A stretch of DNA of 62,014 bases, filler included, from Globobulimina sp. (taxonomy: Eukaryota), in assembly GCA_003354225.1 (NCBI GenBank). It is 26 parts of 26 records of this genome, joined end to end, with 100 filler letters (N's around TTAATTAATTAA, not from the genome) between each part and the next. Parts side by side here need not be neighbours in the genome. Positions count along the whole stretch, not along the records: positions 16,731 to 19,020 come from PIVH01007623.1; 25 more parts are not named here. One strand, written 5' to 3'. Shown piece after piece: positions 1 to 62,014 of this stretch; the stretch's first letter is position 1, and each line of letters opens with the position of its first letter. A program made the position numbers and the translations under genes. The notes below the pieces were generated by a model that ran no database searches, was not told where the DNA came from, and saw nothing but the letters and a program-made list of their open reading frames with translations.

Positions 1-568
1 TGCTGGTTATATGTTACATTTATGTCATAAATAGAATCATAAATGCGGTCATAAATAGAATCATCAATATTGATATCGTCGTTAACTTCTACCAAAAGTA
101 ATAAGTTTGTATGTTCTGCAAAATATTGTTTTTTTATGTCATATTCGACATATAAATGGTTGTTGTTCAATGAATACAACTTTCCGGTATCTGGAACTCT
201 TTCAAAATTAATTAGACCCAAACTGCATAAAAATGTAATAAATACACCAATTGAAATGAATAAACACGGTTTATGATATATTCTATCACCAAACATTTTA
301 AACAACTTATTTACATAAAACGATGTTTTGGAACTAATGATATCCCATTTACAACGACAACGACAACGAGAGGAAGGCGTCGTACACATTATACCTTTCA
401 GTGGGTATCAAAACAGTTTGTATTGACAGTATCGATGGGTTTAACTGTAAATGAGCAAACTGTTAAAGATTGTAAAGGTAAAAAAAGAATTACTATGGAC
501 TATTTATAACTGTTTTTATATTAATATATTCATAATTGATATTTATAACTATTATAATTATGACTCAG

Positions 569-802
569 TGAAAGAAATGCATTAAAGTCAGAGGTTTGAG
601 AGGTTGAGAGGTTCGGAGGTTTATGCGTTCAGAAGTTGAGATGTTCAGAAGTTGAATTATTAATGAAACAAGAATCCAATTCTACGATACTTTTATCCAC
701 CAACTTCTGAACATCCCAACCTCTCAACGCCAAAAGTTCTGAACTTCTCAACTTCTCAACTTCTCAACTTCTCAACCTCTGACTTAAATGCATTCCTTCC
801 AT
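569..802. repeat. Fold-back / MITE-like element with imperfect terminal inverted repeats and internal 8-nt repeats
   Basis: Left AAAGAAATGCATTAAAGTCAGAGGTT (571-596) pairs with right AACCTCTGACTTAAATGCATTCCTT (774-798). Inner GATGTTCAGAAGTTG pairs with CAACTTCTGAACATC. Tandem TTCTCAAC units in the right arm. Confidence 0.75.
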
Positions 803-893
803 TAATAACAAAGTGATGTGATTATCATATCGCTGGAGCATATTTTATGATTATGAAATATATTTAGAAACCAAAAATATACAACTCGTTATA

Positions 894-1955
894 ATGAGCA
901 GCACAGAACAGACAAACAACTCGTTTCTTGTAGGAACCGATGACTCAGTCTACAGCAAACAGTCACCATCAAACGAACATCAATACACCATTGACTTACC
1001 AATATTAATCAATTCAGTTTCAAGATATCCAGAAACAGTTCAGACCAAAAAATATCGGATTTATGATTCTAAATCAAGATACATATTGAAAAAGTCCGCG
1101 CAGGTTCTACCATGGATTACCAACCAAGCCAATAAACCAAATTCCAGTGCAACAACGTATGACATGATAGCAATTAACAAACAAAAACCAAACCAAGTTA
1201 ACCAACAAACACAGCCCATTCATTACAAACTAAAACCAGATATTTATAGTAATTTAGGACCACATTTATGTAGTATTGATAAGTTAAAACAAGAATCTTT
1301 CCATCACAGTTTCTTTCGTCAATACGGACAAATTGTAGCACCATTTTGCAACTTGGGATTACGTAAAACCAGCACTCGTACAGAAAAATGTGGCAATGAT
1401 GAAGATAATGTCGGTATCAACAGTGATAAAAATAGCAAGCAAAAGTTATCTGATGTATCTTCTGAAAATGAGGAAACACTGCAAACACAGCGTACGCACG
1501 AAATATGGCAAGAGCCCAAAAATATAATTCAAATCAGTATGATGCAACATGGGTACATGCGGAAGAAAGACAATTTGGAGAAAAGAAAAAAGAAAGAAAA
1601 GAAAAGAGAAAAAACGAGTGGTGTTGCTACTATTAGCAAGCAAAAGAAATATATGTATGATGTGGACATTATTCCAACAATTCCGAGATTGAGAGATCAT
1701 GACAGAAATTTAGCAGACAATGTAAATGTACGTAAATGTAAAGCAGACAACATTGGAAACACAGAAAAACATTTGGATTTTGAAATACTTTTAAAGGATA
1801 AAGAGAGAGAAATATGGTCATTGCGCACTGACTTGAAATTGATAAAAAACAACAAATTGCTTTATGAAGATAAGAAGAGGCGAGAAATACGATATATATG
1901 CAAGAAAATGAAAAAAGCAATAGAAGAAAGAGAAAGTATGAAAAGAAAAATCTGA
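894..1955 (+). CDS. Hypothetical protein, Lys/Glu-rich coiled-coil C-terminus
   Basis: 353-aa ORF in AT-rich DNA; no recognisable domain. Confidence 0.55.
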   Translation: MSSTEQTNNSFLVGTDDSVYSKQSPSNEHQYTIDLPILINSVSRYPETVQTKKYRIYDSKSRYILKKSAQVLPWITNQANKPNSSATTYDMIAINKQKPNQVNQQTQPIHYKLKPDIYSNLGPHLCSIDKLKQESFHHSFFRQYGQIVAPFCNLGLRKTSTRTEKCGNDEDNVGINSDKNSKQKLSDVSSENEETLQTQRTHEIWQEPKNIIQISMMQHGYMRKKDNLEKRKKKEKKREKTSGVATISKQKKYMYDVDIIPTIPRLRDHDRNLADNVNVRKCKADNIGNTEKHLDFEILLKDKEREIWSLRTDLKLIKNNKLLYEDKKRREIRYICKKMKKAIEERESMKRKI

Positions 1956-2290
1956 TGCGCTGAAGAGATGGTGATCTATGTACGTATAATATGTGTGTGT
2001 TCTGAGTTCAGTCTGGATTGTTTTTTGAATTATGAAAACAATTATTTTTGCAAAGAAAGAAAACTGTGAAAACAGTCCGCTATAATTAAAATCAAAAAAA
2101 ATGCCAATGAGGGCAAATACACAATAGTAGCTATCATTCATATGCGTAGTCTACAAAGTTTTGATGGACTCCATAACTTTCAACTTTAAATACCAGAAAA
2201 TCATTTGAATTCCATAAAAATTCCAAATATGGAAAATACTCAATCCACTTATTTCGCGCAATTAAAATGACGCCACCTTGTGTGATCTGA

Positions 2291-2390
2291 NNNNNNNNNN
2301 NNNNNNNNNNNNNNNNNNNNNNNNNNNNNNNNNNTTAATTAATTAANNNNNNNNNNNNNNNNNNNNNNNNNNNNNNNNNNNNNNNNNNNN
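2291..2390. other. Artificial contig linker N44-TTAATTAATTAA-N44 (first of 25, recurring about every 2390 nt up to 59628-59727)
   Basis: Identical 100-nt spacer with six-frame stops. Flanking segments decrease in length from 2290 to 2287 nt, as expected for length-sorted contigs. Confidence 0.99.
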
Positions 2391-3232
2391 GAAAGTTGGT
2401 ATTTTTCATTGCGATCAGTGATTTATTGCGTGCCATTTCAATGATACTGCCAGCGTATTACAATAATGATTTAAATGTATATCTGTGTTGGTTACAGTCA
2501 ATATTAGGGAATGTGAGTGGACTATCAACAACACTTTGGAATTGCTCTGTTGCTCACAGCATCAAATATGTATTTACATCGCGTAACATCTATTCAACCG
2601 AACAAACAAATAAATTATTTTACAAATATCTAGTCGTAAATGTAACATTAACCATTCTTTTGAGCATACCACCCATATTCCCATTGAATAAGGACCATTC
2701 ATATGCCTTAGCGGGCAGTTGGTGTTGGATCAAAGGCGAAACAGAGTATGATAGCATTGTTCGCGTTGTGTCTCAATTAGGCGTCCAATTAATATGTGGC
2801 ATGTACATTATTTATGTATATTGGCATTTCATGAGGAAATTATTTAACACTGCCTCTGATATTAGTGTTTCCAGAGCGATTTTAATGGAGGAAACTATTG
2901 GTAGACTCAAATGGTATCCGGTGGTGTTATTCATAGCCTATATACCCCCGATAGTTAACCGACTCTCACAGATTATAGAGACAGACCATTCTGCAAAATA
3001 TTATCTCACATTTTTTCAATATGCGTCGGTATCAGTCTGTGGCTTTTTAGATTCTTGCCTCTATGCATGGACAAAACCTGTCAAGGAAAAATATAAACAA
3101 TTGTGTCGACGGGCGATTTGGCCAAGGCATATGTATATGGACAGTGCATCTGATTATGATCATTATGCTGATTTTTCTGGTTTGGATGATACAATGAATG
3201 ATGGACCCCGTATAGATAGGGTTTCTACATAA
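2391..3232 (+). CDS. cAMP-receptor-like (Dictyostelium CAR / plant GCR1 type) 7TM GPCR, 5'-truncated
   Basis: Multiple TM helices; motifs IAISDLL, CWLQS, AGSWCWI, RLKWYPVVLFIAYIPPIVNR, GFLDSCLYAW. Confidence 0.85.
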
Positions 3233-3296
3233 TCTTGTGTACAAATACATAATCACTGACTCAAGTGTTTTTTTCTCATTTCCCTCACGTTGCATA

Positions 3297-4680
3297 ATGG
3301 ATACTGAGTTAGAAAGACTAACAGGTTCTCCTGTAGCTCGTCGTGGTGCAGTTGTGATTCTACCTCAGCGTAGATCTCCTGATCAGGGCAAAAGTAATTT
3401 AGAGTATTCTGTATCAACAGCAGACACCAGACAACAGCATAAATTTGATGCCATTGCCAGCTATGATACAGATGACGACAAAACTGAAGAACCGTCGACT
3501 GAGACATCAAATCAGCACTCAAGTGACACCATTTCTGGCAATAATTTGAAACATCATAGTTTATCAAAATTAGCAAATTTTATCAGAAAAAGAAGTAAAA
3601 GTAAAAGCCACGGATCCGACAGTGATGATATTGGAGGTGGTCATTCAATGCATAATGATAATGGCATGGATGATAGCAGCAGCACCGGCAGCGGTTGCAG
3701 TAACATTAAATGCAGTTTACCGACTCTCAGTGCTGACGCAGCACACAAACACCACAACAGCTTTGATCTCCGCATTGATTATACACAATTCCAATGGACA
3801 TTGGTCATTATGTTCACCTTACTCGCAGTACTCGACAGATTTACTCTCAATGTCTGGCCATTATGGGTAGATTCGCCTGGACCCACCATACCAAACAACT
3901 TTAGTGTGTCCATTTTTGCATTAATAGCCTGGATATCTGGTCGAATGATGTTGGTGTCATCATCTTATTTATTTTTCACGCAAAATAATGTATTTTGGAA
4001 TTGGTTTACAGAGCAAAGATTGGTGAATAAGTATATTAAGATTGGCGATATTCATACACAAAATATAAACTTACATTATCATATTGGTTGGCTATTTTGT
4101 GGTGTTCCCGTTTTGTTACATGTTTGGAGCATATTATTTGCTGCAGTATTTCCACAAAATTCCATTGTATTATATCACAAATGGATGCGACCATACGATG
4201 CCAATGGTATTTCGATTCCATTTTATGCAGACAACTTATTATCGTTAGGCATAAATGATGTTTATCGTTTGGTATCGACCTCTGTTTCATTCTTGGTCTT
4301 GTTCCCGTACTCAGTGGTTGCGTGTTGCCGGAATAATAACTGGTCCTTTGCGCAGTGGGTACATTTACTTGGTGCCACATTGTACACTGCCGACTTAATT
4401 CGCATGTCCTCGCATCCACATTGTTGGGTATTTAATGTACCATTTGTTATCTGGTGGATATTTGATAGATTGTATGGGATATTTTATTATCGGAGATGTG
4501 TGGCGAATATTGTCAAGAAAATACATTTAGGTATGATTTAAAATGCATTTTGTTTGTTAAATTAGATTTAACTTTTTTAAACTTTTCTAGATGATAATTA
4601 TATAATTTTATACCTGCGAATACCGAATCATTTATATGAGAAACGAAAACTAGGCGATATTTTTTATTTTAATGGTTTGT
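3297..4680 (+). CDS. Ferric reductase / NADPH oxidase-like membrane protein, 3'-truncated; intron 4531-4590
   Basis: Paired TM histidines (LHYHIGW...LLHVW; WVHLL...SSHPH) and WWIFDRLY. Removing the GT..AG intron 4531-4590 gives KIHLDDNYIILYLRIPNHLYEKRKLGDIFYFN, resembling the start of the FAD-binding domain. Confidence 0.75.
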
Positions 4681-4780
4681 NNNNNNNNNNNNNNNNNNNN
4701 NNNNNNNNNNNNNNNNNNNNNNNNTTAATTAATTAANNNNNNNNNNNNNNNNNNNNNNNNNNNNNNNNNNNNNNNNNNNN

Positions 4781-5337
4781 ACTAATGGATAAGATTTTGC
4801 ATTTAATGCATTATCATATTTGGTATATTTGTCCAACCAATATTTAAATCCATCATATGATCGTTGTCCGGATGTAATATATTGTCCCAATAACATTTGT
4901 CCTTTGCTTTCGTCCATTTCATACAATCGAATATCAGGTATTCCTGTCACGGATTGCCGCGTACTAAAATACCACGGCGATCTTGACTCCAATAACACGA
5001 ATAAGACATTATTTAATCCAAACGATGAAGCCACATGAAAATAAATGGGGAAAAAATCACGCGAAAAAATACAATACGCACCAAAATGATTTGTGACAAT
5101 ATAATGTGGGAAACATGACACATTGCCATGCTTTTCGTTCCATTTCTTCTTTTCATGTTTTATGATATCATGAATAGGCACATAATCCGCATAAATTGGC
5201 AAATGATTCCATAATCCATAGTTACTAATATTATGCAACAATTCCATTTCATATTCTTTATTTAATCCACATTTGATAGTTCCTGGAATAGAGTCTATCA
5301 ATAAATCTGAAGCATCACACGACATGCTTTTGGGCAA
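4781..5337 (-). CDS. Thioredoxin-fold protein with CxxS motif (TXNDC15/APR-like); start uncertain, 3'-truncated
   Basis: FGAYCIFSRDFFPIY resembles FYAxWCxFS; SVTGIPDIRLY resembles the cis-Pro loop. Confidence 0.5.
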
Positions 5338-5370
5338 AATCCTTCCTTTTTTTTTTTTGAATGTAAAACC

Positions 5371-6978
5371 ATGTCCTCAGACTTACTTGAAAATACACCG
5401 CAAGACGAAAGCCAAAATTCAAATGGTTCCCAGACCCAAACATTTGAACCATCGGAACAAAGTGAGAGTGTATGGGGTCGCTTAATTCCCGTCTCTGCCA
5501 ACCATGAAGAAGCGAGCTTAAATCAAGTATTCGAGTTATCAGAAGCATTGGTAACACTCGGCCGCGATTCTCAGAGTGACATACTTTTGAAATGTTCAAA
5601 TATATCCTCTTCGCATTGCAAATTAACCTGCAACAGCGCTGACGGATTAACCACCGTGTTTTTAGAGGACACATCGACGAACGGCACATGGATTAATAAG
5701 CAGAGAATCTCAAAGAAAAAAGTATTGATAAACGACGGCTGTGAAATCATATTAATACCGCCTTCCAAAAAGAAAAAACGTAAGAAATTGTCCTATTTTT
5801 TTCATTTAGAGCGCGGTGACTATTCGCGAAGAAGGAGGATAAATTCGAGTGCGACGTCCGTCGAATCCAAATATTATATCATCAAAGATTTAGGTTCCGG
5901 CGCATTCAGCACCGTCAAATTAGTGCAGGACCGCAGTAACAACAACAAATATGCACTAAAAATCATCGATAGGATCGCATGGCAGCGCATGAAACATGCC
6001 ACCAAACGAAATGTAACCTTGTTGGATGAGGTTGAAATTATGAAAAAAACCAATCATAAGCATATTGTCAAAGTGTATGAGTATTTCGAAGAGGAAACCA
6101 AAGTGAATGTCATCTTAGATTTTTGTGGCGGCGGTGATATGTTGGAATATATCCAAAAAAATGGCGCCTATTCATCCGAAAAAGCGCGCAAAATATTTAA
6201 GCAATTAATTGAGAGCGTGGATTATTTGCATTCCCTCTCCATCGCGCATAGAGACCTGAAGCCAGACAATATTTTATTGACGGATTCCAACGGAGACACC
6301 ATTAAAATATCAGATTTTGGCATTTCTAGAGAGGTCACGTCGAGCGGCTGCGGTACGATTATTGGCACTCCGTTGTATCAGGCACCTGAAGTTAAGAAAT
6401 ATATCCTATCCTTGCACTTTATTTATATTTGTATGGTGGTGTAGGTACATAACAATTTGCATGGTTATAATGGCACGTTGGCGGATTATTGGAGTTTGGG
6501 CATAATATTATATGTGATGTTAGTGGCGGCGCCGCCGATATCTACACAAGAAACCACAGCGAAAATATGCGAAATGTCGGTAAAACGTGCATTGCCATGG
6601 TATGATGAACCCATTCCGGAGACTGCAAAAGATTTAATTTATAAGTTGTTGTGTGTTGATCCGAAAAACAGAATTACGGCAAAAAATATATATCTACATC
6701 CATGGATCATTGGTTATGATAATTTGGATGATATTGCTAAGGATAAAAATAATAATAATCATAATATTGATTGCAAAGAAGAGGAGGAACTTACTCAGAA
6801 TGGTGAGGAATTTATGGATATGGATATTACAATGAAGCAGTCAAGAAAAAGGAAAGCGGATTTTGATGAGGATATTTATAATGAAACGCCTACAAAAAAA
6901 CAAAGAACTGATCCAAAGCAGATACAAAATGAAGATATAACAATTCCTTTAGATCTGACACGTTCAGACAGTATTTAA
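5371..6978 (+). CDS. CHEK2: FHA-domain Ser/Thr kinase, Chk2/Cds1/Rad53-like; intron 6391-6444
   Basis: N-terminal SQ/TQ cluster; FHA (WGRL, LGRDS, SSSHC, DTSTNGTWIN); kinase GSGAFSTV, ALK, HRDLKPDN, DFG, APE. A 54-nt GTTAAG..TAG intron joins APE|VHNNLHGY...DYWSLG. Confidence 0.9.
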
Positions 6979-7171
6979 TATAATTTATATCAGAGTGTTT
7001 TATTCATGATTAAATGACGGTAATTTATTATCACTTACCGCCACTTCTATAAAATTGTGGTCAGCCTTACNNNNNNNNNNNNNNNNNNNNNNNNNNNNNN
7101 NNNNNNNNNNNNNNTTAATTAATTAANNNNNNNNNNNNNNNNNNNNNNNNNNNNNNNNNNNNNNNNNNNNA

Positions 7172-9085
7172 TCAAAATGGAATAAAACAGAATGCCCACA
7201 GTGTCTGAAACCATTTACAATCTCAAAACCTTGGACAAAAAAGATAAATTCAAATAATGACAACGAAGGTTCTGGTTATGACGTTGAGGAAGATGATGAA
7301 GATTATGTTCGTAAAAAAACATTTTCTAAAAATATGGACCATTGTAACTGTTGCGGTGAAAAGGTAGAAAATAAGGAAACTGAGGATATGAAATATGAAT
7401 TTTGTGAGAATAAGCAAGAAATGGCGATAACAGCGTATGGTGGATTTAATAATTGCGGTGTTTGTAATTATTATTATTGTGATAAATGTCGAAGAAATTG
7501 TTTTTACGAAATTGAACAAAGATACACGATGAGGCCACCGTCGCCTGTTCAAGATGCCATGATGGAATTCTATGCCTTATATCCTGCGAATAATAGTGAA
7601 TCGATTGAACCGTTTGAATGTTGCGAAATATGTTGGTATCGCTATTACTGTCGGAACTGTCCGCATTGTGGTTATACATTTTGCGCACATTGCAATTCAG
7701 AGTGGATTGGGTGGACTAGAAATTGGAGTGACAAATTACGTATTAATATTAATATGGAGGATGAGCACAAATTGAATGATGATTTGGTGGATGAAAAGCA
7801 TGGAAAACATGACGATAAATATGCAAAACATTCCTGTTTGAAGGCAAAAGCTAAAATGGCAGATATTGAGAGAAAAAAGAAAGAAAAACGAGAGAAAAAT
7901 AAAAATGAACTGATTCAAAGATTAGCAAAAGAAAAACAAGAGGCAGAATATGATAAAAAACATCAACAATATTTATTCGAGAGCCAACGAAAAGAATTGG
8001 AAGAAATGACAAAACAAAATGCTATGTGGAAAGCAAAAGCATTGGAGTCTGAAAATAAAATATTAGCCAAAGAAAAGAATGCCTCGCAACTGAGTTTAAA
8101 ACGTACACAAATCGAAAAAGATCGCTTTCGCGCCAAAGCAGAGGAGGAAGAAAAGAAAGCTATTCAGGTCGAAAAGGAAAATAATAAATTACGCAAAAAA
8201 ATTGGTTTTTTAACCGTATGGCAATGGCATGATAATGGCGCAAATTGGAAATCATATGATTATGATACAAATAAAGCGATTGAAAAGTTAAACATTAATG
8301 AAGTTTATAGCTATTTATGTCGCGCAAATAATCAAAATTATAAAATTACAAAAACTGCAAAAGATAATGGCACACAAATTAATACAAAAACAAATGTTGA
8401 AAGAAATATAAAAAGAAACAAAATTGAGCGAAGTTTGAATGTTGTAAAATATCCGCAATGGTGGAATATGAATGCTTTGCAGTTGGAATCTGAGCCAGGT
8501 TCGTCATTAATAAATGCGATGTATGCAACACCGAAATTAATTAGAATGAATTTAAACGAGTTGCCAGCCAATGATGTGGTGAATAAATTTTATTTGACTG
8601 TGAAAGGATATACAATCATTAAAATTGAATGTATACAAAATCAAATGTTATATGATGCGTATGACGGAGCTCGGAGTAAATTGTTAAAATTAATTGGAAA
8701 TAAGCAATTGAATGAAAAGAAATTGTTTCATGGAACGAGAAGTGAAAATGTTATGAAATTGATTGAAAATGAAGGATTTAGAAAAGAGTTTAATAAAACT
8801 GCTATGCATGGAAAGGGTACATATTTTGCACGCGATGCGAGTTATTCTGTTGGTTATTCGTCGTCGGATAATGGCATTTACAAAATGTTTGAATGCAATG
8901 TGCTTTGTGGCCAGAGTCATTTAGGAAATGCTTCATTTGAATTGAATAAATGGCCAAAAAAATCAAATGGATCGGGTTTGATATATGATTCATTGGTGGA
9001 TAATACAACAAATCCATCGATATTTGTCATTCATGATGATCTAAGAGCATACCCTATGTTTTCTATACATTTTAAAAAAAATTAA
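7172..9085 (+). CDS. Cys-rich (RING/IBR-like) + coiled coil + WWE + PARP catalytic domain protein, predicted mono-ART; frame open from contig start
   Basis: CPQC and several CxxC pairs including CPHCGYTFCAHC; WWE (VWQWHDNGANWKSYD); PARP LFHGT, HGKGTYFARDASYS, YDSLVDN, IFVI, AYP. Confidence 0.9.
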   Translation, partial: SKWNKTECPQCLKPFTISKPWTKKINSNNDNEGSGYDVEEDDEDYVRKKTFSKNMDHCNCCGEKVENKETEDMKYEFCENKQEMAITAYGGFNNCGVCNYYYCDKCRRNCFYEIEQRYTMRPPSPVQDAMMEFYALYPANNSESIEPFECCEICWYRYYCRNCPHCGYTFCAHCNSEWIGWTRNWSDKLRININMEDEHKLNDDLVDEKHGKHDDKYAKHSCLKAKAKMADIERKKKEKREKNKNELIQRLAKEKQEAEYDKKHQQYLFESQRKELEEMTKQNAMWKAKALESENKILAKEKNASQLSLKRTQIEKDRFRAKAEEEEKKAIQVEKENNKLRKKIGFLTVWQWHDNGANWKSYDYDTNKAIEKLNINEVYSYLCRANNQNYKITKTAKDNGTQINTKTNVERNIKRNKIERSLNVVKYPQWWNMNALQLESEPGSSLINAMYATPKLIRMNLNELPANDVVNKFYLTVKGYTIIKIECIQNQMLYDAYDGARSKLLKLIGNKQLNEKKLFHGTRSENVMKLIENEGFRKEFNKTAMHGKGTYFARDASYSVGYSSSDNGIYKMFECNVLCGQSHLGNASFELNKWPKKSNGSGLIYDSLVDNTTNPSIFVIHDDLRAYPMFSIHFKKN

Positions 9086-10873
9086 GTATTTGTGTTTGTT
9101 TCCACTTTAATTAATATTGTCATCTTTTTTGTTGCATGCTAGTATGCTCAAAATGAAAGTAGGATCCTAGAATATATCTATGGACAATTATTGACACACA
9201 ATTGTATACATAAATTACGCCCATATTTCAAAATGTTCAATTTAAACTGGTTATATTTATAACCGAGTATTAGTAAACTAATAATTGTTTTCTTCACATG
9301 AGTTAATCAACACTTTTTTAATTGTATAACTATTGGAATGTCGCTCATATGTTAACATCAAATAATATCTCACCAGTTGCAAAATTGGAACAATATTGGC
9401 AAATGTATTCCCAACACTGTCGCATACGGTGCAATTAAGGTTAGTGTAGACGTTTATTTTNNNNNNNNNNNNNNNNNNNNNNNNNNNNNNNNNNNNNNNN
9501 NNNNTTAATTAATTAANNNNNNNNNNNNNNNNNNNNNNNNNNNNNNNNNNNNNNNNNNNNATATTTGGATCAAAACAGCACTGATTTGATGATTGAAATG
9601 GTTTATCACAACTCTTGAGCAATTTTGATATGAATGAAAATGACCATATTTCAACAAGTTATCCTGTAGTGGTTCACCAGCTGTAATCTCCGCATAATTG
9701 TGATTCATGCTGTATTTAGAACTAATCTCCGCATAATTACTAATTTTGCGCAGAGTTTTTCCATTATTAATCCTCAAACTCCACACTTCCTGCACAACAA
9801 TGAACGGAATTAAGTTTGCGTTTCAAATGCGTCAATTAAATGGTGTCAAATCAACCAAAACAATAAATGTTTGTTACGCAATGCTAATTGGAATACAAAG
9901 GATAATATTATTTGATAAATTTAATGAAGTGCAGGGATTCATTGTCAACGGACTTATAGTTTCTGTCGATGATGCTGGACCAGAATTAACTGCATTGATT
10001 TTAGAACCACTACGCGTTCCTAATCCAAATGATGTTAATTATAATAAAAAAAATAACCACAGCAAGTATATCACCGATCCGCCACAACAATCACCAGTAT
10101 GTAATCTGCATTAATTACACACGGAAACACACTAAAAATAAATGCATAAATAAGGCATTGTCAGATAGATCTGGAACAACCATTAGTTGGCATAACAATC
10201 GTTTTGATGATAATGTATGTTTATGCTCTTTGAATATATAAAAAATTAAAATAATCCACACATAATATATATATAGCAAAATAAAGACGAGATAGAAGCA
10301 CAATCACCGGAACCTACAGTATCATTACTATCAGCTCCCGAATATATTCCATCTCAATGCAGACATAAATATTGATGTTGTAAAAAAGAAGTGTTTTTTT
10401 TGGCATATTGTTATTTGTATGTTTTGTATCGTATGTTTTTGTGACCGTATTATATTTTTATGATGTAATGTACGCGTATAATGGACATCTGATCTACGAA
10501 CAATATTAAGTTCAACGGATATCATTGTTTCATAATTATGCATGTGATTTAATTTACTTTGAAAAAGTTTCAAAATCGTTCCTTTTCTGCTGAAAAAAAC
10601 CAAAGCAGTCACTCCACAAAAACATTAACGTTTAGTGCGCAAATCCGATCAATTAAAATTACTTTGCAAGATTTGTTATCGATAAGCAACTTAAAAGTAC
10701 ATGTACGGAAGACATGCTTTTGCTTTACGTTTCAAATTAACATTACGAGTCCAATATTGTGCATAACGCGCGGCGTAATATGCTTGAATATGATTACAAA
10801 ATAACGCAGTCTGAAAAAATTAATTCAGTCACTTCGGAAAAGAATAATCAGTGTTTACAGTTACATAGTTAAA

Positions 10874-11764
10874 TCATTCTAAGCTGGAATGTAGAAATGC
10901 AAAATCGCAATAACTACATCCTTTACCTAAAGTCTCCTTTCTTCTAAATTCAAAGTCCGCGTGTTTACCAAGACTGGGCAGCATTTTATCATCAAATTGG
11001 CAAAACCATAGATATGTTAAATTCTTTTCTTTCCCACCATCTGAATCACCAAATTCTCGTCCAATATCTCGAAAAATACACCGTTTCACATGAAACTCAA
11101 ATTGTTTGTTATAAATATCATTTTGAATCCATTCGATATCAAATACACCTTCTTCCTCTTGTGATGTATGCATAATATCTCTATTTATTCCATTTACAAC
11201 GGCATATCTTAAATGATGCGGTACATTCTCCAAATATTTAACAATAGGCTCAACAAATAATGGTCCACATAAGTTTTGCGCATTTGACAATATTTGCGAT
11301 GCTCTGTCATTGCCATACATATCAATCAATGTCTTTGTTATTATAATGCCCTGAAATGATGATTCAATCAACTTATATTTAATGGCAACTCCTTTGATGG
11401 TTTCCCGTAACTTACGTTCAGTGTCACTCATTAGCTTCATATGTTTGGTCATATTCTTCAAATAATTTCCAAAAAATCTAAACCTGTGCCAGGTTGATGG
11501 AAGTTGCCTCGCTAATTCTTTCATCATTGTTTTTTGCAGCTCTTTGTATTGATTTTTCATTAAAGGGTCAGTAATGCCTTTGCCAGTCATAAAGCTCGTC
11601 ATTCCGACTGTCGATCCTGGTGCGTTTGCAATTAACTCTTCTACTAATTTCTTATCTTCCTCTGCTAAGTTTATATACTGTTTAGTTAATGGTTTGCTTG
11701 CAAAATATCTCAATGGTGATGGGGATGGATGTGTCAATTTGAATACACGGCTTCTACATGCCAT
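10874..11764 (-). CDS. L-2-amino-thiazoline-4-carboxylic acid (ATC) hydrolase-family domain protein with putative mitochondrial presequence
   Basis: C-terminal FHVKRCIF...FG...FCQFD...FRRKETLGKGCSYCDFAF matches the bacterial ATC_hydrolase Cys pattern. N-terminus is rich in Arg/Ser/Lys and lacks acidic residues. Intronless. Confidence 0.75.
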   Translation of the reverse strand: MACRSRVFKLTHPSPSPLRYFASKPLTKQYINLAEEDKKLVEELIANAPGSTVGMTSFMTGKGITDPLMKNQYKELQKTMMKELARQLPSTWHRFRFFGNYLKNMTKHMKLMSDTERKLRETIKGVAIKYKLIESSFQGIIITKTLIDMYGNDRASQILSNAQNLCGPLFVEPIVKYLENVPHHLRYAVVNGINRDIMHTSQEEEGVFDIEWIQNDIYNKQFEFHVKRCIFRDIGREFGDSDGGKEKNLTYLWFCQFDDKMLPSLGKHADFEFRRKETLGKGCSYCDFAFLHSSLE

Positions 11765-12296
11765 TATACGAGTTGATGTTCAAAGCAACAAGTTTTCAAA
11801 TTGTTACATAAATATGCCAAACAGAAATAGTGGTGCCATCGATTGTCAACNNNNNNNNNNNNNNNNNNNNNNNNNNNNNNNNNNNNNNNNNNNNTTAATT
11901 AATTAANNNNNNNNNNNNNNNNNNNNNNNNNNNNNNNNNNNNNNNNNNNNATTGAATATGTTCAAAAAAATCGAATGGATTGTTTGCAGTGTCTGACATT
12001 TTTGCGAGTTATAATAATTTAATCAGTGTACTTTGGACTATGCTTTGTTTGCTCTATTTTTAGATTGTTTGCTCTATTTTTAGATTGTCTGATTATGAAA
12101 GAAAAACAGAATATTCCCAGCTGCATTTTTTATCCAGTAGTGAATGCATAATAACCGATGAATATGATGCGTAACAGATGCGTTCCCCATGTTTGATTGT
12201 ACCTATTATCTGGTCGGGCAATTTTGAACGCAATGGTCGCCATTGTAAACAGAAAATTGGTAAAGATTGTTTTATTTTTTTTAGCTTCACTTTATA

Positions 12297-13249
12297 ATGG
12301 CGTCTGACTTTGAAATGAACAACGTATTCCGCGGCGACTTCATTGTCGCTCAAACAGAAGTCATCTTCTTCAAACGCAAAAAAAAGAAGAAACAACCCAC
12401 ACCAAAACGTTGCATTCTGCTCATCATAACTGACACAGTCGCCTTGACAGACCCCAAGAAAGATGGCAAAGCTGTGCTTATGTTTCCTCGGAATACCATC
12501 ACAGACTTCAGATTCAATACAGATGACTCGCAATACAAACTGGAAGTCTCTGTATTTATAAACAACAAAACCCACGAACTCTGCATAGAATTCCCAACCA
12601 ATGACGCTCGCCAACAAAGGGATATATTCATTAAACATTTCACGATCGACAAAGCGAAAGCACTCAATCATACCGCCAATAATCAGCACATCAAACCCGA
12701 AATACATATCAAATCCGAACCCAACACACAAACACATACAAATATTACTCACATCAAATCCGAGCCTCCAAACACAGTCAACACTGTCAAATCTCAACTA
12801 ATCAAACCCCAAAACACACATACATCCAAAACCACTCTAGCTAACCCAAAAACCTTGCCAATCACAAAAGAAGTGTTTAGAAGTTTAAGCCTAAAAAGTC
12901 AATTACAATGAATGAAGACACACTCCGCAAACGCGCGTGTAAATTGGCCAAACACAAATATCTAAACACACTCTACAAAACCTTAGTCTGCAAAGATGTG
13001 CTGACACCGCACCAATTCTGGGACGAATATGGCACTGATATCGATATAAAACATTGCAGTGATGGGCTGATTGAGGGAATGAGTAATATGGTATTGCACG
13101 ACACTGTCAATAACACGACGTGGTCACTGTTCAGTGAGTTTAAAGGCGACATTGAGCGGAATGAATTTTTGTTTGAAGATTCTCAATTTAGATTACATAA
13201 CAGACACAACACCAAAAACACATTAATAAATAAAAATTTTAAAGCATAA
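12297..13249 (+). CDS. TFIIH p62/Tfb1-like gene (PH domain + BSD domain), split into two frames at 12908-12911
   Basis: ORF1 has a PH-like beta pattern ending in DARQQRDIFIKHF. ORF2 has the BSD-like LAKHKYLNTLYKTLVCKDVLTPHQFWDEY followed by GMSN. Confidence 0.6.
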
Positions 13250-13340
13250 CAAACAAATGCGAGTGAAAGTGAACTTGTTTGCAAACTTTTTAAAATAAAA
13301 AATACATAAATAAAAAGTAAAGATATACTCATTAATTGTA

Positions 13341-14240
13341 TTAAAAATCTTGATCACTATTTTCTTGTTGCTCTTCGTCGTCATCACTTTCCTCATCTTC
13401 ATCTTCATCACTTTCTTCATCTTCATCTGCATCGTCATCTAAATCGACGACTGCGTCTTGTTTGTCTTGATATTCTGTAATCAGATCCCTTACATTCTTA
13501 TCAGCCTCTTGGAATTCCATCTCATCCATACCTTCACCTTTATACCAATGTAAAAATGCCTTTCGTTTGTACATTTTGGCGAATTGTGCTGATATCCTCT
13601 GGAAAACACCTTTGATCGCAGTAGTATTTGCTACAAAGGTTCCAGACATATCGCAGTCTTCAGGTGGAACATTAATAATTGAGGTTTTAATATTATTTGG
13701 AATCCATGTCACAAAATCATCTGCCATTTTTTGTGAAATTTTGGCAGATTCATCATCAACTTCTTGCGTTGATATGTCACCACGATACATTTTTGCAGCA
13801 CATAAATATTTGCCATCTTCGGCTTTGACATTTGCTAAAAAATTGCGTGAACTCCACATTTGATCAGTTAACTCTTGCACTGTCAGCCGAACTTTGGCGC
13901 CTTGTCCAGGCGCAAATAATGGTGCTTGAGCTAATAAAAAGAAATGTAATCGGGGAAACGGTACTAAATTGACACCCATTTTACGTAAATCGCCATTTAA
14001 TTTACCACTAAATCGCAAAGATGCAGTAATACCACTCATTACCATTGAAATAACCCAATTCAAATCGGCATATTTTGGTTCTTTTTGTTTTAATACGTTG
14101 TGAGAGATACTAAACAAGGCTTCATTGTCAATCACAAATGTCTCATCTGAATTTTCTAATAATTGGTGAATAGACAATGTTGCATTGTATGGTTCGACAA
14201 CAACATCTGATACTTTTGGCGATGGATAGACACTAAAAGT
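13341..14240 (-). CDS. TUBB: Beta-tubulin, divergent foraminiferal/retarian type 2; 5'-truncated
   Basis: VVEPYNATLS, IDNEAL, NLVPFPRLHFF, AFLHWY.GEGMDEMEF, with type-2 substitutions (LRFSGKLNGDLRKMGV, LLAQAPL, MWSSRNFLA) and a long acidic tail. Confidence 0.97.
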   Translation of the reverse strand, partial: TFSVYPSPKVSDVVVEPYNATLSIHQLLENSDETFVIDNEALFSISHNVLKQKEPKYADLNWVISMVMSGITASLRFSGKLNGDLRKMGVNLVPFPRLHFFLLAQAPLFAPGQGAKVRLTVQELTDQMWSSRNFLANVKAEDGKYLCAAKMYRGDISTQEVDDESAKISQKMADDFVTWIPNNIKTSIINVPPEDCDMSGTFVANTTAIKGVFQRISAQFAKMYKRKAFLHWYKGEGMDEMEFQEADKNVRDLITEYQDKQDAVVDLDDDADEDEESDEDEDEESDDDEEQQENSDQDF

Positions 14241-14340
14241 NNNNNNNNNNNNNNNNNNNNNNNNNNNNNNNNNNNNNNNNNNNNTTAATTAATTAANNNN
14301 NNNNNNNNNNNNNNNNNNNNNNNNNNNNNNNNNNNNNNNN

Positions 14341-14885
14341 GTCATCCATCCAAAGTGGTCAGACCAGATTTTGTAATTTTACTTGCAGATTCTGAAAAAT
14401 ATATACTATTGGTAATTGAATTACAAGGTGTTATAACTGGCATGATAATCTAAATCATTATGTATTCTGACCAATGTTGTCAGCTCTTCCTTGACCGCCA
14501 CAGTAATACACAAATAAATTATACCTTCATTTGAGAGAATAACTTTTTCCTCTTTATTCTCAAGTCAAGTATTATCAACAAGTGTTTGTTTGCTCTCTGT
14601 CATCTGAAGCAGTTGCAGCAGATTTGGTATGTTCACAGGGAGACACTGAAACATATGTTATCAGTAATTGAAACAAGAAGTCGCTAAGGAATGTGAATCT
14701 ACACAACTATGTATTTTGACCAATGAAGTCAATGTAGCTTTGGTCATCACTTTACTGTATAAATGAATTATACCTTCTGGCGCAGGAGGGGCTGTTTTTT
14801 GATGAATCTCAACATGTTTCTGCTCACAGTCATCCAAAGTGGTCAGAGAAGATTTTGTAATTTCACTGGTCCTCCTTTTTATGGC
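14341..14885 (-). pseudogene. Tandemly duplicated exon-intron units (about 245-250 nt period) with a disrupted reading frame
   Basis: Repeated minus-strand GAAG|GTATAA donors near 14524 and 14773 with similar intron bodies. CATCCAAAGTGGTCAGA..GATTTTGTAATTT recurs near 14347 and 14831. The middle exon has an in-frame stop. Confidence 0.35.
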
Positions 14886-16730
14886 TTTTCCAGAAAGTAA
14901 AAACTTTTAAATGGTTTACTACTCTTTTATAGCACAACTTTTCTAAAAACCCAGTCTATCTACTTTATTTCTAACTATATAACTATTTCTAACAGAGATT
15001 AAAAAATATTGAGAGAGAGATTGTATTAAAATTAGGCATCACATGTTGGCCGCTAACAACTGAGTGAGTAATGTAAAGGACCTACAATACAATAATGAAT
15101 ACATCAGAGTGCCAAAGCCGAAAACACTCTTATGCTATTGTTTCATTAAATCCCATTCTTACTATTGATATAATCTGCTGGTGTCATAAAAAGTCTGTTT
15201 CCATGCAAGGTACCTTTCCCAGGGCAAATATTTGGGTAAAACCGATTTAAGGTTAAGTTTATGGGAGCGTCGCCTTTGTCCCCTTCGGCTAAGTGCACAT
15301 CCACTAACCTGCCTAGTGTGTAGTGGTTATTGAATCATCATTAGGTCCTTAACAGCCATTATTTTGAAAATCGCATATGGCTATGAATAATAACGGACAG
15401 AAATTTTCTACCCCCAAACTTTTTTTTCTTTTTTCGGAAGGGTAAGTAAATATAAGGAAAACCCCCAAGTATGAGCCTCCAACACCCCTAGCATTTTGAG
15501 AACGGACCTCATGAAAGTCGCATGTATGACCATTTTTACGAAAACTGACCTCACACATCTTTTTAGCTATAACTCCTGTGCCTTTCAAGATACGGAAATG
15601 AACTCTACGGCACACAAAAAGATCGTAGCCTGGGCTTTTCATTTCTTTTTTTATCGTTTAAAATATCTTGATTTTTGACCCTTATTCAGGCAAAAAAACT
15701 GAATAGTTTGTCAAACTTGACACAACCAATTTTTTACATTTTTGGTCATTTCGTACCTTATTCGTTGAGATACCCCTTAAAGATTTTCAGTGTTTATACT
15801 CCCCTTCAACATCTTTAATGTGACCAAAAATGAAAAAAATCGGAGCGCCGCATTTTGTGTACGGCCCTTCGAAACTTTGTAAATAATCGGCATTTTACTG
15901 AAAATAATTTTTATTCGACAATAATTCACTCAATTTTCGTCCAAAATCGTTAATTTTTTTTGCAATCGGTAGCTATAAATGCGCTGTTCATCGTAAACTA
16001 CATCATTTTTTCTTGGACTATTCATAATGACGTCAACCGTATAAATGCAATGCTTTGCATGGCCAATAAGCAAATTGATTTCCGGTCGATTATTTGTTTA
16101 CTAATTGAATCAGAAAGTTAAATTTTTATTCATATACCTATTCATTTTAATTGGGGTAAAGTTTGTGAAACAATGACAAAATGGAACTTAATCGTATTTA
16201 AAACAATGTATACCAAGAAACAATGGTACTGTCAGATAATACAAACGAAGGCAAGATTTTGAGTCTTTTTTAAAACCCTTTTTAAAAAAAGTTCCGAATT
16301 TTTTTCTGAAATTTCCTGTGGATGATACTTGAGCTTACTTGCTGAGAGAAGTTTTTGCCAAAAGTAGTATACACGGCTGAGCATGCCCATGCCTAAAAGG
16401 ACATGTTTTCGATGTCTTTACGCAGTTTTAACTTTTTAACGAAAAAAGATTTAAAAAACGGATTTCACCGTTCAATTGTACTCGAAAAAGTGATCATTTT
16501 TGTTTTTTTACGGTTTTCGAAAAATCAATTTTGGCCGTTTTTCGGTTTCACCCACCGACTTTTTTTCAGAAAACCGGCCAAAACTCATAATAGAACCCCC
16601 TGGTACATACGACGTTTTTCATTGCTTCGANNNNNNNNNNNNNNNNNNNNNNNNNNNNNNNNNNNNNNNNNNNNTTAATTAATTAANNNNNNNNNNNNNN
16701 NNNNNNNNNNNNNNNNNNNNNNNNNNNNNN

Positions 16731-17667
16731 ATTTATGTAAAATGTATTACTTTTTGAAGCAAAAAGACACAGCGAAAAATATACGTTTTAAATCGTCGGA
16801 TATTGAAAATTTAGCTATACGAATTGCTTCAAACCATGATCCGGTACATAGTAATAAGTTAACCTCCGAGTTTGCTGACGAGATTCGACAAATTTGGAAC
16901 ACGGATACTATGCAAAACGTGTATGAAATCCGTAAGAAATCGCATATTATGGATAATACGCCTTACTTTTTGGACAAAGTGCAAGATTTTGCCAACCCAA
17001 ATTATATTGTCACCTTTGACGATTTTGTCCGGATTCGCGACCAAACCACAGGTAATTTTATCAAATCACTACTGTTTCTACAAAAAATATGTACGCAATA
17101 TCGCATTGAATTGAATTAGGTATAGTTCAGACGGAATTGACAGTGGACCGAGGACCAAAAGAGTGGTTCTTTCGGATCACAGATGTCGGCGGACAGAGAG
17201 CTGAAAGAAGGAAATGGCTGCATGTGTTTGCTGGCATCGATGTGGTGCTCTATGTGATGAGTCTGAGTGCCTACGATCAGGTATTATACGAAGATCATAA
17301 TACGCGATGTTGGGATGAAACGTTCAATTTATTTGAGAATACTGCCAAGAATAAAATTTTTAACCGGACGGATTTTATTATTTTTTTAAATAAAAATGAT
17401 ATATTTCAAGAAAAAATAAAAACAGTTCCTTTTACTGTATATTGTAAAGAATTTAATGTGGAGGCTGCCAATGATGCGGCTGAAGTCACTAAATGGTGCA
17501 CAAAACAATTTGAACAGAGGTTTAATAATAATAATAATAAAGGGGTGAAGCGAGGAATGCATTTCCATGTAACCTGTGCCACTGATACTGCTCAAATAGA
17601 AACTGTTGTTCGCTACGTCCAAATTGAATTGATAAGGAAATTAATGTCCAGAGCAGCTTTGCTCTGA
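16731..17667 (+). CDS. Heterotrimeric G-protein alpha subunit, 5'-truncated; intron 17052-17119
   Basis: Spliced RIRDQTTG|IVQTE (switch I), DVGGQRAERRKW, FLNKND (G4), TCATDT (G5), C-terminal AALL. Confidence 0.97.
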
Positions 17668-17829
17668 ATTTTGTATACTGTTTTATTGCAATTAAAAGTA
17701 GTACAAAAACTGAATCGAGCTGGTGACTTTTTTTGTTTGTTTTGTGTTTGTATCGCGAGCGCCTTTCATTTTTTCCATGCTAACTTTAAATTATTAAGAG
17801 GAGGAAAATCAACTTGAGTTAGTTGAAAA

Positions 17830-18861
17830 ATGGGAGCATGTCTTAATAATCGTTTCGAATATACCGCACCAACTGATCCATTTGAGTCCAAGTATAAAAA
17901 TGTAATCGATACATTAGTAAATTGGTGGAATGATAATCTAGAAGTATTGTCAGATGATAAGTACTTGGAATGCGCGTTAACATTTTATAACAATCTGTTC
18001 ATCAAAATGCAATCAGTCAGAGACAAAATGCAATCACGCGACGTTGACCTGAATATGCAGGCATTAAAAATGTTAGGCATGTTCAGATGGATCGTGTTAA
18101 CATTGACGGAATCATCTTTATCCAATGGTATGATAAGCGCATTACAGCAATTAGGAGCATTGCACGATTATCTCGGCATTGTATTGGATGATTATTTAGC
18201 GGCCGGCGACATTTTCCATGAGACAATGAGCCATGCTTTTGCAGCTACATATAATGTGAGAGTCAAATGGTGCTTTAATGTGTTATATGAGATTATGGTC
18301 GGTGTTATGATGGGGAATGATTTCACAAAATTGTGTGAAACACAGACAGATAAATTAATGTTGCTATGGGGCCACGTCAATGATGCTGAAAATTCAATTT
18401 CCGATTGTTTGGATAATCAATACGTTATGACATATTTACCATTATTTATGAAAGAACAATTTTGTATCGAATTATTTTTATTTATTACTGATTACAAGAA
18501 ATACAAATTAATGACAAATAAAGATGATATTATCAGATTTGGTGAACATATGAAGGAAATGTATATTGATTCCAATTCGGCACAACAAATAAATATAAGT
18601 GGAGTTTGTAGAAACGCATTTTATCACAACTTAGAAAGTGCCGATAATGTACATACGTCTACGTTTACAAATATTTCGTATGATGATTGCTATGAGGAAG
18701 TAATTCAATTAATTGAAATGTCGGTTTTTCCATATTTTAAACTAGCTATTAAGGAATGTGTAGATTCAATAAATGTGAAAGCTGCTCCGGCAAAATTAGT
18801 AAAACCGCCAGAAATTGATTTCGTGAAACTATCAAAACGAACCAATTCATTGTTTATTTGA
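17830..18861 (+). CDS. Globin-RGS fusion protein with N-terminal MGxC acylation motif
   Basis: aa ~25-162 globin: TFYNNLF, LNMQALKMLGMF, LQQLGALHDYLGI, DYLAAGDIF, WCFNVLY. aa ~189-305 RGS: SISDCLDN, FMKEQFCIELFLFITDYKKY, MYIDSNSAQQINIS, YDDCYEEVIQLIEMSVFPYF. Confidence 0.85.
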   Translation: MGACLNNRFEYTAPTDPFESKYKNVIDTLVNWWNDNLEVLSDDKYLECALTFYNNLFIKMQSVRDKMQSRDVDLNMQALKMLGMFRWIVLTLTESSLSNGMISALQQLGALHDYLGIVLDDYLAAGDIFHETMSHAFAATYNVRVKWCFNVLYEIMVGVMMGNDFTKLCETQTDKLMLLWGHVNDAENSISDCLDNQYVMTYLPLFMKEQFCIELFLFITDYKKYKLMTNKDDIIRFGEHMKEMYIDSNSAQQINISGVCRNAFYHNLESADNVHTSTFTNISYDDCYEEVIQLIEMSVFPYFKLAIKECVDSINVKAAPAKLVKPPEIDFVKLSKRTNSLFI

Positions 18862-19120
18862 TATACAGTGTATATTATCGATCGAATGTTCTATTTAATT
18901 AATACAAAAATGCATGTTTTGTTTGTCTTTTTTATATATTTTTCTGTATCGCGACCCGTCACTCGTTTTATTAAAATATTTATTGCATGGCATTATTTAT
19001 CGTTAATTAAATTGAAATCTNNNNNNNNNNNNNNNNNNNNNNNNNNNNNNNNNNNNNNNNNNNNTTAATTAATTAANNNNNNNNNNNNNNNNNNNNNNNN
19101 NNNNNNNNNNNNNNNNNNNN

Positions 19121-19194
19121 AATTAATAAATAAATAAATAATATAATAAATAATATAATAAATAAATAATATAATAAATAATATAATAAATAAT
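19121..19194. repeat. AT-only minisatellite (AATAAATAATAT-like units)
   Basis: Directly visible tandem units at the contig start. Confidence 0.85.
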
Positions 19195-20023
19195 ACAACA
19201 TAGACAATATATTGATAAACTGTTTAGAATATCCAGAATTAAGATTACATGAATGCTTTTGAGCAATCTTACATTTTAAGTCAAATCAAAGTAACTGAAA
19301 GCATGGCATCACAACAGTGATCGAGAAGAATTAGCATGTACTAATATGTCTTATGTTCGAAAAGAGCTACACGTTCGATAAGAACTGCAAAAATTATGCA
19401 AAACACTGAAAGTCTTGAAACGAAAAGTTTCACCATTGTTCGAAAAGAACATAACAGTCAACAGTAATATAATATTTTATAAAAAAGGGAATTTTATTCA
19501 GCGAAGACGAGGAAGAGACTGTTCATATTATAGTACGAGATGAGGAAGAGGACCATAAAGAAACAAGAACTAGAAAGATGTCAGGAAACAGAAAGAAAAC
19601 ATAACACAAAGAAAACAAAGACAAAGACAAGAGGAAAAAAGAGGAAAAGGAAGAAGAGAAGGTGTATTTTTCTGTATAATAGTTTCGGAATAAAATTTTT
19701 TTATTTTTTTTTTCCGACGTATATTTTTGTGTTGCTTTATATTTCTTAGTTGAAAAGAAACGAAATATTATTCTATACTTTGCAAACTACATGCAGTTAT
19801 TTTTAAAAAGATTTTGCAAGAGGACGTTCAAGATTTAAACAATATGACTGTGGCAAAAGGCGATGAAGTTAATATTTACAGAAACTGACAGTTTGGTCAT
19901 GTTATGGCAGGAATGAACGCACGTAAAATCGTAAAATGTAAAATTTATTTTGTGTTTAATTTAAATCAAATGCTTTGTTGAGTCATTAAATTAATCGTGT
20001 TTGCCATCCATATTATTTGCATT

Positions 20024-20326
20024 TCATTTTTTGTGTATTGAGTTTACCACTGAGCTTGATCCTGCGTTTGTTAAAAAACAAACTTTTATTATCCATATAT
20101 TTAGATCAGAAATGATTGTACCTGAAAGTTTTAAAATTGCAAATTTATCTAATGTCTCTACAATTTCTGGCTCGTTTGTAATCATTAATCTTCTACATAC
20201 ATTTTTATGATATTTCCAATGCGACCGCTGACATTTTATATTGCAATAGTAAGTCATTTTGCAATTTCCACATCTTTTGGTTGTGTATTTACCACACACT
20301 TCACAGATATTCCTCATGGTGATCAC
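20024..20326 (-). CDS. MYND-type zinc finger protein (probably one exon of a larger gene)
   Basis: CEVC...CGNCKMTYYCNIKCQRSHWKYHKNVC; preceded by a TTTTATAG acceptor. Confidence 0.8.
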   Translation of the reverse strand: MITMRNICEVCGKYTTKRCGNCKMTYYCNIKCQRSHWKYHKNVCRRLMITNEPEIVETLDKFAILKLSGTIISDLNIWIIKVCFLTNAGSSSVVNSIHKK

Positions 20327-20726
20327 CTATAAAATTTTTTTAAGTTGACTTTTTTTGAGTGGTGTCTCAAAAAACATACTACCATACTACACATACTATT
20401 ATGTGCCACAAAAAACATTAATTCCAGATTCCACCAATCAAACACTTTTCATAGCAACAATTGAATCAACTAATACTACGTATAATTTGTATACAGGGGT
20501 ACTCCGTATAATATATATAACAATCAAAGTGGATCGAATATTGTAATCTTACACATCTATTGAATTAAACCTTGCAACCTAAAACATGGAGCATACATAT
20601 AATCACTATAATGTGCGTATTGAAAATGATTATGAAATTATGAAATTGTGAACATAGATATTATACGTGTTTATATACTTTATATTCCAAATATAGATTT
20701 CTAAACACTTTGATTAACTATTAATC

Positions 20727-21242
20727 ATGGAACAAGCACTCACCACCCCAGAACCAATTCCATCACATAAACCAGCATCTTTTATAGCTGCAATTCTATT
20801 ATATCAAACTTATAATGAGACACACAAAAATGATCAACCATGGATTGTTGAAAACATGGAGAATTTAATCGATGTTATTGAAAACAAAATATCAACGCGA
20901 CAAATTGAGTTGAAAGTCAAAATATTGAATGTACATGATAATTACAATTGGAACATTTATCACAATGTCTGTGTCAATGTCAATTTAAGACAAGAATTGG
21001 AGTCAATTTTATTATTAAATAACATTACTACAAAATCATTGGATTTAACAACGAATTTAGTATCACAAGTCATGGAAACCACCAAAAAGTTTTGTGATGT
21101 ATGTTGTTCTAACCTAAAACGAAGTCATCGATTTACTGGAAAAAGTCAGACAAAAGGTACAATTGGTGTATTATATGATGTATATAAAGGACCAATTATA
21201 ACCATCCATTATACTCACCAATGCAAGAATAAATCACGCTAA
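20727..21242 (+). CDS. Hypothetical protein with a CxC5-like cysteine cluster (possible KDZ-type transposon remnant)
   Basis: CDVC...GVLYDVYKGP.....HQCKN pattern; ORF ends abruptly. Confidence 0.35.
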   Translation: MEQALTTPEPIPSHKPASFIAAILLYQTYNETHKNDQPWIVENMENLIDVIENKISTRQIELKVKILNVHDNYNWNIYHNVCVNVNLRQELESILLLNNITTKSLDLTTNLVSQVMETTKKFCDVCCSNLKRSHRFTGKSQTKGTIGVLYDVYKGPIITIHYTHQCKNKSR

Positions 21243-21946
21243 ATGGAACGCTAAATTGCAGGACTTCAGTCAACCTGATATTAAAATATTCCATTCGATT
21301 GATATAAAAATACTCAATAAAGGTAGAACAAGAAGATCGAATTACAATAAAACTATGGCAAATATGAATGAATCAAATGAATACATTAATGATGAACAAA
21401 AATTATCTGGNNNNNNNNNNNNNNNNNNNNNNNNNNNNNNNNNNNNNNNNNNNNTTAATTAATTAANNNNNNNNNNNNNNNNNNNNNNNNNNNNNNNNNN
21501 NNNNNNNNNNGTGCCACTTCAATTATTTGTGTATTATGTTGTGTTTTATTAATTAGACACCGAAAACAATGGAATGCATTGCGGATTGCTGGAAATGAAA
21601 TTGCAGCACTCGAAGGTATACATATTCTATGTTGCATGAGAAATATATTAAATATTAGACATTTCCAAAGTGACTTGTTTGAGTTGTTTGAACTAATTTG
21701 CTGCACTACGTTTTTTCTTGCAGTTATATCCTATAAACTGTAAACTATATACCCACAAACCCTTTATTTCTGTACTGTGCATAACAAATATGTCAAATAC
21801 TGTACATATAATAATTATCGCTTACTAGTTAAAACCATCTAAAAACGCGATGATGTTTGATGTAGTTTGTCAGTATTTGTTGTTTTGTGTCATCTTTTTG
21901 TGATTGATTGCTGTTTATTTCTATTCTGATTGAATAAGACCTCGTA

Positions 21947-22471
21947 ATGCTTCCTCCAAATGCGGAAACCTCTAAGATTAATATTATTAATATTACGAGT
22001 GATGATGATATTGTTGCGGAAATCAATGAAATGTCTACTGATAATCAATCACAAATTGTAACGACATCCATTACTTCCAATCGTATTCGTACAAGTGATT
22101 ATGATGATATTGTTGCAAAAATCGATGCAATGCCTACTGAGACTGTTGATTGTAACACTACTCGCAATCCTACATCGGATGGATCCGGATATGTCGATAA
22201 AGACAAAAATGTGTCTCTAGATGCAATATTATCCGCTGCAAAGATACAAAGTAAACAAGAATTGGAGATAGCGATGATTGCTATGCAAGAAAGAAATAAA
22301 GAGGAGGTGAAAGATGAAGGTTTTGTAGACAGTGAAATTTTTGCTGATATCGATGATAAAAACGAAGGAAATGAATTGAAGGATAGTAATCCAACAAATA
22401 AAACAAGTGATGGAAGTACAGCAATTGGATATGACATTGTTGATGATAAATGTGTAGATACTCTAAATTAA
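21947..22471 (+). CDS. Acidic hypothetical protein with short internal repeats
   Basis: DDDIVAEINEM / YDDIVAKIDAM and two TSDGS motifs. Confidence 0.45.
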   Translation: MLPPNAETSKINIINITSDDDIVAEINEMSTDNQSQIVTTSITSNRIRTSDYDDIVAKIDAMPTETVDCNTTRNPTSDGSGYVDKDKNVSLDAILSAAKIQSKQELEIAMIAMQERNKEEVKDEGFVDSEIFADIDDKNEGNELKDSNPTNKTSDGSTAIGYDIVDDKCVDTLN

Positions 22472-22747
22472 TAAAAAGTAATTCTTGTAAAATATTTGTA
22501 TTGTCTTTAAATTTTTTATGAATCCGTTGTACAAATTAAATAACGACAGTGTTACTTAGTAGTACGACAGTGTTACTGCCATAGTGGCGGAACCCAGGAT
22601 TTAACTGTATACATCTGCAACAGTACTGCCATAATTGGATCTATATCTGCAACGGTAAAAAATAACAACCCATAAACAATTTTAACGTTTTCTGGTGTTG
22701 TCATATTGGTTTGGCACGGTTTATTGAATACGTTGCACCATGAAGTA

Positions 22748-23467
22748 ATGACTTCAAATAATTTGACAAAAAATGATAACAAACTTTTAATATGTGGGTT
22801 TGTCAGAGCAATAAACGAAAAATCATCATCACACATTATCAAAGCTGTCGCCAGTGTCACTCTAAAATATCATTATGTTTCTCATGAATATTTTGTTAAG
22901 ACATTCTCAGATAACCGATGTACTCAATTATTGAGAAGCAATGACAATTTAACAATTACAAATCGAAGGAGTAATGGAGCACAGACGGGATATGGACATA
23001 TTACGATAGATTCAAATGAATTAATATTACATGAATGGAGGTTCAAAATAAAGGAAATGAAGAACTTTTCGTATGGCATAAAACTTGGAATGATTCAATT
23101 TTATTCAAATAAAGCACTTAAAAAGCAACTTATTCATGTTCGGGAAAATAAATATTGTTTTGCTAGCAATGGTGGAGCATTTAATAAAAATAAAGTTGGT
23201 GGGCCGCATGTTGTGTTTTCAGAATCTGACGAATTATCGATGAGTTTGGATTTAACAAAAACAGGAAAGGAAAAGGAAGATTATGGCAGTTTACATTTTA
23301 GTGTTTTAAATAAAAAATCGGAAAAATATGAAATTAAAAAAACATACGATATCAAAACCGGGAAAAATATTCAATACAAAATGTGTGTAATACTTGATGG
23401 CGGAGGATTTGATGATAGTGATCAAGCAATGACATTGTTGGATTATCGCCAAAATTGGCGAGTGTAA
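22748..23467 (+). CDS. SPRY/B30.2-like protein with N-terminal LxxGFVR...YY-type motif
   Basis: HEWRFKI, IKLGMI, FSESDELSMSLDL, GSLHFSV, YKMCVIL beta-sandwich pattern. Confidence 0.6.
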   Translation: MTSNNLTKNDNKLLICGFVRAINEKSSSHIIKAVASVTLKYHYVSHEYFVKTFSDNRCTQLLRSNDNLTITNRRSNGAQTGYGHITIDSNELILHEWRFKIKEMKNFSYGIKLGMIQFYSNKALKKQLIHVRENKYCFASNGGAFNKNKVGGPHVVFSESDELSMSLDLTKTGKEKEDYGSLHFSVLNKKSEKYEIKKTYDIKTGKNIQYKMCVILDGGGFDDSDQAMTLLDYRQNWRV

Positions 23468-23901
23468 CATATTGTATTTTAATAAATTACGATGCCACGA
23501 GAAGAGCCACTCTCACTCTGTTTGAAAACGTTATTTCTTGCTGATCCGTTGAAATCCATATTTATTTGTATCATGTAAACAGACCGAAAAATTTCATCAT
23601 AATAAAAAAGAAATTAGTTTATGGTCATTATGTTTTGAAGAATATAAAATATTGCTATACATAAACTATCACAAACCATCGATCTGTATTATTGCATATA
23701 ATATAGATTGCTGATGGTTTGTTTATAGGTTTCTATTGGGTTTGCAATCTGTTGCATGATATCACCTTCATGCTATTTTTTAGCCATTCTAAGTACAATT
23801 NNNNNNNNNNNNNNNNNNNNNNNNNNNNNNNNNNNNNNNNNNNNTTAATTAATTAANNNNNNNNNNNNNNNNNNNNNNNNNNNNNNNNNNNNNNNNNNNN
23901 A

Positions 23902-25119
23902 ATTCAGACATCTTTATCATGCCACAAACCAGAACCAAACGCACTACAAACACAAGAAACTAAAGACACAGACAAAGAATTACCAGTTGTGATTGCGATG
24001 GAAAATGATAGCAAAAATATTTGCGAGCCAGCTCAGTTTAATGATATCGAAGAAGAAGAGAAAGTGCATGAGAAAGTAGCTGAGATTAAGTATTCCATAT
24101 CGGATTTACTGGAAATGCAACCAAAATATAGGGATATTAACTGGATTATTAATAACAACCAATGTATACCAAGAGATATACGTATTATTTATCAAGATAT
24201 TGATCATAAAGAATTTATGACAGATATTGTTGCATCAATCTCTCGTAAGTGTGATATTCGATTTTCTGATCGCAAAATGTCATCAGATAAGAAAGAAATG
24301 AATATGAAGAAACTGCAGGGCATATTGAACAAAATGACGCCAACAAAATTCGATAAAATAGCATCAGAGACAATGAGCATAATTTCAGATTATGTATCCT
24401 CGAAATCTGAAATGGAACACGTATTACATTTAATATTACAGTTTGGAACAAAGCAATCGATTTTTAGTGGTCAATATGCAAAATTAATTGAATATTTATT
24501 CGATTATTTACCACAAATAAATGAAAATATATCAGCTACATTTCGGAATATGGTTATTATTGAAACTGACAAATTATTTCACAAATACAATGCAGACAAG
24601 TTTAGCGATAAGAAATCATTTATTGCGTTTTTAAAACTGTGCGGTGATTTATATAATGTCAACATGATGCATTCCGGGGTTATATACAAAGGAATAATCA
24701 ACGAATTAAATAATAAAATATCACAAGTTGATATTGAAGCAATGTGCCAATTATTTAAGGAATGTGGTCAGAAATTAGATAATGAAAACACAAATGTTGT
24801 TGATAAATATTTGAGGAAAATCAAAAAACAAGCAAAGAGATTTGATTTTCGAACAAAATGTTTAGTTGATGGTATCTTCGAAATGAGGAATAAAAATTGG
24901 ACGGATCGAATAAAAAAAGAGACACCGAAACAATTAGATGAAATAAAGCAGGAATTTGAGAACGAACAAATTATTAAAGATAAAAAAATACGAAAATATG
25001 ATTATAATAATTATAAAAATAATAGTTATGAAGAAACAACAGGTACAACAAGTGTTAGATATAATCGTTACAGGAATGATGGCAATAATTTGCATTCTCG
25101 TCGTCGTAGATATCGGTAA
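23902..25119 (+). CDS. eIF4G-like protein (eIF4E-binding motif + MIF4G), start uncertain
   Basis: YSISDLL fits YxxxxLphi. LQGILNKMTPTKFDKI, FSGQYAKL, IEAMCQLFKECGQKLD, FRTKCLV...MRNKNW. Confidence 0.88.
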   Translation: MQTSLSCHKPEPNALQTQETKDTDKELPVVIAMENDSKNICEPAQFNDIEEEEKVHEKVAEIKYSISDLLEMQPKYRDINWIINNNQCIPRDIRIIYQDIDHKEFMTDIVASISRKCDIRFSDRKMSSDKKEMNMKKLQGILNKMTPTKFDKIASETMSIISDYVSSKSEMEHVLHLILQFGTKQSIFSGQYAKLIEYLFDYLPQINENISATFRNMVIIETDKLFHKYNADKFSDKKSFIAFLKLCGDLYNVNMMHSGVIYKGIINELNNKISQVDIEAMCQLFKECGQKLDNENTNVVDKYLRKIKKQAKRFDFRTKCLVDGIFEMRNKNWTDRIKKETPKQLDEIKQEFENEQIIKDKKIRKYDYNNYKNNSYEETTGTTSVRYNRYRNDGNNLHSRRRRYR

Positions 25120-26405
25120 TTATTTGTATGTGTAATTGTGCTATATTTGTCATTATACTTTGGATACACAGATATATGGTATTTGAAGTATATTATGATG
25201 AGTTAAAATATTTTTTTTGTGTTGATTTTTCTTTTTTATGTTGTGAAATCATACAATTTATGATTGTGGTGTTCACTGTTCAAACATAAAAGAAATTTTA
25301 TGCATTTATTCATCCTTCATTTCAATTCTTATTTATTTGTGTTTTGAATGTTTAATTGATTTTGAACCATTTAATTTTTCTTTCCCTTATTTTTTGAATG
25401 CTAAATTTAATTTTGTGAGTGACAATTTTTTTGTTGCTGCCTCATCCAACATACACATGTACAAAGGTTGGACTTTAGTTTTCCAAATCCAGCACAAAGT
25501 CAAAACAAATTTATTATCTTTTGGAATATCGTTAAGATTTTTCAAATGATTGTAATCACAACGGGCAGAGCTGTGACGCGAAAATGAATTGACAACAACA
25601 GACAGCATCGTCATGACACTTTTTACAATTTATTTATTTATTTACATTAATTAATAATCCTGTTATCATTATACCAATATTTTCTTTTGAATACCATTCA
25701 AGTTCATCGTTTGAAAAATTGTGATCAACAATTCGACCAATTTTATATGAATTTGGTCTTTGTCTAAGCTGAAAAGCAAAATTAACTGTTAAGGTAGTTG
25801 TGCAATTAGTGTATTGCTTCAATAATTAATACGATCGTCGATTTATTGTCGTATATTGATGGTATTTATCGTATAGTTTCTACAACTGCATCCATAAAAC
25901 TTGCACCTATGCCATTATTGTAGATAAAAAAACAGTTTTTCTAATTTAAATAACAAATCACTTCACTTTGTCACTAACCACTTTCCTTTTTCCTAAAACA
26001 TCCTAACAACACTTTGCACCAACAAAATATGTCCAGAAAAAACGCGCGAATTACAAAAGGTATTATTAACAAAACATTGTGGGATTTAGAAGAAGAATAT
26101 CCTTCAAGCGCTGGGGTTACATTTTATAGATTGACAAAAACAGTGGCGGCCGAACTTGATATAATACTAACAACAACAATCGAAAAAGANNNNNNNNNNN
26201 NNNNNNNNNNNNNNNNNNNNNNNNNNNNNNNNNTTAATTAATTAANNNNNNNNNNNNNNNNNNNNNNNNNNNNNNNNNNNNNNNNNNNNGATATTGGTTG
26301 TGTTCCCGCAGTGAAACAAGTTATTTGCATATTATGTGCGTGCCACTGTGTATAATTTGTGCTAATATCTAGGATGGAATCACCGCGATCTATGGCCGCA
26401 ATACA

Positions 26406-28578
26406 TTGATTTCCGCGGCACAAAATAAGGAGAAAAATGAGGCGATTTATAAGACTGAGTTTGAACGTGTCCGCAAGGCACATTTCTCGTGGCTCAACAA
26501 CGAGGTTTTGAGAGATAATCCATTTTTGAAAGGGATGATCGAGGATAAGATGGAGAAAGAAAAGAAAATGGTCGGTTGTGGCAAGTATTGCATCGAGTTT
26601 ACGATCTCATTGAACCAAAGCAATAAGAATGCGAATGTCAGGCAGTACTTACAATTGTTACACCGGGCGGGGTCGGGCGGGAAGAAGAAACGTAACATAT
26701 TTAATATTGGGTCGCCGTTTATTATCGGCGTGTTATTTAATAATGGCCGTGGTGATAATTTGTACAATCATGTGACAGCGAGCAAGGATGTTCTGACTGG
26801 CTATGACGAGAAGCATTCATATTCCATGGTGTCGCTGCTTGACTTTGCCTGTCGATATCATTACGATGTGCATGACACTGACGATAATTATAGGCATTTA
26901 TTGAACATTCGGCTGCATCCATATCAATTGCAATCATTGAGGTATGCCAATTGCTGCAGTTTCGAGGTTAAATTGCAGTTTTTTTTCATAATGCAACAGA
27001 TGGATGATAGACGAAGAAAATTCAGACATTGGCTTCATGCGACATTTTTATAAATGCAACCGGTTTAAAGACAATACATCGTTTTATTATTCTGCTATAT
27101 TTGATAAATTGATAGTTAATAAAGAGTCCATCCCCCGCTGTCATGGTGGCTTATTGTGCGAGGAAATGGGGCTCGGCAAAACTGTCATTTCTTTGGCATT
27201 GATCAACTGCAATAAATCCAACATAAATAGCAATGCAAATACTTTGATAGAGGCACACAGTGAGTATAGAAATAAAAGCAAAGTGGAGCTAGGACCGCCA
27301 GACGAAAATGGCAGTCATCCCAATGCAAAACGTGTGAATTACAAAGAACTATACAAATGGTACAAAAGTGCTGCGACATTGATTATTGCGCCCACCTCTT
27401 TAGTCGGACAATGGGAGAAAGAGTGCGATGACAAATCCAACAATAAACTAAAATACGTCCGATATTACAGCAGCAGGTCCAGGAACGTCCAGAGGTATAT
27501 TACGAAAGATATCGTATTCACTACATACGGCATTCTGGCCAAAGAAAATGGAGAAAGCTAAGTGTGTCTATATATATTTGTATATATCGACTAAAAAGAA
27601 TACAAAACCATGAGCCAGACCGTAAAACGCATGTTTTGCACCAAATCGAGTGGAAACGCATAATATTGGACGAATCGCATTGTATAAAGAATTCAGGCAC
27701 GCAGTCTTCGCGCGGAATAGCCGCATTACGTGGCCTCAATCGATGGTGTTTGACCGGCACACCTTTTGGTAGACAGCTCGTCGACATTGAGAATCAGCTC
27801 CGTTTCCTCGGCATGGATCTGGACCATTTATCCAAATTATCTTTGAAATCCATCTCAAAATCCAAGCTATTTTCCGGCTGCAGTTATGGCGGCAAAACGG
27901 AATCCATTCCACTGCTAAATGTGATTAAATTGGTGGTGATGCGACATAAAAAAGCGCAGAAGTTTAACAATTTGACCATTGTGGATATGCCGGAGAAGGA
28001 GGAGGATGTCATCCACATTGATTTCACCGACAAACAGCGGGAATATTACAATAAATTATATAACACTGCCAAAGAGCGGTACGAGTACTATAAAAGTATG
28101 GGGAGCATTGGCCGCGGATCCATATCGATTTTGGCCTCGTTGCATCCGGCCAGACAAGCGTGCTCTGGCTATATTTATAACAAACAAGATATTGAATACT
28201 CGTTAAGCGCAGCACAGGCAAAGACCTTCAGATTGCAGGAAATGGTGAAAAATAACATAGATTTAAATTTGTCGTCGACGGAATTGTTCGATATGGCCAA
28301 AGAAGAAGCGTTTGATGACCGGGATGGTGAATGTCCAATGTTATGTTCTGTGCATTTGTGAGACGATAACATATAATAATTCTACCTACAGATGTTATGA
28401 GTGTCCGTTCGAAGATCCGTTGCAAACGCCGTGCAAACATATTTTTTGTAGAGAATGTATCATAGAAATATTAAATAATAAACGAGAATGTCCGATGTGT
28501 CGAACAGCAGTAACTCCGAATCAGTTAAAACGACCGTTGTCCAAAGACAGTGAGAATGAGGAAGAAAATAAAGAGAAT
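26406..28578 (+). CDS. SNF2-family helicase with RING finger (Rad5/HLTF/SHPRH group), partial; introns 26942-26999, ~27557-27618, 28340-28391
   Basis: LHPYQLQSLR|WM, GGLLCEEMGLGKT, TLIIAPTSLVGQW, TTYG, RIILDESH, RWCLTGTP; spliced RING CPICYE..CKHIFCRECI..CPMCR. Confidence 0.93.
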
Positions 28579-28678
28579 NNNNNNNNNNNNNNNNNNNNNN
28601 NNNNNNNNNNNNNNNNNNNNNNTTAATTAATTAANNNNNNNNNNNNNNNNNNNNNNNNNNNNNNNNNNNNNNNNNNNN

Positions 28679-29116
28679 GCGAAAAAAATGTTGTCAACAA
28701 CTGAAGTGCCTGAACTTCCTCTCATATTTGTGGGAGTAAACAAGTATGAAAGTAAATATCATCCAAATTTGTATGGCTTAGTGATTTTGGGACAATATGA
28801 TATACGCACATTCCAAGTAATTAACATGACAATTAATATCACGAAGAGTGTGATTGAAGAGAGAATAGAATCGAATGAATGTGTATATCAATTGGATGTG
28901 TTGTTGAATTGTGACAATAGAGAACTTAAAATTGGATTTGTTAATGAATCTGGAAACAAAACAGAATCTGATATAGAGTATAATTATACAAATATTCCAA
29001 ATTGGGGTTTTGTGCCATACATTGGACTTATTGATCTTTATCTTACTCATACACGGAACTTATCATTCAAAATTATACAAATTGATCCGTCATCTTTCAT
29101 GACATTAGATTTATAA
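28679..29116 (+). CDS. C-terminal fragment of a SPRY-like protein
   Basis: IFVGV, LDVLLNCDNRELKIG, FVPYIGL. Confidence 0.4.
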   Translation, partial: AKKMLSTTEVPELPLIFVGVNKYESKYHPNLYGLVILGQYDIRTFQVINMTINITKSVIEERIESNECVYQLDVLLNCDNRELKIGFVNESGNKTESDIEYNYTNIPNWGFVPYIGLIDLYLTHTRNLSFKIIQIDPSSFMTLDL

Positions 29117-29274
29117 TTAAGATTTAAAATTGCTCCTTCCATAGAACTGTCTGAACTGTTAGCGAATAAAAATCAATGTAGCATTTCAACTATTAAAGCA
29201 GTGCTGATAATAGAATGTTCCATATCCTATTAGAACATTTTATTACTGCCAAAAAACTAAAAACAACAGAAACA

Positions 29275-30186
29275 ATGAGCCACGGATCAGTGCATTGTGA
29301 AGAACCGCAATGGATTGCCACAGGCTTCGTAGTATTGATTACATCAATTATGTTGGCGACGTCATTCATTTTTTTATATAAATACATATCAAATTATATA
29401 TCATCGCCCAAATTATTATTTTGCATTGGATTAACATTTATAATTTGTGTTTGTTTTGCATTGGTATCATATTTAACCATAGAAATTTTTCTCTGCATCG
29501 ATGATAAATTATTTTTTCTCTCAGAAACGATATTTGCAGCATTTTATGCATTGCAATTTTATATGCTTTTATTGGTGTTATTCATGCGTTTATTGTTTAT
29601 TTTGCAAGAGACAGCCTTACAATTATCAAGAATAACAATTGCTTTTTACACATTTTTATATTGTTTAATCCCTGCATTATTTGTAATGGTTTTAGTCGTT
29701 GGTTTTCGCCATCAATTTGGCAAAATATTGGTTATCGTCACACTTTTATTTGTGTGCATATTGATACTCTCGATTTTGATTTTATTTTCAATTCGGCTAA
29801 GCAGAGTTTATCGATTTTGTCATAACGACGATGATTTGATTGACATTATTACAAAAACCACAAATTTAACATTTGTTTCTATTTTCTTCACATTCTTAAT
29901 GGCATTTGTTTCCTCATTTACTTTTCATTATGGTTCATGGCATTATTTTGTGGGAAATATTTTGACGCTCTGCGATTTGTATACTAATTTGCTATGTGTC
30001 GTCATGTCATATTCGTATTTTGATCCATTTTATCATAAAGTGTGTGGTTGCTGTCATACAAAATGTAAATCAATGTGTTCTATCATTGTTAAAAAAGAAC
30101 AAATCCAAGATATCAAAATGATGACTTTGTCTGTAAACTCTGCATCAAAGTCCGCATCTTTAGAATCAATGGACTCCCCACGATAA
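29275..30186 (+). CDS. Orphan seven-transmembrane (GPCR-like) protein
   Basis: Seven hydrophobic segments; LFMRL after TM3, DLYTN in TM7, YHKVCGCCH cytoplasmic tail. Confidence 0.7.
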   Translation: MSHGSVHCEEPQWIATGFVVLITSIMLATSFIFLYKYISNYISSPKLLFCIGLTFIICVCFALVSYLTIEIFLCIDDKLFFLSETIFAAFYALQFYMLLLVLFMRLLFILQETALQLSRITIAFYTFLYCLIPALFVMVLVVGFRHQFGKILVIVTLLFVCILILSILILFSIRLSRVYRFCHNDDDLIDIITKTTNLTFVSIFFTFLMAFVSSFTFHYGSWHYFVGNILTLCDLYTNLLCVVMSYSYFDPFYHKVCGCCHTKCKSMCSIIVKKEQIQDIKMMTLSVNSASKSASLESMDSPR

Positions 30187-31067
30187 CATAATGGTAATTG
30201 TCGTGTGTGTTTTTGTCTATTTGTTTATACATATTTTATATCATTATTAAATATTGTTTTTGCACACATTATTTTTGTATATTACCACATTTTGTACATT
30301 CTAAAGCGATTGTTCTATTTATTGTGTACAATATTTCGAGTCCTCGAAAACATTGTTTAATTGAAAATGATGTGTGCAATATTAAACATATAAATAACTA
30401 GTCTGGTAATTGTCTGTGTGTCTGTTTTTATCTCATTATTAATTATTGTTTTTGCACACATTATTGTTTGTACAGTCGTGTCGAAAACATGTTTGAAAAT
30501 AATGTTTCTACCACTTTGTTGTGGTTTGCTAAGGTCGTTACCGGTTCAGTCAACCTGAAAACAAAGGTTTGTTAATTTCTATCGTTCAATTATCATATGG
30601 AATCACAGGATATCGAACCTATGAGAGGAATTATTGGTGTTTAATAGGATTGCAATGTAAATACGTGCCAGATGATAAGGAAACAGATATAGTTTATGTG
30701 CACATGTTAGTGCATCAACGACAAGAAGCGAAAGGGATGAAATATATTTTTATATTTGCACAAGCTGGTGTTGGTCATAAAGGAGTGGGTGCACAAAAAG
30801 GAGCTGGTGGCCAAATATTTTCTGTTAACTTTTTTGTAAGGAATAACTTGTTTGCACTTTGCAAGGATTCAATTCACAAACAATTATAAAATGACTACAT
30901 TTGCAGATTAAAAATTCAACGTAAGTAAATAAAGTTTGGCTGCGAGTTTTTTAAAAAACCCCATTAANNNNNNNNNNNNNNNNNNNNNNNNNNNNNNNNN
31001 NNNNNNNNNNNTTAATTAATTAANNNNNNNNNNNNNNNNNNNNNNNNNNNNNNNNNNNNNNNNNNNN

Positions 31068-31669
31068 CGCAGTATAAATGCTTGTGGCCTGAAGGAGCGT
31101 GCAAATATTACTCGGAGAGAGAGGATTTAATACCAAATCATTTGAATAAAACCGAAATTGATTCCAAATGGTTAAACAGCGGGACATATATTGCTTATTT
31201 ATATGATATATTGCGTTTATTTGATGATATATTACAATTTGAGATTGTATCCAATCAAGAAATGAGTTTTGATGAAAACGGAAAAGAAATTGTTCGATGG
31301 CGAAGCGACCAAGAAATCATTGTATGGCATTATTTACACAATCAAACACCAAATTGGATCACATTGGATTTCTCCGCAAATATATTTGTCTCAAAAGCGT
31401 ATAACAGACATTTAAGATTAGAGTCATTGAACAATGCTCCTTTGTATTATAATGAAAACATGAAAAACTATCCGTGCATATTACATTTTAATGGAGGAGC
31501 AAAACCCGCCATTCCTCAATTAATTCGACCATTAATTCAGTCTATGTTTGGCGATGCAAATACAAAAATCTCTGGAAATACAAGCATTAAATTTACAACA
31601 AATTATACCGTTTCTCATGATATCAAGTATTCGGTGCTATGTTTGGACCACAAAGCATGGTTTTATTGA
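31068..31669 (+). CDS. PLOD-type glycosyltransferase domain, C-terminal part
   Basis: LWP, WLNSGTYIAY, SDQ, ITLDFSANIF, PCILHFNGGAK. Confidence 0.8.
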
Positions 31670-31820
31670 TCCATTGGATTTAGTAATAATTATTTGAGTG
31701 TGTCGATTTTCAGTCTTGCTGCTACTGTCTCGATCCAGTTGTTGACTTAAAAGTTTTCTTTGAAAATGTAGGCAAGAATCGAAGAGTTGTTTTGAATTAT
31801 CACAAAGCTAAAATCAGTGC

Positions 31821-33107
31821 TCAAAATTTCATATAAACATTTCTGTCTTGATATTTACCAAATCTTTGATTCCAATCATATTCACCGCAATTTACTCTTG
31901 ATTGGTAAACTAAATATTTTTCATCAATTTCAAAAAGATTTCGAATGATGCCATCTTGATAAACATGAACAATATCATAGGAACATGGCGATTGTATTAA
32001 CTGTGGGCATAATAAATGATAGATATTATCTTTTAATTTCAGACTTGGTACATTTTTATGTCCAGCAAATATAATTCGCACAGATTTTTTGTATTTTTCA
32101 AATAATTTTAATAAATGTTTATGATTATAAAATCGTTGCATTCCATCATTATTATGCCCCGACACGCATTCATGTAAAATAAATGAATAATGTGTAAATA
32201 TAAAACATATTTTATTTTTATGATTTTCCAATTCATTGCAAAGCCATTTAAATTGTTTACAATCATCATTTAAATCTTGTTGATTGGGTGCGGATATCAT
32301 TAAAAAATGAAATTTATCACAAATATCAAAACTATAATACCCATTCTCGCCTATGTATCAATGAAATAATTCGGATTTTGATGCAAACTGTTTCAGACAG
32401 TAAAAAAATGAAATTATACCTAAATTAAATGTTTTGTAAAACAATTTTGGTGAAGCTGTAGCATATGATTCATGATTACCAATTATTGGATAACATTTTA
32501 TTTTTGATTTATTTTCAAATATTAACTGTTTCGCTAAATTTAATTCTTTTTTTGAACCAGAATCACAAATATCACCCGGAAAAACTATAAAATTTGATTT
32601 ATGTTTCTTTGCTATGATATCAATATATTTACAACAGAGTTCATTTGCTTTATGATATAACCTCTTACCATGGGATATATTGTCAATATTAATATGCGTA
32701 TCTGCCAATATACCAAATGTAAATAATAATTTACCTTTTGGCTTTTCTAATGTCTCCACCTTTGTACAATATATCTGTTTAAAATTATTGTTATTGATTG
32801 ATGATAATATTAACGTATATTGTTTATCAGATTGCAGTTTATTGAATTTATGATACCAAAAATATACAGTTTGTTTGAATGGATAGTCGCAATCTTTACT
32901 ACTTTGATTTGATGTTTGTAATACTTTTGAATGTGTTAATTCATTGTCTTTTTCTTCAATTTGTTTCTCTTCAATATTAATATTATTATCATCAAATAAT
33001 TTAAGTTCAATCTTATGTGCAATATCATGTAATGTTATGAATGAAACGTGTATAAAATCAATTCCTCGTGTTGTTACATAGCAATCTATCAAGTGATTGT
33101 CACTCAT
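31821..33107 (-). CDS. Calcineurin-like metallophosphoesterase (CpdA-like); intron 32351-32419
   Basis: ADTH, GDICD, IGNHE, FTHY, FAGHKN. A 69-nt GT..AG intron joins FNLG|ENGYYSFD. Confidence 0.88.
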
Positions 33108-33140
33108 TGTTTTACGCAAAAAACACAACTAAGGAAAAAA

Positions 33141-33356
33141 ATGAGCAATGGCAGCGTGTTTGCGATTAAATGCACATTAACTATAATATCCATTATTATT
33201 GCATTGGTGGTAATATATGCAATTTATTTCATACTAAACAGCTCAGAACGGAAGAAAATAAGTATATTAAATCGCAAAACAGATTTACAGTTTCAAAAAA
33301 AGAATAATTCGCAAAGTATTGCTTTTATTCGCCACGGGCAAGCAATTCATAATATT
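33141..33356 (+). CDS. Membrane-anchored histidine phosphatase (phosphoglycerate mutase family), 3'-truncated
   Basis: N-terminal TM helix followed by IAFIRHGQAIHN. Confidence 0.75.
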
Positions 33357-33611
33357 NNNNNNNNNNNNNNNNNNNNNNNNNNNNNNNNNNNNNNNNNNNN
33401 TTAATTAATTAANNNNNNNNNNNNNNNNNNNNNNNNNNNNNNNNNNNNNNNNNNNNGAAGGTGAGTCCATTACTTCAACTACTTCAACTACTTCAAAACA
33501 TGTCTTCACGCCAGTTTGTGAAAATAATCAATTGGTGAACTTCCCTATTGTACTCCCTTTGTTTTTCTTTATTACTTTTATTTATTTTATATCTCGAGTA
33601 CCGTTATCTAT

Positions 33612-35745
33612 ATGGCGAACAATTACAGTCAATCAAATCATATCCCTAATTCAAATAATCAAAATTCATTAAATAAATCCAAAAAATCTAATAAACGACC
33701 TCTTTTTTCTCCATCCAATAATCAATTTAGAACCCCAATACAACCTAAACGGCGCAAGAAATCAAATCTATCATTCAACCAATTTTCGCGAACACCAAAG
33801 TCTATCCAACACGTCACAGCGCGATTATTGAATCAAGCAAATATACAAATTCCACAACAGCTTATTCGTAACAAATCCCATAAGAAACATTCACAAAGAA
33901 AGAAGAAAACACCATCTAATAAGTATTCTAATGTTGGTCATATTAATCCGACCACATTTGATGCCTTGAATTGCCCATTTGGTCTTAATTGTGTTTATGA
34001 GGTTTATGCCCGATTTGGCAGTGAATCACAATTGAAATCCCATCTGCTTAAGCACGTAAAAGAAGGTCAACAAATTCCAAGATCATTTTTTAATACTTAT
34101 GAAGGTTTCTTTTGTGTTAAATGTGGGAAATTTTTCAAACGCTCCCATTCAATTTGTCAGAGCGAATCTTTGCATTATAATAAATCGGATATGGATCTAT
34201 TTATTTTTATTAATGCATTCACGGTGATTAACCCATCGGATATATTATTGTCTTTATTTCCAAATCATACAAATATCCCTAGAAACACTTTAAAATTACC
34301 ATTTAACCTCGAATCCGATGAGGATGAGGATTCCGATCAAAGTACCGATAGTCACGAAGCAAATATCGAGAATATTAATCAGCAGATTATCGATTATCAG
34401 AATAACGTTTCTCAGGGAAATATTCCAGAGTCAGATAAAAATAAGGAAGTTGAAAATGTTTTTAAGTACAAAAACCTTTTAAAACACAACTTTCCTTTTC
34501 CTTTTCCTTTGTCCACCAACAACAACTCGAATGGTGACAATGCGCAAATTGTTAATATTGACGATAATATTGATAATGCAAATAAATCTCAGTCAACTCC
34601 AAATATGGCACAATTACCGTATAGTAACAACAACGAATTGGTTCAACAGCCAATTCAGTCTCAGCCAATATCATCGGCGCCATACATATTCCAACCAATA
34701 TCGACGAACCAACCATTACCAAATCATGCATCAATTGGACCATCATCGACAAATTCGACATCGACAAATGCGTCATCGACAAGTTCAACATCGACAAGTT
34801 CGATATCGGCAAGTTCGACATCGACAAATCCAGCATTTACCAATTCAACACCGACCAATTCAACACAGACAAGCCAGACATCCACGAATTATAACAATAA
34901 CCAACAAATTGGCTATAATCAAGTTGAGGAGGACGGCGATGCACAGATTGAGCTCCGATCCGACACTCAAACCAATACAAACAATATCCCCCCCATCCCC
35001 TCACACAGTACGCTGACGCCTCAAGTCCGCGATATATTTATCGGTAATCGCATTAATTCGGACATTTCAGACGAGAAAAAATCAGGGGAATTACCATTAA
35101 ACCCCATCGTCGAACAAAATCTATGGAACCAAAATCAATTTGCACCTGAATTAGTGCAATTTGATTGTAATCAGAATTATATAAACACGAATTATGGCGG
35201 CGCCGTCTTACCGCCGTCTGAACCATTTATCCCATGCGAATCATTAGTAATTAATAACGGCGGCAACGCAGACATTGACATGAAAGATATCTCTGTCGAA
35301 TATAACGATCATTTTGTTATTAACGACAGTCGAATGGTGTATATATGCCCTATAATTGGATGCGATAAACATCGCAATATGTCCCATTTACCATCGTTTG
35401 TCGATTATTGGGAGAATGCATATGTCGCTAATAGAAAACCTGTGCGTTTCTATGGCTTTATAAAGAAACAAGAATTGAAAAACCATTTAACAGAACACCA
35501 TTTATTATCAAATCCAAGCTCTATTCCTCTTAAATATTTAATTAAATTCAATTATAATATATGCAGAATTTGCAGCAAATTCTGTCGACGGTCAACCGAC
35601 GCCCATCCCGGGTGTATACAAAAAGAAATCGATTTTTTAATACCCGCCGACAAGTTGGAATCATTCGAGTCTGTGTCATTGGATATTATTCAAGCGATGC
35701 GACCAAAGCTATTATTTAATATTCCCAGGTCGTGCACTACTTTAT
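33612..35745 (+). mobile_element. 5' part of a putative CRE-like non-LTR retrotransposon ORF (two C2H2/CxxC modules), truncated before the RT
   Basis: CPFGLNC..LKSHLLKH..CVKC..H..C and CPIIGC..LKNHLTEHH..CRIC..H..C separated by a Ser/Thr/Asn linker, then LLFNIPRSC. Long intronless ORF. The RT itself is not visible. Confidence 0.55.
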
Positions 35746-35845
35746 NNNNNNNNNNNNNNNNNNNNNNNNNNNNNNNNNNNNNNNNNNNNTTAATTAATTA
35801 ANNNNNNNNNNNNNNNNNNNNNNNNNNNNNNNNNNNNNNNNNNNN

Positions 35846-37761
35846 GTTGGCGCAATATTTCTTGATCAAAACTATATTCATTTGCTGTCAATGATATTAA
35901 CACATCATTTGCAGTCAACTCATATGGGAAATATTGATAAGCTCCATTGGATATAACTGCTTTGATCGCACCGTATTTTCTTTTTAAAGCTATATTATTC
36001 GTGATTGTGGTCGCCAGCTCAGTCGATGACAGTATCTCAAAATCCTGCGCCTTTACCGATAATTCAAAAGTAACATCATGTTCATTGATAGGTTCCTTCT
36101 GCAATGTTACTGCATTTATGAATATATTCCTCTCCGCGGATTGTATAGTTTCCATATTTTGCAGTTTCCATTCAGTAGAAAATATATTTGTTTCTTGACT
36201 ATGGATCCAATCATCGATGTTTAGACTAATTATATTTTCATCGCAGGATAAAATTATATCTGTTTTAAAATACAATGGTTTAAATGCTACAAAGTGAGTT
36301 GGATGAAATACCAATGGAATAAACGCTAAATTATCGCGAAACAATATGCTTTTTGAAATATTATGAGTGGAGCCCCAATTATTTTCAACTGAAATAACGA
36401 TCACAGCATTTGAACTATTCGCTGTTGGCGTTGTCTGTTTTTGTTCTGTTTTGTGATTCAGTGCATTGCGTTAAAATAATCACTTAACAGAAAATGTGCA
36501 ACATTCATTGTGAGCGCATTGATGAAAATCATTTTGATATTTATTACTCCACTGCGCAGACTTTATATTTGTCACTCCAATGTCCGATTGAATGTCATTG
36601 TACACAGTATAGGCCATACACTGTGATGATACAGTTGGTGGATAAATTATAGTCACCGACGAATCTGTCAATGCGTCAATATTTGAATGCGAGCTTGGTT
36701 GAATAATTGCAATTGATTCGTGCTCACAGTATTCACTATTTACAGTGATGCAAACGTGTAATTGTTGATTGCCAGAAATGGTACAATCACTCGTTAAAAA
36801 TATTTCGATGCTGAATATTGCAATTTGCTTATTTCCCTCATCATAGCTCACGTTTTTGAACTGACATGTTGCAGTCTTACAATTTTCACATTCCCCCAAC
36901 AACTCCAATGAATCACTAGTGAATAATTGCGTGCAAAGCGAGGCAGATCGTTCTATATATGACATAAAAAATTATTGTAATATGATTCCAGTACGTAACA
37001 GCACGTACATACCGTATGTGGTCAATGGACTGTCATATATGGTATATGATGGTTGTAAATGACATAAAATGGACAGATATAGTGATGTATATTGACAGTT
37101 GATAGTGTGTTGAATTGGTGACAATGTTGGTGCTGTAGTGGGTATTGGGAATATTGAATCTCTTGTTTTGTAGTTCCAAAAGTAATCCACTGCATAACCT
37201 TCCAGCTCTATATTTTGCCAAATTGTGTCAGTGTTAAGGTCTTTAATCCAAGCTTCAACCAACCAGCCATACATTTTTCCATTTACATAGCTACGATATA
37301 ATATGTTACAACAGGATGTAATGTCGGTGTTGGATTCATCACAAAATAGATTTAGCCCAAATTGAAACTCATATCCGTCATATTGAGTGTTGTTGTATGC
37401 GTATTGTGTGAGGGAGGAGTGATCGACGCGAATGTAATACAGTGCTGGATACGGTAAGTGATCATATTCACAGATGCTAGTGCACAATGCATGGAATGAT
37501 GATGCGAATGTATCAAAGTCGGAGGCAAATATGGAGGGTGGGAATGGCTGACCTTTAGCTGTTTGTAGATAAATAGTGAGGTATTTGTCACAAGTTTCGT
37601 CACCTTTTTTATTTTATTTTGTGTTTTTTAATTTAATTTCTCTCTCTTTTTCTCCGTATATTATGGTGTAAACCTGGTTGACATTCGTATGTTGATATAC
37701 ATTGCAGAATGAAGGACAGATGTAATAAAACGAACAGCAATGAGGTAAACTTAGTTGCCAT
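35846..37761 (-). CDS. Multi-exon secreted/surface protein of unknown function; first intron 37604-37673; 3'-truncated
   Basis: Signal peptide MATKFTSLLFVLLHLSFILQCIS; splicing gives YECQPG|DETCDK; PTTAPTLSP stalk; successive same-strand ORFs. Confidence 0.65.
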
Positions 37762-38234
37762 GTTTTTGTTAGTTTTAGTTTTGCGGGCATTTGCGTCGAT
37801 AGTATCTTGGGTGGTTAGGAGGGGCAAGTGAATGGAGGCAGCCGAGGGGGATACCGGTCTCCTATTTTATTACATGTATCTATAATTGGAGAAAAAGAAA
37901 ATTAGCGTGGAATAGTATATTGAATGCGGGCGCTCGTTAAGGGGCCTTTTTCCCAAGTTGGTAATCCTTCCATAAGTGAAGGACAAGCTCTGAAGCGCTC
38001 GGTATGTCATGAATTTTGTCGCACCCCATACCTGCATATAGACACAAGTCGCGCATTTCACCTTCAATAAATGAAGCAGCTGGTGTGTCAGAGTCATATC
38101 TTTTTACTTCGTATCCGGAAGAGTCGTTTGCGACNNNNNNNNNNNNNNNNNNNNNNNNNNNNNNNNNNNNNNNNNNNNTTAATTAATTAANNNNNNNNNN
38201 NNNNNNNNNNNNNNNNNNNNNNNNNNNNNNNNNN

Positions 38235-40523
38235 GACATTTTTAGTGAAAGGGATATGTTCAGCGATGTGGAGGCAGTCAGTGACAGTGAGATCAATTTC
38301 ATTCTCGATACGCATTGCCAATCACTCGCAACCTGCAAAGCGTTAAATAATTTATCTTCGGCATTGCATTTCTTCTCCACCATTATTGACAAATCATTAT
38401 CGGACGCAAATACCATGAATTTGTTACTAAACTATTTCGAACATGACAAAAACGGTAAAAATATATTGAATGACTATGCGCATTTATTGCATTTGCATGT
38501 AGTCACTGCAGAGCATCACAGCATGCATAATATTAATGTATTCGAGAGCATATATACTGCGATAAATAATGTGTTCTCCTGCGACTTAAACAAATGTAAA
38601 CAATATCTCCGCAACACACGCAACAGAGAGAAAGAGCAAATCAACGATGATGTAAAGATGTCATATTACATTGACTTAATGGACACGGTTCATTGCTATT
38701 TTCTACACTCATTTGATATGGGATACAAAGTGTCGATTCGACTGGACACGGACATGGACACTGACACTGACACTAAAAAAGATGATATTGATTATTTCAA
38801 ACAATACTATCAATCCATAACAGCAATTCGCCAACAAAATAAACTCAAATCAACCAAACGATTCACAACGTTTATCCCAGAAACCATTGCTACACAAAAT
38901 ATGTTATGCGTTGGACAGAGGTTTAATTATTGGGACGACGCAGATGAATATTTCGTAGCACCCTATTTTGCCACATTAAAGAAAGAAATCATCGGTAAAA
39001 TCTCCATTGGCGGCTATAACTTATCGCTGTTCAAAGCACAGCAATATTTGTTATGTATATGGATGAAACGGATGAAAATAACTTTGCAGCAGATATTAGC
39101 AGTGATGATCTATACTGATTATGACATATTTGCTGAAAACATGCAAAAAACATTTATCCGCACAGCGCCAATCAAGGATGCCAGCGCTGGCAGAAAATTG
39201 AAAGAATCCAACCGATCCTTAATTAAACGCAATGCGAAATATGCGCATTTAGCCAAGTATTTAAGTGAAGTTATTGATGGATTTGGTGACAATCCAATGG
39301 ATAAGGAAAAGCATAATATATTATCCTTTTACACCTCACCAAATGTGGATGGCATTGCAAATATATCCACTGTCGATTTAAGCAAAATTCGTTTGTTTGG
39401 TATCCATTCAACCACTGCTTCCATTGAGGTCATTATGAGTAATAACAACGGCATCATCATGGAGTTAAACAATACATTGTCTTCAAATGACAATGAGACT
39501 GATTCACAGTGGCCTTCCTGGCAAAATACGACCTATTTCCAATGCAATTTCTTCTCCAGCACAGGCTATGAAAGCGAGGTCATATTCACAAACACCTATA
39601 ATCCGTTAAGTATTTCTTTAATGAATGTGTTGGATAATAGTCAGCAATGGATTGCTTGCAACCTATTTATAAATGCATTTGCGATCTTTACTGAGATGAT
39701 ACATGGAATTGGCATGGAAGAGTTTAATAAGTATAAAAAGAAAGATTTTGAAATGATATTGAGATTGTTGCGAAACGATGATAAGTTGCCAGAGCTCATC
39801 AACGATGCATTTGAGCAGTGGCAGGAGAATATAACTGAGCTTACAATCGATTTGTCCATATTTAAGAATTTAAGCCAGAAAAGTAAAAAAAAACAAATTG
39901 CTCACTATTTTATCACAGATGGCAGTGCGGAGATGTTGAAATACAAAGAATTGACAGATTTATTTCCAAACTTGCAAGCTGTTCATACGAAGTGCAGCGA
40001 GAATAAGAAAGCGCAAACCATTAATGTCTCGGAAGCGTTTTTTGAGGAATTATTGATGGATATGGATGATTTGAATAAGACTGAGGCATTTAAACAAATT
40101 GTGATTGTAAATGCAGATATCAACTGCGATTTGAATAAGTTTAATGCACAGCTTATGGAAAAGAATTGGAATACGGTGGTTCATCTGGTATTAATTGCAC
40201 TGCTTTGCACATTTAACAGTAATATCCATGTCATTTGGCAGCAGGACAATTAATACCAAGATGAAAGCACATCGTATCTGCATATACAGACTGATAATAA
40301 TGGAAATTTGAGCATTTCACGAAGATTTTCCGATGATGAGGAGGATGAAGATGTATATAATATGGATGTGCATGTACCTGATGATGGTGGTGGTGGTGGT
40401 GCGAAGTCTTATGATTACGATGAGGACGGCAACGGAAACTACAATGATAATATAACGGTATTTGAGGATGACGAGGACGACAAAGACAGAGATAAAGAAA
40501 GGGAGAGATTAGAAATTGAGCAA
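38235..40523 (+). CDS. Large hypothetical protein with a degenerate ADP-ribosyltransferase-like (STT / ExE) core and acidic tail
   Basis: ORF over 660 aa; ILAVMIYTD, SFYT, HSTTASIEV, GIIMEL, FSSTGYESEVIF. A probable intron in ~40176-40289 joins the acidic tail. Confidence 0.55.
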
Positions 40524-40623
40524 NNNNNNNNNNNNNNNNNNNNNNNNNNNNNNNNNNNNNNNNNNNNTTAATTAATTAANNNNNNNNNNNNNNNNNNNNN
40601 NNNNNNNNNNNNNNNNNNNNNNN

Positions 40624-41307
40624 TCATTTGTTGGATCTTGTTCTGATGCCATTTGCAACTATGCACAATTTGCAGTTTCATTCATACATTTTACTACATT
40701 CAACATAATTGTTTCTGGATTGCTAATGTACTTCAATACCAACCGTTTAATCATCTTTTGATATTAGAATTAACTCTGAAAATATCAGATTATTATGAAA
40801 AATGTTAGTAAAACAACAAACCTCCGATTTATTTTTGTCATTTTTATCAAAATGAACCAATCCCGGCAAATCAATAAGTGTTAAATCAACAGAATCGTTC
40901 CTATAAATTGTCAAAATAATTGGATCTTCGCAAATTGTTTTGTTATCACCAGCAATACTTTTGGTATACTCTTCAATTTTGGCAGACACCGCCTGAATAG
41001 ATATTGTTTCTTCTATTGTTTCGTCATTAAATGTCGTTGATATCATTGCATATTCTTCAGAGTGTTTCGATTCAGAATTACGGTTTGATCTCAATCGTAA
41101 TTCTAACGGTACTCTGGTACAAATTCCATCTGATCTCGGAATATCAACGCCGGCAATCAATTCTAATAAGGATGATTTTCCTGATGATTGATCACCAATC
41201 ACCACTATAGTAGGGATAGGAATTTCTTTTGAAAGTCCTTTTAATGCTGCTCTAATGCCATCTACCTGATTTTTTAGTTGTTGCACTTTGTTGAACGTGA
41301 TATCCAT
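40624..41307 (-). CDS. Dynamin-superfamily (Mx-like) GTPase, 3'-truncated; intron 40755-40821; in-frame TAG at 40659-40661
   Basis: IVVIGDQSSGKSSLLE, GICTRVPLELRL, LTLIDLPG; spliced KSE|MIKRLVLKYISNPETIMLNV. Confidence 0.88.
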
Positions 41308-41395
41308 GCTTTGATTTATATTTATTTTTTTCGGGTTTTTTTTTGTTTTTTTCAGTGTAAACTTTGAGTGCAAGGATAGCTTCGTGAGTAAAACA

Positions 41396-42361
41396 ATGAG
41401 TTGGTTTGGCAAAGGAAAAAGCAATGACAAGGCAAGGAAAAAACATATCCAATCCTTAATGTCACGGAACGGGAGAATCTATACAGTAATCCAACAGAAC
41501 AAGCATTCCTACAAAATCTCATTCAAAACCAGAATGGGCGGTAATTCATTTATTATTTTATTAAGCGAACAGTTTCCCGAAAGCGCGCCCCGTCTATATT
41601 GTGATGCCAAATATAGCCATCCGTGGTTAGACGACAGCGGTAATATCGTAGGCATCGACGAGTTAAATCGCTGGACCTCTGCCTATAGCGACTTAGGTCG
41701 AATTGTACAATCCGTTGTGATGCAATTCACAGCCTCTCCGCCCACAGTAAAAAAAGTGAATAATATGAGTGCCTATAAACCGGTGCAAGCCGTACAAGTC
41801 GCGGCGCCGCCTCCTTCTTATCAGCATCATCAAAGTCTAAAAAAGCAGACGTCCGTCTTAGACATGCAAACCATCAAATTTTCCATCCCCCAGAAAATTG
41901 ATAAATTGGAAGAGTTGTCAGAGGAGGAAATAAAAGGCATGTTGGATGAGCCTAAGTTGATTGAGGAATTTGCCTATTCCATCGCCTCTGGTTTGCGTGA
42001 GATGAGAGACCAGCAACAAACTGAAATCTTACGTATTTCTCGGCAGAATTTGGGCAAAAAAGAGGATATTTTGAAGAAGGATAAGGAAGTTCAAGGCTTA
42101 CGAGAAGAGATTGATACGTTATCGACATATTATAGCGATTTAAAACAAAGACAGGATAAGGAATTACAGAAATTTTCAAAGCAACGATTGAATCATGAGT
42201 TGAATGCTGAGATCGAGAAATCGGAGAATAAAACTAATGAAATCAAAGGCAAAATTGATGAAACAGTGATTACTCCGATTGCTTTTATTAAACAATATAC
42301 GAAAGAACGTAAAGTGTATCATCTCTTACAAATAAAGAAAGAGAAATTAAATATATTTTAG
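41396..42361 (+). CDS. VPS37: ESCRT-I subunit VPS37A-like (UEV + Mod(r) domain)
   Basis: LSEQFPESAP, HPWLD, W..YSDLGRIVQ, PPPSY, LEELSEEEI, FIKQYTKERKVYHL..KKEKL. Confidence 0.8.
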   Translation: MSWFGKGKSNDKARKKHIQSLMSRNGRIYTVIQQNKHSYKISFKTRMGGNSFIILLSEQFPESAPRLYCDAKYSHPWLDDSGNIVGIDELNRWTSAYSDLGRIVQSVVMQFTASPPTVKKVNNMSAYKPVQAVQVAAPPPSYQHHQSLKKQTSVLDMQTIKFSIPQKIDKLEELSEEEIKGMLDEPKLIEEFAYSIASGLREMRDQQQTEILRISRQNLGKKEDILKKDKEVQGLREEIDTLSTYYSDLKQRQDKELQKFSKQRLNHELNAEIEKSENKTNEIKGKIDETVITPIAFIKQYTKERKVYHLLQIKKEKLNIF

Positions 42362-42660
42362 TAGTGTCGGCGACTCAGCGTGTGTTGCTTCACTTGCTTG
42401 TTATTTAGAAATATGTTGCTAAGTAGCTTTAATTATTATGTTTTCCATTTTGTTTGAGTATATTCTGCTTTTTTCGTGATATATATTTCTGATTGTCACA
42501 GAAACGATCGATCTTCGACCACTTCAAAATGCAGTTTGCGAAATTAAAGCGGTTAAAGTTAATAAATAAAAACCAATTAAAAGAGATTTTCGAAAGCCTT
42601 TGCATTGCAATAACCCATTGACAGACTTCCGCTCGTCCGTTGAAACAATAATTACGTACT

Positions 42661-42911
42661 ATGTCCTTTGACCTCAAGATTTTAGATGAATTAGCAGATG
42701 GTTTGGACATCAAGAAATTAGTGGAGTTAGTACGCGTGGCAGAAACAGCCGAGAGGTACGAGGATATGTGCCGATTTGTGAAAAAATTGGTGGAATTGAA
42801 ATCCGCGAAGGGAGAAGATTTAGACGTGGATGAACGCAATTTGTTATCCGTAGCGTATAAGAATGTGGTCGGCGCCAAACGAGCCTCTTGGCGAACACTA
42901 TCGGGCGGCTT
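42661..42911 (+). CDS. 14-3-3 protein, 3'-truncated
   Basis: [31 protein letters not shown]. Confidence 0.97.
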
Positions 42912-43011
42912 NNNNNNNNNNNNNNNNNNNNNNNNNNNNNNNNNNNNNNNNNNNNTTAATTAATTAANNNNNNNNNNNNNNNNNNNNNNNNNNNNNNNNN
43001 NNNNNNNNNNN

Positions 43012-43823
43012 TGAATGATATTCAAAGCAAAGCGCATTCACTTAGAAAATTGTCAGTATCCATGGACAGTGATCCTGCAAACACTTTATTGACAGGAAAG
43101 GAGCAAAATAAATACGATACATTGCCTGCTAACAATTATGACATCAAAGATGATGAAAATATGAAAACGTTTTGTAAAAATATTTATTTAGATATTAAAG
43201 AATGGGATGTAAGATTTTGGTTAATTACATTGATAATGGTGTTGAGTTATGGTGTGGTGAATAGTTGGATGAATATAGCATCATCATTCATGCATCATTC
43301 CTATTCATTTGCTTATAGCGAAGGAAATTCGTTGATTACCATAATTTTTGTAACTATGATAATAACTACTACTTTGATGGGTTATTTTGTTGACAAATAC
43401 GGAAAACGATGTTATTTGTTAATTGTATCTTTGATATTGCTGCTCTGTGCGCATTGCATTTTTTTAGGGATTAATAACGTTGACATTGCGTCTTATAATG
43501 GAAATTTGCTGTTATTTGGTGTTGTTTTTGGCTTGTTATGTATTGGAATATCATATGGAATCTTTCCAGTTGTTGCGTGGCCTGCAATTATATTGATTGT
43601 GGATGGGAATACATTGTCAACAGCGTATGGAATGGTGACTTCTTTTGTAAATCTGGTATTGGCAGTTTTTCCGCTGGTTATTGCATTGGTGACAAGATCT
43701 GATGATTATGGTGCGGATAAATACATATATGTTGAATACTTTATAGCTGTTGTAACTATTGCAGCTAGTTTTATATTATGCAGAATTGATCACAAAAAAT
43801 ACAACAAATTTTTGCATGTTTGA
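43012..43823 (+). CDS. MFS transporter (MFSD1-like), C-terminal half
   Basis: Six TM helices; GYFVDKYGKR; WPAI..IV...LSTAYG. Confidence 0.85.
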
Positions 43824-43878
43824 CAATAAAACAAATTTTTGCAAAATAGCAATAGACACAACAAAAGAGGCACCATTT

Positions 43879-45299
43879 TTAGTCAACTTCTTCCATACAC
43901 AACGTTTGTAGTGGCGTACAATATGTTGCTTGTGACGCCCACACATGACTTGAACAGGATCTTTGTTGTCCATGTGAGGCAGCGTTCATTTTTAACATTT
44001 TACCACCGCCACGTTCATACACTTGAGCATTTCGCATATTCTCCAAACACCGATCAAGATCCTTGACTAAATTTTGACAAAAACGATTCTTTGACGAAAC
44101 AGAATTTAGTATTAATATTTGCGCATTCTTTAATATTTTATTGGCTTGATCCAAATCCCCAGCACCCGCTGCTTTATCCGCTTCAATCATACTATTTGCT
44201 GCTAACAACCGATTACATTGTACATCAACATCAATATTACTCTCTTTCTCCTCATCTTCTTTACCTTCATCCATATCCATATCGCGTGCAATTGAACATA
44301 TTTCCGTGACCTTCTCCTTTCTGTCTCGAATAACATTAATATACTCGACACAGAGCCGAACCACATCATATTCTTTCTTTCTGTCATTAATTTTCGGTAT
44401 TTTTAACTCAAATAATAAATCGCGATTTTCTTCACTTTGTATATCATTAATTGTAACAGAAACGCTTCTTTTTCCAGAATTAATATTCGCATTTCCTTCA
44501 TCTGTACCAATGACACTGTCATATTTATATTTATATCCTTTTGATAGAATATTTTCAATTCGCACGCCACTGCTTAGACACTCAATATTTACCTTTATAT
44601 TCTGCGCGATTATGCCCATTAAACCGCCAATACATTCCGCTAATGTTTTTGCGATGATTTTCTCGCTGTCGATATATGCATACATTCCATTATTGCCCTG
44701 TTCTGCCACTGACTGCAACAAAGAGGCATTGTGCTGGCCGCCACAGCCAAATGTATTTATGCTGCAATTCATCCCTTGTTTCTTCTTAATGAGTTCATGA
44801 ATAATCTCTTCCGTTGACGTTTTACCCACATTTGCTTCGCCATCGGTAAAGAGAAAAATGGAGCGCACTAAATTTGAAGAAGAGTTGTTTGTTTTCATCA
44901 CATTTATACCTTCCACCAAACCATCACATAACGCAGTCGAACCACCGCAAAATAGGGAGTTTACTGCCTTTAATGCTTTTTGTTTGCAGTGCTTGGAACT
45001 GTTTAATGTCAGTAATGGCAATAATGTTTGCGATGAATTGGAGAATGTGATAATTCCAATTCGATCATTTTTATGTTTTAAAAATTTATTAATTATCACA
45101 TTCACTGTGTATTTGACTAAATCCATACGATTTGAGCACTGCATTGAACCGGATTTGTCAATAATACATAATAAATCTATCCCACTTCGATTGCTGCTGT
45201 TAATGCGATATGGCGGCGCATGGATTGATGCCATAAATTTGAAATCTTCTTTGTTTGCTGAGTATGGCAAATTGTCATTTTCAAATGTCCCAAATAGTG
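43879..45299 (-). CDS. von Willebrand factor A domain protein with Vwaint-like C-terminus, 5'-truncated
   Basis: MIDAS DKSGSM, GGSTAL, LFTDGEANVG, TFGCG..HN..LL, C-terminal SHGQQRS. Confidence 0.9.
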
Positions 45300-45431
45300 N
45301 NNNNNNNNNNNNNNNNNNNNNNNNNNNNNNNNNNNNNNNNNNNTTAATTAATTAANNNNNNNNNNNNNNNNNNNNNNNNNNNNNNNNNNNNNNNNNNNNA
45401 AAGAAAGAAAGAAAGAGTAATAAGATCGACG

Positions 45432-45517
45432 ACTAGTTAAATACGCAATTATTGAATTAAACTAGCCGTCGAAATACGTATACGCAACTAGTTAAATACG
45501 CCACTAGTTAAATACGC
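45432..45517. repeat. Three copies of ACTAGTTAAATACGC
   Basis: Copies visible at about 45432, 45487 and 45503, downstream of the 7TM gene. Confidence 0.8.
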
Positions 45518-45580
45518 AGTTTTTACATAATATAATATATGAAAGTATTTTATAATTATACATATTTAAATATAAAACAA

Positions 45581-46721
45581 TTAATATGAATGAGATTGAT
45601 GCGGCAATGACAATGCGGCAAATCGTTCAATTCCCAAATTATGATCATAAGATTTGCTAAATTCTGAAACAACACATTGGTCACCGTCCGCTGCATTTTT
45701 TTCTGCATCTCCAATATCTGAAGCAATATTAATGTCATTCATATCATAAGAGACGGCTTTTGTTGTTGATTTTAATTCACTTTCAACTGAATGTGTGACC
45801 TTAAAAATGCGACATCTGTTCTTTATAAATTTTCTGTTTGTAGCCATCATCAAAAACACACAAACTGAATTTACGAATGGATCGCCAGCACAAAAGAACC
45901 AAATATAATTCTTTACGATCGGTATCGATATTAATGTGACTACCTATACAATAAAAACAACATCACTCTCAAATTAACAATGTCAGAATATCTGACCATA
46001 TGAAAATGTGCAAATTATATAAGAACTTAACCGAAGATATCGTTGCTACAAACGATAAAACAGCATTCCACTTCATGGCAGCAATATATTTTGCCAATAA
46101 GCGATTATTGACAGTATCGTCCGTTGCTAATTTACGAATGGATAATATTAAGGGCAGCAAAAATAGCATCAATGTTACAAAACTATTAAATAAATCGACA
46201 ACATCTGCAAATATAACGAACCACCACTTCCATGACTCGAATAAACATCTCGTTATCATTTTGTTTGTGCTCGTTTCAACAGGTTTTCCTGTAAAAACCA
46301 CAGATGCTGAAACGACATATATTGCCCAATAAATAAATAAATAGAGAGGACCGATCTGGTCAAATAATAATTTTTTACATCTTTTACTCTCAATACAGAT
46401 ATTACCGACATGTGCCCGTTTAGCGCGACGTAAAAAAAATGCATATAAGAACCCTTTGGTGGCTCCAAGCACACTGAAACATGGCGGAAGGCCATACAAT
46501 TTACACCATAATGGATTGGTTTCGGCGTGCAATGAGAAACCAATGCAACTACACACAAACGCCGATACATAGACACCGTATAATAATCTTTTCGCAGTCT
46601 TGTCTTTAATTTTTTGTTCTCCATATTTGTCTGCAAGCAATTGTAAAATGATTAATATGGAAATCAAGACAGGGAAAATTGTCATTGATGTTGTATAAGT
46701 CAGATATTCGACTGAATACAT
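45581..46721 (-). CDS. Orphan seven-transmembrane (GPCR-like) protein; intron 45944-46031
   Basis: Hydrophobic helices; WCK..TKGFLYAFFLRRA; LFLLPL. Splicing gives ISS|VVTLISIP..GDPFVNSVCVFLM. Confidence 0.7.
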
Positions 46722-46874
46722 TATCGTTCGTTGTCAAGTAATGTTAATATACAGATTATCAGTAGTCGGAGTAATGTTTTTTTTTTCTTTTAGTTTTTTA
46801 CGAAGATTAAGTGAAAAATAATAAATAATTAATTTAAGTGAAAAATAATAATAACAAATAGCATAAATAACATC

Positions 46875-47687
46875 ATGGCTGCTCTAGGAACCTTGTTGCG
46901 TGACAATATGTTAGTTTATGGGTACATAGGATCAAAGGATGCAAAAGCTATGGTAATTCCTGACGGAATTATCAAACTATGCTATAAGTATTATCATATA
47001 CTATGTCAATCATTGGATCCATTACCTTATAGCCGAAGATGTGATCAATTGTCTAAACTGAATGAATATGAATTTGTAACAGTTCCTGAACATTCTACTC
47101 GTTATCCAGTTGAAGGAATATTAAAATATAATATTATCAGTGATAAATGGATTTGTGTTTTCAAGCATGTATCCAATGCATCGTATCCGTATCGGATAAC
47201 AGATTCAGGGCATCATTGCATTGCTTGTGATGAAAATAAAAAATTACTTTATGTCTGTTCTGATAAACATTTATTAATTATCAATATACAGAACAAAACA
47301 TATACATTTTATGACGGATTAGAAGATGTTGGATGTGGATCAAAAGGATTAGTTATCAATGGGCAGTTTCATTTGATTGGTGGAGATACAAATAATTGGC
47401 ATAAAACATGGAATGCAATGCACAGCAGATTTGATAAAATATTTGAATTTGAAATGTGGAATATTTATGGTGGCGGAATTAATGATTTTGGCTGTGTTTA
47501 TGTCAAAGGAAACAAGCACATCAAGCAAACTATAATAATATTTGGTGGTGATACTGATGATCCATATCAAGGATTTGATGATATCTGTAATAAAATATGG
47601 TATTATTCATTTGATAGTAAACAGTGGAAATTATGTGAAGGGTTGGAATTGTATTCAAATTGGGAGGCACATATATTAACCAACAAT
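46875..47687 (+). CDS. Kelch-repeat protein with N-terminal LVYGYI...IPDGIIKLCYKYY motif, 3'-truncated
   Basis: YNIISDKW, FHLIGG, IIIFGG...IWYYSFDSKQW. Confidence 0.8.
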
Positions 47688-47787
47688 NNNNNNNNNNNNN
47701 NNNNNNNNNNNNNNNNNNNNNNNNNNNNNNNTTAATTAATTAANNNNNNNNNNNNNNNNNNNNNNNNNNNNNNNNNNNNNNNNNNNN

Positions 47788-49913
47788 AAAAAGCAGCGAG
47801 TCGATCCTCCAAAACAAGAGCCGCCAAATCTGAGCAAAAAGAATATTGTCATAGTGGAGGAAAGATAACATATAATTTTGGCAGCAGAAAATTGCATATT
47901 TGGAAACCAAGCAAAGGATATCCGGACAAAAAAACAGCGCAAAGACCGGTCGAAGGCAAATTGAAATTATTTTATGCTCACGGCTATAGCGGCAATTTTG
48001 AAGACTCGCGACAAAATATGTACTTGTCTCGCGATGGTAAAATGTTGATTTATTATATTGCCGCAGTGGTCATTGTGTTTGATTATAAAGCGAGAAAACA
48101 GCGTTTTTTTACCAAGCATAACGACGACGTAACAACGATATGTTTATCACCAAACAAACCATACTGTGCCTCGGGACAGAAAGACCCCAAAGACGAGCCT
48201 GGAAAAGGCAAGGATTTGCCAAAAATATATGTCTGGAATTACAAAACTATGAAATCAATGCAATTGATTGATGATGTTTGTTGGGGCAAAATATCTCGGT
48301 TACAGTGGTCGCCACACTCAAATTATTTATATTGTATTTGCGGCGATGATGGGCAAACATTAAAAGCGTATGACCCAAAGCAATTTGGTACTAAACATGG
48401 CTCGGAAACGTTAATTGATTGCAGTACAATGCGAGAGTTAATATTGGGATTTGAAATAAACCCGGCACCGTCAAGCGGGAACGTTGATGAATTCTTATTG
48501 TTTGGTAAAAGAAAGTTTGGTTATTGCTACATTACGAAAGGTAGCAAAGGCTTACAAGCAAAGCTTAAGAATGTTTCTATCGTTGCGCTTAGAAGAGATG
48601 GCGAGAAATCATTTGCGTGCGGCCAGTTTCTAAAGAATGGGCAGTATTTAGTTGGGTCAGCGTCTGGAGCAATATATGTCGGTAAAGAGAATACTGCATT
48701 GGCAATAATTGGAGGCCATGATAAAGCCATTGGTGCAATGTGCATAAATAAAGCGAATGTGTTAACAGCTGGAAGTGACAGAAAATTCAAGATATGGAAG
48801 GTTGGAGAAGCAAAGCAAGCAAAGGGTAACAAAAAAGCAGTACCAGTTAGTTTGAAGAATACGTGGGAAGCTACAGTGGAGGTAAAAGAGAGTGACATGG
48901 TGTTAAAGCCGCGAGCCATTGCTTATAATGCAGAGAGTGGCACTGTTTTTTGTGGAACAAAAACAAATCAAATCGTGCAGTTTGAAATGAAAACACAAAC
49001 AGCATCGGTCATAGTGGATGGCCATGACGGTCAGGTCTGGGGTTTGTGTACATCACCGACACAAAAGTTATTTGCAACTGGCGGCTATGATAATGCTGTG
49101 AAGGTATGGAATGCGAGCAGTATGCAATGTGTTTCTACGTACGAGTTTGAAACAGGTCGTTATGAATTTTGTTGTGGACACTGGTCAAACAAAGGGGATA
49201 TATTAGTATTTGGCACTGAGGATTCAAACCTTGCAGTATTTGTATGGCGACAAAAGAGACTTAAATTGGTGAAAACGATTAATATTCCACCAAAGAATGC
49301 AAATGCAGAGATTGAGGGTGTGGCATATTTACGATTTAGTAATGATTCAAGTTTATTAGCGGCAGCTCATATGGATGCCAATTTGTATATATTTTCTGTG
49401 ACCGGAATTGATTCAAATTCGCCAGATTTAAAGAAATGGCCATTAGGAATGAACCATTCTGCGGCTCCAACCAATGTTCAGTTCACTCGAAATGGAAAAA
49501 TTGTAAAGACATTGACAAGGGACTATGAGATTGCTCATTGGACATTGGATAAGAAAGCAAAGAAAGGCAAATTTTTAGCAATTCAGCCTGATCCTGACAA
49601 TACGAAATGGGCAGACGATCCGTTGATTGCTGGGTGGAATACACAAGGTTTATATCAGCGGGGATGGGATGGAACGGATTTAAACGATGCAACAATTACT
49701 TCGGATAACAAACTAATTGCGTCTGGTGATGATTATGGTTGTGTGCGATTGCATAATTTCCCAGCGGTTGATCCATCCGCATGCTTAGAGTATGGAGGTC
49801 ATGCTGAGTTTGTTGTAGGTGTTGAGTTTTTAAGAGATGATTCTCAATTAATTACATGTGGTGGTGCTGATATGGCTATATTTCAGTGGAAATTAATCAA
49901 AGGTGGCAAATAA
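47788..49913 (+). CDS. EML: Echinoderm microtubule-associated protein-like (HELP + WD40), 5'-truncated
   Basis: KLKLFYAHGYSG..RQN, YYIAAVVIVFD, QRFFTKHNDDV, GHDGQVWGL, ASGDDYGCVRL.NFP, GGADMAIFQW. Confidence 0.93.
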
Positions 49914-50175
49914 ATTCTACAACTTGTAAATATTTGTGAGTTTTTGTTTGGCTTTTTGCCTTTGTACAATGCTTTAATACACTGTATAATAATTCAATTT
50001 AGTTAGATAAATAATCATATAATATATTTATCATTAAGATGTTTGAGATATGCTTGATGGGTCATATTATATCCANNNNNNNNNNNNNNNNNNNNNNNNN
50101 NNNNNNNNNNNNNNNNNNNTTAATTAATTAANNNNNNNNNNNNNNNNNNNNNNNNNNNNNNNNNNNNNNNNNNNN

Positions 50176-51613
50176 CAAATTCATTCCCATCCACTCTTTT
50201 TCTAAAATCAATGTATTCCATACTTTCCTTGAATAATTTCAATTGAGTCAACTCAAAACAAGTTTTATTATCTTGATTCTGCGCAGCAAACAATTGTGAT
50301 AAAGAAGCAGTGCTTTTAATATTGACAAATAGCCATTTAACGAATCGTTGCAAAATATCAAACACTGATTCACCATCAATTGCAACCGTTCCATTTTTGC
50401 TTTTATTGAGCATTATTGCTGAAAATACCATCAACGGCGTCCAACCGCCTGTCATTGCAATATCAAAGTCGGACCTATTTATGCCAAATATTGCCCGTAA
50501 CTCATATTGCTCAAATCTTTGGATATAATGTAATATTTCAAATACATATTTGTGACTACTTCTACATGCAACGTCGAATGGTGTCTCTACGCCGGCCTGT
50601 AATAGCTTTTGTTTTTTGTCGTGTGTTATTTCCGTGGTAGCCAATATCCATTGCAATAAGTCCAAATATACGCCAGTTTGTTCCGAACATATCGCGCCTA
50701 AAATACTTTTGTAATCAATACTGACGGAACCGGAGCATATCATCAATGGCGCCAATTGTTTATCGTTGAAGTTTCTTTTTAAATATTCCCATAACTCTGC
50801 CAATAATCCGGATGCTGCCCACATTAATGTGCTTTTGCCGTTGGTATCTTGACAGGAAAATAATTTTAATTTTTCTACTTTAGTCATTGAAGCAGAGTCT
50901 AATATAAATTTTAAGATTTGATAATTTGCTTTGTGCTTTACGATATTCATAATTGCATTGCATTCGACATTATCGATGGTGTCCCTATCATTTTGAGTCA
51001 ATAATGCAATTAACTTCTCATTGTCTGATCCAATGTGTTTTAATATTTCCACAGCACATTGGCCACTGACTGCGTTATTTTGTTTGCATGCATGAATAAG
51101 AGATGTCGCTTCAGAATAATGATTTAATCCACCTTTGTCGCAGAATAACTCAAATTTATGCTTTTCTGTAACAAACTTGCTTTGCAATATTGCTTTTAAT
51201 GCAGAAACACTGCCAATTTGACAAAGAAACATTAAAACTGACGCGTTTTTGCTATCTTCTCGTTCATCTTTATTTGATAGGAATTTATATAATAATTCAT
51301 TGTTATCACTCAAAGATTCAATCATTGTTTTCATAAAATCAGCACTCTTTGTCGTATCAATTAATTCCATCATTTGCAGTGAGCTATATTTTTGTATACA
51401 ATATTCAATTGACGCATAATATAATTTTTTATGTTGTTTTAAAATATAATTAAAAATTTGCCCCTTGGCAGAAATAATGTAAACAATACCAAATTTATCC
51501 GCCATTAATAAGGCTCCATTGGCCATAATTAAATGCCAATATAACTTAAATTGTTTCAAAGAATCTGATTTGCCCAAATTTATAAATACGTCGGTATCTG
51601 AAAATTTGCTCAT
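50176..51613 (-). CDS. Ankyrin-repeat region, probably the C-terminal part of the adjacent RelA/SpoT-like gene
   Basis: Degenerate ankyrin motifs SVLMFLCQIG, TSLIHACK, GKSTLMWAA, TPFDVACR, GWTPLM, NKTCFEL. Confidence 0.75.
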
Positions 51614-52463
51614 TGTAACACAAATTCTTCATTACGTTGGACTGAATATAATTTATGTGCTACTTTTTTGAATGACGACATTAAACTGAGTAAGAATTGA
51701 ATCTCTGCGATCAACGATAAATCTGACGATGTTTTAACCAAAACATTCAATTTAATATCTGTATAAGATGGCAATTCTTCATCATACGAACTCCAACCAT
51801 TTTTACAACGAATTATTTGCTGAATACAATATTTGTTATCTTTTGCTTTTATTTTATTTTCAAATGCGTCTAAAAATAACAATAATGATTCAACATTATC
51901 AAATTGTAAAGCACATCGATTTATGTCTGTTTTATGTGGATTTTTGTTAAAACAATTAAGTGAAGTATTTATTGGACGACATACCTAATATTTTAGCAGC
52001 AGTAGGAAATGTGTCATTGATGTAATCATTTTCAACTTTTGTTTGTGAGCGACTCAGTGTCTTTACAGGACCTTCGACAGACACACAAAAAGCAAACACA
52101 ATGTGCAGTTTAACAAAAATATTCAAAGGTTACGTACCTGCCCTATATTTGACATTGATCTCAGGGTTTTCATTATGTATATCATTGGTAATTAATTTAA
52201 TATCTTTTTGAAACAAATCATCCAAAATATTGGCATTAAACAGCAACTCATTCAAATAAATATTTTTATCATAATGTTTCTGTGGATTGAAATGCGTTGA
52301 TGAGGCATATTGATTTAAATCAGATTTTGAGTATTTTGGTTCTAAACATCCGCAGATATCTTGCCTCGCATTATTTGAATAACCACTAATTACATTATAT
52401 CCAATCAACGCGTGCCATTCATCACTTTTCGCTGCTTTTATTTGGTCGATTTTGTCTTTAAGC
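51610..52463 (-). CDS. RelA/SpoT-like nucleotidyltransferase (small alarmone synthetase-like) domain; introns 52072-52137 and 51927-51984; 5'-truncated
   Basis: Spliced: YRAG|PVKTLSRSQTKVENDY...KIL|DINRC...IRCKNGW...YTDIKLNV...IAEIQF...KKVAHKLY. Confidence 0.72.
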
Positions 52464-52563
52464 NNNNNNNNNNNNNNNNNNNNNNNNNNNNNNNNNNNNN
52501 NNNNNNNTTAATTAATTAANNNNNNNNNNNNNNNNNNNNNNNNNNNNNNNNNNNNNNNNNNNN

Positions 52564-54323
52564 CCCCAAACTATGTTCGTTTGGTTGTCGGAGGGATTAT
52601 CTTTTGCACAATTGTTTATCCCTCACTTTTTTAGGGGTAACTTTCTTAGGGGCTGCTTCTTTAGGGGTTCCCGCATCTCTGTCCGCTTCATTTTTCGATC
52701 CTGACAACAAACAAGGAGCTAAAATACGGCAACAGTGTTGTATCGATGCGTTACATGATATGATATCATGGTATAACACAGGCGGCCAAATAGGTATTTT
52801 AGATGCCACAAATACGAGCTTAAAACGAAGGCAATTCATTCGAGATTTCCTTGCTAATAAAAAATCTGAATTAGAATATAATGTCTCCATTTTACACATT
52901 GAATCCATCTGCAATGATGAGTCAATAATACATAATAATATCATCACTGTGAAATTGAAAAATCCCGATTATTGTACTGTTGATGCACAGAAAGGTGTAC
53001 ACCTCTCCTCTCTACAAATAATATTCATATGCAAACGATAAAATATATACTGCAGCAATTCAAGATTTCAAAGAAAGAATCAAAATGTACAAGAAAGTAT
53101 ATGTCCAAGTATCCAAAGCTGAGGGATCGTACATAAAAGTAATTGACGTAGGCGCAGAAGTAATGGGCCATGGCATCAATGACTATATATCTTGCCGGAT
53201 ATTCTATTTCTTGATGCATTTGCATTTACATCGCTTGACAAAGATCCCCAAGAAACCATTGTTAATGCAATTGCAAAACCGGAATGACACAAAGAAGGAC
53301 AATGAAATGGTGGACCGATTGAAGAAAATATCGGCCAGCATCGGTGCCAAATTCACTCGACCCGCATATGACAGACCTATGCATGCATTGGCACCATATA
53401 TGAGGAGACCTTCCTATTTAATGTGGACCGAATCTGAAGATACCTATAAATCTCCCAAAGTTGAAGTGAATACTAAGCCTAATTTTCCATTTCCAGTGCA
53501 AACCATGCATTCTTCAACAAAGCAGTCGCACTCTCAAAGTCAAACTGATGCTTATAATGCTTCCAATGTCGTAAATAAGAGTTTCGGTCCAATCGCAAAG
53601 GTCAAACTGGATGCAAATGCAATGCCTCCTACGAGCACAAACTACAATGTCTCATTTGAGTCCGCAACCTCGCCGATCCACAGTGGAGCCGCTGTGGCTT
53701 CGCCCATGCCGTCCCCCATGGCATCATTCAGGAATAGACCGAGAGTAAGGAAGTCCACACTGATTATGGAGATGGTGAATAAACGAAGTTCATTTATAGC
53801 GACTCCTAAGGCTATAAGCAGCATACTGGAACATATTGAATTGGACGAAAAGTTTGAGTACAATGGTGATGAGATGAAAGTTGATAAAAATAAGATTGTA
53901 GAAGACTTTCATTGCGAATTATGTGGTCGGACGGTAGGTAAAAATGAAACTACTTTAGTGGATTCGAGGTCTGCTGATCAGGATAAAGTAAGAATATGTG
54001 AAGTTTGTTTATATGAATCTGACACAGATTCGGAGGATGATACGACTGGAGATCATTGTGACGCACTTATTGATATTATGCATAGTGGGCCGGCCTCAAT
54101 TATGCCATCCATTATGCCGTCAGAAACTAAGCTGGTGCAATATCCTTCGAATTCAAATGAGAGTCAGTTAGGAAATATACAAAGGAAAATGCAAGAAATG
54201 GAGAATTCTGTTAATATGTTAGTCAAACAATTGAACGAAAATACGGATAATAAGCAGAAAGATAAACATTTTAAACAAGAATTGGTTAGATTACAACAGA
54301 AAATGCAGGAATTATTCCAATGA
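52564..54323 (+). CDS. 6-phosphofructo-2-kinase domain protein without the FBPase-2 domain; intron 52995-53055; 5'-truncated
   Basis: ASFFDPDN, GILDATN, IESICND, VKLKNPDY; spliced QK|AIQDFKERI.MY; SYIKVIDVG, FYFLMHLH. Confidence 0.88.
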
Positions 54324-54420
54324 GTGAGTATAATTTAATCATGCAGTTTTTTGTGATTATACCTTTATTTTTGTAGTTTTTTGTGCCTCAAACCTTTTTT
54401 ATTTGTTGCGGAAAGAGATC

Positions 54421-54851
54421 ATGTCAGTTTCATTAGAACACGCATATCCTAATTTAGATCAACAAGAAGAACCAGGCGATGCAGAATTAGCAGCAGCGTT
54501 ACAAAAAATTGAAAATGACGCGCAGAATGAGCACGTTGTCTTGCAACAAAAAGCATTGGCAGTGGATATGGGAGACCAAGTTCAAGTTCAACCTCAAAAT
54601 GTAATCATAATTTATGATGATGCACCGGTACCGGTACCTGTCACTGGGACTGCAAAGCAATGGTATCTTGCATCAATCAAAAACGCACAACACAATAATT
54701 GTTCATATGCAAATGTAAAGGTATCACAAATGCTTTAATAATATATGTCAAATACTCAATATGCATGATCTAATTTAGATACTTCAGCATGGAGTGCTGC
54801 AATATTTTGGTTTCTATTGGATTTGGTTCATAATTTAATTCACATATTTGT
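54421..54851 (+). CDS. Hypothetical protein (DAELAAALQ UIM-like motif; probable TM exon at contig end)
   Basis: ATG ORF followed by a likely intron (~54721-54778) and hydrophobic coding sequence. Confidence 0.45.
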
Positions 54852-54951
54852 NNNNNNNNNNNNNNNNNNNNNNNNNNNNNNNNNNNNNNNNNNNNTTAAT
54901 TAATTAANNNNNNNNNNNNNNNNNNNNNNNNNNNNNNNNNNNNNNNNNNNN

Positions 54952-55628
54952 AACATTGGCATTGGGGATGGTAACATTGGTATTGTGGATGAATCGATAT
55001 AATTGCAATTAAAATGTGTTGGTGGTTCAAAAGGAATTGGATATTGCGTTGCATGGTCATTAATACTGTACATGTTACAGTGAGGTTGTCCCATATGCAT
55101 TGGAGATGGTAACGTTCGCATTGAAGGACATGGTAACATCGGTATTGAAGGACTCGCAGAAATTGGCATTGTGAATGGTAACGTTGGCATTGAAGGAATC
55201 GCAAACGTTGGTATTGGAGAAGGTAATGTTGGTATTGTGGAAGTTGAATCGATATCATTCCAATTAAAATGGGTCAGTGGATCAAAAGAATTGTCATTAT
55301 TACTGTTATTGGGATGTTGTCCCATTGGATTATCTCTAAACGCAGCAGCGTAACCATTTACATTTGATTCTCTTGATGCTGCATAACCATTTACATTTAC
55401 ATTTGAAGCGTTCGGAGTTTGTACAGCTGAGTATTGATTACATAAATGTTGTTGTTGATAATTAATCGGATTAATACAGACAGGATGCGTTTCATTAGAA
55501 CCATTATTACGTTGTAGCGAATCTCTATCACGATCCGGTCGATCCCAATGCCATAATGGAACCAATTTATTATCCATACCATTTCGGTTACAAATTAAAT
55601 CTACATCGATTGTATTGGTATCTAACAC
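54952..55628 (-). CDS. Low-complexity Pro/Met/Asn-rich repeat protein fragment
   Basis: Repeats PTLPSP/PMLPSP, duplicated THFN.N.IDS.STIP and NVNGYAA. Confidence 0.5.
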
Positions 55629-55933
55629 AATATTTTATCTATAAATATTAAAATACACAATCTGTTATTAATAGATTCAAACCTGTCGAATTGTTATCAA
55701 TTAAAAAACTAAAACAAACATCGAGTGAGCTGACTTGGTTTAATTGCACCAATGTTCTAATACCGCAGTCATTCAATAAGTCCCAAAAACCAACACAATG
55801 AACAGCGCTGCTTTTAATGCAAAAGATTATATCTTTATCATCCTTTGCTTGTATTTTGATACACTTTGAGAGACTCGTTCGATCTTTATACTATATCACA
55901 CTTATCAATTTACAAAAAAAGTATACAAACGAG

Positions 55934-56503
55934 TCAGGTATGGGGAGAATGCGAAAACGAAACTTTATATCCAGACGGCGCCGCTGTTTTTAGTAAGGAT
56001 GAAAATGGGATTAATTTAATATAATATTCAATAATTACATTACCATTTTTTTTAACTCGTAATATTCTGTATTTCTTGGAATTTGGGTAATTTGTTCCAA
56101 AATAATAAAGCATATCGGCTAATAACCTTTCTTTCGTCGCCTTTTTGCCACCAATAGCTTCAGCAATGTTAATTGGTACTGTTGATTGCCACTTATGTTT
56201 ATGTTCAATACCACACAATTTGCATTCATTCTGCATACATTCATCACTTCGCGAATTAACACAAAACTCAGTTTTGTTTCCATCTAAAAGTATATTTGAG
56301 GGATATACAGTCCTTATGTGCGAGCTACATTGCCTGGCACAATATGTGTTGACACCGCGATCAATTGCTTTGCCTGATTTGTTCTTCTTATTTTTATCCG
56401 ACCCATGTTTGATAGCCATGGTATATTTGGCATTCTTGGCGGCATATTTTTTTAATTTTTGTGTGTATTGTTTGGTGCGCGGTTCTTGTTTTGGAGCTGC
56501 CAT
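55934..56503 (-). CDS. Hypothetical basic protein with Cys/His cluster
   Basis: 189-aa ATG ORF; C..C..H and C...C..C...H.H. Confidence 0.5.
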   Translation of the reverse strand: MAAPKQEPRTKQYTQKLKKYAAKNAKYTMAIKHGSDKNKKNKSGKAIDRGVNTYCARQCSSHIRTVYPSNILLDGNKTEFCVNSRSDECMQNECKLCGIEHKHKWQSTVPINIAEAIGGKKATKERLLADMLYYFGTNYPNSKKYRILRVKKNGNVIIEYYIKLIPFSSLLKTAAPSGYKVSFSHSPHT

Positions 56504-56758
56504 TGTTCAATCAATAAAAATTAAAGTGTTTAAAAAAATAATGTAGTAAGTGAGTGTGTACAAAGATTGTTCAATTTTATCTTTGAAGTCAACTGCATGG
56601 ATAACACCCATTCCATGATCAACTGCAAAAGTCGAAATCCGATCACCAAAAACACGTGACCTGCGGTGGGGTTATCTATCGGAACTCGGAAGTATTCGGA
56701 ACTCATCGTTTAAATTTATATAACAAAAAATTGATATAATCAATCACGTTTGGTTTCG

Positions 56759-57239
56759 CTAAATTCGTTTTAACCAATCTCCGCCAAGTATTTCAACACA
56801 AACTTTATCCAAATTGTCAGGTGCATCTTGAAAATAAAACAAAGCGTCCACTTTATTGCCATTAATATCGTCGACTTGCACAACCTGTCTATGGAATAAA
56901 TTGTCTGTATCTGTTTCTCGATATCCTTCAATCCCATCTGCCACTTTTCTTTTTGCTTCAAACGTTTCCATATCATTCCAACTTAAAATCCTGCCAACAA
57001 TAAAATCCTTATCCTTTCCAGTTTTAATCGCAAAGGGATACATTTTATCCTTTTGCCGATACATTTTATATCCATACAATTTGCCATTCGCTGCATTGCA
57101 GCCCTTTGTCCATTGACTGGTCCAATGAGCACCGGAATCATCATCATCTCGCAATGTCCCATAAACAAAAAATCTATGCACCAACTTCTCATCACCGGTA
57201 CCCATAACAACATCATTGTCCTCATCCTGTTTTGTCTCT
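56759..57239 (-). CDS. Gamma-glutamylcyclotransferase (AIG2-like) domain
   Basis: FFVYGTLR, YPFA, IVGRI, DGIEGY, GGDW. Confidence 0.9.
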
Positions 57240-57339
57240 NNNNNNNNNNNNNNNNNNNNNNNNNNNNNNNNNNNNNNNNNNNNTTAATTAATTAANNNNN
57301 NNNNNNNNNNNNNNNNNNNNNNNNNNNNNNNNNNNNNNN

Positions 57340-57840
57340 TAATGCAAAATATTCATCATATTCATGATTGAGTATCGGTGCAAATTTATGTTTTGATATT
57401 GAGCCTGCTTTGCAATATCGATAAATATCATCCTTATAATCACTCCATTCGTCATCTTCGTGCGAGTCGCCATCAATATCATAATGTATTTTTAATCGTG
57501 AACCGGATTTATCAATAATTGTTGCCGCATTCTTGGTGATCAATGTTATGCCCAATTTTTAATTTTTGAGCCTCATCATAAGTTAAAATATGGATTGAAA
57601 ATGTTGCTATCAAATGTTTATCTTTGTCGTTTATTTTAAATTAAGTTGATGATTATAATCAATCTCTTTCTCTTTATCTTCATCTTCCTGTTCTTGATTC
57701 ATATTCTTCTTCTTCTCCGCTGTAAAATGTATTTGTTGATTCTGTTCAATTTTATCAACAATGGAATTAATATCATTTGGATTATTTACTGTTTGCACTG
57801 CCAATTCAATTTCTTTCTTATCATTTAAATCATTATTCAT
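57340..57840 (-). pseudogene. Frameshifted Tudor/MBT-like domain gene
   Basis: Three consecutive frames: ...HQLNLK*, then INDKDKH...KLKIGHNIDH, then AATIIDKSGSRLKIHYD...DEWSDY...KAGSIS. Confidence 0.45.
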
Positions 57841-58142
57841 ATTAATTGGATTGAAATTGTTCGACAGCCATGTTTTTACTACTGTTCGACAGTTTTTCTA
57901 TTGCTTAAATCAGTAAACATAACAGCAAGTTTGTAAAATTGCTTGCGTTTGTAAAATATTGACATCAATAAAAAACTAGCAAAAAGGTGGATTCACAAAG
58001 ATGAACGATTCCTACGGTATCATATTGTTTTGATTTCTTGGCGTAACATGTCTTCAGAAAACACCATTTTTGATCTCTGAGTGCTCCCACCAACCGAGCC
58101 CCCCTCCATCAAAAACAAATTGAAAAAAACTACTATTTTATC

Positions 58143-58790
58143 ATGGGTTCCTGGTGGTTTTCTCCAACGCAAAAACCAACTGTCTCTGCTGTTACCGTAT
58201 CTGCAACAGAGCCTGTTTCAATCGATACCACCACAAAAACATCAACACCAAACAATAGCAGGATGCAGAAACTTTATTTGAACAATGATGTGTTGAGTGA
58301 TAAAACATTGTGTAACAATGGCAATGATGAAGAATACTCTTATTCTGCATCTGCAGCCTCATCAGGCAGTGGGTTCCATGGAGAGACAGCAATACTTGGT
58401 AAAACCTTGGGAAATGATCCAGGTTTACCAAGTGATGCAAATCAAATAATGGATTCCATACAACATTATTTGCAAAACATAAAATTGAACACAAATGTTA
58501 TGAATTTACTATCTGTACAAGATGGCAAATTTATACATAATGTATGGGAGGCAAAATTGAGGGATAATTTAAATGATTTGGTTACAAATAATAAAATGAG
58601 CAATTGTGCTTATGATACATTACAAAGTATATTAAATAAACTACAATCGAATGAATATGATTCTGCAAAAAAGAAAATCACCCAAATTACGAAAAATACA
58701 AAGGAATTCAAAATAAATAAGAAATGGATTATGGCATTTAAATCTATTGTACGCATTGCAAAGAAACACAATATTTATACAAAAAGCTAG
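58143..58790 (+). CDS. Hypothetical protein with putative N-myristoylation (MGSWWFS)
   Basis: 215-aa ATG ORF; Ser/Thr-rich N-half, helical C-half. Confidence 0.55.
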   Translation: MGSWWFSPTQKPTVSAVTVSATEPVSIDTTTKTSTPNNSRMQKLYLNNDVLSDKTLCNNGNDEEYSYSASAASSGSGFHGETAILGKTLGNDPGLPSDANQIMDSIQHYLQNIKLNTNVMNLLSVQDGKFIHNVWEAKLRDNLNDLVTNNKMSNCAYDTLQSILNKLQSNEYDSAKKKITQITKNTKEFKINKKWIMAFKSIVRIAKKHNIYTKS

Positions 58791-59288
58791 CTTTCGATTT
58801 TTTACTGTAAAAATTGAGATTGATTTTGTGTTGTTCTCTTTATTTACGACAATTGTATCCGTTCGTCAATTTCTTTTTTTTTTATTATTATTTTTATTCT
58901 CGTGAAGTCCAAAATTGTGTGTTCCGAGTTCTGTGGCATACTCAGAAATCCGCCGTAGCCAAAACTCCGGACTGTATATAAGTGTTTTCTTAGAGTTTTG
59001 AAGACATGCAAAATTATGCCGCTTTGCAAACCCAAGACTGGTTCTCCACCATTTATTAAATATATTATCTGAAATAATATATATATATTATAGACCCTAC
59101 GTATACCACTTATACGAAACACCACTGTATGTATTATTTGCGACAATATATTACAAAATGGTGTGCCTGGCCAGGTATAATTTGGATCTATTAATATCTG
59201 GATGTCAATCTATTAATATAATCTATTAATATAATACCTTATTAAAAGTCACAACATACAATTAAGCCATTGATAAAATACTAATAAT

Positions 59289-59627
59289 ATGATAACAAAA
59301 AATAGTAACAAAAAGCAGATGCTCTGTACATTCAAAAATTTCATTCGATTTTTACCATTTACTGGTTTATTATGTTTGTCAAGCGATATGATAACAACAT
59401 TTAGCAGCGGATATGCAGCAGCCTGGTTCAGTGGATGCAAATCAATAAAAGCAAATAATAATTGCAATAAAGATTTAAATTATGGCGAATATAATTTAGT
59501 TTTTCAAATTAGCAATTCTTTGGGGGGCTTATTTTCATTCATATCCGCACCAATGATTGGCCGTTTAAGTGATGTATATGGCAGGAAAATATTTCTCTAT
59601 TTTCAATTATTTACCAATTGGATCCCA
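59289..59627 (+). CDS. MFS transporter (TetA/MFSD14-like), 3'-truncated
   Basis: Motif A: APMIGRLSDVYGRK. Confidence 0.85.
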
Positions 59628-59727
59628 NNNNNNNNNNNNNNNNNNNNNNNNNNNNNNNNNNNNNNNNNNNNTTAATTAATTAANNNNNNNNNNNNNNNNN
59701 NNNNNNNNNNNNNNNNNNNNNNNNNNN

Positions 59728-62014
59728 TGGATGGTGGAGGAGTGGACGAGTGGAGAGTGGACAGAGATACCACCTGAGGAAACCACAGTGGAAGATGCAA
59801 CTGCGACTGCAATCAGTGAGGATATTCCACAATCAGTTCCCAGGGAACATATCAACACATATGAGAAATTGCAACATGCAAATACGCGTAAAAACAATCT
59901 GGGTCGTACAATATGGCCATCGCCATGTGATCTCCAACCGGGGATAAATATGCAATTCTGTAATTATTCACTATCATTCGAAGACCGTGCCCGCAGTTTA
60001 TTAAATGCAATGACAATGAATGAAACATTAAGTCAAACATCATGTTGGTCCCACAAATAATTAATTCTGGAACTACATTCAACAGAACTTTATGGTGGCA
60101 AATTGGTGACATTATTTCTACTGAAGGTCTGTAAATATATTATAACATTCATTCATCACAATTCATAATTGTACCTCAAATAAAATAGGCAGAGCGTTTG
60201 CAAATTACGGGTGTTCAAGTTTGACTTTTTGGGATCCAAATATCAACATTTTCCGGGATCCGAGATGGTATTTATACTTTTATACATATATATTTATTTA
60301 CATTTATCTGTGTTGTTTCTACAAAGGGGTCGCGGTCAAGAAGTGCCGGGAGAAGACCCATTTGTAAATGCAGAATATGCGATTAATTTTGTGAAAGGAA
60401 TGCAAGGCAATGATACAAAGTACTTGAAAGCAAGTGTAACTTGCAAACATTTCGATGCCTACAGTTTGGAAGGCATGTTCTGCATTTTTTGCACTCAAAA
60501 GCTATGACTAATTCTTTCTTTTCAGGTACATGGGGACCAAAGAACAGCATAACCAGACAAACTTTCAATGCAATAGTCTCCGATTACGATTTCAATGATA
60601 CTTATTATCCTGCATTTAAATATTGTGTCTCACCACAACATGGAAACGCATCCGGCGTCATGTGTTCATACAACGAAGTAAACGGTATCCCAGCCTGTGC
60701 AGATAAGGATTTATTAACAGCTGTGCTTAATGAATGGCGCTTTGATGGTTATATAGTGAGTGATTGTTACGCAGTGCAACAAATTGAAACAACTCATCAT
60801 TACACAACAACGCCGGCGGACACTATCAATGCAGTGTACAATGCTGGAATGAACCTCGAATGCTCCAATTTTATAGCATTAAATGGCTGGGCTGGTATAC
60901 AAAATGGTAGTGTTGATTTTGCACAGATCAGCAATCAAACAGTTAATGCAATAAAAGTGCTCATGCGATTGGGTTATTTTGACCCCGCTGACAATTTGCA
61001 ATGGAGAAAATATGACCAAACTATGGTTTGTAAACTGTTTCGATATTTTGATGTACAAATTTTTGTTGAGACTACTATAAAACAATTAACATGTATATGT
61101 TTTGAATTTGCAGGTTAACACACCATATAATCAACAAGTTGCATTGGACGATGCACGGCAATCTACGGTGCTGTTAAAGAATGCAAATAACTCATATTTG
61201 CCGATACAATCATCAGATTTTAAAACAATTACTGTGTTGGGACCAAACGCAAATGATTCAGCTGTGTTGTTAGGTAATTATCAGGGTATTCCACCATTTA
61301 TTGTGACAGTATTACAAGGCATACAGTCGCATCTTAATGACGGACAAACCGTACATTATAATATGGGATGTGATATTAATTCGAATGATACTGTGAATTT
61401 CAGCAAATCTATTTCCTTCGCACAAAATGCAGATGTAACCATATTGGTAATGGGTCTCAATAATACCATTGAAGCAGAAGGGAAAGACAGACACAGTTTG
61501 TATCTGCCAGGCGTACAAAACGAGTTTATTCGAAATATTTCGAGTGTGAGCAATAACATTATTTTAATTGTAATCAGTGCCGGTTGTGTGGATGTAGCAG
61601 AATTTGAAAAGCATGATAATATTGTTGCCATATTGTGGGCTGGCTATGGTGGGATGTATGGTGGTCAGGGTGTTGCTGATGTTGTTTTTGGTGAATTTGC
61701 GCCGACTGCCTTGAATTCGCAAACGTGGTATTTAGGTACAATGTTGTCTCTATTTCTACAGTGTCAGACTCATAATATTGGCTGCCTTGCAATGAATACT
61801 CAGATGATTATGTCGACGAAGTAAATATGACAAATATGAATATGCGGCCAAATATCAGCACAAATGGCCGAGGATATAGATATTATAATGGTAAAAATGT
61901 ATTATATGAGTTTGGTTTTGGTTTATTTTATACAACATTTGAATGCGGTGATTTAAAAATAGAAGATAGTGTATCAAGTGTCACAGTTAAGAATACAGGA
62001 AATGTTAATTCTGG
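59728..62014 (+). CDS. Glycoside hydrolase family 3 beta-xylosidase/arabinofuranosidase (BXL-like), partial; introns 60127-60188, 60268-60326, ~60473-60525, 61026-61113, 61736-61803
   Basis: [67 protein letters not shown] (nucleophile), EAEGKDR, GRGYRYY. Confidence 0.93.

Follow-up and report, generated by a model that had tools for sequence, protein, structure and literature searches.

Two genes on one short contig

The window analysed here is a stretch of 62,014 nucleotides from Globobulimina sp. (assembly GCA_003354225.1), in which about 26 contigs are concatenated. One of these, at positions 16731–19020 (PIVH01007623.1), is 2,290 bp in length, is delimited by spacers of the form N44-TTAATTAATTAA-N44 and bears both a G-alpha gene and a globin-RGS gene on the same strand (+). 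As the contigs are merely concatenated in the window, the real context is limited to these two genes. The G-alpha stop codon at 17665–17667 is separated from the ATG of the globin-RGS gene by a spacer of 162 bp (17668–17829, +), and a 3' flank (18862–19020, +) leads from the second gene to the contig end. Re-reading the coordinates from the sequence gave the same arrangement as a previous sequence-only reading of this DNA, namely one contig, one strand and a 162 bp gap after the G-alpha end at 17667. The linkage of both genes stands, but the contig spans just its 2,290 bp and holds only part of the G-alpha gene. The adjacency has been seen only once, on a eukaryotic contig of 2.3 kb.

The contig starts within the G-alpha gene, the 5' part of which is therefore missing, and the first exon present is the penultimate one (16731–17051, +). 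This exon is coding from 16733, covers the helical domain through switch I and ends with RIRDQTT+G (Pfam G-alpha E = 5.7e-16, profile positions 79–173). The exon is 81% identical to residues 156–261 of the homologue P0109 from the first residue onward, so the coding sequence runs to the very start of the contig; compared to P0109, about 155 N-terminal residues are missing. An intron of 68 nt (17052–17119, +, GT..AG) was read from the sequence. One contig each in runs X6 and X8 contains the corresponding splice join from 17049 to 17118, which skips 68 nt (GT..AG, cut shifted by +2). Run X4 has zero cover over 17039–17115, within the region of this intron, and no contig joining across it. None of the sequencing runs matching this DNA is listed as RNA, and that runs X6–X8 are RNA is only a guess. 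The last exon (17120–17667, +; Pfam G-alpha E = 1.2e-30, profile positions 214–330) contains the Gly-Ile of switch I, switch II DVGGQRAERRKW, the NKxD and TCAT motifs and the C-terminus ...KLMSRAALL, which is identical to the C-termini of the full-length homologues P0100 and P0103. Across the intron the product reads RIRDQTTG|IVQTE ... DVGGQRAERRKW, and Pfam G-alpha positions 79–333 of 333 are present in the 5'-truncated gene. The spliced translation retains the catalytic Arg, the Thr-Thr-Gly of switch I and the Gln of switch II, all of which had been noted before.

The globin-RGS gene (17830–18861, +) consists of 343 codons and a stop codon and is intronless, as a single tblastn HSP spans aa 1–341 of the transcript-derived homologue P0001. 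The translation therefore bears out the intronless ORF of 343 residues described earlier. An in-frame TGA at 17824–17826 lies directly 5' of the ATG, so that a longer N-terminus is impossible in this frame. The match to P0001 (63–65% identity over aa 3–341) has an E value of 6e-132, which excludes a chance ORF. A single gene encoding a G-alpha-globin-RGS fusion was considered and rejected: the G-alpha ends in ...KLMSRAALL like its full-length homologues, and the globin-RGS ORF starts with MG right after an in-frame stop codon, as in P0001.

The spacer between both genes is bridged by two contig records. Record 5 (run X1) covers 17434–18989 with 0 differences, while record 12 (run X4, from a second study) covers 17551–18842 with 2 differences. 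Since the bridging contigs come from two studies, the 2,290-bp contig is not chimeric, which settles a doubt raised in the sequence-only reading. Run X8, in which the spliced G-alpha join was found, contains pieces about 90% identical along the globin-RGS ORF, and an X8 contig diverges after 18854. A loose end with a T-run after 17695 in run X6 cannot be read as marking polyadenylation.

A family of foraminiferal globin-RGS proteins

A word-index protein search found P0001 only; the family to which both proteins belong emerged from an exhaustive HMMER search. This search yielded 35 cluster representatives with the same layout, the globin always preceding the RGS domain. All species-labelled representatives originate from Bolivina, Nonionella, Ammonia or Elphidium, in line with the foraminiferal origin assumed for the contig. 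The homologues are transcript-derived (MMETSP 'Transcript_' names) and form several old paralogue clades in which the species are mixed. The Globobulimina protein and P0001 share a long branch (1.24). The protein is hence one divergent paralogue in a large rotaliid foraminiferal family and not a unique fusion. The ORF is a functional foraminiferal gene for a two-domain globin-RGS protein, and we regard it as virtually certain that fusion gene and family are real and expressed.

A search of Rhizaria for the same architecture had been suggested. The 35 representatives show it for the foraminifera, whereas the domain order differs in Plasmodiophora. P0073 of Plasmodiophora brassicae (644 aa), listed by NCBI as 'Globin family profile domain-containing protein', has the order RGS-globin-RGS-globin. 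It is likewise rhizarian, and its homologous RGS and globin domains contain the motifs INISG and LGxxHxYL. It differs in its duplicated RGS-globin unit, in the absence of an MG start and in being annotated automatically only. The titles and abstracts of the literature found for P. brassicae and globin contain nothing on P0073. In another protein, P0048, a globin-like part comes after an RGS domain.

No description of a globin-RGS protein was found in the literature searched, which agrees with the previous statement that no characterised example is known. The main text of a foraminiferal transcriptome paper (PMC8153729) makes no mention of globin, G protein or RGS. A search of the ESM Atlas gave no usable match, and of 243 pattern matches from a scan of metagenome contigs with the 6-row alignment A3, 0 were confirmed.

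Domains of the Globobulimina protein

The product starts with MGACLNN (17830–17850, +), in which Gly2 and Cys4 are candidate sites for N-myristoylation and palmitoylation, respectively. An MG start is shared by 25 of the 36 family members. A PROSITE-type myristoylation pattern fits the MGAC of the Globobulimina protein and 15/36 members, 7/36 of which combine it with a Cys at positions 3–6. The acylation-type N-terminus proposed earlier was thus found in the translation as well as in the family, and the protein is probably anchored to the membrane, judging from these motifs. A precedent is provided by globin X, which is anchored via myristate on Gly2 and palmitate on Cys3 (available text of PMC7475203), so that the Cys is at position 3 there and at position 4 here.

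The structure of the whole protein was predicted with AF2 at a mean pLDDT of 85.1 and a pTM of 0.74. The globin domain (aa 17–162; 17878–18315, +) is supported by phmmer against the PDB, the family profile, AF2 and Foldseek. In the AF2 model, helices A, B, C, E, F, G and H lie at aa 23–160, mostly with pLDDT values above 90, and a D helix is absent. Foldseek matched the model to globins with TMt values of 0.65–0.74, among them, at a probability of 1.00, plant Hb1 (3zhw_B, 0.66), neuroglobin (7ohd_B, 0.74) and Riftia Hb (0.72). A 3-on-3 globin fold, one of the points on which the earlier interpretation depended, is therefore well matched.

In sequence comparisons, the globin half matched HGbRL (3wfw_A, E = 1.8e-4) and HGbI (3s1i_A, E = 5.5e-3) in a phmmer search of the PDB. 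With the family profile, HGbI was the best globin match (8.3e-18), and neuroglobins were matched at about 1e-6. Other PDB relatives of the M/F type are HMP, FHP, VsHb and plant nsHb. Alignment to solved globins placed Y53 at B10, M67 at CD1, Q77 at E7, K80 at E10 and H112 (codon 18163–18165, in the motif LGALH) at F8, so that the distal and proximal residues named from the sequence alone were correctly positioned. H112 aligns to the proximal His of HGbI and HGbRL, Y53 to Tyr29 and Q77 to Gln50 of HGbI. Tyr29 and Gln50 have been named as the O2-binding B10/E7 pair of HGbI (PMC4476040).

The Pfam Globin check suggested previously gave a mixed outcome. The Globobulimina protein alone has no match to Pfam Globin (PF00042) at E ≤ 10 and only a sub-threshold one to Protoglobin (PF11563; 14.3 bits, cut-off 25). 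On the other hand, 9/15 homologues scanned reach the Globin cut-off of 22 bits, P0001 with exactly 22.0, and the profile match to the PDB is strong. Protoglobin always remains below its cut-off and, in the homologues, below the PF00042 score. Based on this ranking and on HGbI as the best PDB match, the globin is assigned by sequence to the flavohaemoglobin/single-domain (M) lineage and not to the sensor (S) lineage. A classical sensor-lineage globin is ruled out by the Pfam and PDB ranking. Of the sensor-type globin originally envisaged, the TyrB10/GlnE7 pair was retained, but not the lineage.

A linker helix (aa 165–184; 18322–18381, +) connects globin helix H with the RGS domain and was predicted by AF2 as a block with pLDDT values of 90–93. 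Among the structured parts, conservation across the family is lowest here (mean pairwise identity 0.21), while the globin and RGS domains are equally conserved (0.30 each).

The RGS domain (aa 186–313; 18385–18768, +) scores 33.2 bits with Pfam RGS, which is above the cut-off of 23.9, and the cut-off was also exceeded by all 15 family members scanned. The family profile matched RGS2 (2.8e-16), RGS1 (5.4e-16) and RGS4 (1.4e-11) in the PDB. Foldseek identified a nine-helix RGS fold, with a TMt of 0.85 and an rmsd of 2.3 Å over 135 columns to RGS8 (2ode_B). The TMt values to RGS8, RGS1 and RGS4, some chains of which were crystallised with G-alpha, range from 0.82 to 0.87. Domain assignment and fold of the previous interpretation are thereby corroborated. 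The same holds for its residue assignments, which were found in the translation and aligned to solved RGS proteins: E214 corresponds to Glu87 of RGS4, L215 to Asn88, N255 (codon 18592–18594) to Asn128 and S298-V-F-P-Y-F303 to DSYPRF. N255, located in QINIS, aligns to the Asn of EINID in RGS2 and of QINID in RGS1.

Proposed function and comparison with known systems

We propose that the globin-RGS protein may act as a gas- or redox-controlled 'receptor-GAP', which combines the input of a globin-coupled sensor with the output of a 7TM-RGS protein. Acylation at Gly2 and Cys4 would keep the protein at the membrane, the site of the G-alpha subunits. The globin would bind haem b through His112, opposite the distal residues Tyr53 (B10) and Gln77 (E7), and its helices E to H would shift when O2 or NO binds or when the redox or coordination state changes. 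A possible coordination switch is hexacoordination by Lys80 (E10) and His, as in HGbRL. The linker helix could relay the movement to the RGS domain and so alter its binding to activated G-alpha or its acceleration of the GTPase. We assign this explanation as a whole a probability of roughly 0.45. Control of the RGS activity on G-alpha by the haem state, as a claim of its own, is tentative and falls short of even odds, and it seems unlikely that the adjoining G-alpha is the specific target. Doubtful, too, is the wider model for Rhizaria (foraminifera and plasmodiophorids), according to which a lipid-anchored haem-globin would gate an RGS domain in a GPCR-independent gas/redox pathway and the lifetime of G-alpha-GTP would depend on O2, NO or redox state, with tuned paralogues and, in the present case, a genome-paired G-alpha.

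The strongest alternative, which we nevertheless consider improbable, is a membrane-anchored working globin engaged, in the manner of globin X or globins of the flavohaemoglobin type, in NO dioxygenation, nitrite reduction or the handling of ROS or O2. Its RGS domain would only dock it on membrane complexes containing G-alpha, or G-alpha would switch the globin, so that the signal would run from the G protein to the globin and not in the opposite direction. The usual roles of the M/F globin lineage are enzymatic (NO dioxygenase) and not sensory, and the closest solved relatives belong to the non-sensor TyrB10/GlnE7 flavohaemoglobin group (HGbI, HMP, FHP, VsHb). The acylation-type N-terminus parallels that of globin X. 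However, a reductase partner domain is missing, and the distal residues vary more widely than expected for one conserved enzymatic chemistry: B10 is Y17/F13/L5/W1 across the family, while E7 is Q9/L7/H4/T4 and others. With this variation, the family cannot share a single ligand chemistry.

The residues predicted to face G-alpha bear on this alternative as well as on the next one. In RGS4, Asn128 orients the catalytic Gln204 of G-alpha, while Asn88 and Asp163 contact Thr182 of switch I (excerpt of PMC8252600). Two of the three contacts called critical in that excerpt, Asn88 and Asp163, are replaced in the Globobulimina protein, so a working globin might carry an RGS domain that binds without catalysing. 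The equivalent of Asn88 is Leu here, Asn in 2/36 and Leu, Ile or Met in 27/36 members. The equivalent of Asp163 is Ser298 here and Asn, rather than Asp, in 25/36, and that of Arg167 is Tyr; the family consensus at the DSYPRF site is NHWKKF, compared to SVFPYF in the protein studied. Against this, the equivalent of Asn128 is kept in 33/36 members and that of Glu87 is invariant (36/36).

The same replacements would fit an RGS-homology fold of the kind present in axin, GRK, AKAP10 and sorting nexins, one that is inert towards G-alpha, with a role independent of G proteins and a coincidental neighbour. The family profile indeed reaches axin RGS domains (1e-7), and adjacency of eukaryotic genes rarely means function. 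In both profile and fold comparisons, though, catalytic R4 RGS domains rank first, 8–9 orders of magnitude above axin; the conserved Asn128 and Glu87 equivalents likewise argue for activity, and the switch residues of the adjoining G-alpha are intact, which at least agrees with an RGS domain acting on G-alpha. We rate an inert domain as slightly less probable than a working globin. For the complex of the RGS domain (aa 183–318) with residues 100–495 of P0100, structure prediction without alignments or controls gave a score of 0.01 and a mark of 0.34, which weigh neither for nor against an interaction; P0100, the closest full-length G-alpha, served as a stand-in because the G-alpha of the window is truncated and split by an intron. 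For this particular paralogue, we see even odds that the RGS domain binds, or acts as a GAP on, a G-alpha.

A globin fold without haem, which would bind a lipid or another small ligand or serve only as a structural or dimerisation module of the RsbR or photoglobin type, is very unlikely. Non-haem globin families exist (available part of PMC8717448). Met67 aligns to Phe43 of HGbI, which confirms the loss of the CD1 Phe suspected earlier, and CD1 is occupied by F14, M9, L9, V3 and G1 across the 36 members. The Pfam Globin cut-off is missed by 6/15 members scanned, 5 of them without any match at the thresholds used. In contrast, the F8 His and the LGxxH motif are invariant (H112 and G109 in 36/36), the motif is present in both Plasmodiophora repeats, and relatives of the HGbI type do bind haem. 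Haem binding by the globin domain is predicted as likely. An artefact in the form of a chimeric contig, contaminant sequence or dead gene can practically be dismissed despite the very fragmented assembly (2.3-kb contigs) and the chance that run X1, the best DNA match, is itself the source sample, given the second-study contig of run X4, 343 codons open in frame within DNA of 28–33% GC, the collinearity with P0001 and the same four foraminiferal transcriptomes supplying relatives of both genes.

Known outputs of haem-based gas sensors are chemotaxis, cyclase, phosphodiesterase and kinase activities. If the receptor-GAP explanation is true, a globin wired to RGS would be the first direct link of a gas-binding haem protein to the GTPase step of heterotrimeric G proteins. 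Foraminifera belong to the small number of eukaryotes that flourish in sediments devoid of oxygen and rich in nitrate, and the protein would be a concrete candidate for how they sense oxygen or nitrogen oxides. Benthic foraminifera are known to move and to switch their metabolism along the oxygen and nitrate gradients of the sediment, and the pathway could then steer both responses. The differing distal pockets of the paralogues (Tyr, Phe or Leu at B10; Gln, Leu or His at E7) would suit them to distinct ligands or thresholds, and one of the paralogues, described here, would be genomically paired with its own G-alpha. The globin-RGS family may thus provide sediment protists with a direct coupling of gas or redox sensing to signalling by G proteins. 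With two small, soluble domains and a large, conserved and expressed family, the protein lends itself readily to spectroscopy and GAP assays.

Compared to known proteins, the globin half is best matched by HGbI and HGbRL of Methylacidiphilum infernorum (3s1i/3ubc and 3wfw). Shared features are the absence of a D helix, the distal TyrB10/GlnE7 pair and the LGxxH proximal motif, and HGbRL is also fused to a C-terminal signalling-type domain (Roadblock/LC7). HGbRL hexacoordinates via Lys(E10), the position of Lys80 here; Lys occupies E10 in 18/36 family members. Both reference proteins differ in that they are bacterial, are devoid of the acylation motif and have Roadblock/LC7 or no output domain instead of RGS. 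Their identity to the Globobulimina protein is only in the range of 20–30%, and CD1 is Phe in HGbI and Met in the latter.

The RGS half resembles R4 RGS proteins (RGS2, RGS1, RGS8, RGS16 and RGS4; 2af0, 2gtp, 2ode, 1agr) in its fold (TMt 0.79–0.87), its Pfam RGS score above the cut-off and the retained equivalents of Glu87 and Asn128. It differs in the changes from EN to EL and from DSYPRF to SVFPYF. R4 proteins are small and stand-alone with an amphipathic N-terminus, whereas the RGS domain described here is fused to a globin and its GAP activity is putative.

Globin-coupled sensors (HemAT, EcDosC/AfGcHK) share the order of N-terminal globin, linker and C-terminal transmitter or signalling domain, and relay ligand or redox changes via the linker to the transmitter (available text of PMC8076648). 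They belong to the S (sensor/protoglobin) lineage, as stated in the accessible part of PMC4648194, in contrast to the M/F-type globin found here. Moreover, they are prokaryotic and have MCP, GGDEF, kinase or STAS outputs rather than RGS. Redox-dependent contact of a globin with G-alpha has a precedent in neuroglobin, a GDI for G-alpha-i/o, which in its ferric form binds G-alpha-i (PMC4842972). Neuroglobin is without an RGS domain, however, and inhibits GDP release instead of accelerating GTP hydrolysis. Globin X, the precedent for acylation at Gly2 and Cys, has no signalling domain.

The closest parallel on the output side are 7TM-RGS proteins such as Arabidopsis AtRGS1, in which a sensor is likewise fused to an RGS domain; the globin-RGS protein would also act at the GTPase step of G-alpha. 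Proteins of the AtRGS1 type control self-activating G-alpha at this step (excerpt of PMC3386157). Their input is a transmembrane receptor, while globin, linker and RGS domain fill the 343 residues here, with no transmembrane segment, and a predicted soluble haem domain with a candidate lipid anchor takes its place. The globin-RGS proteins form a large foraminiferal family, undescribed in the literature searched, which fits two known kinds of systems, haem sensors and sensor-RGS 'receptor-GAPs'.

The globin-RGS locus and its G-alpha neighbour

The globin-RGS protein is encoded by an open reading frame of 343 amino acids (17830–18861, +), the translation of which starts with MGACLNN. Since an in-frame TGA is located at 17824–17826, Met1-Gly2 is the sole possible start in this frame. 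The stop codon (TGA, 17665–17667, +) of the upstream gene leaves a spacer of 162 bp to the ATG, and the coordinates read from the sequence agree with the length, start and spacing proposed in the sequence-only reading. Pfam G-alpha matches were obtained for both exon translations of the upstream gene, at profile positions 79–173 for the first exon in the contig (E 5.7e-16) and 214–330 for the last (E 1.2e-30). A GT..AG intron of 68 nt (17052–17119, +) separates them, and the exon join reads RIRDQTTG/IVQTE...DVGGQRAERRKW. The first exon reads as coding sequence as far as the contig edge, and from the first residue of this exon onwards it is 81% identical to the foraminiferal G-alpha P0109. The gene is partial; some 155 residues at its N-terminus, the P-loop among them, lie beyond the contig. 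In an alignment of 43 G-alpha sequences, the switch I Arg, Thr and Gly, the switch II Gln, NKxD and TCAT occupy invariant or near-invariant columns, which bears out the earlier claim that the catalytic Arg, the switch I TTG and the switch II Gln are kept.

An AAT-rich run within the G-alpha gene (17516–17548) encodes NNNNN and was treated as a repeat in the read mapping; contigs of the sequencing runs seem to be cut there. The foraminiferal G-alphas nearest to the neighbour (P0100–P0104, P0109, P0113 and P0134, compared with 16733–17667) are long (429–501 aa). They carry a Ser/Lys-rich N-terminal extension of about 100 residues and the P-loop GAGGSGKS instead of GAGESGKS, and some have a long Asn/Gly-rich insert ahead of TCAT. 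Because they start with MSQPK and not MG, they may not be N-myristoylated, in contrast to the globin-RGS family.

Spacers of the form N44-TTAATTAATTAA-N44 recur every ~2,390 bases and divide the window of 62,014 bases into some 26 contigs, each ~2,290 bp long. It is a pseudo-molecule in which contigs are apparently ordered by length, and features that lie on separate contigs are not genomic neighbours. Both genes lie on contig 16731–19020 and, since the window consists of joined contigs, the true genomic context of the globin-RGS gene is 2.3 kb only. The GC content ranges from 27 to 39%. Long open reading frames on other, separate contigs encode ordinary eukaryotic domains, namely WWE and PARP catalytic domains in a 652-aa open frame (7127–9082, +), EML-type double propellers (47736–49910), VWA (43882–45351, minus strand), MIF4G (23857–25116) and a 6PF2K fragment (53022–54320).

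Two assembled contigs, record 5 of run X1 (17434–18989, 0 differences) and record 12 of run X4 (17551–18842, 2 differences), each run from the closing part of the G-alpha gene across the spacer and through almost all of the globin-RGS frame. X4 stems from a separate study and is independent, while X1 is possibly the source sample. Because both bridge the two genes, contig 16731–19020 is not chimeric, and the reads did not reveal the chimera that the sequence-only reading had named as a ground for refutation. None of the runs is on record as RNA, and RNA content was judged from the spliced G-alpha join. Exactly this join is present in contigs of runs X6 and X8 at 90–95% identity, indicating that some of the sequence in these runs derives from RNA of a close relative. 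In X8, four pieces along the globin-RGS frame (17839–17994, 18504–18696, 18582–18696 and 18667–18854) are ~90% identical, a hint that the gene is transcribed in a near relative, which is no proof for the allele of the window.

Identity of the two domains

Pfam recognised an RGS domain at aa 191–303 with 33.2 bits (cut-off 23.9). A profile of the family, i.e. the query and 35 cluster representatives (36 rows), matched RGS2 (2.8e-16), RGS4 (1.4e-11), RGS1, RGS18, RGS5, RGS8 and RGS16 in the PDB, and axin only at 1e-7. When the AlphaFold2 model (mean pLDDT 85.1, pTM 0.74, 221 residues at or above 90) was compared using Foldseek, all 8 matches at E ≤ 1e-3 were RGS domains, such as RGS1 and RGS8 in its complex with G-alpha-i3 (2ode_B, TMt 0.85, rmsd 2.3). 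The RGS assignment of the C-terminal half is supported. HMMER alignments placed E214-L215 on the E-N of the ‘EEN’ motif, SVFPYF on ‘DSYPRF’ and N255 on the Asn of ‘EINID’ (Asn128 of RGS4), as had been claimed for these substitutions and the retained INIS Asn. Three RGS contacts are described as critical, Asn128-Gln204, Asn88-Thr182 and Asp163-Thr182 (PMC8252600), and the query keeps only the residue of the first. The equivalent of Asn128 is found in 33 of the 36 rows, that of Glu87 in all and that of Asn88 in two, and Asn replaces Asp163 in 25. With the RGS fold and the catalytic Asn kept, sequence and model argue for a G-alpha-directed RGS, the switch I pocket of which is, judging from the alignment, built differently from the RGS4 type.

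For the N-terminal half, Pfam Globin gave no match with the query alone; the sole match was Protoglobin, below its cut-off (14.3 bits). A phmmer comparison with PDB sequences yielded matches over aa 43–161 to the Methylacidiphilum infernorum globins HGbRL (3wfw_A, 1.8e-4) and HGbI (3s1i_A, 5.5e-3). The family profile matched HGbI at 8.3e-18 and HGbRL at 1.1e-11, followed by plant non-symbiotic haemoglobins, the globin of a cyanobacterial NOS and neuroglobins, and Foldseek globin matches had a probability of 1.00 (TMt 0.65–0.74). The globin assignment of the N-terminal half is supported by phmmer, the family profile and Foldseek.

In the pairing with HGbI, Y53 corresponds to Tyr29 (B10), Q77 to Gln50 (E7), M67 to Phe43 (CD1) and H112 to the proximal His (F8), so that all four positions, including Met for the CD1 Phe, had been placed correctly. 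HGbI is described as binding O2 by Tyr29 and Gln50, and both globins as belonging, with HMP, FHP and Vitreoscilla Hb, to a bacterial group without helix D and with conserved TyrB10/GlnE7 (PMC4476040). The query model likewise lacks a D helix (C, 61–67; E, 74–91); query and HGbI share this absence and the Tyr/Gln pair, but differ at CD1. Lys80 occupies E10, where 18 of 36 family members have Lys; in HGbRL, the E10 Lys is reported to form a Lys-His hexacoordinate ‘closed’ state (PMC4476040). According to the lineage definitions in PMC4648194, the globin half falls by its sequence into the M/F (flavohaemoglobin-like) lineage. Membership of the S lineage, to which classical globin-coupled sensors belong, was rejected, as the nearest relatives are of HGbI type and Globin always outscored Protoglobin in the homologues.

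A foraminiferal family

A word-index search returned one relative, P0001 (348 aa, 63% identity). An exhaustive HMMER search over 1.84 billion representatives yielded 86 proteins at E ≤ 1e-3, of which 30 reached ≤ 1e-10 and 4 reached ≤ 1e-30. Of these 86, 35 were chosen by eye for a single matched stretch from aa 40 or before to aa 261 or beyond, spanning both domains; the remaining 51 comprise fragments, proteins matched in a single domain and proteins of another layout. G109, H112 and E214 are invariant in the 36-row alignment, and mean pairwise identity is 0.30 in the globin part, 0.30 in the RGS part and 0.21 in the linker. Among 15 members scanned with Pfam, RGS exceeded the cut-off in all and Globin reached it in nine; P0014 stayed below the Globin cut-off, and P0009, P0066, P0023, P0031 and P0034 gave no match with the thresholds used. 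An MG start occurs in 25 of 36 members, the PROSITE-type myristoylation pattern fits 15, and seven of the 36 have a Cys at positions 3–6 as well.

Species labels were found for 23 of 30 clusters looked up (seven are unlabelled), all naming Bolivina argentea, Nonionella stella, Ammonia sp. or Elphidium margaritaceum. As many members are named ‘Transcript_...’, they are expressed sequences. The FastTree tree resolves several old clades of paralogues in which species are mixed. P0001 groups with the query with good support, and the two share a long branch (1.24). The 90%-identity clusters of P0002, P0019 and P0026 carry both Nonionella stella and Bolivina argentea labels, which suggests either strong conservation or cross-contamination of these two field-derived transcriptomes; paralogue counts per species therefore need care. 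Outside the foraminifera, P0073 (Plasmodiophora brassicae, NCBI, 644 aa) has the layout RGS-globin-RGS-globin and keeps the INISG and LGxxHxYL motifs. In P0048 (908 aa), an RGS domain precedes a globin-like part. Given these other domain orders, the pairing must either have originated repeatedly or have been rearranged within Rhizaria. The globin-only match P0054, a giant protein of 3,690 aa, combines no fewer than six Pfam Globin domains with a C-terminal pair of cytochrome b5 domains.

Family sequences are public under automatic names (‘hemoglobin-like flavoprotein’, ‘Globin family profile domain-containing protein’). Titles and abstract starts on globin/RGS, eukaryotic chimeric globin-coupled sensors, foraminiferal globins and Plasmodiophora brassicae globins included no paper describing a globin-RGS protein, although subscription reviews of microbial eukaryote globins could mention the layout. 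RGS, G protein, Rhizaria and Reticulomyxa are absent from the text of a globin diversity review (PMC7475203), as are globin, G protein and RGS from the main text of the Bolivina/Nonionella transcriptome paper (PMC8153729). In the papers covered, the architecture is uncharacterised, in line with the sequence-only reading.

A possible route from haem to G-alpha

The two folds in their order, the invariant proximal His, the catalytic-type Asn and the adjoining G-alpha gene are in place for a proposed sensor mechanism. The globin half would bind haem, and the acylation-type N-terminus would anchor the protein to the membrane. A ligand, redox or coordination change could then pass through helices E–H and the linker, a helix that looks rigid in the AlphaFold2 model, to the RGS domain, the alteration of which would change the lifetime of G-alpha-GTP.

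A working membrane globin merely docked through its RGS domain would share the haem site and anchor, and is the least improbable of the rivals, although still unlikely. Slightly less probable is an RGS-homology domain without G-alpha function; the loss of two of the three contacts would suit it, and the kept catalytic Asn would not. Distal residues vary across the family, which would fit paralogues tuned to separate ligands and equally well a family in which haem chemistry is beside the point. A non-haem globin is improbable, the proximal His being invariant. An artefact is very unlikely; gene and family are real.

The logic of the proposed haem-to-RGS route would combine that of globin-coupled sensors (PMC8076648) with that of a receptor-GAP such as AtRGS1, described as controlling a self-activating G-alpha (PMC3386157). 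Contact between a globin and G-alpha has a precedent in neuroglobin, which binds G-alpha-i in a redox-dependent manner, but the route differs, since neuroglobin acts as a GDI (PMC4842972).
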